A stretch of DNA of 64,000 nt from a virus: positions 1-64,000 of the IMG/VR virus record IMGVR_UViG_3300033149_004116; one strand, 5' to 3'. Under the pieces are notes generated by a model that was given only the letters and a program-made list of their open reading frames with translations, had not been told where the DNA came from and searched no databases. Shown here piece by piece: positions 1 to 64,000 of this stretch (position 1 is the stretch's first letter; each line of letters opens with the position of its first letter). Made by a program: the position numbers and the translations under genes.

Positions 1-108
1 CCCGCCGTGCAGAATCCGAGGAGGGTGATAGCCGACTAGGTAGGATTTTTCCTCGGTCACGCACGGTTTCGGGTGCCGTCATAAAACCCACTCCGCTTTT
101 TCTTTTTT
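1..108. ncRNA. Candidate structured RNA, truncated at the window edge
   Basis: GC-rich island. CCCG-CCGTGC pairs with GCACGG-ttt-CGGG, and CCGAGGA with TCCTCGG. A T-run follows on +. Confidence 0.35.
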
Positions 109-125
109 ACAATCGGAGCAAATCA

Positions 126-341
126 TCAATTTCGACTTCCGTAGGTAACTGCCAACTGCTTTAGTGAATCTATTTTGTAATAATTGATAGTTCCATGAAG
201 GGTGAATCGCTTACCGCATTTATCACAATGTGCAAAGACTACTACTTCATTCTCGCTATGTCCTTTCCATAGTGGGCGATCTAAATCATATTCATCGCTA
301 CCACAGTAGGGGCAGGTTATTTCTAATTCCGCGAATAGCAT
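126..341 (-). CDS. Small zinc-ribbon protein
   Basis: CPYCG...CDKCG motifs. Confidence 0.6.
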   Translation of the reverse strand: MLFAELEITCPYCGSDEYDLDRPLWKGHSENEVVVFAHCDKCGKRFTLHGTINYYKIDSLKQLAVTYGSRN

Positions 342-345
342 AACA

Positions 346-756
346 TCATCCCATAAAGCTTGTTGCTACTCTAACAAATCTGATACCATCCATCAAATAT
401 GTCCGTATAACAGGCTTCATTCCTGATGGCTGAATTACTACCGTAACATAAGCTCTCCGAGGAACCCTTCTCACTCCCACACAAGTTCTGAAGTGTTCAC
501 TTCCATCTACTCTGGTTCTATGATATGCCTTGAGTTGTCCATTAATATAGACTTTGATGAATACATAACGGAGACGCCTTGTATTAGAATCAATTTGCCC
601 ATCAACGAGAACATATAGCCTACGATTTTGTCGGAATAAATAGATGTGGAAATATACAAGTCTTCCACTAGAGAAGGCTATGGGCAAAAACGTTCCCAAC
701 AAGCACAGACTCAATAAAATTAGAGCTGATGTTTTCTTTATTTTTTGTGAAATCAT
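346..756 (-). CDS. Secreted or membrane-anchored beta-rich protein
   Basis: N-terminal basic then hydrophobic signal-like segment. GGAGG lies upstream of the ATG at 756. Confidence 0.5.
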   Translation of the reverse strand: MISQKIKKTSALILLSLCLLGTFLPIAFSSGRLVYFHIYLFRQNRRLYVLVDGQIDSNTRRLRYVFIKVYINGQLKAYHRTRVDGSEHFRTCVGVRRVPRRAYVTVVIQPSGMKPVIRTYLMDGIRFVRVATSFMG

Positions 757-774
757 CTTCCTTCCTCCATTAAA

Positions 775-855
775 CAAGTTCCCCCGTCATTTAGGTGGCA
801 CTTTCTGGGACACGTCTCAAAGTCAAATCCCCAAATCATACAGGTTTTCAACTCG
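775..855 (-). ncRNA. Candidate hairpin RNA or structured 5' leader
   Basis: TTTAAATA box at 876-883. Nested stems CGAGTT/AACTTG, CCTGT/ACGGG, ATTTGGG/CCTAAAT, ACTTT/AAAGT. Confidence 0.4.
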
Positions 856-915
856 TATTATCCTCCGCCCCCAAATATTTAAACTTATCGGTCATAAAAA
901 ACGATGACACTAAAG

Positions 916-1449
916 CTAAATCGAATTGAACCACTTGGTCCACTCCTCCTTTTTCCATTCAAGCCATGAATCTAAATGAGAAATGGTGGCTCTTTTCTCC
1001 CTCTCATAAACCCAAACTGGTTTTGCCTGTTCCACAATCCATAGCCAAAATCCGTTCCAGTCAAATTTTTTCTTCTCCCCCTCCTTATGCTCCCTCAGTT
1101 TATTAAAGGATTTTACCCAATCGTAATGAACTATTGTCTGGGGACGCTTGGATTCTACAATTGAATAGGCTCTATTTAATGAGATATTATGCTTTAAATG
1201 AAGATAGATTGCCGCGAGGAATGGTGAACGATCCATACCTCCAAGACAGTGAAGTAGAATTCTATTTTTAAGCGTAGCAGACACTATCAATTTTCCCGTC
1301 TCTCTTAAAATTCTCATTACGGCATCCCACGTTCCACGATAGAAGGGTCTAACATCAATTACCAAATTAATTTTCTCCTTCCTCAAGAGTTCGGCGTTTT
1401 TTGCATCTACAAGATTCCCAACAGCAACTCTCTCATCTATCCAGTTCAA
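916..1449 (-). CDS. Dual-specificity (Cys-based) protein phosphatase
   Basis: HCLGGMDRS matches the HCxxGxxRS motif. Confidence 0.85.
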   Translation of the reverse strand: MNWIDERVAVGNLVDAKNAELLRKEKINLVIDVRPFYRGTWDAVMRILRETGKLIVSATLKNRILLHCLGGMDRSPFLAAIYLHLKHNISLNRAYSIVESKRPQTIVHYDWVKSFNKLREHKEGEKKKFDWNGFWLWIVEQAKPVWVYEREKRATISHLDSWLEWKKEEWTKWFNSI

Positions 1450-1460
1450 AAAATCACATC

Positions 1461-2144
1461 CTATTTCTTTCTAATAAAAAGACACTCTGTATTTTTTACT
1501 ATTGATTTTTGATCTATCGTAGTAGTTTTCTTTGCCGACCATATCTTGACAAAATCGCGCGGGGCTGAATATTCTGAAATTAATACAGTATTATTTTCAC
1601 TCCAACTCCGCATTATATCCCAGAATTTTTTATGATCGAATGCTGGGAGATGAGAGTATCCCTCGACATTCTTATAGGGCGGATCACAATAAATTAACAT
1701 ATTCTGTGGAAACCAATTAGTATAATCCGTTTTAATAAATATTGCTCCTATAAGTTTTGATGCCTGTCTTAAAGCATTTCTATAAGCTTCATTAGAAAAA
1801 TCTCTTCCCTCCCCTCTAGCATATCCTCCCCATTTTTTGCCCCCATACGAGCAACCATAAGCTACAAATCCTCTCAGAGCTGGAGATACGTTCATCCCAT
1901 TTTTTATTTTATTATAAGTTTCTTCTGAAATATGACTTGGAGGTATCCAACCGTCCCGTAAACCGACCAAAAAAGATATTATGTCTTCATCCAAATCCGA
2001 TCCAATTCTAGGATTTCTCATATTTTCAAATACACTTCCTGCTCCTACAAATGGTTCAAGATATATTTGCTTTGGTTCTCTATACTGCTTTAAAATGTTT
2101 GAGATTCTTTTTCCAAATCTAACTTTTCCGCCCAGATATCTCAT
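1461..2144 (-). CDS. Dam-like (D12 class) DNA adenine methyltransferase
   Basis: YLGGK, EPFVGAGS and YCDPPY motifs. Confidence 0.9.
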   Translation of the reverse strand: MRYLGGKVRFGKRISNILKQYREPKQIYLEPFVGAGSVFENMRNPRIGSDLDEDIISFLVGLRDGWIPPSHISEETYNKIKNGMNVSPALRGFVAYGCSYGGKKWGGYARGEGRDFSNEAYRNALRQASKLIGAIFIKTDYTNWFPQNMLIYCDPPYKNVEGYSHLPAFDHKKFWDIMRSWSENNTVLISEYSAPRDFVKIWSAKKTTTIDQKSIVKNTECLFIRKK

Positions 2145-2748
2145 CTACAACCCCCCAGGAACATATATCACTATACGGACAAGCAACGTGATATTTACAC
2201 GGAACTTCAATTATATCCATTATAACATTACACCAAGGATATTTATCTTTTATTTCGTTCTCTCTAAATTTTTGCTTTATTATAACATCATATAAAACTA
2301 CAGAACCAGCACAAGCAACATTCAAACATCTGACTTCCCCTTGCATAGGCATCATAACTTTTCTAGTAATTTTTAAAATTTCCTTTGGAATGCCCGAATC
2401 TTCCGCTCCTAATATTATTAGAGGTTCTTTGCCCCATACAAAATTTTCCAATGATTCCGCATCATCATCCAATTCTACTGAGACCGCATTTTGTCCTTTA
2501 ATCATTTCCTTTAATTTTTCTATTGTTATAATTTTCAACTTTTGATAGGGTTCTTTTTCCAAATACATTTTCTTCTTGATATCCTTGGGAATGACATAAT
2601 CGTTATCAGGTATTATGAAAAATTTGTCAATTCCAAAGCCTTCAGCAGTTCTAAATAATGCCCAAATATTCCTCCAATATTTCACATTAACCATCGCTAC
2701 AGACGCCATTTTCTCACTTTCTATGTTTTTATTCAACATAATCATCAT
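2119..2748 (-). CDS. SpoU/TrmH-family RNA 2'-O-methyltransferase
   Basis: RNIWALFRTAEGFG, ILGAEDSGI and MPMQGEVRCLNVA SPOUT motifs. Confidence 0.85.
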   Translation of the reverse strand: MMIMLNKNIESEKMASVAMVNVKYWRNIWALFRTAEGFGIDKFFIIPDNDYVIPKDIKKKMYLEKEPYQKLKIITIEKLKEMIKGQNAVSVELDDDAESLENFVWGKEPLIILGAEDSGIPKEILKITRKVMMPMQGEVRCLNVACAGSVVLYDVIIKQKFRENEIKDKYPWCNVIMDIIEVPCKYHVACPYSDICSWGVVDEISGRKS

Positions 2749-3821
2749 AAATTGTTATTCTCCAATTTCGTCTTTCCACGTCAGGCGTGCCTTTATGGTC
2801 TTTCATTGCGTTTGGAATTGGGGCTTCTACGATAACACTACCTTCTCCTTTTTCGTCAATAAATGTTAATAATTCATCCAGACTTTCGATTTCTATTTCG
2901 TTCCGAGATCTCCAATTACTAGCGCGCCTTACATAAAACTTCATTTTATTCATTATCACCTCCTAATTTTTTATCCCTCAATCGGATAATATCGAACTTC
3001 AACCTCGTCTATTCTGACAAGTTGAAAGTTTGGATATTTTGGATACATTCTTTCCCTGACGATTCTTGCCATCGACCTCAATCCTCCAATTCCCCACATT
3101 TCAAATTCCAGTATTTTTCCAGAGTAGATATTTCTCATTTTAATGAGATATTTTTTGAACTCTATCCAACTACATCCAAAATCTGATGGATATTTTGATT
3201 CATACATATCATCACTCTTGTGATTAGATTATAACTTCTAACAAATCCTCCTCGGGCATTATTCCAATCAATTTGTCTCTTTCGTCCGATTTTGGAAGCA
3301 TTTTAACTTGAAGTAAAATTCTACACGATCTCCATCTTTTTCCTCTCACTTTTTTCATCAAAAGTTTAAAGTGTTCCCAAAACAAATCTTTGACATATTT
3401 TTCTGTATCCATACTAATTAAAGCCAATTTTGATAATTCTAATACAGTACCATACGACGATATTTCTTTCTCCAATTTTCTCTTCTCTATTCTCCTTTCC
3501 AGTCTCATCATCGTCGCCTCATCATCTCTTCAATCCAAAGAAGTCTCCTATCGAAATCTTGTAACATTTCAATAATAATTTTCATCTTCTCTTCTACATC
3601 CATCATCTATATAGCACAACTCCGTTATTTATTCCTCGATTTGAAGTATTTCCAAACCTCTTTGGCTGAATAATAAGGTTTATATGGTATCTTATAAATA
3701 TTTGGAAGAACAGGATGCCGAATTGAATTATTAGTTTTTCTATTTGTCAAAACAAAACTAACCGCTCGCATTTTGGGAAAATCTGGAGGAACTTTGCCCT
3801 CGTCTCCCTCTCTTCTCAAAT

Positions 3822-4265
3822 TTATTCGCCCATGCTTAATTTAGAAATCAATTTTTTACTTGTCAGAAGACTCCACGCTATTGATATCGTCATAGCTATT
3901 ATGAAGAATATCGTGTTATATTTCCAGAGCCAATCGTTCATATATGTCGTTCCCTCAACAAGTCCGTAGGCAAATTGAACCCATCCAAAGACTCTCCAAA
4001 TTATTCTATCCTCATCGTCTTCTTCAAAATACCAAAGAAAAAGACAAAGAAGGGCTGACAACAATCCTCCAGCATAAGCAACTATTATCATAGAAAAGTA
4101 AGGAACTGTTAAAGTTGGAACAGTATATAATGCCTCCCAGCTAGCCATAATATGTCCCTGTCCACCCAATAATATGAGTGTGAAAAGATGTGCAAATTCG
4201 TGAACACAACTGATCAAAATTAATTTCAAGAACAGACTTATTACAAAATCTCTATATTCTAACAT
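3822..4265 (-). CDS. Membrane zinc metalloprotease, M50-like
   Basis: HEFAH inside a hydrophobic segment, AYAGG motif, several TM segments. Confidence 0.6.
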   Translation of the reverse strand: MLEYRDFVISLFLKLILISCVHEFAHLFTLILLGGQGHIMASWEALYTVPTLTVPYFSMIIVAYAGGLLSALLCLFLWYFEEDDEDRIIWRVFGWVQFAYGLVEGTTYMNDWLWKYNTIFFIIAMTISIAWSLLTSKKLISKLSMGE

Positions 4266-4882
4266 TATTTCTCCTCCTCAACTTTAATACACATTTTTCA
4301 CAAACGGGCAAATAGTCGGGAACATATTTTCTAAATCCTCTAGTCAACAAATATTTTATATGTCTTCCGATCCACTCAAAATATGTCTCATTATTGTATT
4401 CTCTTATTGCATATTTTTGATTGTATATTTTACTTCCACAAAGAATACATCTCATTTAAGTTTCCTCTTTAATCTTCTATTTTAGAATCTTTAAATGAAC
4501 GAGATTGAGATTGAATCTTCTTGCCCAATATTGGATAACTTCTTTTAATTGATTTAATTCAATTTCTGTCGGTTCATATGTTAGTAACAACTCTAGTTCA
4601 TATTTTTTCATTTCTTTCTCACCTATATCTTTGGCTTCGAACAACCAAAAGACTTCCTAAGAATCTCAACCAAACTCATCAAAGTCTTAACAAGATGCTC
4701 TAAGTTCACTTTTTTACTGTCAACGATAATAAAAAATTCCCCCGAATCTGTTAATCTAGCTATTTCTAAGTTCTGTGCTGTTTCATTATCTCTCATGTAG
4801 AATACAACATCCATAGATGCTGGAGTTGCAGAAAAACACGTTTCATTTGCTTCAGTTTGTTTCTTTTCGACTCTTCGATCTT

Positions 4883-4987
4883 TCATTCTTCTTTCCACCT
4901 GTGTCCACATTCCAAACATATATAATAATTGTATTCTTCTCTGATTCTGTATCCCCCACAACTTGGGCATTTTATTAAAGTTTGCAT
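4883..4987 (-). CDS. 34-aa zinc-ribbon microprotein (not in the ORF track)
   Basis: Translates as MQTLIKCPSCGGYRIREEYNYYICLECGHRWKEE. Confidence 0.6.
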   Translation of the reverse strand: MQTLIKCPSCGGYRIREEYNYYICLECGHRWKEE

Positions 4988-4996
4988 TATTTCTTT

Positions 4997-5737
4997 CTAC
5001 CTCTTAATTTGAATTTGTATGTTACCAAGTTTTTCTAAACAATTAGAAACATAAAACATTTTTAAAGATTCTCTAATTAAATCTTCTTTACATTTTTCAC
5101 AGAGTGAGACACGATAAAAATTATACCATGTTACATCATATTTAGGTACTTTACATCTAATGCAGGTAAAATATTTAGTTAATAAATTTGAAATTTTATT
5201 TTTATTTTTCATAATCATTCGTAAAGCGTTTCTCAACAAATCTAAACTTTCATAGTTCTCTGAAAAATAAATTCCTGGCGGATACGTATTTGCTTCAAAA
5301 TTTTCATCTAGATTTAAGTCTTTTAAAACTTGCCACATAATTTTTGAATTTTCTGATGAGAGAGAAATAACATATTTGGAATTATATAAATAATGTAAAT
5401 GAATGCTCCATCTAATTCCTCCCCCCGAAGAGAATATTCTGCCTCGCCTCAAGTGTCCCAATTCTTCATATATCACTCTGTTAATTTCAAAATCTAAGCA
5501 CTGACCATTCATATATTTGAAACATTTTTCTTTTTTACAATCATTTCCATTAATGGGACATTTATTGGTAAAAGGATAGTATTTTATGGCAACTGTTGCA
5601 GATATATACTCCGAAGCGTTTGAATTTGATATAGTTAATGAACGAATATATTCCTCAAATTCTTGCATTTTAGTTCCCCTGTAAAGGTTCGTAATACGCT
5701 TTAAATCTTTATATTTTTTAATTTTTCTTGTTACCAT
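4997..5737 (-). CDS. Hypothetical protein with Cys clusters
   Basis: 246-aa ORF packed into the operon. Confidence 0.5.
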   Translation of the reverse strand: MVTRKIKKYKDLKRITNLYRGTKMQEFEEYIRSLTISNSNASEYISATVAIKYYPFTNKCPINGNDCKKEKCFKYMNGQCLDFEINRVIYEELGHLRRGRIFSSGGGIRWSIHLHYLYNSKYVISLSSENSKIMWQVLKDLNLDENFEANTYPPGIYFSENYESLDLLRNALRMIMKNKNKISNLLTKYFTCIRCKVPKYDVTWYNFYRVSLCEKCKEDLIRESLKMFYVSNCLEKLGNIQIQIKR

Positions 5738-6452
5738 TATTTCATTCTCCCGCCAAACTTAAATAGAAAATATAAACCGAAAAGATAAATCCTACACACA
5801 ATATACCTACAAAAAAATAAAGCAAAATAGCTCCTACCGCTAATAACCAGACATTTTGATTTATAGCTCCTTGAAGGAGGAGATCAATTATTTTCCAGAT
5901 TAAAAGTCCGCTTACTATCATACCTCCTGCTCCACCCAATATTGTAAATGTTCTAATAAACATATTTTTCCAATTCATCATAACTTCCTCCTCCTAGTTG
6001 GAGATATGGGGATAAAAACTATTGGAACCATTCTCCTTCCAACTTTACGGAGAGCGTTCGTCCACTTCCCCCTCCATCTCCCCTTTTTATCCAACACTTT
6101 TTCTAGCAATCTTCTCCTCTCCCATTGCATTCCATATCTCCAGAACGGGTCATTAACCCATTTATATTTTCTCATCCCGCCCCCATCTAAAACATTCTCT
6201 CGTAGTATATATAGATTTTGGTGTTATCATTTGTTGTTTCTAAACCTATAATTTTCATTTCATTTTGCCTCCTATATTTGAATTCTCTCCGCCTCAATTT
6301 TCAATTTTGGATCGTGCTTTGTCTTTATTTTTGGAGAGAAATAAATAATATCTAAAACGTCGTGTTTGATTGTCAATAAATCAGATATATGACTGTCTCT
6401 CGTAACAATTAATGAAGAAGACTTTAATTCCTCGACTCTGTTATTTATCTTT

Positions 6453-6827
6453 CTAACAATTTCCCATAGCAATTTTCTTTCCTCTTTCATTTCTCCCCAC
6501 TCTGTGATGGTCGAAAGTTGCTACATATTTTTCAGCTCTTTCCCTTCTAAGTTGATGGGCGATATCCCAAGCTTCTTGTGAAAAACGAACCTCATGTGTG
6601 TTTATTCCTGTGCCTCTTTTTATGCCCTTTTTTGTGTCTCCTCTTATTTCAGACCAACGCCGTCTAAAGAACACAATCAATCCGAGAGATTCAAGATGTT
6701 TGATGGCTTCAAAATCTTCTTTGTTCATACGAGCCGATTGAACTCTCCCTCGATGATCTACCAGACAAGTTTCCAAATAGAGGAGGAGAGATTTTTCAGT
6801 TTTTGTTAAATCTTCACATTTAATCAT
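6453..6827 (-). CDS. Hypothetical viral protein, possibly winged helix
   Basis: Operon packing; EKSLLLYLETCLVD...MNKED pattern. Confidence 0.45.
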   Translation of the reverse strand: MIKCEDLTKTEKSLLLYLETCLVDHRGRVQSARMNKEDFEAIKHLESLGLIVFFRRRWSEIRGDTKKGIKRGTGINTHEVRFSQEAWDIAHQLRRERAEKYVATFDHHRVGRNERGKKIAMGNC

Positions 6828-6829
6828 TA

Positions 6830-7693
6830 TTAACGCCCATTAAGTATCATCGGAGCCAACCAAAATTCCATCTGTATGTCTTCCCTCTCACCAATAATAT
6901 GAAGTGGCATATTTTCGCTATATTTAAATGTTAAAGTATCAAAATATTTCTTTGCTCTTTTAAGGAAGGAAAGAATGTACGATGGAGCATAACTGCTCAA
7001 TATTTTTGATTCTCTCTCGAAAATATCTGCCGATATAAGAGGATTATATTCAGTAGTATATCCCTCTAATGGTTCAAATATTTCTTCTATCTTAATTGGA
7101 TTCCAACTATCTCCCGTCTCCCAAGCAATTTTAACTCTGCTTTTTTCGCGGTGAGAATGTTCTGGAATATATTTTTCTACTATCATTTTTATATTATTCG
7201 TATCTTCATTTGCATATTTGAAAACTTTTAATATCGCCTCAGTAAGAATGTCAAATTTTGTAGTATAATTTAACTTGGGCGCGGGAATTTCTTGAGCGTC
7301 TGCGCGACGAGGTTCTAGTTTAAACCAAGAGGACAAACCTCTTTTACTTTTAAATATAATTTTTTCATCATCATCATAAGAAATTGATACTGGATATAAT
7401 AATGGCAATTTATAATGTGTATCAAATTCTTTAATGGTATATTCTCCATCAGGAATTAATTTAGAGTTTGGAAATGAAAAAGAGTATAAAGATACGTGAT
7501 CGGGGGTCATCCCCTCAATTTTAACTCGCTTTCCATGAATACATATTTTTATCATTTCATTATCGTTAAAATTTCCATATTTTGATTTAACAAATTCCCC
7601 CAAAACAGTAAAAGGTAGAATGTGAGTATTCCAATAGAATGGAATAAGAGGATTGTTTTTGTCTGAAGGTATTTTAACAATTGCTTCTGCCAT
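6830..7693 (-). CDS. pcna: PCNA-like sliding clamp (divergent)
   Basis: GMTPDHVSL resembles the PCNA aMDpsHVal motif. C-terminal SSYAPSYI...ENMPL...FWLAPMI matches the PCNA end. Confidence 0.75.
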   Translation of the reverse strand: MAEAIVKIPSDKNNPLIPFYWNTHILPFTVLGEFVKSKYGNFNDNEMIKICIHGKRVKIEGMTPDHVSLYSFSFPNSKLIPDGEYTIKEFDTHYKLPLLYPVSISYDDDEKIIFKSKRGLSSWFKLEPRRADAQEIPAPKLNYTTKFDILTEAILKVFKYANEDTNNIKMIVEKYIPEHSHREKSRVKIAWETGDSWNPIKIEEIFEPLEGYTTEYNPLISADIFERESKILSSYAPSYILSFLKRAKKYFDTLTFKYSENMPLHIIGEREDIQMEFWLAPMILNGR

Positions 7694-7863
7694 TTTCTCA
7701 TTCTCCTCGAATTATTATTTTAATATTTTCTGGTCTTCCTTCAAATTCATTTTTTGGAAGATATAAATTTAAAATCATACTTCCATCCTTCAATTGAAAT
7801 CGGAAGTAGTTTTTTGTTTCAGCATAAAGAGGAACTACAATTTCTTTTTCCGTTTCATTCATC

Positions 7864-8412
7864 TTATTTTTCCTCCCTTGCTTCCCAACAGTTATCCAAG
7901 TCTTGATTTGCACTCACACATCTATATCTTGGAGCGTCATACCATCTACAAGTTTTGCACGAATTTTCAATATGTTCGCTCCTCAACATCCTTTTTAGGA
8001 CTTTTATTTCTAGTGATGGTCTTCGTAGGAGATCAAAATAATCGTTTTCAAAAAGTTCAATATCTATTTCTCCATATATATATTTATGGACTTTTTCATC
8101 ATCTAATTGTGCTTGTTCGCCACGCGCTGTAATAGAAAAATCAAATGCTCTGCCAATTTTTGATAGCACGTTTATGTTATCATCTAAATCAACGTCCCGA
8201 ACGGTGAGTTTTCTTTTCGAGTAATATTCTTGCTTCCAATCTATTTTTGCATTATATCCAAATATGGAAGTAACCAATCGGCTCAAAAGCTCGACCTTCT
8301 CCGCATCGCCAAGTTCTTTTCGCTCCCGAAACATTTCAAGATTAGGTAGGAGAAGATTATATATAAAGATTTTGGTGTTATTGTTTTTTAAACAAAAAAC
8401 TTTGTCTGACAC
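7864..8412 (-). CDS. Hypothetical protein with C-terminal Cys cluster
   Basis: GAGG RBS; CKTC...C...C. Confidence 0.5.
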   Translation of the reverse strand: MSDKVFCLKNNNTKIFIYNLLLPNLEMFRERKELGDAEKVELLSRLVTSIFGYNAKIDWKQEYYSKRKLTVRDVDLDDNINVLSKIGRAFDFSITARGEQAQLDDEKVHKYIYGEIDIELFENDYFDLLRRPSLEIKVLKRMLRSEHIENSCKTCRWYDAPRYRCVSANQDLDNCWEAREEK

Positions 8413-8435
8413 AACCTCGTTCTTAATTGGGAATT

Positions 8436-8637
8436 AAAAGAAAATTTGTCAGGTCGGGGTTCCGAACCGTCATTCTTTCCATCTTATCTCTCTTATATTC
8501 TCACTTATTACGGTCGAATCTTGTCCCGCCAACGACCTACTCGTGAAGTCCCATGCTTCAACCAGCCTACCCCCGACACTTGTGCTGGTGCGGTTCTGCG
8601 TTTCCACCATATGCCCTCGGGGAATACGATGGAACAC
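8436..8637 (-). ncRNA. Candidate ~200-nt structured ncRNA (RNA-A)
   Basis: TTTAAATA at 8658-8665. 11-bp 5' stem, ACCAGC/GCTGGT, TGAAG/CTTCA, GGTCG/CGACC, and long-range GTCGGGG/CCCCGAC pairing. Ends in TTTTCTTTT. Confidence 0.55.
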
Positions 8638-8660
8638 ATAATTCTATTATATGCTTATAT

Positions 8661-8918
8661 TTAAATATTACGGTTTCTGGGCTTTTCCCGTTTTGGGGCG
8701 AAGTGCTTACAATATCTCCATACTTCGCCAATTCGACGCATTTTGTGTCCACGAATATCACCAGTATAGCCAGAGATGTCTTCGCCAGCTTTGTCAGAAA
8801 TACACCAACCGACTGACCGATTGTAAGTGAATGACAGGGAAAACATATATCTAGGACTTCTCGTCTTAACTCCAGCATCCAACCAGAATCTGCAATCTTT
8901 ACATCTGACTTTGGGCAT
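8661..8918 (-). CDS. Small Cys-containing protein between the two RNA candidates
   Basis: CKDCRFW...C...CKHF pattern, common in viral microproteins. Confidence 0.5.
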   Translation of the reverse strand: MPKVRCKDCRFWLDAGVKTRSPRYMFSLSFTYNRSVGWCISDKAGEDISGYTGDIRGHKMRRIGEVWRYCKHFAPKREKPRNRNI

Positions 8919-8940
8919 TACACATTACTCCATCTTTCAT

Positions 8941-9055
8941 AAAAAGGAGGCGGTAGCGAACCGCCCATATTAACTTGCGGGACAACCCGCATATTCACGA
9001 CCTCGCGACCTTGCAAATCCTTCCGAGGTTCTCCCCTTGGACTTGGAGAGACATC
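8941..9055 (-). ncRNA. Candidate ~115-nt four-hairpin ncRNA (RNA-B)
   Basis: CGAAACA-TTTAAATA promoter (TATA 9076-9083). Stems TCTCC/GGAGA, ACCTCG/CGAGGT, TGCGGG/CCCGCA, GGGCGGT/ACCGCCT, then TTTTT. Confidence 0.55.
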
Positions 9056-9331
9056 ATCAATTAATCGAAAGGAAATATTTAAATGTTTCGTTATTCATTT
9101 TCGTCCTCCCGTCCTCTGAAAGAGACGAAGTGTTTGGTTTTTATGTCAAGTTGACCGACTTCTTCCCAATCTTGAGAGGGAGGCAAATCGGCATCTATAC
9201 AAGCGAGATAGTATTGTTTCAGCGAAGCTCCCTTCTTTCCGATCGTTATGAGTATCTCGCTTGATTGAGTGATAGTCAGTCTTATCGGAATATCGAGGTT
9301 GTTTCTCGCCCTAACCCTGAAACTCACCTTG

Positions 9332-10525
9332 TTACACCTCAACATACATTGGTTTATTCCCAATTTTTTTCAATCTATCCTCCGAAATTAACTCTTTTAA
9401 TTTACGATAGAATGTCGCCCGAGACATAATCTTGTATTCCTCTATTGTTCTTTCAAGCTCTGAAACCTTCCACTTATCTCTTCCAGATATTATCTCATAC
9501 AGCCTTTCCTTTAAATCTGAATTGATCAAGTTTCTATTTGCCGAAGTATATATTATTTCTCGCTTATTTATTATCGACTCCCAGAGAGTTATACTTTTAT
9601 CAATATCTACATCTTCCGCGCGAACCGTTAAACCTCCCCTCTCGTTCTTATTCTCTCTCCTTGAGACATTAAGACATACAACCGTATTAACCAAACGAAG
9701 GAGAGTTTCAAAATCGCGCGGAATCAATAAAACAGGTCTTTTCCCCCTCAAATTTTTGTTGTGCAGTTTGAATGTATCTCTCAGTCTATTTTTTTGTTTT
9801 TCCGCGAGAACTACTCTCTTTATTTTATCCATAATCCATTTAATATTCCTCAATTCGGATTTGATTCCTCCCAAATCAAAGTTTTTATCAGAAGAAAAAA
9901 ATGACATTTTATCTATTATTTTTTCATTTAGAGAAGTGTTGACTATTGTTGGAAGCATTATATCAAATCTTGATAAATCTCCCTCGCTCTGATTTATTTG
10001 AAGTCTCAAATTTTTACTGTTCAAGAACCAATCTCCCTTGGGATTTATCGCCACCATCATAACTGTCTTGGGCTTTATTGCTTTCACAAATCCCCATTTG
10101 GAGATTGTAATTGTATCATTATCTAGGAATTGTCTCAAGTATGGAATTTTGACTTTGGCATATTCGGGAATAAACATCGCTCCACTCTTACACATATCTA
10201 TTATTCCAGGTTGTATCCCATTTTTGGTCGCTATTCCCACAAAGCTCGCTTTTGTTGAATCGTCAATCCAAACATATTTTGGAGAAATTTCCGCCAATAA
10301 ATGTAAAGCAGAAGTTTTAGCCGATGATATGTCTCCACAAAAAATTGTGTGAATACTTGATCTCTTTTCGAGTCCATTAATTGGGATTTTCGGGGCATAA
10401 GCAGACATCAAACTACATATTAATAATTCCCAATTTTCTTCCCCAATCGTGATACTTCTATTCAATTTTTGAGTTATATTTTCAATAATCATTTTCTCAT
10501 TTTCCCCTCCACCCATTAAAAACAT
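9332..10525 (-). CDS. MCM-family AAA+ helicase-like protein lacking the N-terminal domain
   Basis: GDISSAKT Walker A, ITISKWG, AINP, LSRFD arginine finger, PRDFETLLRL sensor 2, C-terminal HTH. Confidence 0.75.
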   Translation of the reverse strand: MFLMGGGENEKMIIENITQKLNRSITIGEENWELLICSLMSAYAPKIPINGLEKRSSIHTIFCGDISSAKTSALHLLAEISPKYVWIDDSTKASFVGIATKNGIQPGIIDMCKSGAMFIPEYAKVKIPYLRQFLDNDTITISKWGFVKAIKPKTVMMVAINPKGDWFLNSKNLRLQINQSEGDLSRFDIMLPTIVNTSLNEKIIDKMSFFSSDKNFDLGGIKSELRNIKWIMDKIKRVVLAEKQKNRLRDTFKLHNKNLRGKRPVLLIPRDFETLLRLVNTVVCLNVSRRENKNERGGLTVRAEDVDIDKSITLWESIINKREIIYTSANRNLINSDLKERLYEIISGRDKWKVSELERTIEEYKIMSRATFYRKLKELISEDRLKKIGNKPMYVEV

Positions 10526-10760
10526 CAGAAATTAATATCGGCTTATTTAATATTCTTGCTTTATTTTTATGTCCCTCTATTTTTTCGGCGTTATTGGGGA
10601 ACTTCAATCTCAATATTATCTGTCTCCCTGTTTGTTTACTAAATCTCTCCGCCTCAGTTATTGCCTCCCATCCTCTAATGGGAGGATTTATTCTTCCATT
10701 CTTGAGATATTTTAAGAATTTAGATATTGATGTTACGTGATAAACAATCATTTTCTTCAC
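10497..10760 (-). CDS. Small protein, possible ADP-ribosyltransferase-like fold
   Basis: VYHVTS...NGRINPP N-terminal pattern. Confidence 0.35.
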   Translation of the reverse strand: MKKMIVYHVTSISKFLKYLKNGRINPPIRGWEAITEAERFSKQTGRQIILRLKFPNNAEKIEGHKNKARILNKPILISDVFNGWRGK

Positions 10761-12283
10761 CGTCCACTATTCACCTAGCCATCCTATTCTCCCACAATCT
10801 TCTAATTTCCCCCTCGTTATCGTATAACAGTTCCAACCCATGTAATCCTCTTCTTACAAGATCCAGAAATCCAAAGTCAATTTCATCATTATGATAGTAT
10901 TTTTGAATTTCTTCCTCGACTCTCTCAATTATTCTTTTTATATCTCTCTTTAAGAGGAACATATGATCTGTTTTCCAATATAAATCGCTTCCAAACTTGA
11001 ATTGTAGATGATCGTATTCCTCCCATTTCTCTATTATTTCCTTAAGGTCTTCTGGTATGTTATTGAAGAGTTTAATTACTCTATCCATATATTTTTCAAA
11101 ATCTCTCTCTAACAAACTAGGATGCCCCATTACACTCAGAAAAAAGATTCCATATAATTCACTACATTCTTTTTTTGAACCAATTCATCATTATTCCCTT
11201 CGAACAAACATCTATCCGACTCTGTGATCTTCTGCCAAGTTTCCTCTAAATTCGTATAAGGAACTCTCTCTGAGATATTCGAACATTTCGATGCCATCAA
11301 GTTCTGATCAATACAGAAACTACAAATTCCCTGTCTGCAATTTTTACCTTTAACATACTTCATTAAGAAGCAAGCATCTAACCAATATCGTATACCAATC
11401 TTGGCTAGAATAATTTACAGTCATAGTATCGAAAGCGACTGTTATGTAATCAGAACAATTATGTTGCATAGAAAATTTCCACATTACCCCAATAACTATT
11501 TTGGAAACATTTCCGATATCAACTTTTCTCTTCTTTACAAGGTCATAAAAATACTTATATCCTGTCAAACCTATCGGTAAAGATTTAGCATTGGGATAGT
11601 ATTTCTCAATTAATTCTTCAGCATCCTTATCGAAATACAACCCTTCTACTTTATGTTTTCGTGCATATTCTCCCTGCGCTTTTTTCCTACCCTGTTCTTC
11701 CCAATCCGAATACGAATCACTGACGTAAATTACATCATCTTCTATATTATTTACTCGGATAGACAATACCCCATACACCAATGAAGATTCTAAAACCTTT
11801 AGAACATCATCCAACATCTTTTGTCTATTTTGATAATCCACGATATGTGGATCGGCTGTGCAATCTACCGTTTCATATAAAATTTTAACCATCATATCTC
11901 CTCCTAATTGATAATGTTTCTTCGAGATATCGAGCAATTTTTTCAATCACTTCCTTCTCATCATATAACGCCCACCAATCTACACAAGCATTATCATTAT
12001 ATTCGCTTACCCCCGCGAGTTGATAATCCAATTCCGAATCATAGAATATTTCCAGAATTTTCTTTGCTATCTTTATGTATATATCTTGCGAGTCTTTCGT
12101 TTCAATCGATTCTTTATCTAGTTCGCCCTTCCAACAGACATAAGAGAACTCTTCGCTCTCCCTTCCCTCATATTTCTGATAAAAACTGCAATTCTTGCAA
12201 TCTCCCTCAGCATCAAAATTGGCGCAAGTTCCAACGCTCCCATCTTTGTCTATAAAACAGACAATCCTCATTATGACCTCTCC

Positions 12284-13258
12284 TTACCCTCCTTGATTTC
12301 CCCTCAAAAACGATTTAACGACAGGCTTTATAAATCTTCCCCTCTCTGAGATTCTTTCATATTCAACTTTTAATTTTATTGGCGGATATGTTGTAGTATA
12401 ATTATCATCTAAATCTAAATTAATCTTGGGAGTTATGTATTTTTTAAGTATAAGTTTAAGCCATTCTAAATCTTTATGCGAGAATCCCGATCCGACTTTG
12501 CCACGATATTCCCCATTTTTCGCTACCAACAAAGCCCCGAATAGTCCCGCGCGTCTTCCCTTCCCCTCCGTGAAACCTATTATATCAACAATATCTTCGT
12601 GTTTCAACTTAACCTTAAGCCAATCATAATTTCGATCATCTTCAGAATATTTTGAGTTTATTTCTTTCAGAACTATCCCCTCCCAATCATTATTTATTAC
12701 TTTTTCCCACATTTGATTTAAATCTTGATTGTGAGGAACATATTTAACATACTTCCATCCTGATTTTTCTATCAGCTTTTGTAACAACTCTTTTCTTTTG
12801 ATATAAGGCAAATTCTCTGTTGATTTATCATTCAAATAAAGTAAATCAAATGCCATAAAACAGATTGGAAGTTCTCGTTTGAGCTTTGTTATTTTTCTAA
12901 GTTCTTGAGTCGAACACCTTCGCTGTGAACTTGTAAAGCAATCTTTACCATTCCTAAAAACTACGGCTTCCCCATCCATCGCGAATCCCCCAATATTTTT
13001 TGTTTCGTGAAGTTCCAAGAGTCTTTTTGTATAATCTTTTTGGTGTCTATTGTAAATTTTAAATTCTCCGTTTCGTGTATCAATTAATACTCTCGTTCCA
13101 TTATATTTTCTTTCAGCCACATATCTATTCTCGAACTTAAACAAATCTTGAGGATATGTCTCTTCGCAGAGCATCGGAGATATCATTTTGATTCTCTCTC
13201 CAGTTTTGAGTGTCATTTTAAAATATCTACTAGGTTCTATTATACTCATTTCTATCAT
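12284..13258 (-). CDS. ATP-dependent DNA ligase (minimal, LigC/LigD ligase-domain type)
   Basis: ERKYNGTR, DGEAV, AFDLL, EGIVLK, WLKVK, GKVGSGF motifs. Confidence 0.9.
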   Translation of the reverse strand: MIEMSIIEPSRYFKMTLKTGERIKMISPMLCEETYPQDLFKFENRYVAERKYNGTRVLIDTRNGEFKIYNRHQKDYTKRLLELHETKNIGGFAMDGEAVVFRNGKDCFTSSQRRCSTQELRKITKLKRELPICFMAFDLLYLNDKSTENLPYIKRKELLQKLIEKSGWKYVKYVPHNQDLNQMWEKVINNDWEGIVLKEINSKYSEDDRNYDWLKVKLKHEDIVDIIGFTEGKGRRAGLFGALLVAKNGEYRGKVGSGFSHKDLEWLKLILKKYITPKINLDLDDNYTTTYPPIKLKVEYERISERGRFIKPVVKSFLRGNQGG

Positions 13259-13902
13259 TCCAATTTAAAATCATCCATTCCATAATTAAAAGCGTTCTGA
13301 CATATTTTTGTAGCATCAATCCAATGCTGTATTTCCCCGTCGCTTGATATAATTATCTTATCTTTGAGATAGTGTTTTGCTATCACCAAGAAGACTTGAA
13401 CTGCAAGATCATACGGTTTAAAATTCGTTTTACAGCAATCAAAATATTTTCCCACCAATTCAGGTTCATTATACGCGATAGTCCCATCGACTTTTCTGTA
13501 ATTAATTTTTCCTATTTTATGAGCATACTTCTCGGACAAAATTCGGGGGAAATTAAAAGTTTCATAACTACAATCACCATCGCACGTTCTTTGATTTAAC
13601 ACCACTCCAGCAAACCAATTATCACATATTGTTCCTTCAGAACTTGGAGCAGTTCCAAACTTCACGTTCTTTGATGGCCACGCCAATCCTATATGTTTAT
13701 TCTTTTGATGCCCACAGTTTCTTCGACCATTAAACCATACAGTATTTTCATTTATTTCTGGTTCATTCTCTCCAAATCCATCTGCAAGAGGAATATCCAA
13801 AACTTTAAAGAGAGGCAATAATTTTTTAAAGTCCGCCACTATTTTATTAAATATTATTGGGTCAATTTCTCTCTCCCTGTACCAATAATGCGAAAATCCC
13901 AC
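13255..13902 (-). CDS. Conserved viral hypothetical protein (MG[FY][ST]HYW...CKTxxKPYD...SSDG type)
   Basis: Recognisable motif set. GGTGA RBS precedes GTG at 13902. Confidence 0.6.
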   Translation of the reverse strand: MGFSHYWYREREIDPIIFNKIVADFKKLLPLFKVLDIPLADGFGENEPEINENTVWFNGRRNCGHQKNKHIGLAWPSKNVKFGTAPSSEGTICDNWFAGVVLNQRTCDGDCSYETFNFPRILSEKYAHKIGKINYRKVDGTIAYNEPELVGKYFDCCKTNFKPYDLAVQVFLVIAKHYLKDKIIISSDGEIQHWIDATKICQNAFNYGMDDFKLE

Positions 13903-14401
13903 GCCGATCACCACTCACAGGTCTATGAGATAAGTATAACCCATATCACTCACTTACTTCAAGTTTCCAATACATATTTATTGTATCCTTAACTGTGAAT
14001 CCTTTTGCTATCATATATATGATACTTCCGATTTCGTTTATAATATCTGTTTTTGTTCCACAAACGGTTAATTTGTATTGTTTTTCTTTCAACTTACGTT
14101 CCTCCTTTGGGAGAAAACTTCGAGCAACTATTTCCGTGCGTTACCCATATTTCCACTATTTTTGGATATTTTTTCTTCAATCTTTTTATAGTATCACACT
14201 CATAAAACATACAGTTTTCACATCGAATAAAATGTTTATGTTCCCCCAGCTCTATCTCCAACAAGGAGGAAACTATCCATCCCTCCTTATCCATGCCTGC
14301 AAGTTTAACAAGCGGTTCTACCTCTGGATATATTTTATTAATTTCTCTAATTATTTTCTCCTTTATCATGCATTTTATATCCATATTTTCATCACTCATT
14401 T

Positions 14402-14728
14402 TTACTTCCTCAATATTTCTATAGCTTCTGGAGCATTTAATATCATTCTTTTCAACTCTTCTTGGGGAACTTCATAATCCAACATTCTTTGCCCAAATCC
14501 ACAAACTATTTCACAACCACATTTAGGACAACGATAACGATCCCCGCGCACTATAAAATCAATATTTGAAGTATCTATATCCATCATCCTATCCACGTTT
14601 ATGATATTTATTCCGTTTTTCACTTCAGATATTGGTTCCTCATCTGGTCTTTCATAGGGATGGTACACAACCACCCCATTTCTCTCACATCTCATCTCCC
14701 GCCCACATCGAATACACACGGGTCGCAT
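14402..14728 (-). CDS. Zinc-ribbon protein
   Basis: CIRCG...CPKCG. Confidence 0.55.
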   Translation of the reverse strand: MRPVCIRCGREMRCERNGVVVYHPYERPDEEPISEVKNGINIINVDRMMDIDTSNIDFIVRGDRYRCPKCGCEIVCGFGQRMLDYEVPQEELKRMILNAPEAIEILRK

Positions 14729-15168
14729 TTTAATTTCTCCTCCTTTTTAATCTTTCCCATAAAATCGTCTAATCCATCCATTTCGTAAAGCTCGAAGATC
14801 AAGATACATTTTTATTTTTTGTTTCCTCCCCCATTTGGAGTAGCAAGCCACTTATTAACATCATCTAAGGACAAAAGAAGACCTCTTCTTATTCCCTCAA
14901 CTGTGCGCCATTCGTCTTTAGAGCCAGATTTAATATTAAAATCATTTAGTATTGAACACCACATAGAATTTATTCTCCTTTTAACTTCTATTGCAATTCT
15001 ATCCTCATATGGAGCTATTTGCATTTTATCCCCCCTCAATATATTTAACTCGCGTTCCGCATAATGCACAAATGTAACACCATCCTTTATCTTTATACCA
15101 CCAAGGTCCATCCATATATCTCCCACATTCTGGGCATTTAATTTTTTCCGTTCCTCCCCACACAAAAT

Positions 15169-15822
15169 CTACCCCCCAATTCCCAGAACTTTTGTTATGC
15201 TTGGAAGTGTTTTGATTGTTATTGCCTTTTCCTCCTCCTCTTTTATCTCCATAACGTTTTGATACTGTATTCTGCCCCTTGTAGTTATCAATCTCCACAA
15301 TACTCCATTTCCTATTTTCAGAGGCTGAAGTATTGCAAAATATTCTTTGTATCCTTTTCTCCAAGTAAACCCATCAACAAAATAACACACATCCTTCTCG
15401 AAGCACTTTTCAGCCTCCTCAATAAGTTCTCTGATAACCTCATCATCGTTACTGAAAACCTCATATATACCTTCGGGGAGCATTAATTGAACATAATTTG
15501 CAGGGAACATATTGTCTTGATTAAATAAAACAATCTTTGTTTTAGTTTTAGGCTTGACCAATATTTCTGATCCGTCTTCTTGGACAAGATAATCTCTCAC
15601 ATTTTTTGGAGCAATTTTATTCCCCTCAACGTCCACAGTTACCCAACGAAACTTATCAAATATCTGTCCAAAATTGGTTTCTCTCTTCTTAAATACTTCC
15701 CTTCCCTTCTCGTCTCTTTTAATTATTGTAGGTTCGTTCACCTCTACTTTTATCTTTTTTACCGATACCCCTACAACTTTTCCATTACTTAGTTGAATTG
15801 AAAGAGTTGTCATTTTTACCAC
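15169..15822 (-). CDS. Divergent Ku-like DNA end-binding protein
   Basis: Blocks follow prokaryotic Ku order: VGVSVK, EGNKIAPKNVRDY, PEGIYEV, FTWRKGYKEYFAILQP. Confidence 0.5.
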   Translation of the reverse strand: MVKMTTLSIQLSNGKVVGVSVKKIKVEVNEPTIIKRDEKGREVFKKRETNFGQIFDKFRWVTVDVEGNKIAPKNVRDYLVQEDGSEILVKPKTKTKIVLFNQDNMFPANYVQLMLPEGIYEVFSNDDEVIRELIEEAEKCFEKDVCYFVDGFTWRKGYKEYFAILQPLKIGNGVLWRLITTRGRIQYQNVMEIKEEEEKAITIKTLPSITKVLGIGG

Positions 15823-18800
15823 TCCCTCGCGTCTTTATAAGCATAAGATAATAATAGACTTCCTGATATTATCGGCACTATTCCTATTATTCCGCCCGAT
15901 CTTGAAAAAATGATAACTACGGCTCCCCCCAAGATTGTCATAATTCCAAATATAAATGAGAGCTTCATACGAAGCCATTTTAAAAACTTTATAGTTTTCA
16001 TCCAATTTCCTCCTCCTCTATGGATTTAGATTTTTCCCCGTTCTACTAATTCCAATTTTTTCTTTTGTGCATTTTTCACATACATAAACGGGCTTTGATC
16101 TAAAATTGGAAGCATAAGGACGATTTACTATTATAAGTTTAACTTCTGTATGAAACGGAGGTAGTCGTGAGCCTACCCCAGACTCTACTATCTGTTTACC
16201 ACATATCCAACATAACTTCATTTTTCTTTATTCCCTCCAAGTCTCTTTTAACAAAAGACAGGCAAGACATTTACATTTTGGATATTCTAAGCCTTTTTGA
16301 TGTCTTGGATAAAGAGAGCCTCGCGGAACTTTAAATCTTTTCAAGTTTCTGATCTGAGAAATTGTTAAAGTCCTCCCGTTTGTTTCCATCTTATTCTGCA
16401 CTATTTGTAAGTTTTCTTGAAAACTACGTCTAAATGATACGCCCAACTTGCTCATCCAACTTCCCCCTCGTTTCTTTTCTCTCCCCTCTTTATAAACATT
16501 TTCGTGTTTCCTTCAATTAAATCAAAATCGACTACCTCAATCTGCCATATTTTTTGGACAACTGTCTTAAATCTTTTCCATGTAGCAACATTAAAATATC
16601 GGAAAAACTCACTTTTATTCTATATTTTCTTCCCCCTCTTGTTTTTGTTTCAATACTATACTGTATTCTACCATCCTTTAAAATTTCAGCTTTCGCCTTT
16701 TTATCTCTAGCAACAGAACTTTTAGCAATCATTTTATTAATTTCGTCAATTTTTTCCTGTTTTTTATTGTTTATCATACTATCAATACCTTCTAACTTCC
16801 TGAATAGCTCTATATAATTCTCTCTGAGATATTTTTCTCTCTATTACTCTCGCCCTTCTAAAGATTCTTTTCCGCAAGTATCTTCTCCACGTTTCAGCAC
16901 TCATTTTCGTTCACTTTCAAATTTGTTATTGAACCATACTCGCCCATCATATTCCTCAATAATGCCCGATTTGTTATGTCCACACTCACAAGTTCCTCTC
17001 ATCATCACCATATTAGAACGTTCTATTTTATTCAAATTCTCCATCCATTGTTTATAACTATCCTCATTATGAATATGATGTTGCCCTTTATACATACCTA
17101 TATAATTTTGAATATGATAAAGTCCGTCGGAGTTTTTCCACACATAAAATTTCGGTGTAATATTCATCATCGTTTTTGCCTCCCTAAAAATTCTTTTACA
17201 GCCTCTATAATTTCCTCTACTGTATCATCTTCATCTATCATATAGAATTCTGTGATGTCTTTATTTGGATATAATCTTCCGCTTATTTCCCAATCAGCAG
17301 AATATATTATATCCGCTATCAACTCTTTTAATTCCTCTTTATTCATTATTTGTTCTCCTCCTTTCCTCCTCACATAAATAAGCAAGCGGACATATTTTGC
17401 AATTATTTTGAACTATATTATATGTACCAAAACAATCCAAATCCGCCCAAAGATTATTTATATTTTCCATCCATCCCTCATCTCTCGCTCTTTTTAACGT
17501 CTTTCTAAGATGATTTAATACTTCTCTAAATTCTCTTCCTACTTCATTTATTTTCTCCCCCCTCATCTCAATACCTCCTACTTTTTTGTTGTCCAAGAGT
17601 AAGAGTCCTCTCCCCCTGCACCATTCATCTAATCTTTCTCCTTTGAATTTCGTTTTGTATTCCCACAATTACTACTTGAATTCCTACAATCCCCAACATA
17701 ACGAGGAATATATTAATACTATTCGTCTCATATCACCCCCGCTATTTTCATAATGTTTTCTTGTCCATATTTATAACCTACTACATATCCCCGAACATAA
17801 GCCCTTTCCTCCGCCTCTTTAATTAGTTCATTAAAACAATCCTCACAATAAGCTATTTCACCAGAATCTTCAGAATCTATGATTCTATCGCATGAAATAC
17901 ATCTAGGATTGCACATTTTTATTCCTCCTTTATCCTTTTTCCCTTTTTTATTTGATAGATTAAATCTGCAAAAAGAATATCCGTATCGTATCCTTCATTA
18001 TCCTTTTTGGAGTAACCAAATTTTTCTAGTTCTCTCTCTATCCAACTTCGGTCTTCTCTATGTCTGTATATTTCTGCAAGTTCTAATTGTTCTTCGCGAA
18101 ATTTCTCGGCTTCCTTTCGACTATTAAATCTGGGCAATTCTCCCTCCACTATTCTATTTCTGCCATTTTCCGTTTTTGGATATATTATATAGATTGGTCT
18201 TTTCCTCTTATATTTCCACTTGCCTTTAAAGTAGAACTTTTCCTCGCATATTTCATAATCGGCGGGAATTTCTCCATCCCAGAAAGTTAGTAATTCCATT
18301 ATTTATTCCCCCTCTTTTTCATCCAATTGCTTTAGATTCAAAGTCATCTAAAAATCAAGCCTTCTTTTTATCTTAGCCAATTGTTTTAATTCTTTAATCC
18401 TTCTCTTAGTTTCTTTGCTTGTATGTCGTTCCCTTCTATATACTTCTCCTGACTTTACTGTTTTCATCATATCTTCTATGAAGCATCTCGACAATCTTCT
18501 ATTTGTTTCCTCAAGCTTTTTGAGGATTATACGATTCTCTAGTGTTAATCTCTCCGCGAGCGTTTGCATCACTATTTCCCCCTCATTTTGGAGTCCCATA
18601 AAACTCTTGATAGTTCCTCTATAGCGTGTAGTATGTTTTCAAGAATCATAACTTTGGCTAATTCGTATTCTCCATCGTTTATTGCCTCTCCAATTAAATC
18701 TTCATGCCACTTCATTTTAATTTACCTCCACATCTAAATCATTCCATATAGAGCCATAAATCTCTTCCCCCTCTTCTAACATTACCATAATCCAATATTC

Positions 18801-20582
18801 CCCTCCTATTTCAGTTAGATATACACTTATGAATTCATCGTCATATTTTTCTATCGAAGGGAATTTTTCAGCTATTGCTTTTATCTCGTCCCACAAAACG
18901 TCTCCCTCTGTCTTCCAATTTAATGCTTCATTCTCTCCCATACTATTTCACCCCATTATGAAAACGAGTCCTTCGTCCCATATACCATCTTCAGAAGAAA
19001 TCATTAGAATTCTCCAATTGTTACGGAGTGCCTGCTGGATATCACTTTTCCAACTCTGTTCTCCGCTTGAGTCGAACCATTCAAAATCTTCGGGAAGTTT
19101 TTGGAAGTATTGAGTTTTATCAGTTACTCTTATCCTTTCATTTTTCTTATATCCACTGAGAATATTATAAGGATCAAACAATCCTTCTATTTCTCGTATT
19201 TCCTCCACTCTCATCTATTTCCCTCCCAAAATTTCTTCTATGCACTTCCTTAAAGGCGGAACGTTCTTTAAGCATTTTACTTTCATCCAATCCAAGACGT
19301 ATTTCTTTGCTTCAACTAGGTTTGGACAGTTTCTACAATAGACGGAGACTCGATACTCTCCGACCAATATTTCTTCTATTTCTTTTTGTGTTTCCATTTT
19401 CTTCTCCCTCAAACATCCTTTAATAAATCAGCAAGAATTGAAGAACTTATTTGTCCATCAGAACTTAAGTGACATTTAAGGCTGTTGTGGTAATCTTCAA
19501 GATGTCTATACGTCACTATTCTCTCCCTCCAACTTTTCCACATCAGAAAAAAGTCGAGGATGTGAACTCCCTAATGAAACTACAACTTGTTCAGTTGTGG
19601 TTCTTCCCATCATTTTTCACACCTATGGTTTTTCACCATATCGGATGTGGAAGGGTTTCCTCCACATCTTTCGATTGGTTTCTTCTCCCATTCATACAAC
19701 TCTTTTTCCTCCTCCCACCAAGGATTATTTTGTTCCCATTTTTCTTCTCTATAATTCCAAATCTCTGTTTTCTCTATTATTAATATTAATTCTCCGCCCA
19801 TATCTAATTCATCATCCAATTTATTTACAGCATCTGAAATATCTTTTGCTTCTACTATATCCTCTATATTACCATCTAACCATCTTGTAGTTATTTTATA
19901 TCTTCTCATTATTTTCTCATCTCTACTTTTATTTTGTATTCTTTCTCTTTCATCTTTTATTTCCTCCAAATTTTATTAAAGCTCTATATCTCATTTTAAT
20001 TTTGTTTCCATATTTATCTTTTGCCCAAGACTTAACTAATATCATTTTGTGAATCTTCCACATATCTATAATTTTGATGTCCTCTATTCCACTATCATCT
20101 ATTCCTATCGTTATGAGATATCTATTATTCACTATTTTTTGTTCAATTTTATAATCGACGCGTTGCATTTTCCCCATTTACCCTTCCCCCTCCGAGAATT
20201 TAAGCATTTTCGTTTTTGTGTCATCACATACTAAATCAAACGTAATATATTTTTTATATCCTGGTTGAGCATACACCCCATAAACGCGATTTTCTCTCTC
20301 ATATTCCCAAAAGAAAATTACTTTTGCTTTAAACCCTATTTCCTGTATTTTTCTTCTCAACTTCATCGCTTCAGAAAAGTTCTCCGTTATTAATTCGAGT
20401 TGATACCTTCTCCTAATTAAGGGTATTTTTATAGGATAAAAAGAATAATTAACCTCATAACAATCTGGATTCCTTTTAATCTCCCATATTTCATCTAAGT
20501 TTATCTTTGGTTTAATATTAGCTGTAGATTGTTCTCTTCTCCTTCCTATAACTTCAGGATCAATCCGTCTCTGTTTTCTCAA
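15816..20582 (-). other. Dense array of small hypothetical genes (putative early/host-takeover region)
   Basis: More than 15 abutting 60-135 aa ORFs with GGAGG/GGTGA RBS, many Cys-rich. Confidence 0.6.
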
Positions 20583-20645
20583 ATTCTTTACCTCCCCATT
20601 TTGTTAAAGTCCGCTACAGTTTCAATAAAATCTAAAGCGACCATA

Positions 20646-21011
20646 TTATATCATTTCCTTTAAAATCTTTTTAATTACTTTATATAATTCCTCAACATTC
20701 TCAACTTCTTTATTGAAAAATAATATATAAACGGTATCCCCCTTATATTTTAATTGTTTGTGTTTGGTTAAGAGATTTTTAAATTTTTGAGAATCATATT
20801 TTGCATATATCTTTCTATAAAATTCTACTGATAATTCTCTTGATATAGTTTCCGTTAACCATTTATATCTATATTTCCAAATTTCTATTGATATTTTTTC
20901 TCTCTCTATTATATATCTAGTTCTATCATATTTATGCCCCGCAGTTCTTATTATCTTGATATCATTTGTATCACAAATTTTTTGTAAAGTTCTTTTATTT
21001 ATTCGTCGCAT
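20646..21011 (-). CDS. Hypothetical basic protein, paralog of 23107..23541
   Basis: RTAGHKYDRTRY / RTTGWKYSETRY and IWKYRYK / IGKYKYK. Confidence 0.55.
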   Translation of the reverse strand: MRRINKRTLQKICDTNDIKIIRTAGHKYDRTRYIIEREKISIEIWKYRYKWLTETISRELSVEFYRKIYAKYDSQKFKNLLTKHKQLKYKGDTVYILFFNKEVENVEELYKVIKKILKEMI

Positions 21012-22541
21012 CTACTCCCACAGCTCCTTTATTTTTATCTTTTTATATCCGCTGTTTATTTTATTCTCAAACTTCTTTGGAATATTTATTGTTCTCCCGC
21101 CATTTGGTTGATTTATTATTTTTGCCTCAAATGTCACTCCTTTATTTCTCTCATTTAACAATATCTTTATAACCGTTCTACAGAATTCGTCTAATTCCGC
21201 CTGAAACTGCGCCGTTGCATCTCCCCATCCCTTCTCTAGATGGATTAATTCATGTCCAATCTTCTCTATCAAATCTGGGAGGTCTTTTAATACCTTTATG
21301 CTTATTCCTATTTTATTTCCTTCCTGATAACCGCCTATTTTTACATACTTCGCGGGAATAAATTCTATTGTTCCCTCCTCCACCATTCTTTTCAGCGTCG
21401 ATCTGAAAAGTCTCGTCTCTTCTATCACCTCAAAAGCTCTTTCAACCATTCTTTTTTGAGGTTTTGATAACTCCTCAAATTTCCTCCTCTTTTCTTTCCG
21501 TATCTTATCATCTTCATCTCTTATGAACTGTATTGCATCCTTTATTCCACAATTTTTGAAAGCTTGAATTATTTGAGGAGTTTGAAACTTGATAAATCTC
21601 CCCCCTCTGTGTGTTACTTTCCCCCGTAAATCTGAATCGTATCCAGGAACTGCATTACTTCCATACATATCATAAAATACTTCTTTATATGATTCGTTTA
21701 GTTCCATATATGATGCTTTTGCCTCAAAAGAATCTTTTTGGAATTGTCTGATTACCTTCCTTATCTCGATATGATCGGTAATTAATGATAACAATCTCCC
21801 CAAACTAAATTTAATTGAAAATTCATCTGCAAACTGTCTATCAGTTCCCAGCTTCACCTGATATAAATCATAACCATAAAGAGAACCTTCTTTTATATCC
21901 TGTACCCAAATTCCTCGTTGATATAATTTTCCCCCGTATTTCTCTCCCTTTAAAATTTCACCTGTAAAATTGCTTTTTACAATTATATCTTTTTGATGAT
22001 TTATTGGTAAAAATCTATGCTCCATAAATTCGTCTATATCCTTTTTGTTTAATCCTCCTATCCTTATTTCTACTCCTCTTATTGGATTCAATCCATCTCC
22101 ATAAACATAGTTGATAACTTTATATCCGCCGAAGTTTTCACTTTCCACCGTGCTGATCCAATCTCTCGACCTGATAAGGATATCATAACCTAATCTTTTT
22201 AAGATCACCAAAGCAATTTTAAGACCTTCTCCATATTGCCCGCGCTTGTTCTCTCCCTCCTTTTCAGATACACCCAACAAGAAGAATTGTGTTAAGGACA
22301 TTCCACAACCATTATCTCTTATAATTAGAGTGTTATCTTTTTGGGAGATATCGGGAAGTTGTTCAGTTTCATCTAAAGTGTTCTGCACAATCTCCCTGAT
22401 AGCTTCCCACAATCCCCATTGACGACGATAATTCGTCGTTAGGGTTGTTTCTCTTTTCTTTACTCGACGAAAGTCGAGGTCTATTTCATATTCTTCTTTC
22501 AACCTTCTTATGAAGGTCTGAACTTGTTCGTTTTCTTTCAT
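21012..22541 (-). CDS. GHKL (HATPase) ATPase with a C-terminal HExxH motif
   Basis: EAIREIVQNTLD, DNGCG, GQYGEGLK, then HELIH. Confidence 0.75.
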   Translation of the reverse strand: MKENEQVQTFIRRLKEEYEIDLDFRRVKKRETTLTTNYRRQWGLWEAIREIVQNTLDETEQLPDISQKDNTLIIRDNGCGMSLTQFFLLGVSEKEGENKRGQYGEGLKIALVILKRLGYDILIRSRDWISTVESENFGGYKVINYVYGDGLNPIRGVEIRIGGLNKKDIDEFMEHRFLPINHQKDIIVKSNFTGEILKGEKYGGKLYQRGIWVQDIKEGSLYGYDLYQVKLGTDRQFADEFSIKFSLGRLLSLITDHIEIRKVIRQFQKDSFEAKASYMELNESYKEVFYDMYGSNAVPGYDSDLRGKVTHRGGRFIKFQTPQIIQAFKNCGIKDAIQFIRDEDDKIRKEKRRKFEELSKPQKRMVERAFEVIEETRLFRSTLKRMVEEGTIEFIPAKYVKIGGYQEGNKIGISIKVLKDLPDLIEKIGHELIHLEKGWGDATAQFQAELDEFCRTVIKILLNERNKGVTFEAKIINQPNGGRTINIPKKFENKINSGYKKIKIKELWE

Positions 22542-23105
22542 CTATACACACACCTCTATAGCTTTTCTTATTCGTATAGCCTTTATATTTTCAGGAGAAA
22601 TTTTCTTTTTATGTATTAATATTTCAGGATATCTATATGTATTAGGAGCAGTTACTGATATCATTAATTTAACATTTTTAGGTATTTCTTCTCCTCTATT
22701 ATAAAGATATATTTTCCCCTCCCTCAAATAAATTAATACATCTGATAATGGTTTAATACTATCAATATACCAATAATCTCTTTCTCCACTAGGATAAAAA
22801 TATGCTTCATTTATTAATTTTGCATCTCCAACATAACACTCATCAATATTAACATTAAGTTCGAGAGTTACAATATCGTCCCCCTCTCTCTCCATACTTT
22901 TAATATACTTCATCATTTCCCCCCACCAAGGGAGTTCAAGATTAAAATATCCAAATATAACTTCGTTTCTTGTAGGCAAGTTCTTTTTTCTTAATAATCT
23001 ATTCAATCTTTTTTCGTGTTCGGCTTCTCTTTTATGTGGTGTAAGACCTTCTCTTAATGTTCTATCCAAATATTTCTTTTGTATATCTTTATATATAGTT
23101 ATCAT
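22542..23105 (-). CDS. Possible ADP-ribosyltransferase-fold protein
   Basis: LREGLTP...PEILIHKKKISPENI pattern; the N-terminal His is absent. Confidence 0.35.
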   Translation of the reverse strand: MITIYKDIQKKYLDRTLREGLTPHKREAEHEKRLNRLLRKKNLPTRNEVIFGYFNLELPWWGEMMKYIKSMEREGDDIVTLELNVNIDECYVGDAKLINEAYFYPSGERDYWYIDSIKPLSDVLIYLREGKIYLYNRGEEIPKNVKLMISVTAPNTYRYPEILIHKKKISPENIKAIRIRKAIEVCV

Positions 23106-23106
23106 C

Positions 23107-23541
23107 TTAAAGCCTCCCCCGATCTACTTCTCCCCCTGAATATTTAAGTATATTCGTTTTTGTTTCATCGGAAACTACAACAATCATCTCCATCTTTTTT
23201 ACCTTAATGAGTAGTTCATAAAGATCGTCGATATTTAATCCTCCTCTTTTAATTAGAGGTCGATATGTCCTATTTTTTATTATAGTTAAAGTTCCATATT
23301 TCGAGAGCAAATCATCATATTCTTTTGTATATCTCTTTACGTTAGTTAATTCTTTCACAATCAAATAGTAATCTACTTTTTTACTTCTCTTATATTTGTA
23401 TTTTCCAATTGTGATATAAAATTTAGATGTAAAGAGTGTATATCTAGTTTCCGAATATTTCCATCCCGTCGTTCTCTTTACTTCAACATCAACATCAAAC
23501 ATCTTCTCGATTCTTGATTTGTTTAGGATTTTATTCGACAT
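23107..23541 (-). CDS. Hypothetical basic protein, paralog of 20646..21011
   Basis: Shares N-terminal blocks with 20646..21011 and its C-terminal tail with 20178..20582. Confidence 0.55.
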   Translation of the reverse strand: MSNKILNKSRIEKMFDVDVEVKRTTGWKYSETRYTLFTSKFYITIGKYKYKRSKKVDYYLIVKELTNVKRYTKEYDDLLSKYGTLTIIKNRTYRPLIKRGGLNIDDLYELLIKVKKMEMIVVVSDETKTNILKYSGGEVDRGRL

Positions 23542-23543
23542 CT

Positions 23544-24128
23544 TTATTCCTCCCTTTTTATTTCATAAGCTTCAAGTTCATCTATATCATACATATTTTC
23601 TATCCACCATTCGCATAATTTCTCATATACCATTTTTGATATTGCCCATAATTTATTATCTATTCCTTCCTCGAAATTAATTACTCTCTGTCCTCCCATA
23701 TCCCATCTATTTGTAGATATTCCAATAAAATAAAGACAATACATATCTAAATCATCCTTATCAATATAAACTCTATATATTGCGTTTATTGATATTCTTC
23801 CTGAATATTGTTTACAATCCATCATACTTTCTCCACATGATATATCTTCCTCGACTTCTCCATCCAATTTTTCACTATCAACAATTATCACAACTCTCTT
23901 TAGGTTCTTTCGCTCCTGTGATAATGCTATTTCTGCCGACTCTAATGCCAACCTTATTCCTTCTTCATACCAATAATCTTCATATTCCTCCCTCAAATAA
24001 TCCTCTCCCCAGAAATATGTAGTTTCTGGCTGGCTGGCTGTCCATACTACATCTTTACTTCCGATGTAGCCGTCTTTTAGAATCTTCATAAATCGGTTAT
24101 ATGTCGTTCCATGAAATAACAGCATCAC
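23544..24128 (-). CDS. Possible ADP-ribosyltransferase-fold protein
   Basis: LFHGTT...ILKDG...TYFW...GRISINAI. Confidence 0.45.
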   Translation of the reverse strand: MMLLFHGTTYNRFMKILKDGYIGSKDVVWTASQPETTYFWGEDYLREEYEDYWYEEGIRLALESAEIALSQERKNLKRVVIIVDSEKLDGEVEEDISCGESMMDCKQYSGRISINAIYRVYIDKDDLDMYCLYFIGISTNRWDMGGQRVINFEEGIDNKLWAISKMVYEKLCEWWIENMYDIDELEAYEIKREE

Positions 24129-26057
24129 TTATCCCTCCTTTTAGATTCTATTTCTTCTTCCACCTTAACTTGATATCTATAATGATTGTATGCTTCCCTC
24201 CTGCTTTTTGCGAATAGTGATTTATTCCATATCTTTCGACCGTCCTTTTTGTATTCGTAATATCCCGCGACGTAATAATATACAGGTTTGGCTAATCCTA
24301 ATCTTTTCTGATCTTCTATAAGAGTATGTCCATAAGGATAATCCCAATGAGACAATAGTCGGAGCAATTCCCACCGTCCCCAGGAAAACTCTTTTGACTT
24401 GAGCAGTTTTACTTCCTCATATTCCCCCCAATCTTCCATACTCATTTTCTCTCCCCCCTTTCCTCTTTACAATATCTACATCTTTCGTGTAGTATTATTT
24501 TAATTCCTTCCTTCTTATCGGAAGATAATGTATTTTTTAGAATTACTTCCCTTGATATGCAATTAGATTTAACTTTTGAATATAAACACCAATTTGGTGT
24601 TTTGTATTTATTAGGAATTCTCTTATTATATTTCACACATCTTAACTTCATTTTGCCTCCTCCTCTTTCACTCCTCTCTTATCCTCCCTCTTTTATCCAT
24701 TATAATATGAGGTATTGATTTTTTGCGATGATAAAGATTGTAGTTTTTAATGCTATCGATAAGAATCTCCGCGTTTTCTTTTTGTCTATTTCTAAATCTT
24801 AACTCCCTTTCAACTTCCTTTATACATAAGGAGTTAGATGGGCAATTCAAACATTTTAATGTATCTTTATGTTTTCCGAAACATTCAGGCTTCATCTTAA
24901 TTCCTCCCCCTCTATAGCATCTTTAAATATGTTTTTAGCCTCTCTTATGCTTTTAGTAAAACGAATTGAGTGAAATCTTCCTATTCTTTCGCCCCTTCTC
25001 TCTCTGTATCCTACTTCATAATTATATTTCGGGATTCTATATTTGTCGTTTTTTGTCCAAAAATATATATCCCTTCCTTTCGGATACTCATAATGATCTA
25101 CTGATCTCGTTAATTCCCATATCACATCTGAAAAAACTTTTGATTTGATAACTTCATCCTCTATGATATTGTTCATTTTACCTTATCCTCCTTTTAGGAC
25201 TCCTTATTTTTCTAGTTGATTTATCCATAACGTAATTATGCCTTCTTAAATAGGCTGTTCTCTTTTTTCCTCGAATCAATTTTAATCCCTTCTCCTTAAG
25301 GAATTTTTCAGATACAAATTGTATCCTCATAAGTTGATCATCTTTAAAGACTGCAACCTTTATAATACCTTTATGTCTTAGACCTTCCCAGAGGCTTATT
25401 ACATCGATCATTTTAATCCACCTTAAAAGACATAACTTTTATATCTCCCTTCTCTAAGGCTTTTTGTAACCTTAGAGATATTGTTTGTCTCCTTCTCCTT
25501 CTTTCGGAGAACTTCCTCCCGCGCAATTGAAAGAATCCCAATTTAATTCTTTCAGCTTCTCCACTTTTTTGTGAAGGATAATTATCGTCGTTTAAATATT
25601 CTTCTTTTATTTGAGAAATTAAACTTTCATTTATTGATTGTTTAACTTCAATATCTTTTATATTGAATTTAGGGAGAAGATTTTTTCTGTTTTCCTCCCT
25701 GATCCACATTAAACACTTCAACTTGTTTTTACACTTATCACAAATAGGCGATAACCTCAAACTTCCTGTTGAAGTTTTTTGTATATGTTCACAGTTGAAG
25801 TTAAGACCTTCATAATCTATTGTTCTCATTTTTTAATCCTCCATAGATTTAACCTTATCTTCTCCTTTTTTTGTTAATCTCCAATGGATAATATGATATG
25901 GTCTAATTTCATCTATTGTATAAATCAGACCTTTTTTTTGTAAATTTAAAAGTGCTTTATGTTCTATACATACTTTGGGAACATCTATTCTTGATCCCTT
26001 CTCTTTAATTATTTCTAATAAAAAACGTTCTTCCATTGTCAATCTCATTATTTCCAC
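24125..26057 (-). other. Array of small basic hypothetical genes starting next to the non-coding island
   Basis: Abutting ORFs of 69-138 aa; 25833..26057 is wHTH-like. Confidence 0.55.
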
Positions 26058-27424
26058 CTACAATTAGAGTTTATCCTTTGATTAGTTAATATAAATGGAC
26101 TTCTTCGATCATCGCTAAAGTCTTTAGCGATGTTTACCGTCGTGGCTTCTTCCTCTTTCATGTTCATCGAATACCCAAATGATCTAACTTTTATTTAAGC
26201 TTTAGCTTCCTTCTCAAAAATTCTATCTTTCGTGGAAATAAGCTATTTTATCAATCCTTTTACTGTCGAACAACTTTGAAGCTTTCATTTTTCGAGACTT
26301 CCTTTTAGATTTTTTTCATCGAATTTGGGAGGTAACACTTCTCCTTCACATTTTTGTAAATCTTTGTTTTTATGGACTCTTTCGATGAAAGATTTTAAAT
26401 GAAGTTCTCTCAAAAATTTGATGAAGTTATCTTTATCGAAAGTTGAAGGGTTCTCAAGACTTCTCCAAATTTTCATCTTTTATTTTTTTCACCTTGAGTT
26501 ATGTCTTATAATTTTTAAGGCTGTTGTGTGCTTATCTCTTTTTTGGGCTGAGAATTTGAGACATCGAGACATGAAAGTGAAAGTTTCGGAGGAATCTAAA
26601 GAATTATGATGATCAGTTATCACCAAACATCACCACCGACATCAGTTATCCTTTTATCTTTATCTTTCAATATGATCTTATTCAATACCTGAACTAACAC
26701 ATGAACCTTCAAATCTTTTAATTTCACCCCAAGCTAACCTGCCAAGTGTCATGTGAATCAAGTAATTATTATTGTATTACCACGAATTTCAATTGAATTC
26801 CACACTTTTTGTTCAGTTTTACCTTCAATTCCATCTTATTTCCTCAAAAATCATGGGAATTAAGTGTTATTTCAATCTAAAAGTGATCATTTGAACAGAA
26901 TCGGGGGGATTTTTACTCTCATTTGAGGTTAAATCATCTATTATCAATAATAATTGAGGGATTATTCTGTTAGTTTCAAGTGAATCATAATTGATACTCT
27001 CAAAATTATCTAAAACTGTGGGAATCTTTACTTTAATATGGAATTCACAGTTCTACTGCGGAAAGCGTAAGTGTCTCCTATAGGTAAATCTACGAATTAC
27101 TTATAGTTTCTACGAAATCTTTAGGTAAATTCATCCTTTACTTTCAGTTCAAGCATAAATGATACCTTCATTTCAAACTAAAATGGCAGGGATTTACCTT
27201 CACCTGAAGCATAATTTTCACCCAGGGCTGAAGTTTTCGTGGAGATTTACTCTAAGTTCTCATTTACAATAAGCTATTTTTAAGCCTAATTTCCAATTTA
27301 GACTAATTCTGGGCTATCTCTAAGTTTGGAGTTACTGTAAGTTCCTGTGGAATATTATGGTTCAGTTTAAAGTAAACGGCTCAGTTTCAGGTGAAAGTAA
27401 CAAATTAAAAAATTTAGTTTTAGT
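26058..27424. other. ~1.35 kb non-coding island (candidate origin or genome-end region)
   Basis: No convincing ORFs; loses the purine bias of coding DNA; short direct repeats and a palindrome. Confidence 0.5.
26110..26132. repeat. Perfect 11-bp inverted repeat CATCGCTAAAG-T-CTTTAGCGATG
   Basis: Read directly from the sequence; lies just upstream of the small-gene array. Confidence 0.85.
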
Positions 27425-29066
27425 TTAGAGTAAGGGATATTGGGAACTGTTACATATAGTAGAAACAGAATCATTTAATCTATTGTTATAAAAAATATCT
27501 TCCCAAACTTGTTTTATGTTACATATATTGGAGAGTGAATTAAATCGTCTATTATTATAAACTCCCGAAAAAATTTGGAAAAATTCCCGACGACTATTCA
27601 AAGAGTCTCCGCAAAAATGAAAATTTTGAGATTCAACAACGTACCTTCTCTCCTTCAAGTTCTTCTCTCCTCCTCATAGCTTTTTCATAATCTTCAGCAA
27701 ATTTGTAAGCATATTCATTAGGAGTAAAGCTATGACCGAGGGGGTATTTGGTTATTACACCATCTATAAGCCTTATGGAATAATGATATCCATCACAAAA
27801 TTGGCGCGAATGACCCTCCCCCAATCGCCAAAACAATTACCTTTGTATTCACAAAAAGGGCAAAGACCTCGACTTCCGTAAATTAAAAGATTTCCATTTT
27901 TCAATCTTATACTCAAGTAGTATCTCCTCCTTTAGAGTTAAATTTTCGTTTTCCACTTCGTTCTTCAAATTCTATAAGAACTGCTCTCTTCTCGCATTTC
28001 AATTATCTTACCTCCTCTCTCCTTCTATCAGAAGAGTGCGTCCAATATCTATATGAAGGCAACTATTTTATCGTTCTGCAAAATTATAGTTCCACTCTTT
28101 ATATTCATTCTTTTTTCCTCTTTTTTCTATTATCTTCCACAAATTAGACAGTTCATTTTCTACTTCCTTCTAAAAGCGGAACCTCTTCCAAAAAACTACA
28201 ATCTTCCATACTCGGACTTCCCCGTTCATCGATATTACAGTGATCTCCCCACCCAGAATCGCCCCCATCATAGAAGGGACATTCCCAACACCCCTCAATT
28301 ATTTTACCTTCGAGGAATTTTGGTAAACTAACTCCTCTCTTCATTCATCTATCACCTTTAACTTGAACTCTATTACATCATTAACTGTGGGACGACCAAG
28401 TAAGGTATATTCTCTATTAGTAAGAAGGAGACTTTTTACTTGTGAAGTTTCTCCATATATGGACTGATGCTATTCTTAATTTAAGCGTTATTATTTCATT
28501 TCACCTCAGAATTCAAATTATTAAAATAACATTCTTTAAGAAGAACTATTTGATTTTCAATATCTTCAAAAATTTGTTGAATCTCCGAAATGGTTAGTTC
28601 AAATATCTCAAATCGAATATCTCCTTGATTGAAAGAAATATTAAAATGCTTCCCATCATCTGAGTCAACTTGAATCTCAATTCTTGAATTGCTCATGTTT
28701 GATTCACCGAATCGGGGTAAACTTTCTTAAGTAACGAGGAGAGAGATTTATCTTTAATGTGATATTCAGCAATAGCATTATGAAGCATCTGAAGTTCTTT
28801 ATTATTCAAATATAAAGCGGTCAAATTGGCGAGGCGAGGATCGGTAATTACTATATTCCATCGATTTCCTCCAGCAACTCTAACCCCATTCTTGAACAAT
28901 CTTTCTAAAGCGTCTGCCTCAGAACTACTTTCAGCACTTAATTGTATAAAAATATCATTCTCGTCAAAGCTCTCCATAATTTTGGCTCTCATTTTATATT
29001 TTCACTCATCCTATTATTCATCAACTTATTATAAAATCTCATATAAAAGGTTATCGGTTGGAGAGC

Positions 29067-29138
29067 GGGTCGAGTTGGGAATCGAACCCAAATCTTCAGT
29101 TCCACAAACTGATATGTTTGCCATTACACCACTCGCCC
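29067..29138 (-). tRNA. tRNA-His(GTG), no encoded CCA
   Basis: Anticodon arm TCAGT-TTGTGGA-ACTGA, T-arm TTGGG-TTCGATT-CCCAA, D-arm GTGT/ACAT, C73. Confidence 0.9.
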
Positions 29139-29160
29139 ATCCAAGAAAATCACCACATGA

Positions 29161-29168
29161 TATTTAAA
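29161..29168 (-). promoter_or_regulatory. TATA box (TTTAAATA) for tRNA-His
   Basis: 23 nt upstream of tRNA position 1. Confidence 0.65.
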
Positions 29169-29215
29169 TGTATAGAAAAGGCAAAGTTCTATTTAAACAC
29201 TTTACTAAAAGTATA

Positions 29216-30736
29216 TTAAAAATAATTACTTAAAGAAGAAACGTTCTTTTTCGGAATTTTATAATTCCCACGAACCCTCCATCGCGCCATTTCACAATAT
29301 TCGGGTTTTATATCAATAAGGATAAAACGACGATTCAGCCGTCGAGCAACCAAACCAACAGTTCCACTCCCGCCAAAGGGATCAAGAACAACTCCAGGAA
29401 CCCACCCCGCGTCACAACTACAACCAGACCAACCAACGGTTTCATATTGAGTGTGAGTGACCTTCTCCACACTATACAGAGATGATCCTATTCTTTGATA
29501 AGAACTTATCTCGCCCTGCTCGATGTGCTGTTTTTGTTCGACTTCAACATCAGCCACCCTCTTTCCCCTCCTAACCGCTCTCAATAATTCACGATATTCC
29601 TTAGTTGGCTGTGTCATCCGTACCCGTGGAACGCCACACTTCGGACATATCCAACGCGGACAACCTGCCTTTATAATGGGAATAATAAGTTTTGGGGGGA
29701 AAGTGGCAAAATGCGCGCCAGAAAATGCTGTGGTGGGGATGGTCCAAACATCCCCAGGATTTTTTCCTTTTATATTTCCAGCTTCTCTCCTCTTCGTGAT
29801 TCTGGAGATGTGTGGATTATTCACCTTATAAGGTGCTTTATTTCTCACACCAGTATTTGGACCATCTGCAAGCCTTTTTTCTTTATTGAATTGATACGAA
29901 ACGTCCTTTCCACGAGACGCCCAAAGTTGTTTTCTATACTCCATCTGAAACGGATTTGTTTGATGGGGAACTCTGATCGCGTCTAAATCAAACCAATACC
30001 TTCTCTGTTTAGCGAAAAGAAATACGAACTCGTAAGCATTTGTCAGTCTATCTTTAACAGAACTGGGCATATGGTTAGGTTTTTCCCAGATTATAGAATT
30101 ACGAAGTATCCAGCCGTCGTGTTGGAGAGCTATGGCAACTCGCCAGGGGATACCGAGAAGTTGTTTGGGTTGAAGCCAGTTAGATTTATATTTTTCTCTA
30201 AGTTCATTAATTTTAGACAATCCATATCGTTCTGCTGAAGACGTAAATTGTTCTGTTGAACCTTTAAAGGAAGAACCGCTCTTTGTGTAATAGGTATCTC
30301 CAAGGTTGAGCCAAAACGTCCCAGACGGCTTCAATACGCGTTTAACTTCGCGAAAAATCAGAACCAAGTGATTAACATACATCTCTGGATGTGGCTCCAA
30401 TCCTAGCTGCCCGCGCCATGCCCCACATTTAGCACAGGTTTCTGCTAGCTGTTTGTGTTGTCCGTGTAATTCCCTTTTAATCGACGTTTGGGAGGTAGAT
30501 AGCCCCTTTCTATTTACAGAAGATAGTCCTACGATGTGTTCAGCCCACTTATGTTCACAATCTGGATTACCTCCCCATATTCTATTTGTTTCCGTTCCAT
30601 AATCGCGGAGTCCCCAATAAGGAGGAGATGTAACTACACAATCCACGCTATTCAGGGGGAACTTTTTCATTTCGGTAATACAGTCCCCGCAAATTATTTT
30701 ATTAAATGGTAAATTCAATTCTTTCCCTCTCTCCAC
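29216..30736 (-). CDS. N4-cytosine/N6-adenine DNA methyltransferase (beta class) with Zn-ribbon inserts
   Basis: VTSPPYWGLRDY, HFATFP, VLDPFGGSGT. Confidence 0.92.
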   Translation of the reverse strand: MERGKELNLPFNKIICGDCITEMKKFPLNSVDCVVTSPPYWGLRDYGTETNRIWGGNPDCEHKWAEHIVGLSSVNRKGLSTSQTSIKRELHGQHKQLAETCAKCGAWRGQLGLEPHPEMYVNHLVLIFREVKRVLKPSGTFWLNLGDTYYTKSGSSFKGSTEQFTSSAERYGLSKINELREKYKSNWLQPKQLLGIPWRVAIALQHDGWILRNSIIWEKPNHMPSSVKDRLTNAYEFVFLFAKQRRYWFDLDAIRVPHQTNPFQMEYRKQLWASRGKDVSYQFNKEKRLADGPNTGVRNKAPYKVNNPHISRITKRREAGNIKGKNPGDVWTIPTTAFSGAHFATFPPKLIIPIIKAGCPRWICPKCGVPRVRMTQPTKEYRELLRAVRRGKRVADVEVEQKQHIEQGEISSYQRIGSSLYSVEKVTHTQYETVGWSGCSCDAGWVPGVVLDPFGGSGTVGLVARRLNRRFILIDIKPEYCEMARWRVRGNYKIPKKNVSSLSNYF

Positions 30737-30881
30737 ATTTTTTCAAATTCTTGAAACTTAAATTGAAGCCAAGCATTGAGATGCGATTTATTTCCAACTT
30801 CTTCACAAATCTGTATAGGTTTGCCCTCTTCTTTAAGGAACTTCCAGAACCTTTCCCACCACGTAGAACCGTGTCTCATTT

Positions 30882-30956
30882 TCAATTCTCTTCCAAACAT
30901 TTTAGAATCTTGTAACCCAAAAATTCGATAACATTAACTGTTGTGGCGTTCCCAAG
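30882..30956 (-). pseudogene. Orphan duplicate 3' end (motif X) of the C5 methyltransferase
   Basis: Translates as LGNATTVNVIEFLGYKILKCLEEN*, versus LGNAVSVPVITFLGKQILLSL at the end of 31469..32746. Confidence 0.75.
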
Positions 30957-30957
30957 G

Positions 30958-31488
30958 TTAAGCGAGTTGATATTCAAGTTTTTCCTTGTCAAATCTCACA
31001 ATCCCTTTTCTAATTAAAATGCCTATTATTTTATCTGCGCTTGAATGAATCAGACCGTGTTCTCTATGATTTCTACAAATTATAAGATTATCTTCATTAG
31101 AATTTTTCCTATCAAAGTCTATATGATGTATTGGTTCGCTTCTTCTTGGTGTTCTGCCCAATATTTTCTCTCCAACAAGAATGTGATCGTAAACATATCC
31201 AATTTTCATAGCTCTTGGGTGTTCTGGATTATATGTTGCAGGATAACCGTTTTTTATAATTTTTCCTCCCTTCCAAGAACCATGATTTTTTCCTACTGTC
31301 TTTCTACGAGGGATATTGTATTCTTGCATTCTGAGATGTATAACTCGTTTCGTTGTTCCTAGTTTTTTTGCAATATCCTCCATAGTTAGCCCTTCTGAAT
31401 AAAGCATTTCTATTTGCTCCTTAGAGATAACTATTTTTCTTGGATTTACACCTGATTTAAAATTCTTTTTACTGTGACCCATAATCAC
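30958..31488 (-). CDS. HNH homing endonuclease with N-terminal HTH
   Basis: HTH, WKGG, GYVYDH, IHHIDFDRKNSNEDNL, H..IH. Confidence 0.85.
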   Translation of the reverse strand: MIMGHSKKNFKSGVNPRKIVISKEQIEMLYSEGLTMEDIAKKLGTTKRVIHLRMQEYNIPRRKTVGKNHGSWKGGKIIKNGYPATYNPEHPRAMKIGYVYDHILVGEKILGRTPRRSEPIHHIDFDRKNSNEDNLIICRNHREHGLIHSSADKIIGILIRKGIVRFDKEKLEYQLA

Positions 31489-32746
31489 CGCCGAGTGATA
31501 GCAATATTTGTTTTCCTAAAAATGTTATTACTGGAACACTAACTGCATTTCCGAGCATTTTATAGCGCTGTGTGTCCGAGATTTTGACAATTTCCCCGTT
31601 TTTATTAATTCCCCGCTCAGTCCAGCCATCGGGGAATCCTTGTAGTCGCTCGCACTCGACGGGGGTCAGTCTTCTTATTCTATTATTTTTCAGAAGAGAT
31701 GGTATGTGACCCCCTCCCTTTGCGGTTCTTATTGTAGGAGAGTCTTTTCTAAAAATTCTAACGCCTTCTTTGAATCCTCCGTAAATATTGTGAAGTAGAA
31801 CTCCTTGATCGCCAGCAGAATTTAACGCCCAAGATATCCCCTCTGATTGGATTGGCGTTCTAATATAGCCTTGTTTGTATCTTCCTGTCTGTGCTAACGT
31901 TACGCCTTCCGCGATCAGGTTCTCACTTCCGTCTTTATAATAACGACGACTAATTGCCCTTGCCACGATTCCAACACTTCCAGCACCATCAATCGTTGGG
32001 GAAACTTCGCTCTTCTTGAACCAGTTTCCCCGCCTGTTGGGATGGAGATGGGCAGTCTGAACCGTTATCAAGTTTTCCTCCCTTCCGCTTCCTCCGACTC
32101 TGAGACTTCTTGAAACGCTATCACGTTCATCCCGAAGCCGTGACCCTTCTCCTCGTGTCGCCTTTTGTGTTCCAGTAAAGTTTTCACCAATTTCGGTGAT
32201 AGGAAATATCGGTCGGGAACCCCCTCCTCTAAGATGTCCGATAATGAACACCCTCTCCCTATTCTGGGGGACACCGAACCACTTAGAGTTGAGAACTTGC
32301 CACTCACATCGATAGCCGATACGCCCCAAGACTTCCAAGATAGTTCCGAAGGTCTGCCCCGCGTCGTGACTAAGGATGCCTCGTACATTCTCCAGGAGTA
32401 GAAGCGTGGGTCTTTTAGCCCTCGCAATGCGGGCGATCTCGTAGAAAAGCGTTCCACGAGTGTCCTCAAAGCCCTTCCTTTTCCCGGCAATCGAGAAAGC
32501 CTGGCAAGGGAAGCCAGCACAGAGAAGGTCGTGATCGGGGATGGTTTCGACTTCGACGAGTCTAACGTCGCCTGAATGATGAGTTTCCGCTCCGAATTGT
32601 TTGATATAGACTTGGTTGGCGTACTTGTTGTTGTCAATCGAATACACACATCTGAACCTTTCTGATGCTTTTTCAAGACCTAAACGAAACCCCCCAATAC
32701 CTGAAAATAAATCAATGAATTTTATTTCTCCATTTTGGTCTAACAT
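31469..32746 (-). CDS. dcm: DNA (cytosine-5)-methyltransferase
   Basis: DLFSGIGG, AGFPCQ, ENV, PQNRERV, ECERLQGFPD, GNAV. Confidence 0.95.
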   Translation of the reverse strand: MLDQNGEIKFIDLFSGIGGFRLGLEKASERFRCVYSIDNNKYANQVYIKQFGAETHHSGDVRLVEVETIPDHDLLCAGFPCQAFSIAGKRKGFEDTRGTLFYEIARIARAKRPTLLLLENVRGILSHDAGQTFGTILEVLGRIGYRCEWQVLNSKWFGVPQNRERVFIIGHLRGGGSRPIFPITEIGENFTGTQKATRGEGSRLRDERDSVSRSLRVGGSGREENLITVQTAHLHPNRRGNWFKKSEVSPTIDGAGSVGIVARAISRRYYKDGSENLIAEGVTLAQTGRYKQGYIRTPIQSEGISWALNSAGDQGVLLHNIYGGFKEGVRIFRKDSPTIRTAKGGGHIPSLLKNNRIRRLTPVECERLQGFPDGWTERGINKNGEIVKISDTQRYKMLGNAVSVPVITFLGKQILLSLGGDYGSQ

Positions 32747-32783
32747 ATTTCATACCGATCTCTTTCATTTATCTTCATACCCC

Positions 32784-33080
32784 TCATTTTCTCTCAACAC
32801 CATAAGTATAAATATAGAAATGAGAATCTTTTGATGTCGATCTGAAATATTCTACGATTGTGCCAAAGAAATTTACCATCTTTTGCATCATATATGTCAT
32901 CTCCCTTCTATTCGGCTCTGAGACGTGTTTTTTAAGAGTGCATACAAATTTATCTATGTCTTCTACGTCTCTATATATTACAATCATATAATCTTCATAA
33001 ATTATTTCATCAACATTCATTAAAGCGCAGAAGGGACATTTTTCATCTCTATTTGAATCATATTTCCCATAGCGGAGCAT
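32784..33080 (-). CDS. Degenerate HIT-like protein
   Basis: CPFC...IIYED...KKH...HFYIY; histidine triad incomplete. Confidence 0.4.
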   Translation of the reverse strand: MLRYGKYDSNRDEKCPFCALMNVDEIIYEDYMIVIYRDVEDIDKFVCTLKKHVSEPNRREMTYMMQKMVNFFGTIVEYFRSTSKDSHFYIYTYGVERK

Positions 33081-33763
33081 TATGTTTCCTCCTTAACTTT
33101 TTTCCACAAGAAATACAATAAATTGAACCCATCTTTTCAGTAATATGTTTATATTTACAGTTGCAGTATCCATCATCATTTTCATTCCCCTCCAAATTCT
33201 TTTTCAATCTTGCCTCTCCCCTTATCTGTCAGAGAGAATACCCATTCGTCGTTAATAAAATTGGCGGTTAAATTGCCAGAAAATACGCCCTCAACTAGAG
33301 ATATTCTCAAACTAAAATCGCCCAATAAATCCTGAGCTATAGTTACATCATTTTCTGTGAATGAAAGTTTCTTCTCATCTTTGGATATCAAAACCCCAAC
33401 CATAAAATAATAAATTTTCTGCCATATATCGTCTTTATTATTCTTTTTACATTCATCTGAAATGAGTTCTACTAGAACTGCTATTAAACCGTACGGAAGT
33501 TGCTTGAGTTTATATGATAATTCTGTCATTTCATCAACGAATAACATTAAGTTCGGATTTTCTAAAGACATCTTATAATGACTTTCTTCCATCATTCAAT
33601 TTTCCTCCGACCAAAACCAAAGCGATATTTTCCCTTCTCAAATTCCTCCCCCTTCAACTCTCTTCTAATTTCTAAACAGGAATAGGCATATTTACACATT
33701 CCACAGGAAGAATTTGTTGTATCAAGATTCCCCAAACAATTTATCAACTTGTAATATTTTTTT

Positions 33764-35116
33764 TCAAGTTCTTCCATAACCGACCCCAAAATATCTAACT
33801 CCTTTTTTGATCATCTCTTCTGGATTATAAATTCTCCTCCCATCCAATAAGTTTGCCTGTCGCATTAGAGCCTTAAATGTGATGGGGGGAATTTCTTTGT
33901 ATTCATCCCAAGCCGTTGCTACAATAACATAATCGGAACCGAGAATGACATCTGTAGGATGTTTGGCATATTTTATTCTATCTGAAAATATTTTCTTCGC
34001 GTTTTTCATCGCTTTTGAATCGTGAACTATGACTTTAGCTCCAAAATTTAACAATTCTTCAATCATTTTTATAGCTGGTGACTCTCTTATATCATCCGTA
34101 TTGGGCTTAAATGAAAGACCCAGAATTCCTATCTTCTTGTGTTTAATTTCAATCCCACAATCGCGCAAAATCAAATTTGTTGCCCACAGCGCTTGTGTTT
34201 CGTTAATGTATTGGATTGTCTTCAATAGCGATTTGTCATTTAAAATTTCCTTTCTACGTCCAAATTTTATCAATGCGTTTACATCTTTTGGAAAACAACT
34301 TCCCCCATATCCTATTCCTGCCCGCAAAAATCTATCCGAAATTCTGTGATCCATTCCAATGGCTTTCTCTATGATTTTAATATCTGCTCCAGCAACTTTT
34401 TCACAAATATTAGCAATTTCATTCATAAAACTAATTTTTGTAGCCAAGAAACTATTATTAACATATTTAATAAATTCAGCATTTACATAATTACAGACAA
34501 ACATTTTATCTTTTGATATTTTCAACTTGTTAATATAAAAATTTAATAGAAAATCTCTCTCTCTCTGATACTCATAACCAATTACAACTTTGTCTGGATC
34601 TAGAGTGTCTTGTATTGCTCTTCCCTCCCTCAAGAATTCGGGATTGTAACAGAATCCAAAATCAACTCCGTGTTTTTTATTGGAACAACTTTCGATGATA
34701 TCTATGACTTTTTGTGAAGTTGTTGGAATAACCGTTGATTTTAGAACTATCACTTTATAATTTTTAATATTTCTCAAACATTTACCTATAGTTCTACTAA
34801 CATCAAAAACGTATTTTAAATTTATTGATTTGTCTGGAAGAGAGGGCGTTCCCACACAAATAAATACTATTTCTGATTGTTTCATCGCCTCCATTAAATC
34901 ATCATCAAATACCCCAACCATTTTTCCGTCTTTCCGTTTTGAGTGAGCGTTCATTATGTTTTCCAACCTCTCTTCAAAAATATAAGGAATGCCATCATTA
35001 AATTTTTCTATCCTTTCCTCATCTATATCATATCCTCCAACTGATATTCCTCTTTCAGCAAAAGAGGTAGCTGTACACAAACCCACGTAGCCCAAGCCAA
35101 ATATCAACACGTCCAC
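33764..35116 (-). CDS. ugd: UDP-glucose/GDP-mannose 6-dehydrogenase
   Basis: GLGYVG, CVGTP, KSTV, PEFLREG, GYGGSCFPKD, FKPNTDDIRESP. Confidence 0.95.
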   Translation of the reverse strand: MDVLIFGLGYVGLCTATSFAERGISVGGYDIDEERIEKFNDGIPYIFEERLENIMNAHSKRKDGKMVGVFDDDLMEAMKQSEIVFICVGTPSLPDKSINLKYVFDVSRTIGKCLRNIKNYKVIVLKSTVIPTTSQKVIDIIESCSNKKHGVDFGFCYNPEFLREGRAIQDTLDPDKVVIGYEYQRERDFLLNFYINKLKISKDKMFVCNYVNAEFIKYVNNSFLATKISFMNEIANICEKVAGADIKIIEKAIGMDHRISDRFLRAGIGYGGSCFPKDVNALIKFGRRKEILNDKSLLKTIQYINETQALWATNLILRDCGIEIKHKKIGILGLSFKPNTDDIRESPAIKMIEELLNFGAKVIVHDSKAMKNAKKIFSDRIKYAKHPTDVILGSDYVIVATAWDEYKEIPPITFKALMRQANLLDGRRIYNPEEMIKKGVRYFGVGYGRT

Positions 35117-35304
35117 GTCAAATCTCCTCGCTTATATTATAAAAATCCATTATAAAAACGTTTTCATTTTTCTTCTTCTCGCTTGAATGGGAAAACTTTA
35201 TATTTTAGCTCGGACGGAACAAAATCATAGATTGGATGAGGCTTTTTCTTTTTATTTCTCTTAAATCTTTTTATTTCCATTTTGAATCATCCATTATTTG
35301 ATTT

Positions 35305-35368
35305 AAAAAGTTGAGTCGAGTCATTCCCCGCGCCCTGAAAGTCAACGGTGGAATGACGATCTGGACTC
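35305..35368 (-). ncRNA. Candidate ~60-nt hairpin small RNA
   Basis: TTTAAATA at 35388-35395. Stems GAGTC/GACTC, GTCATTCC/GGAATGAC, CCG/CGG, then TTTTT. Confidence 0.5.
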
Positions 35369-35386
35369 TGATATATGATGTAAAAC

Positions 35387-35677
35387 TTATTTAAAAATGT
35401 TTGTATTAACATTTAGTTTCCCCATTCTTTTGATTTCTCTCTCCAAATTCTTTTTTGTGAATCCCCTTTCGATTTTTCCAAGAAACTTGTTAGCCGAAAA
35501 AACCAATAAAGTCGGAGCAACTTTTAAATCATATTTTTTTAACATTTTTTTACTTAAACATTTTGAGTTTATCGAGTCTATTTTTATTTCATTATTAACA
35601 CAATCAAGTAGCTTTTTGACGTGAGAGCATTTTGAGCATCCATCCATCCAAATAATTTTAATCTTAATATCGTTCAT
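35387..35677 (-). CDS. Thioredoxin/glutaredoxin-like protein
   Basis: CSKC, VAPTL (cis-Pro), GF. Confidence 0.8.
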   Translation of the reverse strand: MNDIKIKIIWMDGCSKCSHVKKLLDCVNNEIKIDSINSKCLSKKMLKKYDLKVAPTLLVFSANKFLGKIERGFTKKNLEREIKRMGKLNVNTNIFK

Positions 35678-35874
35678 CTGATATTTCCCATTAAAATCTT
35701 AATTTAATTTTGGAATCCAAACTCCAGAAGCGTTCGGATATTTGTCAAAATATTCAATACTCTGTCCTCCTCTAATCACAGAAAGGCGATAAGAGCCTTT
35801 GAAAGCCGTTCTCTCTCCCCCTTCAGCTTTTGGCATAATAAATAAAATACCATAGAAATTATTAAACCTTCCGA

Positions 35875-37620
35875 TTAGAAATTATAGTATTTCCTTTCCT
35901 TGATCTCTTTATATTTTCCGACGTTGGCTCTAGAAATGTCTCTATAATATCCCACAATTCTAGCAAAAATCGATGTTTCCCCTCCGCATTTTGAACATTT
36001 TGATATTTCCCCTCTTTCGTATTGTCCACATTTTTTACAAATAGAGAAGGAAGTTGCAAAATCATAATATGGAATTTTGGTATATTTTGCTATTCTCTCC
36101 GTCAACTTGATTAATCCTTCAGGACTAGGATGGCGTTCGCCCAAGTAAACTCTAAATGCAGTTCCTCCAGTAAAGAGTGGCAATAGATCCTCCTCTATAT
36201 TAATTCTCTCAAAAAGATCAATAAATCTATTTGATGGAGTAAGCATCGTTGTATAATAAGGACCATCATTATCTCCCTGTGTAATAATGTCTTTATACAT
36301 ACTTCTATCCACAAAAGCAAGCCGCGTTGCCGACCCCTCGCCAGGAGTCATCTCAACATTCCATAGTTTGCCTGTCTCCATTTGCGCCCTTTTAGACCAA
36401 TTTCTTATATACATCAGAACCTTTTTAACAAAGAGTTTTCCTTCCTCCTCCCAGATTGGATATCCCATAAAATTTAAAACCATTTCGTGTAGCCCAATAA
36501 CTCCTATAGTTCTGAAGTATCTATTAAAATCTATATTGTAATTTTTCGTAACTGGCATATATCCCTCATCCAGCATCTCCTGACACCATACATTTTTTAA
36601 TAGTAATGATTCTTTAGCCTTTTCTAGAAGATAATTTAGTCGCTCAAAGAAGTCCGCTTCATTTTTTGATAAATATCCCAATTTTGCCATATTCAAAGAA
36701 ACTACTCCAATGCTTCCAGTTGAACCTTGAAATGCCCATCTTCCACCTGCTGGGGGGAGTTCGGTTAAATCTAATCGAAGGCGGCAGCACATAGCTCTCG
36801 TACTATTAGCAGATATACCGCTTCCATCGAAGTTCATAAAATAGTAAGATCCATATTTTTCCATCGTTTTCCCAATTTCATACCATAAATCCGTATCAAA
36901 TTTTGTAGATTTAATTATATTAATTGTGGGAATTGGGAAGGCAAAAGGATTCTGCTTCCCGTCGCCTTCGAGGAGGATTTCATTAAAAGCTCTCAATATC
37001 ATCAAACTTTCATCCTCGAAATCTTCATAAGTATTGTTTGTGTCAAACCAAGGTGAAAATTCTTTCAGGTTTTCGGGACATTTTGTATTCAACATGATGT
37101 TTGAAAACGGGGTCTCATAGCCCGATCTTGATGGATAGTTCATATCAAAAACAAATCTCTGTATGCTCTGTTTAACATCATCATAGGAAAGACCATCTTT
37201 TGCTATAAAGGGAGCTAGTAATGTATTAAAATCCCCCGCCGCCTGCGCGCCCGCCCATTCCTGCTGTTGAGTGCAAAGTCTGTTCACAAGTTGATTTAGA
37301 GCGGTATCTAAATGTTTGGCTGGCTTAGAAATTATCCTATCTGTGATAAGTCCTTTATCTAGAAGTTCCAAGAAGTCGATACCACAACAATATGGGATAA
37401 TTCCATTTGAGAGATCATGGAGGTGAAAGTAGCCCTCATTATGTAATCTTTTTATTTCTTTGGGATATTTATTTAAAGTATATTTTTTAATTTCCTCTCC
37501 TGCTATAAATCCCTTCATCTGTGAATAAGATTTATTCTGATTGGCATTTTCTTTTATCAACCAATTCTTCTGCCCAAAATATGTGGGGATATATCCTTCA
37601 TCGCCTATTTGTTCTGTCAT
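35875..37620 (-). CDS. nrdD: Anaerobic (class III) ribonucleotide reductase, no ATP cone
   Basis: HLHDL, PYCC, EWAGAQ, AMCCRL, TPGE, C-terminal CxxC..CxxC and RIVGYY glycyl-radical motif. TATA at 37650-37657 favours the ATG at 37620. Confidence 0.93.
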   Translation of the reverse strand: MTEQIGDEGYIPTYFGQKNWLIKENANQNKSYSQMKGFIAGEEIKKYTLNKYPKEIKRLHNEGYFHLHDLSNGIIPYCCGIDFLELLDKGLITDRIISKPAKHLDTALNQLVNRLCTQQQEWAGAQAAGDFNTLLAPFIAKDGLSYDDVKQSIQRFVFDMNYPSRSGYETPFSNIMLNTKCPENLKEFSPWFDTNNTYEDFEDESLMILRAFNEILLEGDGKQNPFAFPIPTINIIKSTKFDTDLWYEIGKTMEKYGSYYFMNFDGSGISANSTRAMCCRLRLDLTELPPAGGRWAFQGSTGSIGVVSLNMAKLGYLSKNEADFFERLNYLLEKAKESLLLKNVWCQEMLDEGYMPVTKNYNIDFNRYFRTIGVIGLHEMVLNFMGYPIWEEEGKLFVKKVLMYIRNWSKRAQMETGKLWNVEMTPGEGSATRLAFVDRSMYKDIITQGDNDGPYYTTMLTPSNRFIDLFERINIEEDLLPLFTGGTAFRVYLGERHPSPEGLIKLTERIAKYTKIPYYDFATSFSICKKCGQYERGEISKCSKCGGETSIFARIVGYYRDISRANVGKYKEIKERKYYNF

Positions 37621-37718
37621 AGATAACGCCCTTCTTAGGGGCGATATCATATTTAAACTTTTCTAATTAAAAAAATTAAGGGACGATGAACAAACTATTT
37701 TTACTTTAAATTGAAGAA

Positions 37719-37916
37719 TTAATTTTTAATTTCCTTCCACAGTTTATCAACACTTCTGCCCTCTAAATCTACCAATAAAAATCCATCTACAACATCTGAT
37801 ATGACATGATGAATTTCGCCCCGTTTGATGTTATAAGATTTAACTATATCTTCTGGAATTGTGATACCTAACGAATCCCCCACTTGGAGAATTTTTCTTT
37901 TAAACATTACAGGCAT
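37719..37916 (-). CDS. AbrB/MazE/SpoVT-family DNA-binding protein
   Basis: RKILQVGDSLGITIP...IKRGE. Sits at the switch between the minus arm and the head genes. Confidence 0.85.
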   Translation of the reverse strand: MPVMFKRKILQVGDSLGITIPEDIVKSYNIKRGEIHHVISDVVDGFLLVDLEGRSVDKLWKEIKN

Positions 37917-38054
37917 TTCTCTCTCCTCATCTTCTCTATTATATTAAGATGAGACATTATTAAAACTTTCTATATTTCATATAAAATTATAATATAAATT
38001 ATTAATTTGTAGAAGGATTTATTAATAAGCACAAGTAAATATAGTTGAAGAAAT

Positions 38055-38360
38055 ATGAAGTTGAGAAACTTCTTAAATAGAATCCGAAAGGATAACCTCA
38101 TAAAGGATATTAAAAACTTAGAAGCTACTACTGGAACTATAACCACTCTAACTTCAACGACTGCTACGATCACGACTGGAACTATTACAACTGCCACTCT
38201 CACGACCGCTACAGTTGCTACGGGAACATTTACGGGCAATCTAAACATTCCAGTTACTAACAGTCCAGTTACGGCAACGGGCAGTTTCTATGTTTCTGGC
38301 GACGGAAGTTATATGTTTGTTCGGGTTGCTGGTGCGTGGAAGTCTGGTGCATTAGCTTAA
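38055..38360 (+). CDS. Thr-rich pentapeptide-repeat virion fibre-like protein
   Basis: TGTIT-TLTST-TATIT-TGTIT-TATLT-TATVA-TGTFT, then GSFYV..YMFVRVAGAWK. Confidence 0.6.
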   Translation: MKLRNFLNRIRKDNLIKDIKNLEATTGTITTLTSTTATITTGTITTATLTTATVATGTFTGNLNIPVTNSPVTATGSFYVSGDGSYMFVRVAGAWKSGALA

Positions 38361-38384
38361 GACCTATATCTGGGGCGATCTAAA

Positions 38385-38780
38385 ATGGGTAGTTACACCT
38401 CTGTAAATCTAGTTCGTAGTGCGACGGGATTAAGTGTTGCAAACGCCCCAAGTTATACGGTCAATTTCGCCATTCAACGTGGCGAAGCGGCGATGAAGAA
38501 ATACCTCGGAGTTACCCCCGCCTCAAATAACGTGACTGGAACAAATATGTGGTGTCGAGATGCGGCAACATCCTTCGCGGCTCACTATCTTTTTATGCGC
38601 CTCGCCAGTCAGAATGCCCCTGCCGTTCAATATGCTCGCGGAACAAGGACTGCGGGGGGAGGACAGGGAGGTTCTGCATTTCAAGGATATGGAATAATGG
38701 GCGAGAGCTGGTGGAACGATGGCATTAGAATCTGTGATATGCATGGCAGAGACATAATCATTCAAAGGGTAGAACCATAA
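38385..38780 (+). CDS. Putative head-tail adaptor
   Basis: YTSVNLVR...AIQRGEAAMKKYLG helical pattern, size, and position near the portal. Confidence 0.5.
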   Translation: MGSYTSVNLVRSATGLSVANAPSYTVNFAIQRGEAAMKKYLGVTPASNNVTGTNMWCRDAATSFAAHYLFMRLASQNAPAVQYARGTRTAGGGQGGSAFQGYGIMGESWWNDGIRICDMHGRDIIIQRVEP

Positions 38781-38832
38781 TTTCTATTTTTTGAGAAACT
38801 TTTAATAATCTGTTTAATAATATTAATTTATA

Positions 38833-39318
38833 ATGAAAGAAAAATCAAAAGATTTCTTTTTTGAGACGTGGAATATTATTAAAAAATTCGACAAATACAA
38901 ATCTCTATCTATAGATAAAAAATTAAAATTATTATCCATTACGAAATCTTTTTTATATCAATCTCCTTTAATGGATGACAAAACTCCAGAAGATTATTCA
39001 AAAATAATAATTTCTAGTAAGGCATCTTTTCTTTTTAAATCTATAGGGAGGCAAAAAAGAAAAAGAACGAACATCGAATTGAATAAAATTCGTAGAGACA
39101 GGCTTCAAAATCTTATTTATAATGTGATTCCTCATTATTCGTCTGGATACAATCATATAAATACAATTCGTGCCGATATAAGGGCATCAACGGGTTCTAA
39201 TATGTTTAGTAGAAGAGAATGTTCTAGTGTAATAAGATGGATGCTTATTAATGATGATCGCGTTCTCTCCATAACATCACGCGCGGGACTTCCATTTAAA
39301 TATGCTCGCAGTGGATGA
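38833..39318 (+). CDS. Hypothetical basic protein
   Basis: 161-aa ORF with its own BRE/TATA-like element. Confidence 0.45.
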   Translation: MKEKSKDFFFETWNIIKKFDKYKSLSIDKKLKLLSITKSFLYQSPLMDDKTPEDYSKIIISSKASFLFKSIGRQKRKRTNIELNKIRRDRLQNLIYNVIPHYSSGYNHINTIRADIRASTGSNMFSRRECSSVIRWMLINDDRVLSITSRAGLPFKYARSG

Positions 39319-39355
39319 TAAGAAAGATTTATTAGTATCTAATCTAATATATTGA

Positions 39356-40966
39356 ATGATAAGATTGACCAAGTGTAAAGCAATAAAGGCGGATGGAACT
39401 CCGTGTAAAGCTCAAGCTATGCATGACTCCGAATATTGCTTTTTCCACAGCCCAAAAGTTGGAAATAAACGTTCAACTCTTTCAATAGATTTGGGAAGGG
39501 CAGTAATAGCCCAAAAGAGCGGATATTCATATGAGAGACTTTTTGGCAAGGGCATTAGAGAGATGCCAAGAAAGGACAAATTGAGAGAATATGAGAAATT
39601 TTACGACGAAGGGGGGATAATAGCAAGAGCAATAGACTCTTATGTTCATGTGGCAATAGCGAATGGATATCAAATTATAGATACTGAAACGGGTGAGAGA
39701 GATACACCAAATACAAGAATAGTTAAAGAATTGGATGAACGTATCAACTTTCATGCTTGTTTTGAAAAAATGTTTCGTTCGACGCTTATTTATGGATTTG
39801 TATGGGGGGAGCAGGAAGTTGATGCCAATAAAATAAAGAGACTTATTTTCCTTCCCCCATATGAATTAGAAATAGATAGAGTCAAAACTGGGAAAAATGT
39901 AGGAATAATAAAATCATTAACACAAAAAAGGGGCAAGGATGTCGCTCAATGGAGAGGCAAAGAATTAAAAAACACGTTTTTCATACCAATTAATGTCAAA
40001 CATTCAGAGCTGTTTGGAAGAGGTTTGATAGAGAGGATTTACACTCAAGCGGAGGAGAGAAAAACACAAGGAAAAAATCTCGACGCTGTAACGAAATTCA
40101 TAGCTTATCCTTTTAGAGTTGTTAAAGTGGGAACCGACGAATTCCCCGCCAGCGAGGATTCTGTTACTAAAGTTGCTGATGCAGTTGAAAAATTAAATCC
40201 TGGAGACTGGTTTGCAACTAGACACAATATAACATTTGAATTCCACTCTCCTAGAACTCCGGAGGCGTTGACAGAAGTTTATAAGGAAAAAACTCGCCAA
40301 CTTATTGTAGCTTTGGGGGTTCCAAGTTTATATACGGCGTTAGAAGATATAGATGCACAAACATTAAAGGAAATAAGAAGTATATTCAATTCTACAGTTA
40401 GAAGTCTTCAAACAACCGTCGGCACCGAATTTGAAAATCAAATAATAAAAAGACAATTTGAACTGTTGGGAAAACTTAAAAAAAGAACGGATAGATGCCC
40501 CGTCAAGGTGGTGTGGAATCCTCTGACAGTTTCAGTTCTTAGTATCCTAGAATTAACACAGTTAGTACAAGCCGGAGTAGTAGGAATTGGGGAGGCAAGG
40601 AGGATAATAGAATCTATGGGATATGGAATGTTGAAGGGGGAAGGCAAAGAGATACAAGCTCCTCCTATAAAGAAAAGAAGACCTAAAGAATCTCATCCAT
40701 CCGAGGAGAAACCAGAAACCCCTCCTATAAAGCCTCCCGTTCAAGAGCCAGACGTACCTCCAACCAAAAAGCCATCAACACAACCGATTATCAAAAGAAG
40801 ACAGCCCAACGAACCACAACTAAACTTTAAAGAGTGGCTTGAAGGAATTAAAGTTCTCAAAGAAATAGATAAACACAGGGCATGGATGATATTGTCTGAT
40901 ACATTAAAAGCGGGATTTAATCAAGATAAAAAGTCGAACGGAGATGATATAGATGCCGATACATAA
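39356..40966 (+). CDS. Portal protein with N-terminal C3H zinc finger and Pro-rich C-tail
   Basis: IARAID, LIYGF, LPP, FGRGLI, IVALGVP blocks; lies upstream of protease and capsid genes. Confidence 0.8.
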   Translation: MIRLTKCKAIKADGTPCKAQAMHDSEYCFFHSPKVGNKRSTLSIDLGRAVIAQKSGYSYERLFGKGIREMPRKDKLREYEKFYDEGGIIARAIDSYVHVAIANGYQIIDTETGERDTPNTRIVKELDERINFHACFEKMFRSTLIYGFVWGEQEVDANKIKRLIFLPPYELEIDRVKTGKNVGIIKSLTQKRGKDVAQWRGKELKNTFFIPINVKHSELFGRGLIERIYTQAEERKTQGKNLDAVTKFIAYPFRVVKVGTDEFPASEDSVTKVADAVEKLNPGDWFATRHNITFEFHSPRTPEALTEVYKEKTRQLIVALGVPSLYTALEDIDAQTLKEIRSIFNSTVRSLQTTVGTEFENQIIKRQFELLGKLKKRTDRCPVKVVWNPLTVSVLSILELTQLVQAGVVGIGEARRIIESMGYGMLKGEGKEIQAPPIKKRRPKESHPSEEKPETPPIKPPVQEPDVPPTKKPSTQPIIKRRQPNEPQLNFKEWLEGIKVLKEIDKHRAWMILSDTLKAGFNQDKKSNGDDIDADT

Positions 40967-41669
40967 AAGTTGGAGTAGTTTAATTAAAGGACTTAATAGC
41001 CAATATTGTGGAAAAAAAGCTGAAAATGATGTACCAGCGCCTTTTAAATGTAAAAAATCTAGGAGTATATTTTATGCAATAATGAGGAAAAATGGGTGGG
41101 ATGAAACAAAACGTCGTCCCACATCATCGAAAAATGATGATGACAATTTAATTGTAAAATCAAAAGATTTATTAGACACAAAATATGATTTACAATATGA
41201 TGATAGTAAAATGAGCGATGTGGACATGGGCAGATTAACCTATAAAGCCAGACAGAAACTTAAATCCTCTGAGTTCTGTGATCCAGAGAATAAAAGATAT
41301 CCCGCACATGATGCGGCTCATGTAAGAAACGGTATCGCGAGAATCAGACAGCATCCGAATGATCCAAAATATAAGAGCATTCTCAAGTGTTTGATTAGAA
41401 GAGCTAAAAAGTTCGGTATCAAAGTTTCAGAAGATGTTAGAAAGAGCGCGCAATTTGAACCTTATCCCGATTCGGATTTCGTGCTAATAAGAGAGAACGG
41501 CGACAAATTCTTCCAGATAAGAAGAAACGGTTTGCTCGACCCTCAAATGCTCCTAGACTCCCTCAAAACCGTCGATTTCGTATGTGAATTGACAGACGAT
41601 GAGTGGAAGGAAGCAAAAACAAAACTAATGGATACTGCTCGCCAATACATAGAAGTAATGTATGGGTGA
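40953..41669 (+). CDS. Head-associated protein (DUF6582-like domain)
   Basis: ARQKLKSSEF..PENKRYPAHDAAHVRNGIAR. Confidence 0.55.
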   Translation: MPIHKSWSSLIKGLNSQYCGKKAENDVPAPFKCKKSRSIFYAIMRKNGWDETKRRPTSSKNDDDNLIVKSKDLLDTKYDLQYDDSKMSDVDMGRLTYKARQKLKSSEFCDPENKRYPAHDAAHVRNGIARIRQHPNDPKYKSILKCLIRRAKKFGIKVSEDVRKSAQFEPYPDSDFVLIRENGDKFFQIRRNGLLDPQMLLDSLKTVDFVCELTDDEWKEAKTKLMDTARQYIEVMYG

Positions 41670-41674
41670 TTATT

Positions 41675-42940
41675 ATGAATCTTGAACTGTATTCCTATGG
41701 AGCCACAATTGAACTCTCTCAAGAAGAGAAGGAGAAAAACGATCTTCCTCTAATGATTGGCGGAACGTCTGTAAAGGCTGGATATATTGCTTCTAAAAAT
41801 TTTATAATTCCAGAAAATGAATTGGATAATATCGCAAAGACTTTAAAAGAGGGGATAGATGGTGATGGAGCATATCTTTTAATAGATCATGGATATCAAG
41901 GAGCGGGCTTCTTGACATTTAAAAGTGTAGAAAAACTTGTCGGGAAAATTACAGATGCCTTTAAAACCGATAATGAAGTAAAATACGTTGCGAGAGTGGA
42001 AGATGAAGATTTGGCAAAGAAGATAAGAAGGGGATTGATCTCCAGTTCCTCTGTAGGATTGAGAGTTTTAGATGCTTACTGTAGCATTTGCGGGAGAAAA
42101 TATGGAGATCCAGAATGCTCACACATCTTGGGGAGAGAATATCCCGAAGAGAAATTAGACGAATCTGTATCACAATATCTTGATGATATGGGAGGAGTTC
42201 CCAAAGCCGCCCTCGTCGGTTCCAATATTTCTGGGATGGAACAGAGCATAGTATTATATCCCGCAATCAAGGGGGCAACAGCCAAGGCATTTGGTGCTGA
42301 TTTTAGTGAGGAGACTAAAAAAATGATTGATGAAATTGAATCGAGGAAAAAAACAGATGAAAATACAGACACCAATCTCGATGCTACCGATTTAATTGAA
42401 AAAATAGAAGAAAGACTTCCCAACGATTTAGAATACAATTGTGATGAGGATATTGATGAAAAAGAGTTGGATTCAACGGAATTTATAGGAAAGTTATCCA
42501 AAATAATAGAAAGTTTTAATAAGGACTTATTATCCTCTTTAAATAGTGAACAACATATGGATGTGGATAATGATAAACTTGAAGAGATGACGGCATTAAT
42601 GGAACAGTTAAAAACAGAAAACGAGAACATAAAAAATGAACTGGAAACGGCAAAACAGGTAATTGCAAAATACAAAGAGGAGGAGGAAAAGAGACATCAG
42701 AAGTGGAGAGAGAACACCGTTTCTGAACTCGCTTCTCTCAGAAAGGAGAAGGGGCTTCCAGAGAAAGATTATTCAAATCTTTCGGATGACGTTTTAACAA
42801 ACGAACTCGAACTTCTGAGCAATTTGAGTATCAGTGGAACTCATGGAATGGTGGGCAAGGACGCAGATGAAATTGCCAAAGAGGAAAAAGAGAAGGAGAA
42901 GGAACTTTGGAGAGAGAGGATATTTGGGAGGAAAAGGTGA
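41675..42940 (+). CDS. Prohead protease fused to an acidic coiled-coil scaffold
   Basis: LIDH, SSSVG, CSICG, EQSIVLYPA, then an acidic coiled coil. GGTGA RBS precedes ATG 41675. Confidence 0.8.
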   Translation: MNLELYSYGATIELSQEEKEKNDLPLMIGGTSVKAGYIASKNFIIPENELDNIAKTLKEGIDGDGAYLLIDHGYQGAGFLTFKSVEKLVGKITDAFKTDNEVKYVARVEDEDLAKKIRRGLISSSSVGLRVLDAYCSICGRKYGDPECSHILGREYPEEKLDESVSQYLDDMGGVPKAALVGSNISGMEQSIVLYPAIKGATAKAFGADFSEETKKMIDEIESRKKTDENTDTNLDATDLIEKIEERLPNDLEYNCDEDIDEKELDSTEFIGKLSKIIESFNKDLLSSLNSEQHMDVDNDKLEEMTALMEQLKTENENIKNELETAKQVIAKYKEEEEKRHQKWRENTVSELASLRKEKGLPEKDYSNLSDDVLTNELELLSNLSISGTHGMVGKDADEIAKEEKEKEKELWRERIFGRKR

Positions 42941-42946
42941 TAAAGG

Positions 42947-43318
42947 ATGACACAGATTGAATACGGAGAAGGTAGGGTCTGGAGCTTTGAAGCTTCCGTG
43001 AACACGACCAGCGGGGTTGTGGTTTACATCGACGGCGGAAAGATTCGACCAACTACAGCAGCTTCTCAGAACGTGGTGGGCGTTTCTCTCATTCCTGCAA
43101 GCGCTGGAAAGCAGTGTGCGGTAATCATGGAGGGGATTGTGAAGATTCCCACGACTGGTGTCGGAACCGTTACCGCCGGAGACCTCTTTGGTGGAGGCGC
43201 TGGCGGAAAGGCAGCAGAGAGAGCGTGGTCACAGGATAACGAGAGACGGTATGACTTGGGCTTTGCACTTGAATCGGTAGCACGGAACGCCAGTTGTAAG
43301 ATTAAGCTAACTTTGTGA
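42947..43318 (+). CDS. Head decoration/cement protein
   Basis: Gly/Ala-rich beta pattern (VVGV...AG..CAV...G.V..GFALES) directly before the capsid gene. Confidence 0.7.
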   Translation: MTQIEYGEGRVWSFEASVNTTSGVVVYIDGGKIRPTTAASQNVVGVSLIPASAGKQCAVIMEGIVKIPTTGVGTVTAGDLFGGGAGGKAAERAWSQDNERRYDLGFALESVARNASCKIKLTL

Positions 43319-43329
43319 GGTGATATGAA

Positions 43330-44148
43330 ATGACTTTAACAACGGCTGAACAAGCCTTGATTGATGAGGTCGTTTTCGACCAGATTGTAGAATTCATGGA
43401 AGACGTGGATGTTAGCAGGCGCGTTTTCCCTGTAGTTTACAAGAACGAGGGCGATAGCATCAAAATAGTAAAAGAGGGCAGATGGCCAAAGGCAGTAGAG
43501 ATAGGACAGGGCGCGGAAGTTCCGATATTCCAACCCACATATAAACAGGTTAGTGAAATTTACAAAAAGATTGGTTACAGGGCGCAGATAACCCACGAAA
43601 TGATAGAGGATTCAAGATGGGATTTGGTCGAGCGAGCGGCTCTAAACGCGGGTCAGCAACTCGGACTGAAGATGTCCATCGACGTTCTTCGAGAGGCGTG
43701 GGGAACTGCTGGTGTCCAGACATTTACTGTATCTGGTAGATGGGGCGGAGCGAATAGCGACATTATAGGCGATCTTTCAGAATGCATGGGCAAATTGAGA
43801 AGTAAAAACTACATTCCCGATCTACTCGTACTTCATCCAGCAGATTACGCACATCTTGCAACTTTGGACGAGTTCGTTGACAGAAGTAAGGCTCCAGAGG
43901 GCAAGGATCTCAGAAGTTATGAGGTGGGGAGAGTTATGGGCATGGATGTCATAACTACCGCTCAGATGTCTGAGAACAACTTCCTCATGCTGGATACTCG
44001 ACGTGCTGGAAATCTCTATATCAGAGAAGACTTGAGACGGGCATCTTATACGGACGTTCCAAGAGATGTTGAGGGACAGGTGTTCTTCATTCGCTACAAG
44101 GAAGCTGTAGTTGCCCCCTCGGCAATAGTATTTGCAACGGGCTATTAG
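43330..44148 (+). CDS. Major capsid protein (HK97 fold)
   Basis: EIGQGAEVP, KKIG...ITHEMIEDS, PDLLVLHP, GRVMGMDV. Confidence 0.88.
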   Translation: MTLTTAEQALIDEVVFDQIVEFMEDVDVSRRVFPVVYKNEGDSIKIVKEGRWPKAVEIGQGAEVPIFQPTYKQVSEIYKKIGYRAQITHEMIEDSRWDLVERAALNAGQQLGLKMSIDVLREAWGTAGVQTFTVSGRWGGANSDIIGDLSECMGKLRSKNYIPDLLVLHPADYAHLATLDEFVDRSKAPEGKDLRSYEVGRVMGMDVITTAQMSENNFLMLDTRRAGNLYIREDLRRASYTDVPRDVEGQVFFIRYKEAVVAPSAIVFATGY

Positions 44149-44187
44149 TCTCTTCTCTTTTTTTAAATCCTTTCTTTTTTATTTTTA
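44149..44187 (+). terminator. T-rich terminator after the capsid operon
   Basis: Successive oligo-T tracts right after the stop codon. Confidence 0.55.
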
Positions 44188-44288
44188 TATTATAATATCA
44201 TACTTCTTGTAACATAGTAATATAAATAACTTCTTCATACAATTTCAAAGGATTTATTAGATAGAAGTTATTATTTTTAAATGAATCT

Positions 44289-44801
44289 ATGTCATCAATT
44301 AATAGAGTCAGATTAGAAGTTAAAGTATCTACAAAGGATGTCTTATCCAGTCTTAATGATGTCGTTAAAGGCATAAAAAGCGCGGTAGAAGATGAGACTT
44401 TGAAGTGGCTTCAGGATTTGACTGTTTATGCCCTCAATATCAAACCTTGGAAGGATAGAACTGGTATGTTGAGGGCTGGACATAGAATCGAGCAAAGAGA
44501 GGGCGGATGGCAATTGGCGGTGAATCCAGAAAATGTTGGAGCATCATATAACTACGGTCCAATTCTTGAATTTGGATGGGGGAGTTTGTCAAGAGCTTTC
44601 CCTTGGATTGGTCCAGCATATGATGCGATGGAACCTCAATTGGATGGAAGGATAAGAAGTCGGATAAATGATGTCATTAGAGGTTCGGTTATAACGACAA
44701 CTCATGTAATTAAAGGAAAAACAAGAACGGTTCGGAGATGGGGCGCTGGAACGGTAATAGGTGGAAAGAGAGTTGGCGGAAGATTTGCACCAAAAGTATA
44801 G
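44289..44801 (+). CDS. HK97 gp10-like neck protein
   Basis: PWKDRTGMLR, YGPILEFG, PWIGPA. Confidence 0.75.
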   Translation: MSSINRVRLEVKVSTKDVLSSLNDVVKGIKSAVEDETLKWLQDLTVYALNIKPWKDRTGMLRAGHRIEQREGGWQLAVNPENVGASYNYGPILEFGWGSLSRAFPWIGPAYDAMEPQLDGRIRSRINDVIRGSVITTTHVIKGKTRTVRRWGAGTVIGGKRVGGRFAPKV

Positions 44802-44844
44802 ATAAATTTATATACTTCGTTGAATAATAATGGATGGGAGATAA

Positions 44845-45318
44845 ATGCCTACGACGACGAGCGCGATGAACGCTTTTATTAATGCTCTTCGAGTGAATTG
44901 TTCTGACTATAATCGAAAGGATATAGATAATAACTCCATCGGAGCGAGAGCTTCTAAATCTTATTGGATTGCTGAAGGTTGGATAAGCGATAGATGGGAG
45001 AGTTATGGACTCCCACAAATAGGGGTATTTTCTATTGGAGGAGGGGTAATTTCTGAGGGGGATTTGGGAGAGAGATACGAGCAGCAGAGAATTCTGGTCG
45101 ATATTTTTACTTCTGGTATCAATCAGAGAAAAGATTTAACCGAACAAGTCAAAAACGCTCTCCTCCTCAAAGATCGGAGGAATAGTTTAAACGATTCTGG
45201 CGTTAAGATAGATCGCCTCCTCTCTGATATTGATATAGTCGCAGATGATATAATTCCTCAAGACGTTTATAGGAGACAACTGGTTTTTGGTATAATCTAT
45301 AAGGCAAGTGGAACTTGA
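44845..45318 (+). CDS. Putative tail terminator/completion protein
   Basis: LPQIGV...ILVDIFT...YRRQL pattern and gene position. Confidence 0.55.
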   Translation: MPTTTSAMNAFINALRVNCSDYNRKDIDNNSIGARASKSYWIAEGWISDRWESYGLPQIGVFSIGGGVISEGDLGERYEQQRILVDIFTSGINQRKDLTEQVKNALLLKDRRNSLNDSGVKIDRLLSDIDIVADDIIPQDVYRRQLVFGIIYKASGT

Positions 45319-46014
45319 ATGTCTTCTATTGATATTGGGATAGATACTAGAGAGCAACATTCAGGATTTTTTGTTGCCCAAATAATAGATGCTGGATACA
45401 GACCGAAAGTTGAAAAACTCCCCGCTGGAGATTTCATCATCTATGGAAGAGATGAGAACGATTCGACTCTAATAGAGCGGAAAGATGATAGCGATTTTCT
45501 AAGTTCGTTGGAGGGGAAAAAGAATTCAGATGGAACTTGGGAGAAAGGAAGGCTGTGGGATCAATTAAAGAGAATGAAGGAGACGGGAATTAAGGACAGA
45601 TGGGTATTAATTGAGGGCAATCCCTTCAGTAAGAGATTGTCGGCGTATAGAAGAAAGGGATTCAATAAACACAGAATATGGGGCAGTTTTATCGGAATCT
45701 CCAAGTGGGGAACGAGTATAATCATTTTAAAAAATAAACAAGAAACTGTCGATTTCATCCTCTATTTGATTAAGAAAAAGAAGAATCCAAAAAAAGAGTT
45801 TACGCTTCGATCAAGTCCCCCGAATAGTATGACTCTGCGAGAGAAGAGATTGTATTTCCTTCAAGGTCTTCCCAAAATTGGAGCGAAGGCATCGAAGGAA
45901 ATATTAAAGTATTATGGTTCAATTAGAAAATTTATAAATGGAATAGATGAACTCGACAAACTATCTGGAATTGGAGAAAAAACAAAGAGGGAAATCAAGA
46001 AAATAGTTGGATAA
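45319..46014 (+). CDS. ERCC4/XPF-family structure-specific nuclease with (HhH)2
   Basis: IDTRE, GDF, IERKDDSD, LIEG, LPKIG and LSGIG HhH motifs. Confidence 0.9.
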   Translation: MSSIDIGIDTREQHSGFFVAQIIDAGYRPKVEKLPAGDFIIYGRDENDSTLIERKDDSDFLSSLEGKKNSDGTWEKGRLWDQLKRMKETGIKDRWVLIEGNPFSKRLSAYRRKGFNKHRIWGSFIGISKWGTSIIILKNKQETVDFILYLIKKKKNPKKEFTLRSSPPNSMTLREKRLYFLQGLPKIGAKASKEILKYYGSIRKFINGIDELDKLSGIGEKTKREIKKIVG

Positions 46015-46407
46015 TCATTTATTATTTTTTAAATATTCCTTAACTGCTGGTAGCAATAGGAGTGCGGCAACTCTCTCGCCACCATTAGATTTCTTATTTT
46101 CGGTTATTTTTTTCAAACATCCCCGCAACTCTTCTCCCTCTTTCGGAGTTAAAGTATTAATTCCTTTTAAAACTTTTTGAAGCAGATAATCCCTTCGTGG
46201 GGTTTCTGGGTGTATCAATATTTTTGGAAGTTCATTTATTATAACATTCCAGATGGGATCGAGGCGATCTTCCAATTTCTGCTCAATTGTAGAAAGTCTG
46301 CGTTCTATTTTTCTAGTATTCTTGGTTACATATATGTAGAAGGTTAATCCTAAACTAACCAAGCCGATTGCGGTTCCCACATCCATCGGAATCATAATCG
46401 CGCTCAT
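46015..46407 (-). CDS. Single-TM membrane protein with coiled coil (possible egress protein)
   Basis: N-terminal TM; lies at the end of the tail operon. Confidence 0.45.
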   Translation of the reverse strand: MSAIMIPMDVGTAIGLVSLGLTFYIYVTKNTRKIERRLSTIEQKLEDRLDPIWNVIINELPKILIHPETPRRDYLLQKVLKGINTLTPKEGEELRGCLKKITENKKSNGGERVAALLLLPAVKEYLKNNK

Positions 46408-46418
46408 ATCTCCGCCAC

Positions 46419-46598
46419 CTAAATTTTACTAGCACTAACTCCAAATAGGAAGCCTACAGAGGCGTACATCAATCCTTTTGCCATTTCATCATTTTTTGTA
46501 TAAAAGGCAAATATCCAAGCGAGAAGATATCCCGCTCCAGCAATTACAATTTTTAACTTATTTTCGGTAAGCCATTCTTGAATTTTTATGAGAGACAT
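46419..46598 (-). CDS. 59-aa two-TM holin-like protein (not in the ORF track)
   Basis: Translates as MSLIKIQEWLTENKLKIVIAGAGYLLAWIFAFYTKNDEMAKGLMYASVGFLFGVSASKI. Confidence 0.55.
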   Translation of the reverse strand: MSLIKIQEWLTENKLKIVIAGAGYLLAWIFAFYTKNDEMAKGLMYASVGFLFGVSASKI

Positions 46599-46907
46599 TA
46601 CTATCTAATATTGTATTGAATAAATACCTTATTAAGTTTTTCTATTAATTTATAATTAAATTATTTAAATTTTAATCAACTTCAGTAAAGGATGTGATGT
46701 GATATAAATCTGAAAAAGTAATTTTATGGTTGTTAAGAAGAGTTAATAATTTTTGTTTTTCTGCCTTAGTTAAGTTTGGTTCGACAATTAAAGTTATTCT
46801 ATTCATAGATGAAATACCAATAGTTACTTTTTTTCCTAAAGATTTGAGATACCGTTTTATAATTTCTGTAAATGTTTTATTTTTAAATTCTATTATATTC
46901 ATATGAA

Positions 46908-48281
46908 TCACTTATACCCTAAATGTAATTCTGCAATTGTTGTTTTAGAAGCAAAAGGAGAATCTCTTGAGTCTTCTTTAGTACATACAATTTTAAGATG
47001 TTGTGCAATTATTGCTCCAACCGAGGGATAAATCCAAGAAGTCCACCACCACCAATTCCCTGTCGAAATATTAGTTTTCCAATCATTCCACTGATTTTTT
47101 TTGATATCCAACCACTGTATTTTCCATCGCCCATCTCCAATTGATCCAGTTCCTGAAACATATCTAAATCGATTCATTGCGTATGGTTTTTGTAGTTCTA
47201 TATGGATGTATTCAGATGTGTCAAAAACGACATAAGATGTTATAAGATTATCATTAATATAAGTTGGATTTTGAGCATTTCCACTTGCTACTCCAGACTG
47301 AATAGTTGTGCTTTTAATAGTCGGAGCTAGTTGAGTGGGATTATATATATAAATGCCGTAATCTTCATAGCCTCTCATTTTATCAAAATAATTTTGTAAT
47401 GTAGTTTCTTCTCTATCAATTTCTATTTCTGCTACAGTAGGCTTTTTTGTTATTTTTCTAATGGTATAACTTCCAGACATATTTAATTTTGGTTTATTTA
47501 TTGTGATAGTATCTCCAGGAGAGAACGTATAAGCATTAATGATATTAGTTTTGAGTTTGACTCCTTGTGTATCCTTATTGAGGAGATTTTTATAATATGA
47601 GGCTATTCTATTGAGAGTTGGTTGATCCATCGCCTTTCTCTCAGTAAAAGTAATTATATTTGTTCCATTTCCAGCACTCCCATAGATTAAATTTCCCCCA
47701 GCATCAATTCCTCTTACTAGAACTTTATCCCTCCTCCTAAAAGGACTAATAGTTCGTCTTGATATTAATAAGTCTGATAGTCTCCCCTGATTTGATCCTC
47801 GAATACCAATATTAAAAGAAGATCCGCCAGTTGTCCAATAATCCGAATTTAAGGTTTTTGCTAGAAATTTGGCAGCTTCAAGACAGGAAGTGTGGTCGTA
47901 ACTAACTGAAACTTTGCTTGTGGGACAAATTCCAGATCCCACTCCAGCAACTTCATCTACTATCTGATTTAAAACATAATTTCCGACGGCTCCAAAATAA
48001 TCTCCTGTATGAACCTTTTTATCCATCTTATCATAAACTTTGTTATATACTATACAATCCAAATTTGCATCATCATATCCAACTTTGCCTAAAACTCCTT
48101 GGAAAAGAGTGCTACCGCCGAACTTTATTGTTATATTTAAATCGGATGTGGCAACTATGTCTCTAAATTGAGGCGTATTGGGCAGAATAAAATTGGCTTT
48201 TTCGTCTCCATTCAATTCTTCCTGTATGTATTTGAAAGTCGCAGGAACTCTTTCATCAGATGCTATTACTTCCCAAGACAT
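46908..48281 (-). CDS. Tail tip/baseplate hub protein with C-terminal discoidin-like domain
   Basis: Follows the Dit-like gene; PGDTITI motif; Trp-rich beta-sandwich end. Confidence 0.65.
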   Translation of the reverse strand: MSWEVIASDERVPATFKYIQEELNGDEKANFILPNTPQFRDIVATSDLNITIKFGGSTLFQGVLGKVGYDDANLDCIVYNKVYDKMDKKVHTGDYFGAVGNYVLNQIVDEVAGVGSGICPTSKVSVSYDHTSCLEAAKFLAKTLNSDYWTTGGSSFNIGIRGSNQGRLSDLLISRRTISPFRRRDKVLVRGIDAGGNLIYGSAGNGTNIITFTERKAMDQPTLNRIASYYKNLLNKDTQGVKLKTNIINAYTFSPGDTITINKPKLNMSGSYTIRKITKKPTVAEIEIDREETTLQNYFDKMRGYEDYGIYIYNPTQLAPTIKSTTIQSGVASGNAQNPTYINDNLITSYVVFDTSEYIHIELQKPYAMNRFRYVSGTGSIGDGRWKIQWLDIKKNQWNDWKTNISTGNWWWWTSWIYPSVGAIIAQHLKIVCTKEDSRDSPFASKTTIAELHLGYK

Positions 48282-48282
48282 T

Positions 48283-49149
48283 TTAAATCTCCCCGAACTG
48301 TGGACTCTTATTCATCAAAGTCAATCTGTATCTGAAACTCCTTATATTTCCATCCCCCTCTTCTACTTGAAAGTCCTGTATGGCATATATTCCATCGTAT
48401 CTCGTTCCTGGAGCATTCAATTTCCATCCTTGCCCAGCGCCGAAAGCATCAAATCGGTATCCCTGTGATACTGGATTGAAATTTGATGGAGCAATTTCTA
48501 TCGATCTGATTTTGTCCCACCCAGTTGGAGTACCCGTCGTATTTGTAATATAATCGCTGTAATCTGCCGAGGAAATGGAGACAAAAGTTTGATTCCAGCC
48601 AGCACTTGAACACTGTGCATAAAATCTATATCCATTTGCTTTACTGGCATTTACCTCATTATAGAATGATACTTTGAACTTTTCGCTTCCAGTTCCTTTG
48701 ATCCACAAACTAATAAGATTTCTATCTGACAAATCTTTATTTTCCGAGAAATCTCTATATATCAATCCGTTTGCATTACTAAACTCGACATATAAACTGT
48801 CATTCAGTCTTACTACATCATCTCCAGTATTTTTACAAACCGCACCAACGCCAGCAAGTGTCCAATATGTGGCTGGGGCTTCATCCAAATACAATTCATC
48901 TACAACTTGTTTTTGTTCTGCATAATCTTCTATTGGTTTACAGTAAGATTTATAAATTGTTGAGAGAGAATCGTTCCCCTCAAAAAATTCCCCTTCCAGA
49001 GATAAAATCTTCGTATCAGTACCTAGAGACATTAGCATAGGTCCTTCAAAAAATTGAGGAACCTTCAAAATAGATGTATTCATTTTATATATGATTCTTC
49101 TAGGTGCCTTGGGCAGGGAAATTTTTCCGAATGTCCACCCACTAGCCAT
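48283..49149 (-). CDS. Distal tail-like protein with inserted carbohydrate-binding module
   Basis: Follows the tape measure gene; DLSDRNLISLWIKG...GWNQ CBM-like insert. Confidence 0.6.
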   Translation of the reverse strand: MASGWTFGKISLPKAPRRIIYKMNTSILKVPQFFEGPMLMSLGTDTKILSLEGEFFEGNDSLSTIYKSYCKPIEDYAEQKQVVDELYLDEAPATYWTLAGVGAVCKNTGDDVVRLNDSLYVEFSNANGLIYRDFSENKDLSDRNLISLWIKGTGSEKFKVSFYNEVNASKANGYRFYAQCSSAGWNQTFVSISSADYSDYITNTTGTPTGWDKIRSIEIAPSNFNPVSQGYRFDAFGAGQGWKLNAPGTRYDGIYAIQDFQVEEGDGNIRSFRYRLTLMNKSPQFGEI

Positions 49150-51540
49150 CTATCCCACCACCACCAATCCTTCTATTTTATCTGCCAACTTTCTACTTAT
49201 TTCATCTATTGTCTCATCCAAGTCCATATTAGAGGCTAAATTCACTCCGCCCATATCAATTGTAATTGTGATGTTCTGTGATGGTCTTGGTCTTGCTCCA
49301 CCAGTAGAAACATCAATTCCGGAGGAAAATTCCTTAGCGCTTTCAGTAGCAATTTTGTATCCTTCTGCGGCAGCGATCATATTTCTCTTAATGTCGTCTC
49401 CAATACTGCTTCCATATAGTATTTTTGTTATTCTATCAATCTCGTTTTGTATTCGTATCCAATCTTCCTGAATCTGCATTAAATCGTCAAAATTCCCTTG
49501 GCAGGTGTTCATTTCTTCGTCAAGCTTTTTTAATTCCTCTCGCAATCTTGCCAATTTTTTTTTCAATTCCTCTTTATATATTAAATCTGAAACATCTACA
49601 GTACCGCCAATTCCTGATTGCATCTCATCTAAAACATCTTCTAATTCGCTTGTTTCATCCACAATTTCATCCACTCCTGTATCTTCACCCCCTGTCCATT
49701 TCTTAATTTTATTCCATATACCTTTTACATAATCTTTCAATCCACTCCATACTTTGTCCCAATTTATATCACTAAGCCAATCCTTTAAGGGATTTTCTTT
49801 GTCTCCATAAGACCAAGCTATCATATTTGGGAAAAAATCGCTTGCCCAGTCTTGCATGGGAGCTTGTGTTTCCCCCCAATCTATATCATCCAATAAATCT
49901 TCCATCGGCGCATTATTTCCCTCTTTCGCCCACGTTACAATATTATCATAAATATTACTTGCCCATTCTTTGATAGCATCGCTCCAATCTTCTAAGAATC
50001 CCCCACTATATGCCAGAGGATGGAAAAATCTGTCCATGTTTGCCCAAGCTCTCGCTGTAACTTCTATATCATATTCGTCAAAAAGTTTCTGAATATCTTT
50101 TAATATTGCTTCTTGAGTCTTCAATAATGTTACTCGCTTAGTTTCAGGAATATTGCTCTTATTTAATTCTCTTGTAACATTTCTATATTGTTCTCTTAAT
50201 TTCGCAAGTTTGTTTTCTATAATAGGAATATCCCATGCTGGTATCACTTTCCACATATCTTCAAATATTTTTTCAGTTAATTTGCCCCAATCGATTTCAT
50301 CAATACCTTCTATCGCCCATTCAAATATTTTCCCACCTAAATTTACAGAATAAGATTCGAGAGAACTCCACACTTCATCCCAATCAATTAAATCAAGTTC
50401 TTTTTTCATTTCGTCGGCAAAGGATGCCATTTCTAAATCCAATCCCTCTAATCCTCTCAATTCGTCCCCCAAACCACTTCTTTTCAATATGGAACTCATT
50501 ATAGCGAAACCTACTATTACCGTTGCAAGAAGGGCTAAAATGCCCAAGCCCCCGCTCAAGGTTCCCAATATACTTACTAATCCGCCTATCAATCCAATAA
50601 CTGCCTGAATTGGAACGCTAATGAAATAGAAGCCAAATCCTACTGCTACGAGGAGGGGAGAAAGTGCCATCATTATTCCAGCAAACTTTGCCATCATCGG
50701 AAGGAACGGTCGCATAACTTTGAAAATTTTCAAGATCAGGGGAATGGCGAATTTGAACCCCTTGACGATACTAGTCATAATAAGGGGTCCCACCTCTTTG
50801 ATTAAATCTATAAATTTGGGTAGAACACTATCAATCATATCCTTTAAAATTTTGACCACTCTTCCACTATTAACTTGCCAGACCTCATAAAGCGCCTTAA
50901 TTAAATCGAGAAGTGCTTTCGTCATCATAGGCAGAATGTCCGCCCCAATATTTGCCGTTAATGCTGACAATTGAGCGAATACGCCCTGAACCATCATTCC
51001 AACTCGCGGAAGAGCAGACATGGCATTTATCATCATATTCTGCCCCTCGGCAGTTAGCATTCCCTGTGCTGCCAACATCCCCATGCCCGTTCCTATTTGT
51101 TTGATAGTTCTTTGCCAATTCTGAAATAAAGAAATGGCGTTTCTAAGAGGTTTTGTAAGATATCTGCTCATTATTCTTCCTATTATCACAAGCCTGAAGC
51201 CGAACCATGTAAGTTGTCTTCCAATACTGCTTATTCTCCTTAAGAAAGGAACGTCTCTAGTTCCTAAATGCTCTTTTTGCCAATCCCTAGCCTTCTTGGC
51301 AAACTCTGCCGTTTTCCTTGAAAAAAGAGCTAAACGTTTAAAACGACCCACTTCTCCTCTTAAAGTTACACCCGTAATTCGACCTTTTCCTTTGATTGGT
51401 ATATATGTTTTACTTCTAAAGACTTTTTCTGTATCTGTTAAAAACGTTTTAATAAAATTGCCCGCCTCTTTAATACTTCCCTTTAATCCTTCAATATTTC
51501 CTTTAATATTTATTATTATATCTTTAACATTAGCACTCAT
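49150..51540 (-). CDS. Tail tape measure protein
   Basis: 796 aa, helical, hydrophobic stretch, IDW/INW repeats, ITITI near the C-terminus. Confidence 0.85.
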   Translation of the reverse strand: MSANVKDIIINIKGNIEGLKGSIKEAGNFIKTFLTDTEKVFRSKTYIPIKGKGRITGVTLRGEVGRFKRLALFSRKTAEFAKKARDWQKEHLGTRDVPFLRRISSIGRQLTWFGFRLVIIGRIMSRYLTKPLRNAISLFQNWQRTIKQIGTGMGMLAAQGMLTAEGQNMMINAMSALPRVGMMVQGVFAQLSALTANIGADILPMMTKALLDLIKALYEVWQVNSGRVVKILKDMIDSVLPKFIDLIKEVGPLIMTSIVKGFKFAIPLILKIFKVMRPFLPMMAKFAGIMMALSPLLVAVGFGFYFISVPIQAVIGLIGGLVSILGTLSGGLGILALLATVIVGFAIMSSILKRSGLGDELRGLEGLDLEMASFADEMKKELDLIDWDEVWSSLESYSVNLGGKIFEWAIEGIDEIDWGKLTEKIFEDMWKVIPAWDIPIIENKLAKLREQYRNVTRELNKSNIPETKRVTLLKTQEAILKDIQKLFDEYDIEVTARAWANMDRFFHPLAYSGGFLEDWSDAIKEWASNIYDNIVTWAKEGNNAPMEDLLDDIDWGETQAPMQDWASDFFPNMIAWSYGDKENPLKDWLSDINWDKVWSGLKDYVKGIWNKIKKWTGGEDTGVDEIVDETSELEDVLDEMQSGIGGTVDVSDLIYKEELKKKLARLREELKKLDEEMNTCQGNFDDLMQIQEDWIRIQNEIDRITKILYGSSIGDDIKRNMIAAAEGYKIATESAKEFSSGIDVSTGGARPRPSQNITITIDMGGVNLASNMDLDETIDEISRKLADKIEGLVVVG

Positions 51541-51729
51541 CTTCTCATCCTCGCCTTCCTCTCAGCCCTTTTTGCCATTCTCTCCTCCTCCTTCGCCTTG
51601 ATATTTCGAGCCAGTATGTAGGCATATATCTGTCTTCTCGTCATCTGGGAAATGGGTCTTCCATCTAAGGAATGCCCCTCCAACATCAAGATGGTATAGG
51701 GCATTCCCATATCACTGCGCAAGAAAGGA
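51537..51729 (-). CDS. Tail assembly chaperone extension (gpT-like), reached by +1 frameshift
   Basis: Overlaps the chaperone end in the +1 frame at TCC-TTT-CTT; PISQMTRRQ motif. Confidence 0.65.
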
Positions 51730-52158
51730 TTCTGTCTCTTTCTCCACGTTTCTTCCGAAGCCACTGATTTCTAGTATTCTCATTCCAACTATGGGCGATT
51801 CTCCGATAGCAAAATTTGTCTTGATTGCTTTTTTGGGCAATCCACTAGATGCTTCAATCAAATTCCAGAAAAACTCAAAGTTTTCGATATTAATATCATC
51901 CTCACCCATTTTAGATAATCTGCCTATGCCAAATTTATTCATAATATCAAGAACTTCTCCTTCTCCTAATGCACTTATAGTGAGAACTCCATAGCTATCA
52001 TCTTTTAACTTTACGACTACATCTTCTTTATATTCTATGCCCTTCAATAATTGCTGTGTTATCTTTGGTGCTTTCTTTTTGAATTCTTCTCTTTCTGCCA
52101 TTATTTTCTTTCTAGCTTCCTCTACCCTAGAAGCCATTTCCTTCTGCTTGTCAGACAT
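51712..52158 (-). CDS. Tail assembly chaperone (gpG-like)
   Basis: Lies between the tail tube and tape measure genes. Confidence 0.7.
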   Translation of the reverse strand: MSDKQKEMASRVEEARKKIMAEREEFKKKAPKITQQLLKGIEYKEDVVVKLKDDSYGVLTISALGEGEVLDIMNKFGIGRLSKMGEDDINIENFEFFWNLIEASSGLPKKAIKTNFAIGESPIVGMRILEISGFGRNVEKETESFLAQ

Positions 52159-52167
52159 TTATATCAC

Positions 52168-52596
52168 CTACTTTATTACTAGAGCGGGAATATCTATCGT
52201 ATCGGTTGCCCATCCATCTGAATCGAAGTTCACGTCAAAGGTTCCAACTCTACAGCCACTGAAGACTACACCCTTATCCGATCCGCTAAATCCAAGAGCG
52301 AAAGCTGTTAGCGCGCCTGTCTTTGAAGATTCACCCAAGAAGAACGAATGTGCTCCAGAATCGATCCACAATCCCTCAAGATGAGTTGTGAGATCGTATC
52401 TTCCAGCCTTAATGCCCCATCCTTCTCTTTTTCCAGCACCGTAATAAACCTCAACATTATGTTCTGCCGTATATGTTAAGTTATTTACCAATCCAACTCT
52501 TATTCCGCTTGCAAATTGATGATTCACCAAAGAGGCTATATTAGTTCCTGTCTGAAAGTAAACAATCATGTCTTGCCCAACTTGAACACTTACCAT
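52168..52596 (-). CDS. Tail tube protein paralog 2
   Basis: Beta-rich; aligns with 52609..52986. Confidence 0.65.
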   Translation of the reverse strand: MVSVQVGQDMIVYFQTGTNIASLVNHQFASGIRVGLVNNLTYTAEHNVEVYYGAGKREGWGIKAGRYDLTTHLEGLWIDSGAHSFFLGESSKTGALTAFALGFSGSDKGVVFSGCRVGTFDVNFDSDGWATDTIDIPALVIK

Positions 52597-52608
52597 TTCA
52601 TATCACCT

Positions 52609-52986
52609 CTAATATGATTTGACAGTTTTTGCCCTCCAATTTACCGTCTCTCTGATCCATCCATCATCAGGAATCTCGAAGTCCCAAGTTTCTATTGAAC
52701 ACCCACTGAGAACTATTGCATTAGTTGCCATAGACGCTTGAATATCAAAGGTTGTAAGCTGTGTAGTTCCTAAAGCGGCGGTAGCAAATAAAGTAACATC
52801 TATGAAGCCTCTCTCTATTGTTCCAGTAATTTCCCTTCTTGCCTCCCTTCTCGCCGCCAGATCGTAATTTCCAAGCTCGAAGAAGGTTTGAAGACCTCTA
52901 TCTATCGTTATGGTTCCATTCGCGAATCCCACTTCCGTTCCGCCTTTATAGATATGTCCTTCCCAATGTCTTTTTGCAACAGACAT
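52609..52986 (-). CDS. Tail tube protein paralog 1
   Basis: ITGTIERGFID...VLSGCSI..W...DDGW..ETVNW.A. Confidence 0.7.
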   Translation of the reverse strand: MSVAKRHWEGHIYKGGTEVGFANGTITIDRGLQTFFELGNYDLAARREARREITGTIERGFIDVTLFATAALGTTQLTTFDIQASMATNAIVLSGCSIETWDFEIPDDGWIRETVNWRAKTVKSY

Positions 52987-53107
52987 TTTCTATCGTTCTC
53001 TATTTTATCTTTACTCATTATTAAATGTTTCTCGTAAAGCATATTTATTCAATTAACCATACAAAAGATTTATATTGATCTTTGAGTGAAATATAATTGA
53101 AATCTGA

Positions 53108-53500
53108 ATGAATGACGAAAGAGTGAAATCCCTCTTAAATTCTGGTATTAAATGTATTGGAGATATTGACAGATGTAATGATTGTGGTAGTAGAACTAAT
53201 CTCTTATTTCATCATATATCTTATGACCCCGAAATTGTTCAGGTTCTCTGCGAAAGTTGTAATATCAAATTTCATAAAAAACACCCAGATATTAAAATTT
53301 CAAGCACATATAAAAGAAGAATAAAGGGGAAGCCAGCATACACCACAATCACGTTAAAAAAACAATTGAAGCGAGACATGGAAGATTTTTGTGATGAAAT
53401 GCGCATTCCTAGACATTACAGTTGGGGGGATGTCATAGAAATGTTAATGAAAGAATACAGAAAATATCAAATGATTAAAAATAGATATAAATTAAGATAA
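53108..53500 (+). CDS. HNH-like domain fused to a ribbon-helix-helix-like C-terminus
   Basis: CNDCG..HHISY..LCESC; TTITL...SWGDVIEML. Confidence 0.55.
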   Translation: MNDERVKSLLNSGIKCIGDIDRCNDCGSRTNLLFHHISYDPEIVQVLCESCNIKFHKKHPDIKISSTYKRRIKGKPAYTTITLKKQLKRDMEDFCDEMRIPRHYSWGDVIEMLMKEYRKYQMIKNRYKLR

Positions 53501-54550
53501 TTCTTTAATGAATTTTATATATTCTTTTTCATATCTCTCCCAAGGAAAAGCTTCTATCACTTTTCTTGCATTCGCTCCCATCCTCTTTGCTTGATTCCTA
53601 TTATCATACAACCATTGAAGCTTTTCTGCTATTGCTATGTAATTTTTTGGTGGAACAATAAACCCGTTCATTCCATTATAGACGTGTTGATATGTCCCCA
53701 TATTTTCAGATATTATCACGGGCAATCCGCAAGACATGGCTTCTAACGCCGCCAGAGGGTTGCCATCTTCAATAGCTGGAAGACAAAAAACGTCAGAATT
53801 TTGATAAGATTTAACCAAGTCAGGAACCCACCCCCATTTCACATTTTTAATATCTTCAAAATATTTAGCTACACTTTTATCTACTCCAGCAACTATTAGT
53901 TCTGCATTTTTAAAATCCAATTTTTTCCAAGTAGCAAGTAGATAAACCAATCCTTTTCTAATCCAATTGCTTCCAACATAAATCACTCTGAATTTATCAT
54001 CTTCCACATCATCGCTTTTCGGTTTAAATTTATTCAAATCGACTCCAAATGGGATTATTTTTGCTTTATATTCCAATCCATATTTTTTTAAAGATTTATA
54101 TATCCATTCTGAGGGTATTAAAATATGATCTGCTATTTCCATTTCTTTTATTATTTTTTTCTCCAACGTTGGGTTAATCATATTCGTTCCCATCTCTCCT
54201 TGGAGAAGCTCTTTTTGTAGAGAAATATGCGCACTGTAAAGATTGATTAATTTGATCGACTTGGGAAATTCTCTCATAGTAAAGAGTGAGTGAGAACACC
54301 ACGATTGAAGAATTTCTGGCGGAGATTTCATATTTAATGCAACATATCCATCGAAAAATATATCCTGTTGTTCATAACTTCCTACCGACTGAGGGACTTT
54401 GTGAAATTTTTCTTTTGGAATCCCTATTAATTCCGTAGCATAAATTTTATCAATCAGTTTCTCATCATATAATGGTTTTACTTGGTGAAATGCCGTTCTT
54501 CCAATTCCTCCCGCTCCAATATCCATTTTTCCAGAATAAGTTACTTTCAT
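53492..54550 (-). CDS. GT4 glycosyltransferase
   Basis: RKG, LPAIEDGNPLAALEAMSCGLPVI. Confidence 0.92.
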   Translation of the reverse strand: MKVTYSGKMDIGAGGIGRTAFHQVKPLYDEKLIDKIYATELIGIPKEKFHKVPQSVGSYEQQDIFFDGYVALNMKSPPEILQSWCSHSLFTMREFPKSIKLINLYSAHISLQKELLQGEMGTNMINPTLEKKIIKEMEIADHILIPSEWIYKSLKKYGLEYKAKIIPFGVDLNKFKPKSDDVEDDKFRVIYVGSNWIRKGLVYLLATWKKLDFKNAELIVAGVDKSVAKYFEDIKNVKWGWVPDLVKSYQNSDVFCLPAIEDGNPLAALEAMSCGLPVIISENMGTYQHVYNGMNGFIVPPKNYIAIAEKLQWLYDNRNQAKRMGANARKVIEAFPWERYEKEYIKFIKELS

Positions 54551-54750
54551 TTAAATCATCCTTTTATGTAGAAAAATTCTATGAGCATAAGGCAGGATAC
54601 AAGTATATTGTCTTATGATGGTTCCCTTCTGAGTTGAGTCCGGAAGAAAATCTACATCTGCTTGATAACATTCCATACAGAAACCATAGCAGGCATTTCT
54701 CCGCCCCGCTCTGGGATGTATTCTTTCCTTTATCCTCCCTCTTTTTTCCC

Positions 54751-55632
54751 TCATTTCAATAACTCCACAAGTTTATCTTTAAGGAGGTGGCGCTTATATA
54801 CTTTTTGTTGTCCCGCTCTTGCAATTTCCTCCCTTTCCTCCTCATCCTCCAAATATTTCAATATCAATCTCTTTGCCTCTTTAATTGTGTCATAAGCAAT
54901 ATATTCCTTTCCTTTAACCAAACATTTTTCTAGCCCAGTTCCAGTATCAGATATTAAGGCAGTTCTACTTGCTGGGGCTTCTATAGAACGCATATTTGGA
55001 GTTTTTCCCCTTACATAATGAGCATTAAGAATTAATTTTGATGAAGAATATGCTTTATATAATTCATCCCAATAAATGGCATTTCCCGCCCAATTGGGAG
55101 TCTTTTTGCTCCAAGAATTTCCCCATATTTTTGAAGTCCAAGGCATATTTCGCATAATATTAATTATTCTTTTGCTCCTCTCTGGATGTGATGTGCCACA
55201 AAAAACCAAATCTGACTTATATTTTTCATCTGTAGTTTCTATTCTTCTATGAATATCCGAATCGATTCCAGTAGCCATCCAAGGATGACCCCATCCTTCT
55301 TCAACTACATAATATTTATCATATACATCAATATAATCATCAAAGTCTGAATATCTAAGAGGGGAATCAAACCACCACAAGACTTTTTTTGCTGGAATAT
55401 CTTTAATAACATTAGGATATAATCCCCTTCCTTTGATAGATAGAATATAATCAAAATCTATTGCCTTGGTTATTTCTTCTAGATATTCATTTGTATATTT
55501 TGCTCCATAATTATATATTAAAGCTCTATGATCGAATCTATATATCATAAATCCCATTTTTTGGAGAACGTGATAAATAACATGAGAATATGCGCCCATT
55601 TGATAAGTAGAAATCAATAATATATTTTTCAT
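54751..55632 (-). CDS. GT-B glycosyltransferase (CgeB-like)
   Basis: WWFDSP, DLVFCG, ILNAH, NMRSIEA, IARAGQ. Confidence 0.85.
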   Translation of the reverse strand: MKNILLISTYQMGAYSHVIYHVLQKMGFMIYRFDHRALIYNYGAKYTNEYLEEITKAIDFDYILSIKGRGLYPNVIKDIPAKKVLWWFDSPLRYSDFDDYIDVYDKYYVVEEGWGHPWMATGIDSDIHRRIETTDEKYKSDLVFCGTSHPERSKRIINIMRNMPWTSKIWGNSWSKKTPNWAGNAIYWDELYKAYSSSKLILNAHYVRGKTPNMRSIEAPASRTALISDTGTGLEKCLVKGKEYIAYDTIKEAKRLILKYLEDEEEREEIARAGQQKVYKRHLLKDKLVELLK

Positions 55633-55645
55633 TTTTGTTCTCTCC

Positions 55646-56047
55646 TTAAATTTTATACCTTTTTGGATAATTAAAATCTTTTATTATTTTTTCACATTTT
55701 TCTTCTATCATAAGGTCAAACCCTCTCACAGCTTAATCTCGATGTTGATTGATTAATGTTTCCTATTGGTGGAAATCTTTTTCTGTTAAATGATGTTCTT
55801 TTATATTTTCCTTCCATCCATAGCTCCAACAAGCTCCCTTCCAGCTTTCTGGATTTCTCAGAGATCGTGGCAGAATGTGATATAAACCATTCATAGCTTC
55901 ATCCTCTTGATACTTGTCTCTTCCGGAATAACAATAAATTTTATCGTGTCGTCTCAACATATTACAGAAAAGCGTAAGTCCGCCGTGAGGATAGCCAATT
56001 ATATATATAGGCTTGAAAGGTATAAAATCTGCTTTTAGACTTCTAAT
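55646..56047 (-). pseudogene. Internally deleted sulfotransferase remnant
   Basis: The frame upstream of ORF 55763..55960 reads PIYIIGYPHGGLTLFCNMLRRHDKI (PAPS-loop-like). After two stops the same frame ends MIEEKCEKIIKDFNY. Confidence 0.55.
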
Positions 56048-56048
56048 C

Positions 56049-56552
56049 TTATTGCTCCCTCCAAATGAAATCTTGATAAATTCCTCGTCCAGTTTTGATG
56101 ACTTCTAATATTTCCTCAAAACTAACTGGATATCCTCGCCAGACATCAACACCTACATTAATTACAATTTTCGACCCCCTTCTTCGCACCTTCCATTTTT
56201 CGTGAATATGACCACAGAGATTGTATTTAAATCTAAAATCTGGCTCGTGACTTATATGCCAATCAATTCCTCCATAATTTATAGTTGCCGAATTGATGAC
56301 TGCATATTTATTTAATCGATCATGACTGCCTTTAATAAAGATAATATAACCATTAAGCGAATCAATAAAGTGTTGAACGTTCTTAAATGCAAAATCACCA
56401 AGATGAATAACCAAGTCGTCTTTGGCGACTCTTTCGTTCCATCGTCGTATCAGTTCTTGATTCATATGTTCGACACTTTTAAACGGTCTTTTACAGTAGG
56501 TAATAATATTTTTATGTGAGAAATGATGATCTGATGTCACAAATTTCCTCAT
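56049..56552 (-). CDS. Calcineurin-like metallophosphoesterase
   Basis: SDHHF, HLGD, GSHD, SHEP, GHIH, NVGVD. Confidence 0.9.
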   Translation of the reverse strand: MRKFVTSDHHFSHKNIITYCKRPFKSVEHMNQELIRRWNERVAKDDLVIHLGDFAFKNVQHFIDSLNGYIIFIKGSHDRLNKYAVINSATINYGGIDWHISHEPDFRFKYNLCGHIHEKWKVRRRGSKIVINVGVDVWRGYPVSFEEILEVIKTGRGIYQDFIWREQ

Positions 56553-56576
56553 ATTATCTCACAATTTCTTATAATT

Positions 56577-57263
56577 TTAATCGTCACTTCTTTCTCCAAT
56601 TACCAATAGATTTCCAAACCAGTCCAAACCCATAGCCAAGCAAATTCTTTCCTGAAATTCATTAATTGATCTCATTTCGTCAGCTTTGTTGGGTTCTCTC
56701 CTCATTCTATCTTCTCTCAAAGCATGATAACCCTTCCCCCGCCATATCTGGACTTTTTCAAAGTCAAAATGTTTGCAAAGTCCATATAGAAATTCATAAG
56801 AGTAAAAGGTAGTATGTTGAGGATCAACAAACATATAATCAAAACACAAAGGATTTGGAGTCATTATTATGATTTTATTATCAATATAAGGATTTAAAGT
56901 TTTAATAGTGGTATATGCCTCCTCCAATTTCATATGTTCCATAATATTTAACATTATTAAAGCATCAAATTCTCTTATTCTCCTTCCTATGATAAATTCA
57001 TCTACGTCTTTAAAGAGGGGGAAGTTAGTTACGAGCGATGGGTCATTATCTATCCCCACATACTCCCCCGAAAAATTATTGGGCAATAGTGCCTCATTAT
57101 ACAGGTTTCCTCTGCCACATCCAAAATCTACTATCTTCATTTTCGGAGCCAACTCAGACAAAATTAGAGGATATTCGTGTTTGAATGACGGATATGAATA
57201 AATAGGCTGTAACTTATTTCTATATTTCATTAGTTCCCCATATGGGACTTTAGTGATGTTCAT
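56577..57263 (-). CDS. Class I SAM-dependent methyltransferase
   Basis: VDFGCGRG, NIMEH, TPN, DPQH. Confidence 0.85.
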   Translation of the reverse strand: MNITKVPYGELMKYRNKLQPIYSYPSFKHEYPLILSELAPKMKIVDFGCGRGNLYNEALLPNNFSGEYVGIDNDPSLVTNFPLFKDVDEFIIGRRIREFDALIMLNIMEHMKLEEAYTTIKTLNPYIDNKIIIMTPNPLCFDYMFVDPQHTTFYSYEFLYGLCKHFDFEKVQIWRGKGYHALREDRMRREPNKADEMRSINEFQERICLAMGLDWFGNLLVIGERSDD

Positions 57264-57264
57264 A

Positions 57265-58269
57265 TTATTTTACCTTTACAGAATTGTATTTTAAGTTGAA
57301 AAATGCTTTGAGGCGCTTAATTCCCTCTTCAACCAAAATTGTCGGCTCCCAATCAAAAGCCTCCCTTGCTTTTTGAATATTTGAAATATAAATCTTCTGA
57401 TCTGCGAGTCTCCAATTATGATATTTTATATTCTTGAATTCTTTATTGAAAAGTTTAATGAGTTCCAATACGGATATAGTATTTTTAAATCCCCCGCCAA
57501 TGTTGAAAACTCCTCGTTCCTCGCTTTCAATAGCTTTATCAAACAAATTGACTAAATCATCTATGTATAGAATGTCTCTTACCTGCTTACCGTCACCAAA
57601 AATTTTTACAGTTCCTCCGCCTATTATCAAATTTCCGAGATGATAAATCCATCCTTGATCTTCAGTTCCGCTCTGATCTGCTCCATATATACAGCTACAT
57701 CTAAATACTTTATTATTTAAACCATATATTTTCTCATAATCTTGAACGTATAAATCGCCCACGAGTTTGCTAACTCCATAAGGACTATGAATGCAACGAT
57801 CTATTGGAAAATCTTCTCCGATTGAAAACGTCTTATCAATAAATTCATATCTTGTTGATGTTTCTTCTATGGGAATCTTATTTACGTTATCTCCATAAAC
57901 TTTATTTGTTGACATATAAATTATCCCCGAATCGTTCTCTCTCGCGTATTCACACAATTCAAAAGTCCCCCTCGCATTATTTATAAAATCATATCTTGGA
58001 TTCTTTAGGGAACGAGTTACAGCAGTTTGAGCGGCACAATGCAAAATTGTATCTATATCTCTCCCCATCTCCTTCCCCATCAAACCATTTATCCATCCAA
58101 TATATTCTTTATGAATACATCTAATTCCGTTCTCGGCTAGAATTGAAGTTCTGTGGTTTCCGACATCATCTCGTCTATTATCTATAACTGCGACTTCATA
58201 GCCCTCCCCTTTAAAATGTAAAGCCAAATTAGAGCCTATAAATCCAAGCCCTCCAGTTATGAATATCAT
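57265..58269 (-). CDS. NAD-dependent epimerase/dehydratase (CDP-paratose 2-epimerase-like)
   Basis: TGGLGFIG, AAQTAV, STNKVYG, YGVSK, EDQGW, QVRDIL. Confidence 0.92.
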   Translation of the reverse strand: MIFITGGLGFIGSNLALHFKGEGYEVAVIDNRRDDVGNHRTSILAENGIRCIHKEYIGWINGLMGKEMGRDIDTILHCAAQTAVTRSLKNPRYDFINNARGTFELCEYARENDSGIIYMSTNKVYGDNVNKIPIEETSTRYEFIDKTFSIGEDFPIDRCIHSPYGVSKLVGDLYVQDYEKIYGLNNKVFRCSCIYGADQSGTEDQGWIYHLGNLIIGGGTVKIFGDGKQVRDILYIDDLVNLFDKAIESEERGVFNIGGGFKNTISVLELIKLFNKEFKNIKYHNWRLADQKIYISNIQKAREAFDWEPTILVEEGIKRLKAFFNLKYNSVKVK

Positions 58270-59241
58270 CTAAATCTCCTCCAACAATCTGGAGAGAACA
58301 TCCTTTCCTTTTTCATTCCTTCTTTCAGCCTCTTCTTGCATAAAAGAGAAGCATTTCATATTTAAGTCTTTTCTTTTAGTCTCAGATAGATTAACAATTT
58401 TCTTGATTTTTTCTGCCACTTCAAGAGGATTGTCCAAATTTTTGACTAAAAGATATTTCCACAACTTTTTATCTACCCATGATGTCATAACTGTAGATAT
58501 TAAGCAAGGTCTTTCCATCGCAAAATGTTCTGCAACAACGTAATCAAAAGTTTCGGCATAGGTAACTTGAAGCCCTAATTTCATGGTTTGAATTGACTTG
58601 AAATAATTTTCTTGACTCATCCATCCCATATCAGTAAAACGCAACTTTATTAATTGTGCAAAAAATTTATATCTCGGCTGAAGACCACTAAAATGTAGAT
58701 GAACATCTGCTTTTTGCGCCCCGTGAATTTGTACCAGAGGGTTTTTTCTTGTATCTAGAGGACAAAATATGTCCACCCAATCCTTCCCCATTTCTAATGT
58801 ATTGTCTTTAAATTTTTGTATATTATTCCAATCAAAAGCATAAGGCAGATAAATCAGCTTCTCTTTTGGAATGAATTGTTTGAATAAATCAAAGTTTTGA
58901 GGAGTGCCTAAAACAACATAATCTAGCAATTTGCTCATAACTATGTCCTTAATTAGGTGAATATAAGAAATTTCCATTCCGTTATTGGAGAAATCCATCT
59001 GACCGACGCTCGAAGTCCAGAAAAGCGCTGTAGGAATATTATGAATATAAAGTCTTTGTAATGCCTCGTAATAGATTGGATGCCACCCTCCCAATATCAC
59101 CAATTTTCTGCCATCTACAGTTTCTTTGGATATTTCATCCGTATGTTGTGTTAATCCAGTTACATCATAGTGTTTTAATACCGAAGTAACCCCAGGATAG
59201 CTTTTAGGACACACGGTTATTATCGGTTTGATTTCTCCCAT
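58270..59241 (-). CDS. Divergent GT-B glycosyltransferase
   Basis: RKNP, GWM, YAETFDYVVAEHFAMERPCL (E-x7-E). Confidence 0.7.
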   Translation of the reverse strand: MGEIKPIITVCPKSYPGVTSVLKHYDVTGLTQHTDEISKETVDGRKLVILGGWHPIYYEALQRLYIHNIPTALFWTSSVGQMDFSNNGMEISYIHLIKDIVMSKLLDYVVLGTPQNFDLFKQFIPKEKLIYLPYAFDWNNIQKFKDNTLEMGKDWVDIFCPLDTRKNPLVQIHGAQKADVHLHFSGLQPRYKFFAQLIKLRFTDMGWMSQENYFKSIQTMKLGLQVTYAETFDYVVAEHFAMERPCLISTVMTSWVDKKLWKYLLVKNLDNPLEVAEKIKKIVNLSETKRKDLNMKCFSFMQEEAERRNEKGKDVLSRLLEEI

Positions 59242-59566
59242 CTATTTAGCCTCATAAACCAATATTTCTCTCAAGTGAGGGACTATGTAAACTCTATTTT
59301 TTAAATAGAAGATTGGATATGTAAAATTCTTTATTTTTCTTTTAATCATTTTTTGGGGAATTAAAATTACAAATGGTTCTGTTTTAGCTTCTCCCCTCGC
59401 CTTTGCTATTTCATATATTATTTTCTTTTTAACGCCTTTTGATAGAACAAAATAGTTAAATTTGACAGTATAAATTACGTTGTCCGTCTCTTTGCCCTCA
59501 CAAGTGGATATTTTATCATAATAATAAATTTTACTATCCTCATATGCGTCGATATTTACAGCCAAT

Positions 59567-60640
59567 TTATATTACCTCCTCAAAAGCTTCAATATATTTA
59601 TCTCCAATTTTTTCTACTGAATAATTTTCAACAACCCATTCTCTTCCCTTCTTTGCCTCTTTATAAGAATCTTCATTTTTAAGGACAGAAACAATTGCAT
59701 CAATATCGCCCTGCTGAACAAATGTAATGTCTGGACTTTGCCCCCACATTTCCATCAAAGATTTGCTCGTGCTTGCTAATACAGGTTTGTAACAAAGTAA
59801 TGCTTCCCCAGCACAATATCCCATTTGTTCTTTCCACACGGGAGTGTCTAGACTGTGGAATATGAATATATCAGCCCAATTATATATTTTTGGGAGTCTT
59901 TCGTATTCAGTCCAAGATTCTAATAGTACCCTCTTGCCGTATTCGGGATGCTGCAAAATGATTTCATTCATATTCCCCCTGCCCCCAACAAACTTCAATA
60001 TATAATTTTCACCCAATTTATCAAAGGCTCTTAAAATCACTTCTATTCCTTTTTCTTTTACAAGTCTTCCAACGTATAGTATTTTCTTCGGTTCCTTCCT
60101 CTCCTCAAAATGAATTTTAGGTTCTGGAACAAAAAGTTCTACATCCAAGCCTGTTTGTGGAAGTTGTATGACTCGTTTTGCTCCCTTTTCCAACAATATT
60201 CTTGATGCATCCTTATTGCCTCCAATTGCCAAATTTGCCTCTTTGATGACACAACTCTCCATCGTTCTCCAAGGCTGTGGATACGCCTTTCTGATATTTT
60301 CCCAAGTAAAAAAGGAGAAAGGTATATCAAAAAGTTTAGATACACCAAGTGCATTATATGCACAATAAGTAAATGGTTCTTGCATACAATAAATAATGTC
60401 TGGACTAAAATCTTTAATAATTTCGTGTAACTGAGGGAAATACCAAAAATTGGATATACTAGAGAAATAAGGGGGAAATAATTTTAATTCAAATCCGTTC
60501 CTTTTAATGGGATGATAGGTTTCCCCCGCATAATTTGGAATACATATAGAGAGAACTTTATGCCCGCGATTGGCTATATATTCCCACATTTTTCTTTGCC
60601 TATAATGCGCTCCAGAGTGGGAAATGAGAAGTATTCTCAT
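59567..60640 (-). CDS. GT4 glycosyltransferase
   Basis: VGRLVKEKG, WKEQMGYCAGEAL. Confidence 0.9.
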   Translation of the reverse strand: MRILLISHSGAHYRQRKMWEYIANRGHKVLSICIPNYAGETYHPIKRNGFELKLFPPYFSSISNFWYFPQLHEIIKDFSPDIIYCMQEPFTYCAYNALGVSKLFDIPFSFFTWENIRKAYPQPWRTMESCVIKEANLAIGGNKDASRILLEKGAKRVIQLPQTGLDVELFVPEPKIHFEERKEPKKILYVGRLVKEKGIEVILRAFDKLGENYILKFVGGRGNMNEIILQHPEYGKRVLLESWTEYERLPKIYNWADIFIFHSLDTPVWKEQMGYCAGEALLCYKPVLASTSKSLMEMWGQSPDITFVQQGDIDAIVSVLKNEDSYKEAKKGREWVVENYSVEKIGDKYIEAFEEVI

Positions 60641-61149
60641 ATTACTGCGCCACCCACAGCCCCTCGCCGCGAGGTATTGAAGTTATTTCGTCCTTTTTTG
60701 CGCCCACAACATCTTCCAATTTAAACCATCCTTTTATATAAGTTTCCTCTCCTAGTGGCAATGCTTTAATATAAATTTTGTCGGGGTTAATCATTTTTCT
60801 TCTCCTTCTAGCCGCGTCTTGTAATATATTAATTATCTGAGACTTATATTTAATAACTATTGACTCCTTTGTTAAGTTGCTTGTTTCAACTTGAAAGCAT
60901 ACAGCAACTATTTCATCATCTGACTTTAGAAAGTCGGATAGTCTATTAAGACTGTATTCTATCAGGGGATATCTTGTCTTTAGAACCTCCCTCTCCTCCT
61001 TTTTATCTTTTATTTTCATCCCTCTTTTCTTCTTCTTTTTTCCTCTTGCCATTTTTGGGCATCCTCCACATTTATTTCAATTGTCTTGTTCCCACTATTT
61101 ATTACCAAAATAATGCTTGGGTCGAAAACGTTTAAAAATATTTTTCTTT

Positions 61150-62313
61150 TCATATATCATTCCTCAAATCAAGTTCATAATACAATTTGGTAAAATCATC
61201 TCCCGCTCTTCTGGAATCAAAATTTCTTCTGACATAATCGTATCCTTCCTTTGCCATTTTATATCTTTTTTTGGGCAATAATAACATATCTACAATCTTC
61301 TCTGCAAGTTCTACGTGATTTCTTGGTTCAAACATTTCTCCACCATATTTTAAAAGTTCTGGAATTGAACCCGTTCTCGAACAAATTACAGGCGTTCCGC
61401 ACGCTAAAGCTTCGAGCCATATGAGACCAACAGTTTCCTCCCATATCGAGGGAAAAACTACAATTGCAGATTCATTATAAGTTCCCCTGAGACTTTCTGG
61501 TGGCATACGTTCTACAAAGTGAACATTCATTAAATTTAAACTTTTCGCTAGATTAACTACCAAATCCAAACTTCTATAATCGCCCTGAGCCACTAGATGT
61601 GCCATAGGAAGTCTCTTATTAACCATCTTCCACGCTTTAAGCAAAACTTGAATGCCTTTGTGAGCAATATAATTTCCCGCAAAAAATACCTGCCAAGGAT
61701 TTTTATTAACATTTTTCATTATATTAAAAAATTCCAAATCAATCCAAGGTTTAATAATTTTCCATTTCCCAACCAATAAATTGTTGTCCTCGAATATCTT
61801 GATGTGTCGTTCTGATGGGACGATTCCAGCATCACATTTGTTAATTATTTCTCTTTGTCTTCTCGTCATCTCATAATTATATCTTCCAACACATTTTATA
61901 CACTTGTCAGCATTAATCTTATAGCACGCGTCATAATCCATTGCTTGCCATACTCTTATCATAAATCTTTGTGGGCAAAGTGTCCAAAAATCGTGAAAGA
62001 CCCATACTGTAGGAATTCCCATTTTCTGGGCTTCCTCAATCCCCCTCGTTCCGATAAATTGGTTGTTATGGAGTTGGACAACATTTATATCAAAATCTTC
62101 TATTATCTTCCTCGTTAGAGGTTTTATTTTTCCCTTTTCTACCTGCCATAGATGTAATTTTCCATCTCCTCTCAATTCGTGTTTGGGGTGTCCAACAAAC
62201 ATAAAGTGAATGGAGTTTATATCATTTCTCTTAACTAATGCATCCAATAATCCTCTAATCCGATTTTCAGCGCCTCCCGCCGTCAAAAATGGGTTTTGAA
62301 GCAACACATTCAA
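61150..62313 (-). CDS. GT4 glycosyltransferase
   Basis: GGAE, HDFWTLCP, HKG, PSIWEETVGLIWLEALACGTPV. Confidence 0.92.
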   Translation of the reverse strand: MNVLLQNPFLTAGGAENRIRGLLDALVKRNDINSIHFMFVGHPKHELRGDGKLHLWQVEKGKIKPLTRKIIEDFDINVVQLHNNQFIGTRGIEEAQKMGIPTVWVFHDFWTLCPQRFMIRVWQAMDYDACYKINADKCIKCVGRYNYEMTRRQREIINKCDAGIVPSERHIKIFEDNNLLVGKWKIIKPWIDLEFFNIMKNVNKNPWQVFFAGNYIAHKGIQVLLKAWKMVNKRLPMAHLVAQGDYRSLDLVVNLAKSLNLMNVHFVERMPPESLRGTYNESAIVVFPSIWEETVGLIWLEALACGTPVICSRTGSIPELLKYGGEMFEPRNHVELAEKIVDMLLLPKKRYKMAKEGYDYVRRNFDSRRAGDDFTKLYYELDLRNDI

Positions 62314-62556
62314 GACTTATCGCCCCATTTGTTTTTCCTCACCAATAACATTTTCAAACAATTGGCTAAGTCTTCCATTGCAGGTCTTTGATATTCCGTC
62401 ACCAATTCGTATTCCTCAAAATATTTTTTGAAGTCCTCGTCATTCACATCATCAGGAAAGAGATCAAGCAAAAACGTCAACGATAAAACGTCAACTTTTG
62501 ATTGCATGAAGACCATCGTTATGTCAATCAAATCTGACATTTTCACACTTACTTCT

Positions 62557-63756
62557 CTACTCAATACGATCCCTCAAATATTCGTCAAATTGTTTAACAA
62601 TAATGTTTATATCATATACTTCTCTCGCTCTTTTTACTCCTCTCTCGGACATTGCCTTCTTCTCGTCTGGATTTTCTATCAACCATTTCATTTGTTCATA
62701 AGCATGATCAACATCGGCTAATGCTCTATCAACTCCCGCGCTTCCAGTTTCAAACGTTTCAACCTTGACGGGGAGTCCACAAGTCCAATTCCCAAGTATT
62801 TCTTTCGAAGTTGTATATGTCGTTGCAACGTTAGCACAGCCACACGAGAGAGATTCGGTTAAAGTTAGCCCCCACCCCTCCCCGCCAGTTAAGTAACAAA
62901 ATATATCTATACAGTTATAGACCTCCGCTAATGTTTCCTCAGAAACTCCATACATAAAATTTGCCATCATATCGGGCGAGGGGAATATAACATCTTTCCC
63001 TTCCTGCAAGCCAAATCTCTTGACTATAAAAGATAAATCCCATCCCTCCTTGTCAACTTTATCCATCCATAGAAGAAGAACAGTATTTGGATAATCTTTA
63101 TGAAGTTTGACGAATGATTTGATAGTTCTGGGGATTTTCTTTCGAGTTTGGTTTCGATCCACCCGTCCAATTACAATTTTGGATGGGGGTATTCCAAGTT
63201 TCTGTCTCATTTCTCCAATAGTTTGCTCATCCAAAGGTTTAAAGATATTTGTCTTGACTCCATGAGGAATTTGATCGGTTTGTATTCCCTCCGCTTTAAT
63301 CAAGTCCGCGCCGTATTTTGAAATACACACCTTATAATCCACTCTTTTCAATATCTCTTTTATTTGATCTGTTACTGGATATCCATCGATAGGAAACCAA
63401 TACAACCAAGGGACGGGAATCTCTGTTTTATATAAATAAGAGATCATCCAGAAATCAGCAAGCGTTATCAGAACATCTGGATTTTCCTTTGGAAGCCAAT
63501 ATTTGATTGCTCTCTCCCCGAATCTGTCTCCATAAATATTTGGAAGAATCCTATAACCCAAGACATCCTTATGAAAGGAGGCAACCATTTCCTGACCAAA
63601 GGATTGCCATCCTATGTGAGCAACATCATGTCCAACTTTATGAAGATATGTATCCAAATTTCTTAATGCAGTTCCAAAGCCAGATATGGTGTGTGATGAT
63701 TGGTGTCCAAGAAGGGGATTCCTTACTTAGATATCACCCATCGTTAATATCTTCAT
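62557..63756 (-). CDS. GT4 glycosyltransferase split by an intron: exon 1 63756-63733, exon 2 63699-62557, 388 aa after splicing
   Basis: The ATG at 63756 has a GGTGA RBS and overlaps the upstream stop (ATGA). Spliced N-terminus is MKILTMGDSSHTISGFGTALRNL. RNQTRKK and GEGWGLTLTES motifs follow. Confidence 0.88.
63700..63732 (-). other. 33-nt archaeal bulge-helix-bulge (BHB) mRNA intron
   Basis: 5' strand GAUG-GGUG-AU^A-UCUAAG pairs with 3' strand CUUGGA-CACC-AA^U-CAUC. The intron contains an in-frame TAA. Confidence 0.85.
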
Positions 63757-64000
63757 TTTTTCACCTTATCCCTCCTATATTGTCTTCTATTCCAATATCC
63801 CTTTTCTTTTAATTTCATATATTTTTTCCACTTCCTCTCTCCATATATTGTAGCATCATTATATATCCAATCTAGTAGTTTTCTTGCTTCTCTAGTTGCA
63901 TATTTTATTTTATAAACACCTATTTGTTTGTGACACGTTTTCAATCTTAATCCCAACAATTTGTTTATCATCGCTGAAATCCACGTTAAAAATTCTTTAG
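63753..64000 (-). CDS. C-terminal part of a LAGLIDADG-like endonuclease (5' end outside the window)
   Basis: KEFLTWI...YKIKY...ARKLLDWIY...YGERK. The frame stays open to the window end. Confidence 0.6.
   Translation of the reverse strand, partial: KEFLTWISAMINKLLGLRLKTCHKQIGVYKIKYATREARKLLDWIYNDATIYGERKWKKYMKLKEKGYWNRRQYRRDKVKK

Follow-up and report, generated by a model that had tools for sequence, protein, structure and literature searches.

A predicted archaeal-type bulge-helix-bulge mini-intron in the glycosyltransferase mRNA of a tailed virus

A 33-nt insert near the start of a viral GT4 glycosyltransferase gene, at positions 63732..63700 on the minus strand, is probably an archaeal-type bulge-helix-bulge (BHB) mini-intron in the GT4 mRNA, as judged from its fold, its position and the genes of its relatives. 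The genome is that of a ~100-kb tailed virus (100,022 bp) and comes from a metagenomic contig with an estimated completeness of 79%; the window, that is, the whole stretch of DNA that was analysed, comprises its first 64,000 nt (IMG/VR record IMGVR_UViG_3300033149_004116), and all features of the GT4 gene described below lie on the minus strand. Exon 1 (63756-63733) consists of an ATG and seven codons, encodes MKILTMGD and ends with GAT at 63735-33; it is the second of two copies of the gene start (copy 2). Its ATG (63756-63754) overlaps the TGA of an upstream endonuclease ORF, forming ATGA, and the GGTGA ribosome-binding site of this re-created GT4 start (63765-63761) stands 4 nt (four A) before it; both features, which the initial annotation had described, can be read directly on the minus strand. 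The insert, which is in frame, begins ATC TAA, so that a TAA stop is its second codon, and ends CAA. Exon 2 (63699-62557) begins TCA TCA CAC ACC, encodes SSHTISGFGTALRNL… and continues for 380 codons to a TAG. When the sequence is read with the 33 nt deleted, a 388-aa product (8 + 380) starting MKILTMGD-SSHTISGFG is obtained, confirming to the nucleotide the earlier claim that a 33-nt in-frame insert with a TAA splits the N-terminal motif of GT4. Considering that TAA terminates 38 of the 73 long ORFs and is the commonest stop in this genome, we regard it as a true stop here. The automatic gene call (P0001) is a 366-aa protein starting at TTG 63657, as against the 388 aa predicted, in line with the earlier warning that gene callers mis-start such genes. 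The predicted splice junction on the mRNA joins ATGGGTGAT to TCATCACAC, and ILTMGDSSHTISGFGTALR is a peptide of the predicted spliced product.

We analyzed the folding of the region 63750-63685 (minus strand) with RNAfold, using shuffled sequences as a control. The minimum free energy (MFE) structure is a strict hBHBh' motif with a dG of -17.0 kcal/mol and a z of -2.7, and 3 of 200 shuffles fold equally well. In this structure, the exonic helix h pairs GAUG (63742-63739) with CAUC of exon 2 (63698-63695) through four Watson-Crick pairs, and the central helix H pairs GGUG (63738-63735) with CACC of the intron (63705-63702) through exactly 4 bp, all of them Watson-Crick. The intronic helix h' (63731-63706) is formed by UCUAAG/CUUGGA (six pairs, one of them G-U), a bulged U and four more pairs, AAGG/CCUU, closed by the loop AAUCC. 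The 5' bulge AUA (63734-63732) and the 3' bulge AAU (63701-63699) lie on opposite strands and are unpaired in the MFE and centroid structures alike. By its published definition, the hBHBh' motif has two or more Watson-Crick pairs in each of the outer helices h and h' (PMC7714728), and the insert with its flanks possesses all of the published elements, namely a 4-bp H, two opposed 3-nt bulges and the h and h' pairs. The MFE structure is, pair for pair, the motif that had initially been drawn as a textbook BHB. Among the GT4 alleles compared, four consecutive h pairs are possible in this allele alone. The archaeal tRNA-splicing endonuclease cuts between bulge nucleotides 2 and 3 (PMC2738675), which places the predicted cuts between 63733 and 63732 and between 63700 and 63699. 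Applied to both bulges, this rule removes exactly 63732-63700 and restores both the frame and the motif, as had been claimed, and yields a product collinear with homologs. Broad-specificity types of the endonuclease EndA are required for non-canonical introns only (PMC5829648); the strict motif predicted here should be a substrate for all EndA types.

BHB-like descriptors are frequent in AT-rich DNA. A loose descriptor, which required 4 or more pairs in both h and h', tolerated G-U pairs and limited introns to 150 nt, matched the 100,022-bp genome 206 times, both strands included. Two loci were also MFE-consistent, 63732..63700 and a second canonical BHB at 85294..85186 (109 nt, with an h of 8-9 bp, intergenic), as compared to one in each of two Markov shuffles. 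The descriptor scan proposed in the initial annotation thus does place the insert among the two MFE-consistent loci, but shuffled genomes yield about one such locus each, and the BHB motif alone is therefore not beyond chance. It is the coincidence of both predicted cuts with the homology-defined ends of the insert, and not the motif by itself, that carries the weight of the evidence. The background for one fixed pair of cut sites is ~8e-6 (206 matches / 200,044 positions / ~136 lengths), or ~1e-5, and in the family alignment, a 33-nt deletion displaced by 1 or 3 nt would cost the protein its conserved Asp or its invariant Ser.

More than 20 homologs align collinearly with the predicted product; they start MKI[LM]xxGDSxHTISGFG with nothing in between, and four of them are exactly 388 aa long. 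Alignment to homologous GT4 genes, another check that had been proposed, revealed intron-less alleles in 15 close relatives (proteins 50-68% identical): in the DNA of all 15, GAY is followed directly by TCN or AGY, without the insert. One relative, L011, also encodes MKILTMGD, uninterrupted. At 30 DNA positions the conservation among the relatives is 80% or higher, and the joined exons match all 30; exon 1 alone matches 11 of 11. According to the initial annotation, splicing would be contradicted by homologs that kept the 11 extra residues of the unspliced reading with a sense codon in place of TAA; these residues were found in no aligned homolog. An exact match to the 26-nt intron core was sought in viral_contigs and none was found, and the main intron is known from one metagenomic contig. 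The GT4 protein matches PF00534 (Glycos_transf_1; E 1.2e-13), and the GT4 family profile matches PDB 3OY2, a solved viral GT-B enzyme (E 5.5e-13), with MKLIIVGAHSSVPSGYG aligned to mkilllgdsahtisGfg. Since 3OY2 is aligned from its residue 1, exon 1 is needed, its eight codons corresponding to the first beta-strand of the GT-B fold; the insert is positioned at the junction of this strand and the Gly-loop. Exon 2 retains all 73 family-invariant residues and shows no decay. The insertion may be recent, however, so that an intact exon 2 is no proof of function.

The upstream ORF, whose nature had escaped the initial annotation, is an intact LAGLIDADG homing-endonuclease gene of 263 aa on the minus strand (genome 63753..64544, of which 63753..64000 lie inside the window). 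Its product matches PF14528 (E 7.5e-6) and phrog_4645, annotated 'endonuclease' (E 1e-49), and the Asp is kept in both LAGLIDADG-like motifs (LGFIVADG and GVFDGDGG). The N-terminus, MKILTLGDSS, is made up of 8 codons copying the GT4 start (MKILTLGD) followed by two Ser codons, and a TTTATATA box is located 36 nt upstream of the endonuclease ATG, as in the GT4 promoters of the relatives. This first start copy (copy 1) agrees with the relatives at 11 of 11 conserved DNA positions up to GAT and at 5 of 19 thereafter. Copies 1 and 2 are identical at 20 of 24 nt (4 differences) and are separated by the complete endonuclease ORF, whose end lies ~21-24 nt from the mini-intron. The endonuclease gene is thus fused to the original GT4 promoter and first codons; together with the new ribosome-binding site, the second start copy and the 33 nt, which are its 3' end, it makes up one 821-nt insertion placed exactly at the codon boundary between GAT and TCA, the site of the most conserved DNA of the gene start. 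The endonuclease gene and the insert are both present in one genome and both absent in the 15 relatives, which amounts to a single event. Close relatives of the endonuclease were sought in viral_contigs and none were found; its protein homologs are at most 38% identical and align only from about residue 45. The similarity of the intron to the sequence following the GAT of copy 1, or to the endonuclease gene, was not above that of shuffles (P = 0.38 and 0.81), indicating that the intron is not a duplicate of the region following copy 1, and the 13 nt that exon 2 shares with the N-extension of the endonuclease were not a significant match. Elsewhere in this genome, diverged copies of the end of a C5-methylase gene, two in all, lie on either side of an HNH gene, and another HNH gene splits an RNA ligase; these two other endonuclease insertions suggest that cassettes bringing a replacement gene end are recurrent here. 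The adjacency of the endonuclease and the duplicated start point to a selfish-element origin of the intron rather than a regulatory one. We found nothing to support the earlier suggestion of a timing or host-range switch.

Several features of the sequence suggest that this is a tailed virus of archaea. TTTA[AT]ATA boxes are found 30-39 nt upstream of ATGs 9 times, versus 0.5 expected (~19-fold), and the virus encodes a portal, a tape-measure protein, an MCM helicase, an anaerobic ribonucleotide reductase and an ATP-dependent DNA ligase. In cellular genomes, the closest homologs of GT4 come from DPANN (Nanoarchaeota and Iainarchaeum MAGs), the best of them, from an Iainarchaeum MAG, being only 29% identical. 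The host lineage is probably DPANN or other anaerobic archaea. No EndA or RtcB gene was found in the virus record, so any splicing must use host enzymes.

We also performed an energy-filtered BHB census over 473 kb of retrieved loci. In one of them (L047), a 28-nt MFE-consistent BHB was detected at 1927-1954 (z -2.8), at the start of a different GT4 gene. The unspliced frame from ATG 1896 reaches a TGA stop after 14 codons, whereas cutting by the same rule is predicted to restore the frame and to give MISPWRVRCG-I-AAYTGNLSKALAELG (…SPWRVRCG-I-AAYTGNLS…). This predicted product is collinear with homologs (…SPWHVRCGIATYTENLS…), for example P0132 (…MVSPWHVRCGIATYTENLSRALAELG). Five loci carry the L047-type GT4 gene uninterrupted from residue 1, and the homologs P0126, P0130 and P0131 diverge at the same point as the L047 insert; relatives of this GT4 family were sought in viral_contigs by single-protein and alignment queries, and none were found. 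Another locus, L013, has two tandem BHBs just upstream of a GT4 start. In the genome under study, a search for further mini-introns by ORF gain gave noisy results, and its most promising candidate, before the MCM gene (10643..10526), was rejected, its fold being unsupported (z +0.98) and a real upstream ORF overlapping it. No convincing long BHB enclosing the HNH gene within the RNA ligase gene was detected at the expected exon junction.

These observations can be assembled into a model of GT4 expression. Transcription would start from the old GT4 promoter, and the endonuclease would be translated from the old start. The pre-mRNA would fold locally into the canonical hBHBh' motif, host EndA would cut after the second nucleotide of each 3-nt bulge, and a host ligase of the RtcB type would join GAU to UCA. 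GT4 would then be translated from the re-created start only once EndA and the ligase have removed the 33 nt: the spliced mRNA would yield the 388-aa protein and the unspliced mRNA a 9-residue peptide only. In this model, we infer the cutting, the ligation and an archaeal host supplying the enzymes. Folding could face competition from ribosomes that terminate 11 nt upstream of helix h, on the endonuclease ORF.

A different origin of the insert has to be weighed against splicing, namely that endonuclease invasion damaged the gene start and that the 33 nt are repair debris never removed from the mRNA, GT4 being a fresh pseudogene or a protein truncated from TTG 63657. We consider this unlikely. 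The insert does lie within ~21-24 nt of the invading endonuclease gene and occurs on one contig only, other endonuclease insertions in this genome split or duplicate gene ends, and about one MFE-consistent BHB per genome is expected by chance. However, debris would need to form a strict BHB with both cuts matching the homology-defined ends (~1e-5), and an 8-codon restart with its own ribosome-binding site and 11 of 11 conserved positions would be pointless before a TAA. In addition, exon 2 is free of decay, the truncated form would be without beta-strand 1 and the Gly-loop, both of which align with the solved structure from residue 1, and the L047 candidate would represent the same solution in another gene. 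An assembly or sequencing artefact, in which mis-joined strain variants produced the 33 nt or even the entire arrangement with two starts, is far less probable still. This is a single metagenomic assembly, estimated at 79% completeness, but a new in-frame hairpin of 33 nt with the shape of a BHB is not what a chimera creates, there are 4 differences in 24 positions between the start copies, a complete endonuclease ORF separates them, and similar cassettes occur elsewhere in the contig. If the insert were a scar or an artefact, it would be by coincidence that it has BHB geometry, that its ends are exact and that the restart is conserved.

Two further explanations accept a functional gene but attribute its expression to another process. 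The whole 821-nt insert might be one intron joining copy 1 to exon 2, either as a long BHB intron or as a self-splicing group I/II intron. The sequence GGUG-AU-A is likewise found at the end of copy 1 and could pair with CACC, and archaeal BHB and group I introns often carry LAGLIDADG genes; yet copy 1 provides the central helix only, with 0 and 0 pairs for h and h', and the local mini-BHB is far more stable. No Rfam intron family matched the region of the endonuclease gene and the intron at E values up to 1, and the last base is A, not the G required by group I introns, so that we attach very little probability to this arrangement. A group I/II ribozyme was also considered for the 33-nt insert itself, which is too short. 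Least credible of all is that the ribosome handles the insert, by a bypass of the T4 gene 60 type or by readthrough or recoding of the TAA. The architecture resembles that of T4 mobA/gene 60 (bioRxiv 10.1101/2022.08.31.505936) in having an endonuclease gene, a short insert that is not translated and, close to where this insert begins, a stop. Bypass would nevertheless lack a matched take-off/landing pair in frame: the GAU take-off faces CAA as the in-frame landing codon, the only GAC (63707-05) lands out of frame, as do both AUC codons (63700-698 and 63697-95), and the Asp codon is not directly followed by the stop. Against readthrough, the 11 added residues have no counterpart in homologs, and TAA serves as the stop of 38 of 73 long ORFs.

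We therefore favour splicing of a BHB mini-intron, and several consequences would follow if it is true. Archaeal viruses would exploit the tRNA-splicing machinery of the host for their own protein-coding genes, in this case for a GT4 gene described as a virus structural-modification gene, and genes of this kind would be systematically shortened by gene callers. A partnership with homing endonucleases would let BHB mini-introns spread or persist, a point of relevance to the long-standing problem of archaeal intron mobility. The system would also be simple to test: an RNA of 70 nt, one endonuclease and recombinant EndA of any type would suffice, with no need to know the identity of the host. As for novelty, reviews up to 2020 regard cbf5 of some Crenarchaeota as the one mRNA with a BHB motif, to which a 2020 study of Haloferax adds one endonuclease-cleaved mRNA (PMC7714728). 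In the literature searched, we found no published case of a BHB intron in a viral protein-coding gene, the nearest viral precedent being 12-bp 'introns' that are mentioned for a rudivirus but are unproven (PMC2738675). By analogy with the known systems compared below, we infer that the intron serves a selfish cassette rather than regulation. A more specific version of this idea, which we put forward only tentatively, is that the LAGLIDADG gene, the re-created start and the mini-intron constitute one mobile cassette that would home into the GAT-TCN junction of viral GT4 genes, with the mini-intron shielding the restored junction from the cassette's own endonuclease and the tRNA-splicing enzymes of the host repairing the mRNA.

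Among known systems, the predicted intron can be compared with that of cbf5, whose pre-mRNA reportedly contains a BHB intron (Watanabe, 2002). BHB introns in cbf5 pre-mRNA of Desulfurococcales and Sulfolobales include in-frame introns of 33, 36 and 39 bp (Yokobori 2009, PMC2738675). Both cases concern a protein-coding mRNA with a short intron, of 33 bp and in frame in some of the cbf5 genes, situated at a conserved residue, and in both the borders follow from the BHB together with homology; likewise common to them is cleavage after the second bulge nucleotide by the tRNA-splicing endonuclease, although here it is predicted. By contrast, the cbf5 introns have mostly relaxed BHBs, belong to a cellular housekeeping gene, are vertically inherited and have been shown by cDNA to be spliced, whereas the GT4 intron has a strict motif, occurs in a viral gene of one genome beside a homing endonuclease and is predicted from the sequence.

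A second parallel is provided by T4 mobA and the 50-nt bypass element of gene 60 (Bonocora et al. 2011, as presented in bioRxiv 10.1101/2022.08.31.505936). In T4, too, a homing-endonuclease gene lies inside a conserved gene, a new start has been created for the downstream part, and a short insert close to it, which cannot be translated, is made harmless at a post-transcriptional step. The T4 insert is described there as protecting the genome from its own endonuclease, and by analogy the GT4 insert may do so as well. The T4 system, on the same account, relies on ribosome hopping and an HNH endonuclease, whereas in the GT4 gene the bypass rules fail, the geometry is that of a tRNA intron, the endonuclease is of the LAGLIDADG type and 8-10 codons are left upstream. 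If the mobile cassette is real, it would be an archaeal counterpart of T4 mobA/gene 60 in which RNA splicing by host proteins replaces ribosome hopping.

The collaborative homing of cyanophage S-PM2, which involves the endonuclease F-CphI and the psbA group I intron (Zeng 2009; PMC6083498), resembles the GT4 arrangement in that a free-standing endonuclease gene lies beside an ORF-less intron. In S-PM2, self-cleavage is prevented by the presence of the intron, which in turn owes its mobility to the endonuclease; by analogy, the GT4 intron may interrupt the target of the cassette's endonuclease. The psbA intron is a self-splicing ribozyme in a bacterial virus, whereas the GT4 intron would rely on host protein enzymes in an archaeon. 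Archaeal rRNA and tRNA BHB introns are also known to carry LAGLIDADG genes, such as those of I-DmoI and I-PorI, and so share with the GT4 cassette the combination of BHB splicing and LAGLIDADG homing in archaea. In those introns the ORF is located in the intron loop and the host gene encodes a stable RNA, whereas in the GT4 cassette the ORF lies outside the 33-nt intron, is fused to a copy of the exon and accompanies a protein-coding gene.

A second GT4 family also has a putative bulge-helix-bulge (BHB) mini-intron of 28 nt at its Gly-loop, observed at L047:1927-1954 in the plus-strand GT4 gene (L047:1896-2931) of metagenome contig Ga0180301_10038050. Removal of these 28 nt regains …VRCG-I-AAYT…, collinear with homologs. 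An interruption at this site is also suggested for three proteins of the second family: P0126, P0130 and P0131. In locus L013, two GC-rich elements lie in tandem on the plus strand, at 1264-1344 (81 nt) and 1354-1444 (91 nt), each closed by a BHB. The pair is located directly upstream of the start of a GT4 gene that is a 50%-identical relative, and the outer helix of the first element rearranges when folded in a longer context.

Besides the main mini-intron, only one strict BHB in the genome was also the minimum-energy fold: a canonical, intergenic motif on the minus strand of a GC-rich island at genome positions 85186-85294 (L157:3186-3294), beyond the window. It combines an outer helix (h) of 8-9 bp, the pairings CGCG/CGCG and UGGG/CCCA, and bulges AAA and ACA, and its cleavage would release a 109-nt RNA.

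Among homologs of the main GT4 family, P0027 (543 aa) contains a LAGLIDADG_3 domain (PF14528) within its C-terminal half. This domain probably represents an intein, or else a further case of an endonuclease invading this GT4 gene family. The N-termini of P0023 and P0024 are aberrant or short, e.g. MDNEIGIPYSSTFATAMRNI…, and could conceal inserts at a nearby site.

Two neighbouring minus-strand ORFs lie at window positions 1461-2144 and 916-1449. Of this pair, the D12-class adenine methylase ORF has a profile match confined to positions 1-58 of 253, and the methylase gene may be truncated or interrupted.

HNH endonuclease genes were found at two further sites. On the minus strand at window positions 30882-31515, the C-terminal end of a C5 DNA methylase (…LGNAVSVPVITFLGKQIL…) is followed by an HNH gene, 3′ of which lies a second copy of the methylase end that has no start (…LGNATTVNVIEFLGYKIL…). 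The arrangement is that of a homing cassette in which the gene end has been duplicated. Beyond the window, an HNH ORF splits a minus-strand RNA ligase gene (PF09414; genome 65342-66875, L156:2342-3875), and searches of the junction revealed neither a BHB nor an intron of an Rfam family. The N part retains KRDG and YGELL and terminates in …CKDCRYKW, the C part begins with M-TIKCPKCGS… and contains FDIYD and EGVVLK, and each piece carries half a zinc ribbon.
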